The notes below the pieces were generated by a model. It was not told the DNA's origin. It saw only the letters and a list, made by a program, of their open reading frames with translations, and ran no database searches. Positions 1 to 22,811 of a DNA stretch of 22,811 nucleotides are shown one piece after another; the stretch's first letter is position 1, and each line of letters opens with the position of its first letter. Where the stretch lies: NCBI RefSeq assembly GCF_006345805.1, contig NW_021836762.1, positions 1 through 22,811 on the forward strand. The letters are read 5' to 3'. Position numbers and translations under genes: made by a program. This stretch comes from Octopus sinensis (Eukaryota).

Positions 1-218
1 TATTCTTTTCTACTCTAGGCACAAGGCCCGAAATTTTGGGGAAGAGGGCCAGTCGATTAGATCGTCCCCATTATGCAACTGGTACTTAATTTATCGACCT
101 CGAAAGGATGAAAGACAAAGTCAGCCTCGGCGGAATTTGAACTCAGGACGTAGAGACAAACGAAATGCCGCTAAGCATTTCGTCCGGCGTCCTAACATTT
201 CTGCCAGCTCGGCGCCTT
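1..218 (-). mobile_element. tRNA-derived SINE, family A, tail type 1 (...ccttgtgcctagagtagaaaagaata)
   Basis: The reverse complement starts aaggcgccgagctggcagaaatgttagg and has B box gagttcaaattcc. Near-identical copies lie at 14175-14399, 17534-17738 and 17781-17997. Confidence 0.9.
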
Positions 219-268
219 GAACTCAACTAGATATTGAAAGATATTTAGTTTTAGCTAATTATGCGGTT

Positions 269-535
269 GTGGAGGCGTGTGGCTTAGTGGTTAGGGTGTC
301 AGCATCATGATCGTAAAATGGTGGTTTCGATTCCTGGACTGGGCGATGCTTTCTGTTCTTGAGCAAAACACTTAATTTCACGTTGCTCCAGTTCACCCAG
401 CTGGCAAAAATGAATAACACTGCAATGGACTGGCGTCCCGTCCAGCTGGGGGAACACATACGCCATTGAAATCAGGAAACCGGGTCCATGAGCCTGGCTA
501 GGCTTTAAAAGGGCGCATTAAAAAAAGTATTATTA
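269..535 (+). mobile_element. tRNA-derived SINE (family C) with CORE-like central domain and 12-bp target-site duplication
   Basis: A box tggcttagtgg (280-290), B box gtttcgattcc, CORE-like tgttcttgagcaaaacacttaatttcac, V/Meta-like ctgcaatggactggcgtcccgtccag and an A-rich tail. Flanked by aattatgcggtt at 257-268 and 536-547. Confidence 0.85.
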
Positions 536-547
536 AATTATGCGGTT

Positions 548-760
548 ATCATGTTGCACTCACGATCATGTAATCGTTGTTTCAATTCCTGTGTTATGTT
601 CTGGAGTATGTTATGTTGCTCTGTGTTCACTTCGACACCTAACGCCTGGTACACCTTGGGCTTGTACAGGCAACGTCGAATTCATGGAAAAAAGCGAGCT
701 GATGTGCAGCACAAACATTCCAACCCTAAAGCCGTATCATCTACGCAGGTTGTTCCGTGA
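548..760 (+). mobile_element. Older degenerate tRNA-derived SINE, probably interrupted by the 269-535 SINE
   Basis: gcactcacgatcatgtaatcgttgtttcaattcctg resembles the head/B-box segment of the adjacent SINE (gcatcatgatcgtaaaatggtggtttcgattcctg). Confidence 0.5.
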
Positions 761-1182
761 TTTCTGCTGTGTGATATTGTATCCAATTTAAAAATCTTTA
801 TAATTCTTTACTGAAAATAAAAGGGAAAGAAGTGTATTTGTGAGAAGATACGTACATTGTGTCACTACTAAATACTGTAGAAGGAGTCTATAAAACTAGA
901 TATGTAGGCCATATAAATCTACATTGGAGAACCCATAAAATCTGCTATGAAGGGCCTATATAAGCATAAATATATCTGATACTCCGGATGATATATAATA
1001 ATAAATATGGCGGTTATTTTATTACAAATGCTGTCATGTCTGCTCTTTGTATGTTTGCATTTAGTGGTCAGTTCCAACTGACACAAACACTCACACAGAG
1101 GGACAGTTTTAATGGCCGTTATTCTGGTCGCTGTGGGTGTTGTTGTTGTTGAGATCTGGTGGTGTTATTATTAACGTTGGTA

Positions 1183-1395
1183 AAGACGGCGAGCAGGCAG
1201 ACTCATTCGTTATCGCGCCGGACAAAATAGTTTCCGTCATTTGTTCAGGGTTTACGGTCTGAGTTCAAATTCCTTTGTGGTTGATTTAACTTGCATCCTT
1301 CCGAGACGACAAAATAAAGTGTCAGTTAAGGACTAGAGACGATGTAATTGACAAACCACCCACCACCCGAATTTCAGGCCTATTGGAGAAAAAAA
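1183..1395 (+). mobile_element. Diverged family A SINE
   Basis: aagacggcgagcaggcag head, B box gagttcaaattcc, then catccttcc...gatgtaattgac...atttcaggcc, collinear with the other family A copies. Confidence 0.8.
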
Positions 1396-1397
1396 TG

Positions 1398-1452
<55 letters not shown>

Positions 1453-1460
1453 TAATAATG

Positions 1461-1505
<45 letters not shown>

Positions 1506-1530
1506 TAATAATAATAATAATAATAACGAT
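1396..1530. repeat. (AAT)n microsatellite between two tail-to-tail SINEs
   Basis: Read directly from the sequence. Confidence 0.95.
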
Positions 1531-1674
1531 AATCCTTTATGCTAAAGGCACAAGGCCTGAAATTTGCAGGAAGAGGACTAGTTGATTACATCAACCCAAA
1601 TGTTCAACTGGTACTTGATTTATCGAGCCCAGAAAAGATGAAAGGCAAAGTCAATCTAGGCGGAATTTGAACTC
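1531..1674 (-). mobile_element. 5'-truncated family A SINE
   Basis: ggcacaaggcctgaaattt...caactggtactt...gatgaaaggcaaagtc...ggcggaatttgaactc matches the minus-strand family A pattern up to the B box. Confidence 0.82.
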
Positions 1675-1702
1675 GCCCAGCGTGATAACGATTCTGTCAG
1701 CT

Positions 1703-1744
1703 ATAGATAAACAAATAGATAGATTGACAGATAGATAAGCAGAC

Positions 1745-1815
<71 letters not shown>

Positions 1816-1945
1816 GGGGATAGATAGATAAATAAACAGACAGACAGATAGATAGACAGACAGACAGATAGATAGACAGACAGATTGATAGATAGATAGG
1901 TAAATAGAAAGGTAGATAGACAGACAAATAGATAGATAAACAGAC

Positions 1946-2021
<76 letters not shown>

Positions 2022-2544
2022 CGATAGATTGATAGATAGATTGATAGATAGATTGATTGATTGATAGACAGGTAGATAGGTTGATAGACAGAAAGACAGG
2101 TAGATAGATATTTCTATTTAGATATAAAGACAGAAGTATACATGTTCGTACGCACCAATATTGCAACTTTGTACGTACGTATGTATATACGTATGGAGGA
2201 CTGCATGTATGTATGTTATGTTATGTATGTATGTATGTATGTATGTATGTATGTATGTATGTATGATGGATGGATGGATGGATGGATGGAGGGATGGATG
2301 GATAAATGGATGGATGGATGGAAACAGAAAATTAAGTGTATGAAGAAAGCGAAATTAATATAGTTTAATAAAGTATAATAATAATAAAGAGAGAATGAAG
2401 GAGGGAATGGGTGAAGTATAAGAGATGTTGAGGAAGGAGGAAGAAGAGAAACTTACACACATACACAGACACACAAACACATACACATACATACGTGTGA
2501 TTGTGAGTGTACGTGTATGTGTACATTTATATGTGTGTGTGTGT

Positions 2545-2575
<31 letters not shown>

Positions 2576-2640
2576 TATATATACATATATACTATATATA
2601 TGTATGTATATATATATATATATATGTACATATTTATTGA
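1703..2640. repeat. Compound microsatellite field: (GATA/GACA)n, (AT)n, (AG)n, (TATG)n, (GGAT)n, (AC/GT)n
   Basis: Read directly from the sequence; explains the low-complexity ORFs here. Confidence 0.95.
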
Positions 2641-3225
2641 GAGAGAAAGGGAAAGCCAAAGGGGGTGGAGGAGAAAGAGAGCAAGAGAAGAAGCTGAAAG
2701 AGAAAGTGAAAGAGCGATGGAATGAAATGGTGGAAATTCAGTTGAAAGAAAATTATTGAATTGAAAGAAATCGTTGAAGAAATAGAGACGGAGACGGGGA
2801 GAAAAAAAGAACGAGACGGGAATGGAGAAAAATATTGCAAAAGAAAAAAAAGACAAAAGAGAAAGAAAAAGTGAAGGAATAAGAAGCAGTTAGTTAAACT
2901 TGAGAGAAAGAAGATGAGTAAGAAGAAATAGAGAGCACATGGGAAAGGAGAGCAATATTTTAGATGGTAGACTTCTGGACATACAAGTCCTAACTACACA
3001 TAATCGAATTCAACTGTCGAAGTCGGAATGTAAGACAACAAAATTAGCAATTATTTGTAGTAGAAAAATGGTTTTGATTCCCTTAACATTTTCTCCACAC
3101 ATGGAACTACTGGAATCTTCTTCTAAGTACATTATTCCATTTTGGCAACAGAATTTGCTTCTGTTCGAAGATTCTGATTGGTTGATTCGTTTCGTTGAGG
3201 TTGCTTTCTTCAACCGGTGAAATTC

Positions 3226-3386
3226 GTATGTGTGTGTGTTTCTATGTATGTATGTATGTATGTATGTATGTATGTATGTATGTATGTATGTATGTATGTA
3301 TGTTTGTATGTATGTATGTATGTATGTATGTATGTATGTGTACCTATTTATACACACACATAATACAATGGTCTGTTTCTTCTTCC

Positions 3387-3452
<66 letters not shown>

Positions 3453-3590
3453 AATCAATATTTTAGCTTGTGCGTTGACTGAAAAAGAAACTATAAATAC
3501 ACAAGAGTAAAATATGTGTATGCGTATAATATACATATCTGTGTATATGTGTATACTCACACTCACACACACACATACCCACACATACAC
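3226..3590. repeat. (TATG)n, (TAT)n and (AC)n microsatellites
   Basis: Read directly from the sequence. Confidence 0.95.
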
Positions 3591-3828
3591 AAAGATAGTA
3601 AGTATAACATTTTAAAGAAAACAGGACAAAAGCAACAAAAGCGAACTAGACGTACACAGTGAATATGTTAGATTGACGCCCAGTGTAAGTTTTAGGTGGA
3701 AAAATATGGAAAAATGACGTTTCGAGTTTGGCTCTTCATCAGAAGAGGGGGGACAGAAAAATAGTGTGTTTATGCAGGTGTATGTATGATACGATACAAC
3801 AAACAATATAGAACTGAATGCAGAAATA

Positions 3829-4426
3829 AAGGCGGCGAGCTGGCAGAAACGTTAGCACGCCGGGCGAAATGCTTAGCGGCATTTCGTCTGCCGTTACGTT
3901 GTGAGTTCAAATTCCGCCGAGGTCGACTTTGCCTTTCATCCTTTCGGGGTCGATAACTTAAGTACCAGTTACGCACTGGGGTCGATGTAATCGACTTAAT
4001 ACCTTTGTCTGTCCTTGTTTGTCCCCCTCTGTGTTTAGCCCCTTGTGGGTAATAAAGAAATAGGTATTTCGTTTGTCTTTACGTTCTGAGTTCAAACTCC
4101 GCCGAGGTCGACTTTGCCTTTCATCCTTTCGGGGTAGATTAAATAAGTACCAGTTACTCACTGAGGTCGATATAATCGACTTAATCCGTTTGTCTGTCCT
4201 TGTTTGTCCTCTCTGTCTTTAGACCCTTGTGTGTAGTAAAGAAATAGGTATTTCGTCTGCCGTTACGTTCTGAGTTCAAATTCCGCCGAGCTCGACTTTG
4301 CTTTTCATCCTTTCGGGGGCGATAAATTAAGTACCTGTTACGTACTGGGGGTCTATGTAATCGACTTAATCCCTTTGTTCCTGTTTCTTCCCTCTATGTT
4401 TAGCCCTTGTGAGCAATAAAGAAATA
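3829..4426 (+). mobile_element. Family A SINE trimer, tail type 2 (...tttagccccttgtgggtaataaagaaata): one full unit plus two headless ~184-bp units
   Basis: Units begin at 3829, 4063 and 4247, each with B box gagttcaaa(t/c)tcc. Possible TSD agaaata at 3822-3828 and 4427-4433. Confidence 0.92.
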
Positions 4427-4433
4427 AGAAATA

Positions 4434-4893
4434 CAGGGTGTTCAAAAAGTCCCTCCGCAGTAAGAATTTTATTGCAAAATACATATTTATAAGATGGTAT
4501 AAGACTACAAAAGAATATATTAGACTTTACAAGACTTTAAAAAATACCTTATAAGAGGTGTTGAAAGTGTCGTCCTTCATTTTCAGAACATAAGTTGACT
4601 CTTCTACACATGTTCTGAAATACATCTTGGAGAGTCTGACGCGGTATGGACCGTGTGAAGGTTATGATTGTGTCTTTTATGATTTTGTCTTTTATGATTG
4701 TGTCTTTTAGCTCATTAATGGTTTTTCGGGCGATTCTTCTACACTGTTCCTTTACTTGCTCCCCAGAAAAAAAAAAAAGCCTGGTCGTGTTAAATTAGGT
4801 GATCTTGGTGGCCAAAGTCCTTTCGAAATAATCCGTTAAGTGCATACGCAGGATGAAAAGAATTCACTGCGGAGAGACTTTTTGAACACTCTG
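4434..4893 (-). mobile_element. Internally deleted non-autonomous Tc1/mariner-superfamily DNA transposon
   Basis: 28-bp TIRs cagggtgttcaaaaagtccctccgcagt / actgcggagagactttttgaacactctg (2 mismatches), with TA on both sides (4432-33, 4894-95). Confidence 0.93.
4549..4836 (-). pseudogene. Transposase C-terminal remnant (Tc1/mariner, WPPRSPDL-type)
   Basis: Manual translation with frameshifts and a stop: RIISKGLWPPRSPNLT...FWGASKGTV*KNRPK/TINELKDTI...SIPRQTLQDVFQNMCRRVNLCSENEGRHFQHLL*. Confidence 0.88.
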
Positions 4894-5230
4894 TATAACG
4901 TTTATGAATTTTATTCAGAAGCCAAATTTACCGTCGATTGCATTACAACTATTAGTTTCTCTGTCGATCGGTTGATCTCGTAATTATATTGGCTTTTAAT
5001 TGTTTAATTCTTAAAATTGTAGACATATATATTATATGCAGAAGTGTAAAGTCGTGTAGAGCATGGCTCAAGAATTACTTGCTATAAGCTTTCCTCTTTA
5101 CTTGTATGTCTGACTTTCACTGAATGAAGGTATGACATCTACACGAGGTGAAATTAACCACTGTAGTATGACCCATGGATAACCTCACCCTTGAGTAACA
5201 TATATGTAGGCATGAGTGTTTTTGTGCTGT

Positions 5231-5783
<553 letters not shown>

Positions 5784-6559
5784 ACATTTGTAATTCAGCA
5801 TCTCTGCGAATGACAGGAGCAGGGAGATGATGGATTTCATAAAGCCCTCGACGGTTTTTGGAAGTAAGAGCTGTACGTCAGCGCGTGGCGGGAGAAGGGG
5901 CGGGGTTGGCCAGAACAGAACAAGGCTCCCGAGAAGATGAAAGATGAACGAAGCGGGAACAACTAGGAGTGAAACAGCCTGAGCCTAGTCTGTTCCAGTG
6001 AGCAGAAATCTTTAAAATAGTAGTAGAAAAGTAAGAAGAAGGGGACTGATGGCTTGTAGGGCAGAGACTGAAACTGCCTGTTTGTGGGTTTATGCCAATC
6101 ATTTGTTACTATTGTTGTTGCTGTGTATGAAGCGGTCCGCGATAAATTTGAACTTACGACCTTCAGGCTCGTAGTCCGATTACATGTTCTCAAGACTATA
6201 ATTTACTCGACCAATCAATATTATCATTTATTTGGTTACCTCGTTCATTGGTCTGTAGACTAAAAGCTATAATGAAGCCTGTGTCATATATGGGAGGCGG
6301 TGCAGAGGCTCAATTGAGGAAGGCCATTTAATAAAATGGCAAAGAAAAAAAAACGTTGTTAAAGAAACTGCAAGGAAAACGTGAAACAAAATGGCTGACT
6401 TCTGTGTTTGCAATCAACTTTACATACGATTTATTAACAGAAGAATATAAACATAAAACAATGTCTTACACTTGTTTATTTGATTATTTACTGACAGCAC
6501 TATTGTATATATGTAAATATTTCTGTCCATGTGTTGGTGGGGTGGTGGTGGTAGACGGG

Positions 6560-7068
6560 GGGTGTATGTGTGTGTGAGATGCTGAGCGTAAGCATATATA
6601 TATGTATGTATACAAACACACACACACACACATATAGATATATATATATATGTATGTATGTATGTAATGTATGTATGTATGTATGTATTTATGTATATAT
6701 ATATATATATATATTATATATGTATAAGTATGCATGTATGTATCTATGTATGATTAAGTATACACTGTGAAAGAAATAAGCATTATTACACACAGAAATA
6801 CTAAGGTAAACATACACACATACACACACGCACTCACATACAGAAAATACATATACATATATGCATATACATACACACACATACATACACATACACATAC
6901 ACATATACATACACATACATACATACATATGTACATACATATATACACACACATTCATACATACATACATACATATATATATATATGCATATATATATAT
7001 AAATACCTATACGTACATATGTGTACATAGATATATATATATATTATACATATAAATATATCACACAA

Positions 7069-7134
<66 letters not shown>

Positions 7135-7368
7135 ATGTAAACACACGCGCACACATGCATACACTCACACACATTAATAGTCCAGTGTGTGTGTATATGT
7201 TAGTTATAAACTAATATATACACCAATATATACACGTGTTTATATATCTGGATAAATGTATATATACACAACAAACAGACTCATATAATTATACACATAC
7301 TAGTATAACCGCACAAAATAAACACACGTATGCATGTACACACATATATAAGCACAGATACACACACA

Positions 7369-7406
<38 letters not shown>

Positions 7407-8250
7407 ACACACATATATATATATATACAGAGAGAGGGAGAGAGAGATGTATATATATGTCTATATATATATATATGTATGCACATATATAGAAATATAT
7501 GTTTATATATATGTCTGTGTAGTGTGTATATGTATAATAAGCAAGTATATACATGTATATGTATATCTGTGGGTATGTATATGTAATCACACACATATAA
7601 ATACACACACACCATGCACACACATGAGATTTATCTCTGTAAAAGCATACATTGTTTGCTAATTTAATCAAAGATACAGCGGTCCTTTATGTTATTGCAA
7701 GAGAAGTCTACGATTTGTTTGTTGCAGAATTGACTGGCCAGTGTTATTTACCTCTTGCAGTGGTCACCTCATTTGTTTGATTCTAAGATTGTATGATTCT
7801 TGGAAAGCTTTGGAATGGTTATTTAGTCTTCAATCTGACATTTTCTACCAATATTTGCGTTCTTTGTATCTGGCATTTTGTATGTCATACGTATGTAGTC
7901 ATAATGCGAGAAGTTGGCTTCGTTGAATCAGAGGTGAAAAGAGGTGGCTATGAACTACAGTTTATTTGTATGTTTTTAGCGTGTGTATGTATGTTTGTGC
8001 TTTCGCATGTACGTCTGTATCCGTGCATGTTTGTATATATGTATGTGTGTGTATCTTTGTATGTCTATATGTAAGTATGTATGAACGCATGTATGCATGT
8101 ATGCGTGCATGTATGTATGTATGAATGCATGCCTGCATGCATGCATGTATCTTTGCATGTATGTATGTATGTATGTATATATTTACGCATGTGTGTTGTA
8201 TCTAAATATGTATATATATATGTTTCTATGTGCATATGTATATATATATA
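6560..8250. repeat. Long degenerate (AT)/(AC)/(GT)/(TATG) simple-repeat field with short unique spacers
   Basis: Read directly from the sequence. Confidence 0.9.
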
Positions 8251-8252
8251 AA

Positions 8253-8284
8253 GTTGTCCGGAAACCTCTTGATACCACCTCGTA
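8253..8284. mobile_element. Solo mariner-type terminal inverted repeat fragment
   Basis: The reverse complement reads ta-cgaggtggtatcaagaggtttccggacaac, resembling mariner termini (TA-CGAGG...TCAAAAAGTTTCCGGAC). No partner TIR seen. Confidence 0.55.
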
Positions 8285-8290
8285 CATACA

Positions 8291-8322
<32 letters not shown>

Positions 8323-8379
8323 CATACATACATACATACATACATACATACATACATACATACATACAGATAGATAGAC

Positions 8380-8641
8380 ATTATTGGGGCCCTGAGATAT
8401 GTAACACAGCCTAAATACCAATCTTGAGAAATTAGGTTTCTCGAAACCAGCAAGTAGAAAGCTAATTGGAAGACTACTGGTGCAGTCCATCACTGGAACT
8501 GTAAAAGTCTGTAAAACTTTCCAGAAGTTTAGCATTTAGATATATGAGCATGTCTAGATATGCAACTATATGCATGAGAATGCATACATAAAACATAGAA
8601 ATCTGCACATACATACACACATGCGTACATACATACATACA

Positions 8642-8675
<34 letters not shown>

Positions 8676-8813
8676 CATACATACATACATGCATGCATAC
8701 ATACATACATACATATATACATACATACACACATACATACATACATATATACATACATACATACATACATACATACATGCATGCATACATACATACATAC
8801 ATGCATGCATACA

Positions 8814-8847
<34 letters not shown>

Positions 8848-9250
8848 CATACATACATACATGCATGCATACATACATACATACATACATACATACATAC
8901 ACACGTACATACATACATATATACATACATACATACATACATACATACATACATGCATGCATACATACATACATACATGCATACATACATACATACATGC
9001 ATACATACATACATACATACATGCATGCATACATACATACATACATACATACATACATACATACATACATACATACATACATACATACATACATAATACA
9101 TACATACATACATACATACATACATACAAACAAAGATACCCGGTAAATGTTGAAATTCCAATGAAGGAGACTTGGATCTAGGTAAGAAACTGGCTCTTAA
9201 GACAAGGAACTTATTGACAAGAAATCTTGAAATAAAACAGAATAATGACA
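8380..9250 (+). mobile_element. 5'-truncated 3' end of an RLE-type (R4/Dong-like) non-LTR retrotransposon, with its 3' UTR split by an expanded (TACA)n tract
   Basis: 8380-8539 translates with one frameshift as IIGALRYVTQ/LNTNLEKLGFSKPASRKLIGRLLVQSITGTVKVCKTFQKFSI*, matching the 'IIGALG' C-terminal motif of restriction-like endonuclease LINEs. Unique UTR-like segments at 8540-8605 and 9128-9247, the latter ending aataaaacagaataatg before simple repeats. Confidence 0.72.
8606..9127. repeat. (TACA)n/(TGCA) microsatellite, ~520 bp
   Basis: Read directly from the sequence; source of the MYVC/HTYI ORFs. Confidence 0.97.
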
Positions 9251-9591
9251 TGCATGCATCCATCCATACATGCATCCATCCATCCATACATGCATACATA
9301 CATCCGTATGTAATATTTACACCCACACATACATAATACATAAATAATACATACGCATATATACATACATACAGGCATACATACAGGCATATACATGCAT
9401 ATATATACATTCATATGTGTGTTTTACCTGTATGTTTATATATATAGAATACGTTTGTGTGTTTATAAATGTTAATTTATGCTAACATTATATATAGTGT
9501 GACTTTAAGTTTCATACTTTACCGATTTTTCACGAAATTAAAAAATGAATCAAACCATTTTGTAGTTTATAACGGAAAATAAACATGAATA

Positions 9592-9976
9592 GACGCAGGA
9601 GTGGCTGTGTGGTTATGTAGCTTACCTACCAACCACATGGTTCCGGGTTCAGTCCCACTGCGTGGCACCTTGGGCAAGTGTCATCTACCATAGCCTCAGA
9701 CCGACCAAAGCTTTGTGAGTGGATTTGGTAGACAGAAACTGAAAGAAGCCCATCGTATATATATATATATATGTTTGTGTGTCTGTGTTTGTCCCCCCCC
9801 AACATCGCTTGACAACCGATCTGGTGTGTTTACGTCCCCGTAATTTAGCAGTTCGGCATAAGAGACCGATAGAATAAGTACTAGGCTTACAAAAAATAAG
9901 TCCTGGGGTCGATTTGCTCGACAAAAAGGCGGTGCTCCAGCATGGCTGCAGTCAAATGACCGAAACAAGTAAGAGT
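9592..9976 (+). mobile_element. Full-length tRNA-derived SINE, family B, with internal (AT)/(GT) tract
   Basis: A box gtggctgtgtggt, B box gggttcagtccc, CORE-like ccttgggcaagtgtc. TSD atgaata at 9585-9591 and 9977-9983. Homologous copies at 13369 and 14569-15158. Confidence 0.92.
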
Positions 9977-10019
9977 ATGAATATAAAGCCTCTGAATATA
10001 TAAATAGAATTTATAAAAG

Positions 10020-10650
10020 CTTTTACTATCGTTGGAAATTTTGCAGAGTGATACAATTCTGTCTGTTTTTCATTTACTAAGCTTTTCTATATTTGTCGAT
10101 AAAATGGATGTTTTTCGCCCGTTAATAAAAGAAATGGACGATTTGATTTCTTTAGAATACTTATTCACACATTACACAACATAGCTGCTTTTAACGATGT
10201 AGGAATGGACAGTCCAGACTCTTCAGTAATTTTTGAACACTGCTTTTATATTTTGAATTTGTTAAACAATATATTTAGTAAGATTTTGATGCGGTCTATA
10301 TCGAAATGATGGATTACACAAAATATGGATGCCCGACTAGATAGCTTGAGACGAGATAGCTTAACGAAGAATCTATTCGAAGTATTTAAAGATTTTTACC
10401 TGGAGATTAATTTTGACACTGATTATAACATTAGATCTAAAATGAAATGATATATTAAAGACAAAAGACCAGATGCATTGAATAAAGACTGTCTCAGATC
10501 ATCCATCATTATGAATTTAAAATTTTGGAGTCGAGCCTGTATTTAAAACAATTATTAATAATTTAGTGACAAATGTTAGCATATGCTTATCAAGTACACC
10601 TCTTGATATTTCTTCCGTTTATAAGGAAGCCTTTAACACAGAACGAGACT
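10020..10650 (+). pseudogene. Decayed Penelope-like element reverse transcriptase relic (copy 1)
   Basis: Manual translation with frameshifts: FNDVGMDSPDSSVIFEHCFYILNLLNNIF / GLYRNDGL (10293-10316) / LFEVFKDFYLEINFDTD / SDHPS / YKEAF. These are collinear with PLE RT motifs FDVTMGSYDGAE..GLYRDDGL..SNHPP..YQEAL. Ends approximate. Confidence 0.72.
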
Positions 10651-10654
10651 AAAA

Positions 10655-11370
10655 TATAAGATATTAACTGTAATATCTGAGTTTAAGTCTTTAAATGATT
10701 CAAGTAAGATTTTCCTGCAGCTATCTCGCCTGACATTTGACTTGACATCTGTGTAACCCATCGTCTCGATATAGACCGTACATTAAATTATTAAGCATAT
10801 TGTTTGACCAATCCAAATATAAATCCAGTAATTTCACTAATTTCTGAAGAGTTTAAGTTGCGTATTTCTATATCGAAAAAATTTCAAAAACTGGCATTTC
10901 TTTACGCATGATTCGTTATCAAATGTAAGTAATCATTTTACGTGAGTATATATTCTATTTTTCCAGTCACTGATTTAGATATTACTTTTGACAAGCAAAC
11001 ATCTTCGCTTTTGAGAGATAAAATTAAATAAAATTAAATCATGCAAATTAGTTAAATTTATATCGATGTTTATTACTCATTTTTAGGTAAGAAGCGATTA
11101 TTTCATGATAGAAGCGTTTCTGTTCTATAATTATAAATTTGTTTAACCCTAAGGTTAATATTGCCTGTGGTAGTTTTATTCATTATACTTAATTCGTTTT
11201 TAGTTGGATTTATTAATCTACATGATGGATTATTTGTAAAATTTTGTACGGGAGCCTTAAACGTAATGTGATATCTACGTAAAGTTAAACATTCAGCATT
11301 TTTATCTAATTTTGTGGCTATTTCCTTATCTTATAAATTCACGAAATTGAAAATTGTTTAGTTATAGTTG
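10655..11370 (-). pseudogene. Decayed Penelope-like element reverse transcriptase relic (copy 2)
   Basis: Minus-strand translation: KEIATKLDKNAECLTLRRYHITFKAPVQNFTNNPSCRLINPTKNELS (about 11190-11330), FDIEIRNLNSSEISEITG, intact YGLYRDDGL (10754-10780) and DSCRKILLESFKDLN. Confidence 0.82.
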
Positions 11371-11419
11371 TACTATTATGTTAGAGCTTACGATCAACAT
11401 CTTTCAATGGTTCTTAAAA

Positions 11420-13368
11420 TTCCGTTGAAATTTGGTCAGCAGTTGAACAGTGAGGACGTGAGCTTTGAGCTCCGTCCTAAAAAGAAAAAAGAACAAAAAC
11501 AGAGAAGGTTGTCGAGGTACGTGATTTTGTTTGTTGTGAGCTGGGCATAATTTATTGCGTGCGAATTATTTTTTCAGTAAATTGTGCCCCGCTCTGGGAC
11601 AATTTCGTCTGCTCTCGGCGACTGTTGTTTTTGTGTATTGAAAATTATTGGATTCATTTTTGGTGGGGCGTATCCTCGCCCGAATAGAACCTGTTGCTGT
11701 TGCAGCTAACGTTGGCTGTATTGTGTTTGAACTACCGGACAACAAAAAAAGATTTATGACAAGAAACCTATCCACATTAGGCCGGAATAACCTGTTGGCC
11801 AATTGGATTTTTTGCTGTGTGAACTGTTTCTTATTTTCCGTTTATCCTTCCTGATTTTTTTCTTCCCTGTTGAACTATTAATTAATTTTTGGACTTACAT
11901 TTTTTAAAAATTTCTTTTTTACATTCTCTTTGAACTTTGAACTGTTTTTTGGAACTTTTAAGACTTTCTTTTTTGCACATGGCAAAAACAAACGGTGCCG
12001 CTGTTTCGGAGTGGGAGGTGGTGCCACTCAAACAGTGGATTAAAGATCTTGAGAAGAGGACGGTGGTACTGCGGACCTATTCTAGGTCGTGTGGTGCCAT
12101 CGCCCTCTTCGACAAGAGCGTGACACAGAGAGAGAGAGAGATTGGCAGACTATCTGCCAACTATAAAATTTATTTCACGGGGGACCAAATTTGCAACGGT
12201 TTGGTTGCTGTTTGGTACCCCCGAGGAAGCTGGCAGATTTGCCAGCGAGCCCCTTGAGGGAAAAGAAATTTTGTTCCTCCCCACTTATTGTGGGAGGAAG
12301 ATAAGAAGAGCCTGGGTGTGCGGGCTGCCCCCGGGCACGGGGGCGGGATGGATCGAGAAGACCATCCGGCGAGGCCTGGGGGATAGCGGGCCCAGGCTTT
12401 TGAGTGTGAAGATTACTCCCACGGTCGACTGGGAGGGGTCAAAATGCAACTTTGACCCTGTGGACCCCGGTAGCCGTGGGAGACATGATGTTTCCGAATT
12501 GCCTAAAAATGGCGCCCCTCCAAGTGTCACCTGTACCTGGAGCCTGGCCATATCAAAAGGAACTGTCCAGGGGGCCGTAGTGGGGCCCTGGAGCATGAGA
12601 AAGAGAAGGTTCCCGCCGCTCCCTTATTGGATGGGGAGACGGTGGAAGTCGTGGAGGAAGTTGCAACAATAGTTGCTCACCAAAGAATGTTCAGGCGGCG
12701 GAGGAGGGTAGCGATCCCCCGCGTCTGTCGACGCAGCCCCTTGCTCCCGCAGCCTCAAAAAGAAAGAGGAAAAAGAGAAGCAGTGGACGGTCGACGGATG
12801 TTCCTGGGCCGCCGACGGAGCCGCAGGTGGGATGTGTGCCACCTGCGGATAGGGCTCCGTCAGTGGGAAGTGTGCCACTGACGGAGCAGTGTGAGGTCCC
12901 TTTCTGTGAAGAAGAGGTGCTTGTCCTCCTTGACCACGAGGGAGGGACGGTGAGTAAATTTTTGGACGGCTTTGACTGACCGAGAACGTGTTCACTCGGT
13001 CTGCTCAAGTAGTCTGATATGGCCTCCGCAGGTGGCTGCGGAGGTAGTAACGGAAAAAATTTTGTCAAAGGTCACAGTAACCTTTGACAAGGAAGAATTT
13101 GCTTTCCTCTTTGCAGGCCCCGACTTGTCGATGCAGAGTTGTCTGCAGGCAGCAAGTCACTTGGCTTGGGGGACCTGACAAAGAGAATTCTTGTAAGAAA
13201 ATTTTGTATTGTTGTAAGAAACTTTGTATTCGAGGGTTTGTCGGTCGGTGGGCACCGACATCCCTCTCATCCGTATCATTTTGTTTCATTTCATCTCATC
13301 TTGTCCATGTCCAGCCCACAAGCTTCTCTCTGTATGCTGCCCTTGTGGCAAATTAAATGAAATAAAGA
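11420..13368 (+). mobile_element. ORF1-only non-autonomous non-LTR retroelement (L1/Tx1-like gag; HAL1-like architecture)
   Basis: DPE-like aggacgtg at 11453-11460, ~550 nt 5' UTR, a GC-rich disrupted ORF with a zinc knuckle, and ~190 nt 3' UTR ending gcccttgtggcaaattaaatgaaataaagaa. No endonuclease or RT sequence. 5' boundary approximate. Confidence 0.7.
11979..13178 (+). pseudogene. Frameshifted gag-like ORF1 (putative RRM region plus CCHC zinc knuckle)
   Basis: ATG at 11979 (MAKTNGAAVSEWEVVP...RTVVLRTY), a frameshift at the (AG)n run near 12125-12140 into ...FGTPEEAGRFASEPL...LPTYCGRKIRRAWVCGLPPG, and a second shift into RPSKCHLYLEPGHIKRNCP (12525-12566; CX2CX4HX4C with C2 changed to Y). 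Probable stop at 13176-13178. Confidence 0.72.
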
Positions 13369-13504
13369 AGCTTGCTTTCTAACCACATGGTTCCGAGTTC
13401 AGTTCCACTGCATGGCACCTTGGGTAAGTATGTTCTACTATAGCCTCGGGCCGACCAAAGCCTTGTGAGTGGATTTGGTAGACGGAAACTAAATGAAGCC
13501 CGTC

Positions 13505-13564
<60 letters not shown>

Positions 13565-13755
13565 ATGTGTTTGTCCCCCCACCATTACCTACATTGGTGT
13601 GTTTACATCCCCGTAACTTAGCAGTTCGATAAAGGAAACGGTTGAATAAGAACTAGGCTTACAAAGAATAAGACCTTGGGGCGATTTGTTCGACTAAAGG
13701 CAATGCTCCAGCATGGCAGCTGTCAAATGACTGAAACAACTTAACCACGGGAATG
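13369..13755 (+). mobile_element. Family B SINE lacking its first ~25 nt
   Basis: agcttgctttctaaccacatggttccgagttcagttccactg... is collinear with 9592-9976 through gtcaaatgactgaaacaa. Confidence 0.9.
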
Positions 13756-13776
13756 TGACTGAAACAACTTAAACAC

Positions 13777-14086
13777 GGGCATATGGCGTATTGGCTAAGA
13801 GCGCGGTCTACAAACCCCAAGATTCCGAGTTCCATTCCAAGCGGTGACCTGAACAACAACAACAACAACAATAACAACAACAATAATAATAATAATATAA
13901 TAATAATAATATAATAATAATAATAATAATAATAATAACAGAAAAATACCTTATGAATGAGAACCTAGGTTCGAAATTTCCCCAAGACACCTGAAGAAGC
14001 TGGAGCGTATATCAGCCGAAACGTTGAGTTAAACAACAAACAAGATGAGGACAAATATCCGTCGAATGTAAATAATGTAAATAATG
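13777..14086 (+). mobile_element. tRNA-headed SINE-like element (family D) with internal (AAC/AAT)n and a hammerhead-like 3' module
   Basis: A-box-like tggcgtattgg (13784-13794), B-box-like gttccattcc (13829-13838), microsatellite 13852-13938 and tail repeat aatgtaaat. Confidence 0.68.
13986..14030 (+). ncRNA. Minimal type I hammerhead ribozyme-like motif (Penelope-type)
   Basis: gacac CUGAAGA a gcug[gagcguauau]cagc c GAAA cgUU gaguu: CUGAnGA and GAAA cores, stem II gcug/cagc, palindromic aacgtt stem III and stem I with one mismatch. Confidence 0.62.
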
Positions 14087-14174
14087 CGGTGAAATATGTA
14101 TTAATATTTGGAAGGCTTTTTTAGGCGTAGTTCACAAGTGGATCGCTGGCCTTGGTACGGGACCCCGGAATCTA

Positions 14175-14399
14175 ATATTTTTTTCTCTTCTACTCTAGGT
14201 ACAAGGCCCGAAATTTTGGGAGAGGGGTCCAGTCGATTAGATCGACCCCAGTACGCAACTGGTACTTAATTTATCGAGCCCGAAAGGACTAAAAGCAAAG
14301 TTGACCTCGGCGGAATTTGAACTCATAACGTAACGGCAGACGAAATACTGCTGAGCATTTCGCCCGGCGTGTTAACGTTTCTGCCAGCTCGCCGCTTTA
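14175..14399 (-). mobile_element. Full-length family A SINE, tail type 1, with TSD
   Basis: Collinear with 1-218. Flanked by cccggaatcta (14164-14174) and cccagaatcta (14400-14410). Confidence 0.92.
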
Positions 14400-14568
14400 C
14401 CCAGAATCTATTATAGCCCAAGATATTCTATATGGTACTTTTCTGTTTTTATAAATTGTGCGTATGGTTGGCTTGGGAGGTAGATTTGCTATACTTTTCA
14501 TACTTAAATGAGTTTATATGTGTAGAATATCTTTGTTTAAAATTTATAGTAGATCCAACTTAGTGGTT

Positions 14569-15158
14569 ATTCTTTTATTCTTTTCTTTCATTCTTTTATT
14601 GATTTCAGTCATCTGACTGCGGCCATGATGACGCATCAACTTTAGTCGAACAAATCGACTCCAGGACGTATTCTTTGTAAGCCTAATACTTATTCTATTG
14701 CTCTCTTTTGCTGAACCGCTAAGTTACAGGGACGTAAGCACACTAACATCGGTTGTCGGGCGATGATGGTGGGGACAAACACAACCACACACACAGGCAG
14801 AAACGTTAGCAAGCCGGGCGAAATGCGTAGCCGTATTTCATCTGTCGTTCCGTTGTGAGTTCAGATTCCGCCGAGGTCGACTTTGCCTTTCATCCTTTCG
14901 GGGTCGATAAATAAGGTACCAGTTACGCACTGGAGTTGATATAATCGACTTAATCCGTTTGTCTGTCCTTGTTTGTCCCCTCTATGTTTAGCCCCTTGTG
15001 GGTAATATATATATATATATACGGTGGGCTTCTTTCAGTTTCCGTCTACCAAATCCACTCACAAGGCTTTGGTTGGCCCAATGTGCCGTGCAGTGCGACT
15101 GAACCCGAAACCATGTGTTTGGGAAGGAAGCATCTTACCATACAGCCACGCCTGCGCC
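14569..15158 (-). mobile_element. Family B SINE interrupted by a family A SINE
   Basis: The 3' half at 14569-14795 and 5' half at 15007-15158 (ends cttaccatacagccacgcctgcgcc) are reverse complements of 9592-9976. Confidence 0.9.
14796..15006 (+). mobile_element. Family A SINE, tail type 2, nested in the internal microsatellite of the family B SINE
   Basis: ggcagaaacgttagc...tttagccccttgtgggtaat matches 3842-4053. Confidence 0.92.
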
Positions 15159-15383
15159 TAGTTAGTAGGATTATGCAATATGTTGTGAACCGTGCAGTTG
15201 TATACTACGTTAAACCTTCTGCGTTGGGCTTGCAACGGGCATTCAGTAGGGGACGGCAGTTGCAGTTATCAGTCCTACGTGTGTTATTAGCAGAAAGGAA
15301 AGATGCACTACTATTTATGGAGAATTTAGAATTAAGGGTGTTATTAAGGGGATTGGTACGTATTATAGTTACTATTGCTGTTA

Positions 15384-15454
15384 TTTATTATTATTATTAT
15401 TGTTATTATTATTATTATTATTACTATCATTGCCATTAGTAGTAGTAATGGCAA

Positions 15455-15492
<38 letters not shown>
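15384..15492. repeat. (TAT)n and (TAG)n microsatellites
   Basis: Read directly from the sequence. Confidence 0.92.
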
Positions 15493-15500
15493 CTGTTACA

Positions 15501-15611
15501 TGTGTGCTTGTGTGTCTTTGTGCCGGTGTCTGTCCACCTACCCATTTGATAACCAATGTTGGTTTGTTTGCGTCCCTATAATTTAGTGAGCCGGCAAAAG
15601 AAAGCGATTAG
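15501..15611 (+). mobile_element. Degenerate fragment of the family B SINE 3' half
   Basis: ttgataaccaatgttggtttgtttgcgtccctataatttag...cggcaaaagaaagcgat resembles 9809-9870. Confidence 0.65.
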
Positions 15612-15712
15612 TAAAATGCTTTTAGAAAAATGGCTGCTCTCCATTGACTGCAACAACTAAAGGGAGAAAGATATATTACATATATACAAACACACACAAT
15701 ACACACGCACAC

Positions 15713-15750
<38 letters not shown>

Positions 15751-15754
<4 letters not shown>

Positions 15755-15934
15755 ACTACACACATTTTTTTCTCTCCTTGTTTCTCTCCTTGTTTTTTTC
15801 TGTGTCCCTTTCCGTAGAAGAGCGTAGGCTCGAAACGTAAAAGACTTTTTCTATCCTTGAGCGTTATACTAATACATCTGTTTGTTTTGTACACCATCTG
15901 TCTTCGTCTTTTGTTTTTCTCGTAAACTCTCCCT
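15751..15934 (+). mobile_element. Short interspersed repeat (solo pseudo-LTR-like unit) carrying a hammerhead-like motif, embedded in (AT)n
   Basis: Unique unit bounded by (AT)n on both sides, containing cttt ccgtagaa gagc[gtag]gctc GAAA cgUA aaag. Confidence 0.55.
15805..15845 (+). ncRNA. Degenerate/variant minimal hammerhead-like motif
   Basis: Stem I cttt/aaag, stem II gagc/gctc with a tetraloop, and GAAA-cg-UA. The CUGAnGA core is non-canonical (ccgtaga). Confidence 0.45.
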
Positions 15935-16065
15935 ATATATATATATGTGTATGTGTGTATATACATATATATATACATACAAACGCGCGCGCGCACACAC
16001 ACACCTATACTATATATATATATTATATATATATATATATATAATATATATATATAATATATATA

Positions 16066-16098
<33 letters not shown>

Positions 16099-16112
16099 CA
16101 TACATATACATA
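15934..16112. repeat. (AT)n-dominated microsatellite
   Basis: Read directly from the sequence. Confidence 0.92.
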
Positions 16113-16720
16113 GAATAGTTGAGTAAGGGTGTTAAGGATATAAAACCGTTTGATGCTGTTGTCGCGTGTTAAAGTACTTCGGCATTTTGGTGCAGTTAAA
16201 AAAAGCCATTTGAAAACGGATGTAAAAGAAAGAGGAGAGAAAATGAAATGAGATGAAAAGAAATGAAATTAAAGACTATAAAACTCACAGCAAATAGGCT
16301 GGAAAGAAAAAAAACTTATCTTTGATATCCCTTATAAAAGTATGTCTTTCGTTTTTGTATTTGGTTTGCAAAATTCTTGATATGAACTCATGTCTTGAAA
16401 CAGATTTTGCTGTATCTCGGGAGGACCATTATGTTAATAATAAGCACATGCACTGATTGTATTTCACTTTACTCTTGTATTTTGCGAACTGGTTAATCCT
16501 TTAACAGATTAGCTAAGGGGTTAAATGATTAATCATTCGGTCAATCAGTCAGTGAGCTAGATTTGTCGAAGTCCTTTCGTCGCCATTCGTGATCTCATCA
16601 ATGTCATACTCTCTCTTCTACATGTATACTTCTGGTTCGTGGCAAATATTGTGGTGTGTGAAAAGTTTTACAATTTTTGGTAACATTTTTGCTCTATTCG
16701 CCAAGTTAAACAAAACCAGC

Positions 16721-16917
16721 CTAGCATTCCAAGTAGAGGCCATCGTGTTGCACCATCTGAAGCTACCTTTCTATCAAGTTCTATGATACCAAGCTGATAC
16801 AAGTTGTTGTCCTTCGAAGTGAAAAACACCTTCACTGAAGCTTCCACCTCCTCTTGGTTGATGAAGCATCGCGAGGGCAGGAAGTGAGCCGTGGATCAGA
16901 ACAAATAATAATCCGAG
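16721..16917 (-). pseudogene. mariner (DD34D) transposase C-terminal fragment
   Basis: SDYYLF*STAHFLPSRCFINQEEVEASVKVFFTSKDNNLYQLGIIEL.../LQMVQHDGLYLEC*. Confidence 0.85.
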
Positions 16918-16918
16918 A

Positions 16919-17290
16919 TATTTTCCCGCAATCCAAACACGCATAAGCAGTGGTTAAGCAAGGGCCAGCTTCGGGAATGTTTCGCCAAACATGAGCGTTT
17001 CAAACACAATGTGATGCTCTGTGTCTGGTGGAATTATGAAGGGATAATTCACTTCGAGTTCCTGGCAGACAGTCGAGCAGTCGATGCCAACCTGTACTCC
17101 GAACAGCCGGAGCGGATGCATGCCATCATATGGCAAAATTACTCGGCATTAATTAACTGAAAGCGAGCCCTTTCAGTAAGACAACACAAGACGTCATACC
17201 GCTCAAACGAACCGGGATAAACTCCAAGAATTTGAAGGGATCGAACTAATACCACACCCAGCATATAGTCCAAACCCGGCTCACTCAGAT
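16919..17290 (+). pseudogene. mariner (DD34D) transposase catalytic-domain fragment
   Basis: RNPNTHKQWLSKGQL / AKHERFKHNVMLCVWWNYEGIIHFEFL...NLYSEQ... / DNTRRHTA...IELIPHPAYSPNPAHSD, matching the mariner VMLCVWW, HDNARPH and YSPDLAPSD motifs. Confidence 0.9.
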
Positions 17291-17533
17291 TTTGTCCATT
17301 TTCAAGAGAAGTTGCTACTAGTTACTTTTGAATTCTTCTTTGAACTCTGAGATATTAGTTTCCCTGAAAAAGAAAAGTAATACAGCTATTATTAAGCCGA
17401 GCTGAAATTAATGCATGCAAGATTTCACAGCCCTGGCATCACTCCTTCATAATCAACCCACCCCCCATATATATGCACGCATATTGTATACTTAGTAATT
17501 ACTGTGTTGCTATTGGAGAAGTTTAATTAGTAA

Positions 17534-17738
17534 TCTTTTCTACTCTAGGAACAAGGCTCGAAATTTTTGGGGAGGGGGCCAGTCGATTAGATCGACCCTA
17601 GTACGTAACTGGTATTTAATTTATAGACCCCGAAAGTATGAAAGGCAAAGTCAACCTCGGCGGAATTTGAACTCACAACGTAACGGCAGACGAAATACCG
17701 CTAAGCATTTCCCCGGCGTGCTAACGTTTCTGCCAACT
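17534..17738 (-). mobile_element. Family A SINE, tail type 1
   Basis: Collinear with 1-218 and 14175-14399. Confidence 0.92.
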
Positions 17739-17780
17739 TACATTTCTGCTTTAGAAATGTAATTAATAATATTGATTCCA

Positions 17781-17997
17781 AAGGCAGTGAGTTGGCAGAA
17801 AAGTTAGCACGCCGGGCGAAATGCTGAGCGGTATTTCGTCTGTCTTTACGTTCTGAGTTCAAATTCCGCCGAGGTCGACTTTGCCTTCTATCCATTCGGA
17901 GTCGATATATTAAGTATCAGTTGCATACTGGGGTCGAAATATTTGACTGGCCCCCTCCCCCAAATTTCAGACCTTGTGCCTAGAGTAGAAAAGAATA
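17781..17997 (+). mobile_element. Family A SINE, tail type 1
   Basis: aaggcagtgagttggcagaa...gagttcaaattcc...ccttgtgcctagagtagaaaagaata. Confidence 0.92.
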
Positions 17998-18098
17998 ATA
18001 CTGTACTAAGTTTCTATTATCTATTCATTATGACTTCGTAAATGAACAATAAAACATCGTTACGTGGTTAATTTTATTTAAACTTTAAAAAAAATGTA

Positions 18099-18310
18099 GG
18101 TTTCAAATTTTGGCGCAAGACCAGCTATTTTAGCGTGGTGAGTAAGTAAAGCACATTAACCCAAGTATTTTGCTGGTACTTATTTTATCGTCTACGAAAG
18201 AATGAAAAGCAAAGTCGACCTTGGTGGAATTTCAACTCAGAACCAAAAGATGGACGAAATGCCGCTAAGCATTTGCCAGGCGTGGTAATGGTTCTGCCAA
18301 TTTCCCGTTT
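18099..18310 (-). mobile_element. Diverged family A SINE with a third tail variant (...cttgcgccaaaatttgaaacc)
   Basis: ctggtacttattttatcg...aaagtcgaccttggtggaatttcaactcag...cgaaatgccgctaagcattt...ttctgccaa. Confidence 0.82.
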
Positions 18311-19749
18311 TAAATTACCAACTTATAATATTAACGATTAAAAGTAGGATTTTAAATTTCCGTTTGTCTTAAGTTAAAAATATAACAGAAAAGCTAGGGA
18401 TGTGAATTCCCATTCAAAAAGTCACCGGGGGGTAGTGAATGGAAGAAAAAACAAACAAACAAACATTTGGAACACTTGGCTCAGGGCCTCCCCCGTTGGT
18501 TCGTCTCCGATTTGTATTTCCTCTAAAGCTGATATTCTTTATACGCACGATTATTCACCGCCATCTTTGACTCTGTGTCTCTTATGAAGGCTCATATTCT
18601 TCTTCTCTTGTTACTCATATTCCTTACTCCCAACTATTTGTTATTTATCCAAATACCTTGCACTAAAAAGCTCAATAATTTCTTGGAAATCTTCGTTAAA
18701 TAATACTCTGCCATCGATCAAATTCTATATAAGAAAGAATCTGCATATTTTTTTTAAATACTTTATTTTTCCTGATTCTTTTTTTCTGTACTTATTTATT
18801 TTTTTTATTTGAAATCTTTGGCACGAATCAGACCAACATTTTCTTGCGACTATTGGGGAAGAAATAGAAAAGAAATAATAAAAAAAAAGCCCAAATCGTT
18901 CTGCTATTTATCAATTCCACCAAAGAAAGAATCTATTTAGATATTTAGCCTATTTCAACATTTTTTCTTCTTGCCTCATTTACTCTCCACTTGTTATTTA
19001 TCTAAATTTCTGGCACTAAGTAGACTAGAATTTCTTGAAATGCTTCGAAATGAATCTCTTTCCGTTTACTAGTCCCGCACAAAAGTCTGTTTGGCCTATA
19101 CAAGTTTACGTTCGGTTTACCCTTGCTTTGTACCATCTATTTATCCAAGATGCAGTCATTATCCAGACCAATATCTTCAAACAGGTATCAGCATTTTAAA
19201 TCCTTCTGTATTTATCTTCATCTCACAGACTGGACAAGTATTCTTTATATATTGTCTTTTTTCTTTCATCATTTTTCTTCGACTGCTTTTTATTCTCATT
19301 TATTTTTTTTCTGTTTTTTTTTTCTAATATGTATTTAGTTTTTTTTATTTCTTTCTTCTGAGATTTATTTCGCTTCTTATTATTTTGTGTCCAGGTTTCA
19401 AAGAAAGAATTTTTATGGTTAAACCCGTAAGTGTAGGAAATCGGACAAAAAAAAAGAAAAAAGAAAAAAGAAAAAGAAAATCATTGCAAGACTGCACTTG
19501 AATACTTGTTAGCAACACTCCCCCCACCCACCCACCCGACACTTCAATGGATAATTCTTCAGCAACAGCAACAACTACAACAACAACAACGACTTCAGCA
19601 TCATAAGAAGCAGAAACAGTAAAAATTACGACAGCAATAGCAGCATCAAGAACAGACCAAAAACAAAAACAAAAGGAAAAAAAAAAAAACAAGTGGTTAC
19701 AATAAGATAAGTATAAATTGCAGTAACAAAGAGATAACAACAAGAAGAT

Positions 19750-19835
19750 AACGATGATGGCAATGGCGATGATGATGATGATGATGATGGCGATGGCGAT
19801 GGCGATAATGGCAGTGACGATGATCATGGTGATGG

Positions 19836-19888
<53 letters not shown>

Positions 19889-19934
19889 GCGATGGCGATG
19901 GCGATAATGACAGTGACGATGATCATGGTGATGG

Positions 19935-19974
<40 letters not shown>

Positions 19975-20091
19975 AATGATGATGATGATGATAGTGGTGA
20001 TAATATGATGATGATGATGATGATGATGATGGCGGTGATGATGATAATGATGATTATGATAGTGATGATGATGATTGCGGTGGTGATGATA

Positions 20092-20135
<44 letters not shown>

Positions 20136-20173
20136 AATGATGATGATGTCGAAGATGTTGATGAAGATGATGG

Positions 20174-20215
<42 letters not shown>

Positions 20216-20402
20216 TGAAGAAGAAGAAGAAGAAGAAGAAGAAGAAAAAGAAGATGAATATAATAATGATAATAATAAAGAGAATACAAGATAGATGACA
20301 TAAATGAAAAATTCCCCAGTAATTGTAATACCAATGACGATGATGATGATAATGACGATGATGATGATGCAATGGCGATGATGAGGATGATGATGATGAT
20401 AA
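19750..20402. repeat. Compound trinucleotide field: (GAT)n, (AAT)n, (AAG)n
   Basis: Read directly from the sequence; source of the poly-M/I/H ORFs. Confidence 0.96.
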
Positions 20403-20487
20403 AGAGTCTAACTTCCAAACTATTAGATAAAGAATTATAGGAAATTATGTAAGTGGGATACGGTTCTTCAGAAATACCTTTAGACGA

Positions 20488-20516
20488 TATACATACATAT
20501 AATACATTCATATATC

Positions 20517-20581
<65 letters not shown>

Positions 20582-20603
20582 ATATATATACACATGCATA
20601 TAT

Positions 20604-20652
<49 letters not shown>

Positions 20653-20777
20653 CACAATATATATATATAGTATTGTCAATACCTATCTATATTCATATAC
20701 ATACAAATATATATATATGATGTGTGTACATATATATATCTACATATATACATACATACATACCATACACACACACA

Positions 20778-20824
<47 letters not shown>

Positions 20825-20951
20825 TATATATATATATATTAAGATATGAATATGCACACACACACACACACTCATGCACATGTGCATGTCGGATATATGT
20901 ATATAGTGTGTACATATATGTATATACATGTGTGTGTGTGGTGTGTGTGTG
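20488..20951. repeat. (AT)n/(AC)n/(GT)n microsatellites
   Basis: Read directly from the sequence. Confidence 0.95.
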
Positions 20952-21048
20952 TTCGATCGAAGGGTTATGTACAGATGCACATGGAGGTGTAACAAGGTAT
21001 GATCAATAAATGGAAGAAAGATAATTTCGAATCTTCTCATGGTTGTTG

Positions 21049-21530
21049 CCACTATCATCAGCATCACTACCATCACCTCAATCACCGCCACCGGCACCAG
21101 CACCATCACAATCACCATCATCATCATCGTCGTCGCCGTCGTCGTTGTTGTCGTCATCGTCATCACTACCGTCACCACCACCACCACCACCACCACCACC
21201 ACCACCACCGGCACCATCACCATCAACATCATCATCGTCGCCGTCGCCGCCGTCCGTCGTCATCATCATCATCGCTACCATCACCACCACTACTACCACT
21301 ACCACCACCATCATCATCGTTATAATCATCATCATCATCATCGCCATCATCATCGTCACGCCATCAACATCATCGTCATTGTTATCATCATCATCATCGT
21401 CATCATCACCATTACCATCACCACCATTATAACCACCACAACCACCACTACCACTTCGAACGCCTCCACCATTATCTTCTTTCCTTATCATCATCACCAG
21501 CACCGCCATGCCATCCCACCATCCATCGTT
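21049..21530. repeat. Degenerate (CAT/CAC/CGT)n trinucleotide field
   Basis: Read directly from the sequence; open in nearly all frames. Confidence 0.93.
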
Positions 21531-21694
21531 GCCACACAATCGGACTAAATATTGTCTGCTCCTCCACCGCCAACCGCGCAATCGCCGCCGCCACCCCACC
21601 ACATAAAGGGGAAAAAAAGAAAAAGAAATTACCCAAATCTTCCTTCCCCGCTAAGTATCTCCAATTTTCAATCTCATTTCCAGGAATTTCTATT

Positions 21695-21713
21695 ACACAC
21701 ACACACACACACA

Positions 21714-21752
<39 letters not shown>

Positions 21753-21952
21753 AATATACTCACATGTTATCCATCGATCCGTACTCAGAAGCACCCCACT
21801 GAGTGTGTGTGTGTGTGTGTGAATATATACACATGTACATACATTTAGCTATATGTATTTATGGATGTATGTTTGTATATGTAAATATATATAGGTATCC
21901 ACACACACACACGCATACATACATACGTGGATATTTATCTATCTATCTATCA

Positions 21953-22014
<62 letters not shown>

Positions 22015-22099
22015 GCATAATAGAATCACACAAGTTTTATACATTGAGCAGAAGTTCAATATATACATATTTTTCTGTATAATATATATATATACATAC

Positions 22100-22175
<76 letters not shown>

Positions 22176-22360
22176 CATATGTATGTATGCATATACGTGT
22201 GTGTGTATATGTGATGTGTGTGTGTCTATATGTATGTGTGTGTAGACATATATATATATAAATATATATATATATATTTATGTGCACAAGACGTATATAG
22301 ATCATGTATATATGGGTGTATATACACACAAACACACACGCATATATATATATATAATAA
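21695..22360. repeat. (AC)n, (TATC)n, (AT)n and (GT)n microsatellites
   Basis: Read directly from the sequence. Confidence 0.93.
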
Positions 22361-22633
22361 TACGCCTTGACATGGTCCCTTTGCATACTGAACACTTGGT
22401 GAAATTGATTAATAATTAATTAATTTTGCCCTCAATTGTTGAAATATATATTATATATATATATATATATTAGATATATATATATATATATAATCATGCA
22501 TGTTTGCAAGTATTAAGTATATGAATGCATTTATATACATACGCGCACACACGCAGTTATTCTTCCACTTCGTTAAAGTTCTTCATTTTCTCTCATTCCC
22601 TAACCAACTTCATAACCTCTGTCCATTCTGAGA

Positions 22634-22804
22634 CCGTCACCACCACCACCACTATCACCACTACCACCATCACCACCGACACCACCGCCGCCACCACCAC
22701 CACCAACACCACCACCACCACCACCACTATCACCACCACCACCGCCGCCGCCACCACCACCACCACTATCACCACCACGGCCACCACCACACCACCACCA
22801 CCAC
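22634..22804. repeat. (CAC)n trinucleotide repeat
   Basis: Read directly from the sequence. Confidence 0.94.
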
Positions 22805-22811
22805 AGACTTC

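Follow-up and report, generated by a model that had tools for sequence, protein, structure and literature searches.

Perfect local hairpins, probably maintained by selection, in the coding region of an ORF1-only retrotransposon family of Octopus sinensis

The window analysed here is a stretch of 22,811 nt of Octopus sinensis DNA (assembly GCF_006345805.1, contig NW_021836762.1, positions 1 to 22,811); all coordinates refer to it and all features described lie on its forward strand. The segment at 11442–13364 is almost certainly a disrupted copy of a non-LTR retrotransposon that is abundant and ORF1-only (HAL1-like), here called family A. Repeat matches, together with a 5' start and a 3' end shared with other copies, identify it as a near full-length, decayed element. 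Out of 2353 first-look candidates in the 2.72-Gb genome, the 40 that were scored gave 67 matches to this segment, and the best 30 of these matches are 76–88% identical to the window copy. Its 5' start agrees with that of five other copies (L004, L007, L008, L011 and L020) and its 3' end reads ...ATGAAATA. It differs from the family majority by 47 substitutions in 1278 nt and, relative to that majority, its ORF1 frame is broken by indels near 12135, 12441, 12512, 12663 and 12971; open frames of 400–416 codons are present in other family-A copies. A T-rich 5'UTR (11442–11978), which is free of hairpin excess (2 stems of at least 6 bp versus 1.9 in shuffles), precedes the frameshifted ORF1 remnant (11979–13178), which bears the hairpin array and includes an RRM-like region, a CCHC knuckle and a basic disordered part. 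The zinc-knuckle remnant (12525–12566) matches zf-CCHC with E = 0.061; in an intact family-A copy this match is weak and under the Pfam cut-off (E = 0.0099). Atlas matches of ORF1 fall in CCHC and ZCCHC3-RBD clusters.

Family-A ORF1 is 27% identical to the ORF1 of the autonomous partner described below (E = 2e-20), and no ORF2 was found within the element behind the family-A ORF in the 40 loci read; a single ORF homologous to LINE ORF1, with no ORF2, is the organization of HAL1-like ORF1-only elements. Searching with the ORF1 protein returned one relative only (60% identity), the O. sinensis uncharacterised protein LOC115225585 (P0001), a family-A member annotated as a host protein. In a protein search for copies, 150 of 9948 first-look candidates were scored, and copies were sorted by eye into 13 groups (DNA identity 68–97%). 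Several features of these copies are noted in passing. Their family-specific 5' ends often bear the motifs CTTCCGG and GCGCATG, which we take to resemble ETS and NRF1 sites, and which suggest that internal Pol II promoters may be present there. Five copies (L006, L009, L016, L022 and L026) have a common 3'UTR deletion (window-equivalent 13197–13328), and identical sequence lies next to all five. C-terminal halves of ORF1 have been exchanged between families, as in L061, which combines an L065-like N-terminus with an L071-like C-terminus, and L007 carries a template-switch-like inverted duplication that begins at a hairpin (window-equivalent 13062–13127). Elsewhere in the window, a 185-nt unit is present in three tandem copies (3881–4426), with similar repeats at about 14150–14400 and 14810–14990. 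The 13 matches of an Rfam scan are all far under the gathering score, and most fall on an (AT)n run. Contigs from four sequencing runs presumed to be RNA match parts of the element, and contigs of this kind cannot reveal strand, level or transcription; in them, 11482–11553 and 13229–13369 are deeper than the ORF, possibly on account of a related element or a host transcript.

Family-A relatives share a single insertion site, in the head of a SINE, and carry a target duplication of 15–16 bp. Among the 153 copies gathered, the target motif was found at the 3' end of 99 of the 152 with room for it and upstream of 89 of 151; it is on both sides of 63 copies, which measure 1512–2584 nt (median 2079 nt). 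Such site-specific insertion with target duplication is a trait of the Tx1 clade. The window contains a single target motif, at 13365, and the upstream SINE head and 5' target duplication present in other copies are absent from the window copy. This 3' copy of the target sequence (13365–13379), duplicated on two sides in other copies, lies at the start of the body of the interrupted host repeat (13365–13505), a sequence which also follows 71 of the 99 copies ending at the target. The repeat is presumably a tRNA-type SINE; no tRNA gene was called within the window. Family-A elements end in GAAATA directly at the target, with no poly(A) tail, and carry near this end a conserved 4-bp stem-loop (13338–13350) common to family B and the autonomous partner. 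Its variants are TGCC-N5-GGCA, TGTC-N5-GACA and GGCC-N5-GGCC, and it is likely to be a signal for the partner's reverse transcriptase. At several loci (L098:1-8001, L107, L109, L087 and L096), family B, family A and the autonomous partner are stacked head to tail at the SINE target, with one copy of the target sequence between neighbours.

The autonomous partner is a 5.45-kb L1/Tx1-type element with the same target, duplication and 3' end as family A; loci with the matching 3' end and insertion signature are L107, L108, L110, L111, L124 and L125. It encodes an ORF1 of 488 codons and an ORF2 of about 1130 aa with APE, RVT_1 and zf-RVT domains, in which Pfam found no RNase H domain. The best PDB match of ORF2 is human L1 ORF2p (E = 3e-65) and its matches among solved structures are to L1 and R2 only, while a protein search for named relatives gave one unnamed protein and no named Tx1 sequence. 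Tx1-clade elements have an ORF2 with an APE endonuclease, a reverse transcriptase (RT) and a C-terminal zinc motif, and an ORF1 with a CCHC knuckle. The partner has all of these, and fits a Tx1-type LINE in an assignment made from domains and targeting rather than from an RT phylogeny. A second ORF1-only group, family B (L177–L206), encodes about 410 aa at 31% identity to family A. The group has this target and this 3' stem-loop too, and its hairpin excess is weaker and variable. Related autonomous families (L112–L116 and L121; endonuclease identity 58–59%) are not bounded by the SINE target, and their ORF2s display a hairpin excess. A large number of RT ORFs with equal scores, reaching about 880 aa (L127–L156), are located on unplaced contigs such as C1794, C8702 and C12603 and not on chromosomes; they could represent a clustered family or foreign DNA.

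A first-pass annotation of the sequence had listed 15 hairpins in and around ORF1, all of which are present at their coordinates with perfect stems as long as stated or longer. An imperfect 5' hairpin of 6 + 5 bp (11453–11478) is common to most family copies reaching that far. The N-terminal array (12009–12592), the positions of which are common to sister families and show compensatory changes, includes the listed stems at 12009–12029 (6 bp), 12229–12246 (7 bp), 12327–12344 (7 bp), 12374–12397 (7 bp), 12436–12458 (8 bp) and 12566–12592 (7 bp), as well as 12274–12299, where the stem is of 8 bp instead of the 7 listed. Two hairpins of 10 and 13 bp (12821–12848 and 12854–12887) have some of the longest stems. 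They are followed by C-terminal hairpins of 7, 9, 11 and 6 bp (12978–13147, including those listed at 12978–13001, 13023–13044 and 13062–13090) and by a 3'UTR hairpin (13232–13266, listed as 5 + 7 bp). The hairpin at 13316–13348, whose loop is of 19 nt, lacks conservation among copies, and among aligned copies the stems at 12009, 12184 and 12327 are perfect in the window copy only.

Perfect stems with loops of 3–12 nt were counted in region 12009–13348 and in dinucleotide shuffles of it. There are 19 stems of at least 6 bp versus 3.0 in shuffles, 12 versus 0.8 of at least 7 bp and 3 versus 0.01 of at least 10 bp; none of 200 global dinucleotide shuffles and none of 200 local ones reached the observed density. 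No excess was found in the 5'UTR or in either flank of the window copy. This comparison to shuffles and the presence of compensatory substitutions in other copies, reported below, are the two points on which the first-pass annotation had made its proposal depend, and both came out in its favour. Its wording can be narrowed in several respects. The array is dense, but 'tiled almost end to end' is too strong since perfect hairpins cover only 481 of 1340 nt (36%). The unpaired fraction of four intact family copies lies just 3–7 points under that of shuffles, with all four bases decreased to this extent and G and C not singled out, so that the excess is one of stem perfection rather than of total pairing. 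The stems, described as largely unrelated in sequence, are not all so: those at 12821–12848 and 12854–12887 have a common GTGGGA.GTGTGCCAC core and resemble tandem copies in which the two arms have since changed together. As to tandem repetition as a cause of hairpins, only a 20-nt duplication was found (13187–13231). Finally, the structure does overlie a protein-coding frame, that of ORF1, but this frame is broken in the window copy itself.

The excess extends across the lineage. At stems of at least 6 bp, all 153 family-A copies are above their own local shuffles, and for 15 of 16 family-A ORF pieces the observed number was reached by at most 5 of 150 synonymous-codon shuffles; stems of at least 7 bp total 727 in the 153 copies versus 85 in shuffles. 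It is confined to the GC-rich ORF (GC of the hairpin region 0.55–0.58), being weak or absent in UTRs, and the longest stem is of 13 bp. Family B has 39 versus 8 stems of at least 7 bp in 30 copies. Its youngest subfamily has the same target and 3' end but no excess (folding z = +1.8; 1–2 stems), which means that mobilisation can do without dense hairpins. Most autonomous ORF1s and ORF2s, including those of families off this target, display a weaker excess than family A (in the autonomous element of L107, 7 versus 0.8 and 8 versus 2.2 stems in its ORFs). Among 19 chromosomal RT ORFs of other LINEs, 4 are above shuffles at stems of at least 7 bp and 15 are without excess, one of these 15 having a z of −5.8 for sense folding. 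Family A thus shows the trait at its strongest, though not exclusively. RT ORFs of another LINE family (L160 and L158) show a structure excess (16 versus 3.4 stems; sense folding z −5.8). Hairpin positions are common within family A, where 34–87 of 119 pairs were predicted independently in 8 other groups, while 6 of 7 tests for positional conservation with family B or partner ORF1s were null and one was borderline. The loops of 82 distinct stems reveal no common motif.

Covariation was assessed with pairs defined on the window's family alone and then read in other families. Compensatory Watson–Crick changes across relatives, as expected of a conserved sense-RNA structure, are present: 19 compensated pair types were found in 17 of 111 pairs, compared to 8.6 ± 2.3 in decoys matched for base and codon position (reached in 0 of 5000). 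A separate count in 15 copies gave 16 of 71 pairs compensated (6 of 500 shuffles) and 40 compensated cells versus 21.5 in shuffles (0 of 500), although 'further pair types' in this count were not above shuffles (45 versus 46.3; 407 of 500). Pair 12232/12243 of the hairpin at 12229–12246, for instance, is G-C, A-T, C-G or T-A in different families, and each time the 5'-arm change is non-synonymous and the 3'-arm change synonymous. In helices retained among nine family majorities, pairing is kept in 71 of the 94 double changes listed, which are partly redundant and not independent events.

The substitutions were placed on a tree of 144 of the 153 copies (9 were dropped as fragments, outliers or gapped), with parsimony states and a midpoint root; the alignment was restricted to the N-terminal 621 nt because C-terminal halves have been swapped between families. 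On internal branches 78 substitutions hit stems versus 114 expected (46 versus 66 when synonymous changes only are considered), and 54 stem gains were found versus 28 expected. Terminal branches look neutral in both respects (hits 181 versus 186, gains 61 versus 58). Double changes on internal branches number 5 versus 0.7 expected, one of them on a branch of just 4 substitutions. The ratio of synonymous to non-synonymous changes is 430/334 on internal and 444/962 on terminal branches: the ORF1 protein is conserved on internal branches only, which indicates purifying selection while the element replicates, as in HAL1-like elements. Since internal branches are rich in synonymous changes, ORF1p is presumably useful in cis. 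After insertion, copies decay neutrally. Selection on pairing is likely; it appears to act by removing stem breaks, and some of the double changes may have been supplied by template switching.

Ordinary RNA stems tolerate G-U pairs. No such tolerance over A-C was found on the sense strand of family A. G-T and A-C are similarly frequent in the decoy-matched covariation set (26 versus 28) and in retained helices (44 versus 36), as well as in A1 (82 versus 67 cells, 28 versus 25 pairs); residence in intact helices is 3.4 for G-T versus 5.5 for A-C, and changes that create sense G-U show the same degree of depletion as changes that create A-C (0.56 versus 0.69). Local hairpins are predicted on both strands, as in templates of the Q-beta type. 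Disallowing G-U pairs hardly alters the folding excess, and folding of the antisense strand is nearly as good as that of the sense strand. In L061 the folding excess is −94 kcal/mol for the sense strand, −94 for the antisense strand and −93 when G-U pairs are disallowed. Where the first-pass annotation had proposed 'RNA or ssDNA' structure, the data favour ssDNA or both strands, there being no G-U preference and no sense/antisense asymmetry of this kind. Accepted substitutions are better predicted by DNA energies than by RNA-sense energies (2dLL 45.7 versus 27.9), and the latter add nothing to the former. The absence of a G-U preference, combined with folding of both strands, points to strict Watson–Crick pairing on both strands or in DNA, and not to ordinary mRNA structure. 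Two observations do favour the sense strand: in 3 of 5 family-A ORFs the sense folding excess is larger than the antisense one by 13–18 kcal/mol, and the DNA-sense predictor beats DNA-antisense (45.7 versus 34.2; the two are correlated at 0.86).

What such hairpins might do is suggested by the way the element would be copied. The partner's ORF2p would copy it in trans, by target-primed reverse transcription starting from the shared 3' stem-loop. To our knowledge, how template RNA is removed and the second strand synthesized in LINEs without RNase H is still unsettled. As Pfam found no RNase H in the partner's ORF2, the GC-rich RNA:cDNA hybrid would have to be displaced for second-strand synthesis. 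Short, strict Watson–Crick hairpins would close on RNA and cDNA alike and thereby ease this displacement. A G-U pair on one strand corresponds to an A-C mismatch on the other, so that strict pairing would favour strand release, much as in Q-beta replicase templates. We tentatively favour this reading, that the hairpins help the RNA template and cDNA to come apart during retrotransposition. The mobility of young family-B elements with few hairpins, the sense over antisense excess and the better performance of DNA-sense over DNA-antisense energies all count against a clean version of it. The wider proposition, that this octopus L1/Tx1-type lineage carries a strand-symmetric, Watson–Crick-only hairpin code to which amino acids change in step and which parts RNA from cDNA without RNase H, is rather doubtful. 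If true, it would represent the Q-beta principle in a retrotransposon, at its densest in ORF1-only parasites competing for one SINE target.

It is also conceivable, if unlikely, that the hairpins are selected as structures of the sense RNA only, with a role in ORF1p binding or packaging, in stability or in translation control, or in concealing the RNA by local folding from piRNA, Dicer or ADAR. Confinement of the excess to the ORF, the purifying and compensatory pattern on internal branches and the somewhat stronger sense folding in 3 of 5 family-A ORFs are what this would lead one to expect, and G-U cells do occur and stems do stop at 13 bp. However, sense G-U is depleted like A-C, G-T is no more persistent than A-C, and RNA-sense energies contribute nothing over DNA energies. 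The 82 stems have no evident loop motif in common, nor do the positions coincide with those of family B or partner ORF1s (6 of 7 tests null).

Stems that are Watson–Crick-only and strand-symmetric, at positions independent in each lineage, could alternatively originate from mutation, if the shared reverse transcriptase perfected quasi-palindromes by fold-back template switching with protein selection as the sole filter, leaving functionless hairpins. It would also explain why family A, family B and autonomous elements all have an excess. A single template switch can both make and mend a stem (PMC8794818), and the double change on a branch of 4 substitutions may be of this sort. One of 133 copies (L011) has an exact loop inversion at 12436–12458, which shows that template switching does occur on stems. 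We nevertheless consider a purely mutational origin improbable. Among 2957 private mutations stem-perfecting ones are not in significant excess (98 versus 88 ± 9), nor are perfecting clusters (1 versus 3.2 among 296); synonymous gains are even across the arms (15 versus 16) and mostly single-site; and UTRs have little or no excess. On short branches stem breaks number 26 versus 42 expected, a deficit of 38%, while only 2 of 214 site-branches had an internal mismatch fixed, so that repair alone is too slow to hide the missing breaks. Hairpin-shaped deletions were likewise not enriched among 89 deletions (5 versus 6.9 for whole hairpins, 10 versus 9.7 inside hairpins), with a weak excess of deletions at hairpin edges (18 versus 11.1; 9 of 300).

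Another role that strict pairing in DNA could serve is to protect the cDNA, while it is single-stranded after first-strand synthesis and before the second strand is made, from nucleases or deaminases of the host. The best fit of DNA energies would be in line with it, as would the slight excess of A-C over G-T in intact helices (A-C being G-T on the cDNA). In stems of at least 5 bp, T>C changes at A-T pairs are not depleted (24 versus 22.7) and A>G changes are (28 versus 46.7), but this T>C effect fades at stems of at least 6 bp (9 versus 12). Because depletion of G>A is as strong as that of C>T (0.51 versus 0.50), DNA-antisense energies predict worse than DNA-sense and about half of the bases remain unpaired, we regard shielding as very unlikely. 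Chance, base composition or an amino-acid by-product, for which the GC-rich region and the three window stems perfect only in the window copy could be cited, is to all intents refuted, unless the tree-based nulls are biased, by the dinucleotide shuffles (0 of 200), by the excess over synonymous-codon shuffles, by compensatory changes and by depletion at synonymous sites.

Related elements with measurable, apparently selected, G-U-intolerant coding hairpins, together with a young partner family that has a single defined target and whose ORF2 frames are long and open, make a role of template structure directly testable by synonymous recoding. In family A, nucleic-acid pairing would shape the sequence of a protein. 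The element itself is not the undescribed system that had been suspected from its sequence, being an ORF1-only retrotransposon of the L1/Tx1 group: ORF1-only LINE derivatives and target-specific Tx1 elements are already known, and these families may already be in Repbase or Dfam. The literature searched, outside of which lay Repbase, Dfam and most subscription journals, yielded no account of this group with its SINE target, nor of coding hairpins under selection in a Tx1 or L1 element. The structural constraint on coding hairpins is apparently undescribed, and the stacking of numerous ORF1-only families with their partner at one SINE site is an apparently unreported ecology.

HAL1 elements encode ORF1p only, depend on an autonomous LINE and arose several times (PMC5753468); family A is also ORF1-only and has an autonomous LINE partner. 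The HAL1s described there are mammalian L1 derivatives, whereas family A resides in a non-mammalian host and, lacking both a mammalian L1 origin and a poly(A) tail, is not HAL1 proper. It further differs in its site specificity with a fixed 15–16 bp duplication, in the 3' stem-loop held in common with its partner, in the low ORF1 identity to that partner (27%) and in its coding hairpins. Tx1 families are reported to insert in transposons, snRNA genes and microsatellites (PMC4494074). The octopus group resembles Tx1-clade LINEs (Tx1L, Keno, Kibi, Koshi and Tx1-Mar) in the APE-RT-zf-RVT ORF2 of the partner, in the CCHC ORF1 and in insertion into one site of a multicopy element; it differs in its target, since a SINE head is absent from the targets described in that source, and in the many ORF1-only satellite families stacked in tandem at the site. 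A list of L1-Tx1 families exists for Octopus vulgaris, in a main text without SINE-target or hairpin detail (PMC13282606).

As for the hairpins, the coding excess in folding over codon-preserving shuffles recalls GORS of RNA viruses (PMC3695492), although family A is no virus and its stems are perfect, very local and without G-U preference. Hairpins made by template switching likewise have perfect Watson–Crick stems, apparent one-step compensatory changes and rare loop inversions; those described are in RNA genes under host DNA replication (PMC8794818), whereas here the terminal branches, which are the record of host replication, show no excess. In Q-beta replicase templates and ssRNA phages, local hairpins throughout the coding sequence are described as keeping template and product apart (PMC4652763, PMC6913131). 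There the replication is RNA-RNA and the hybrid of a retrotransposon is RNA-DNA, and the rule of 'fewer unpaired GC' is not clearly reflected in family copies, where all four bases are less often unpaired. The likeness is one of how the hairpins would work only.
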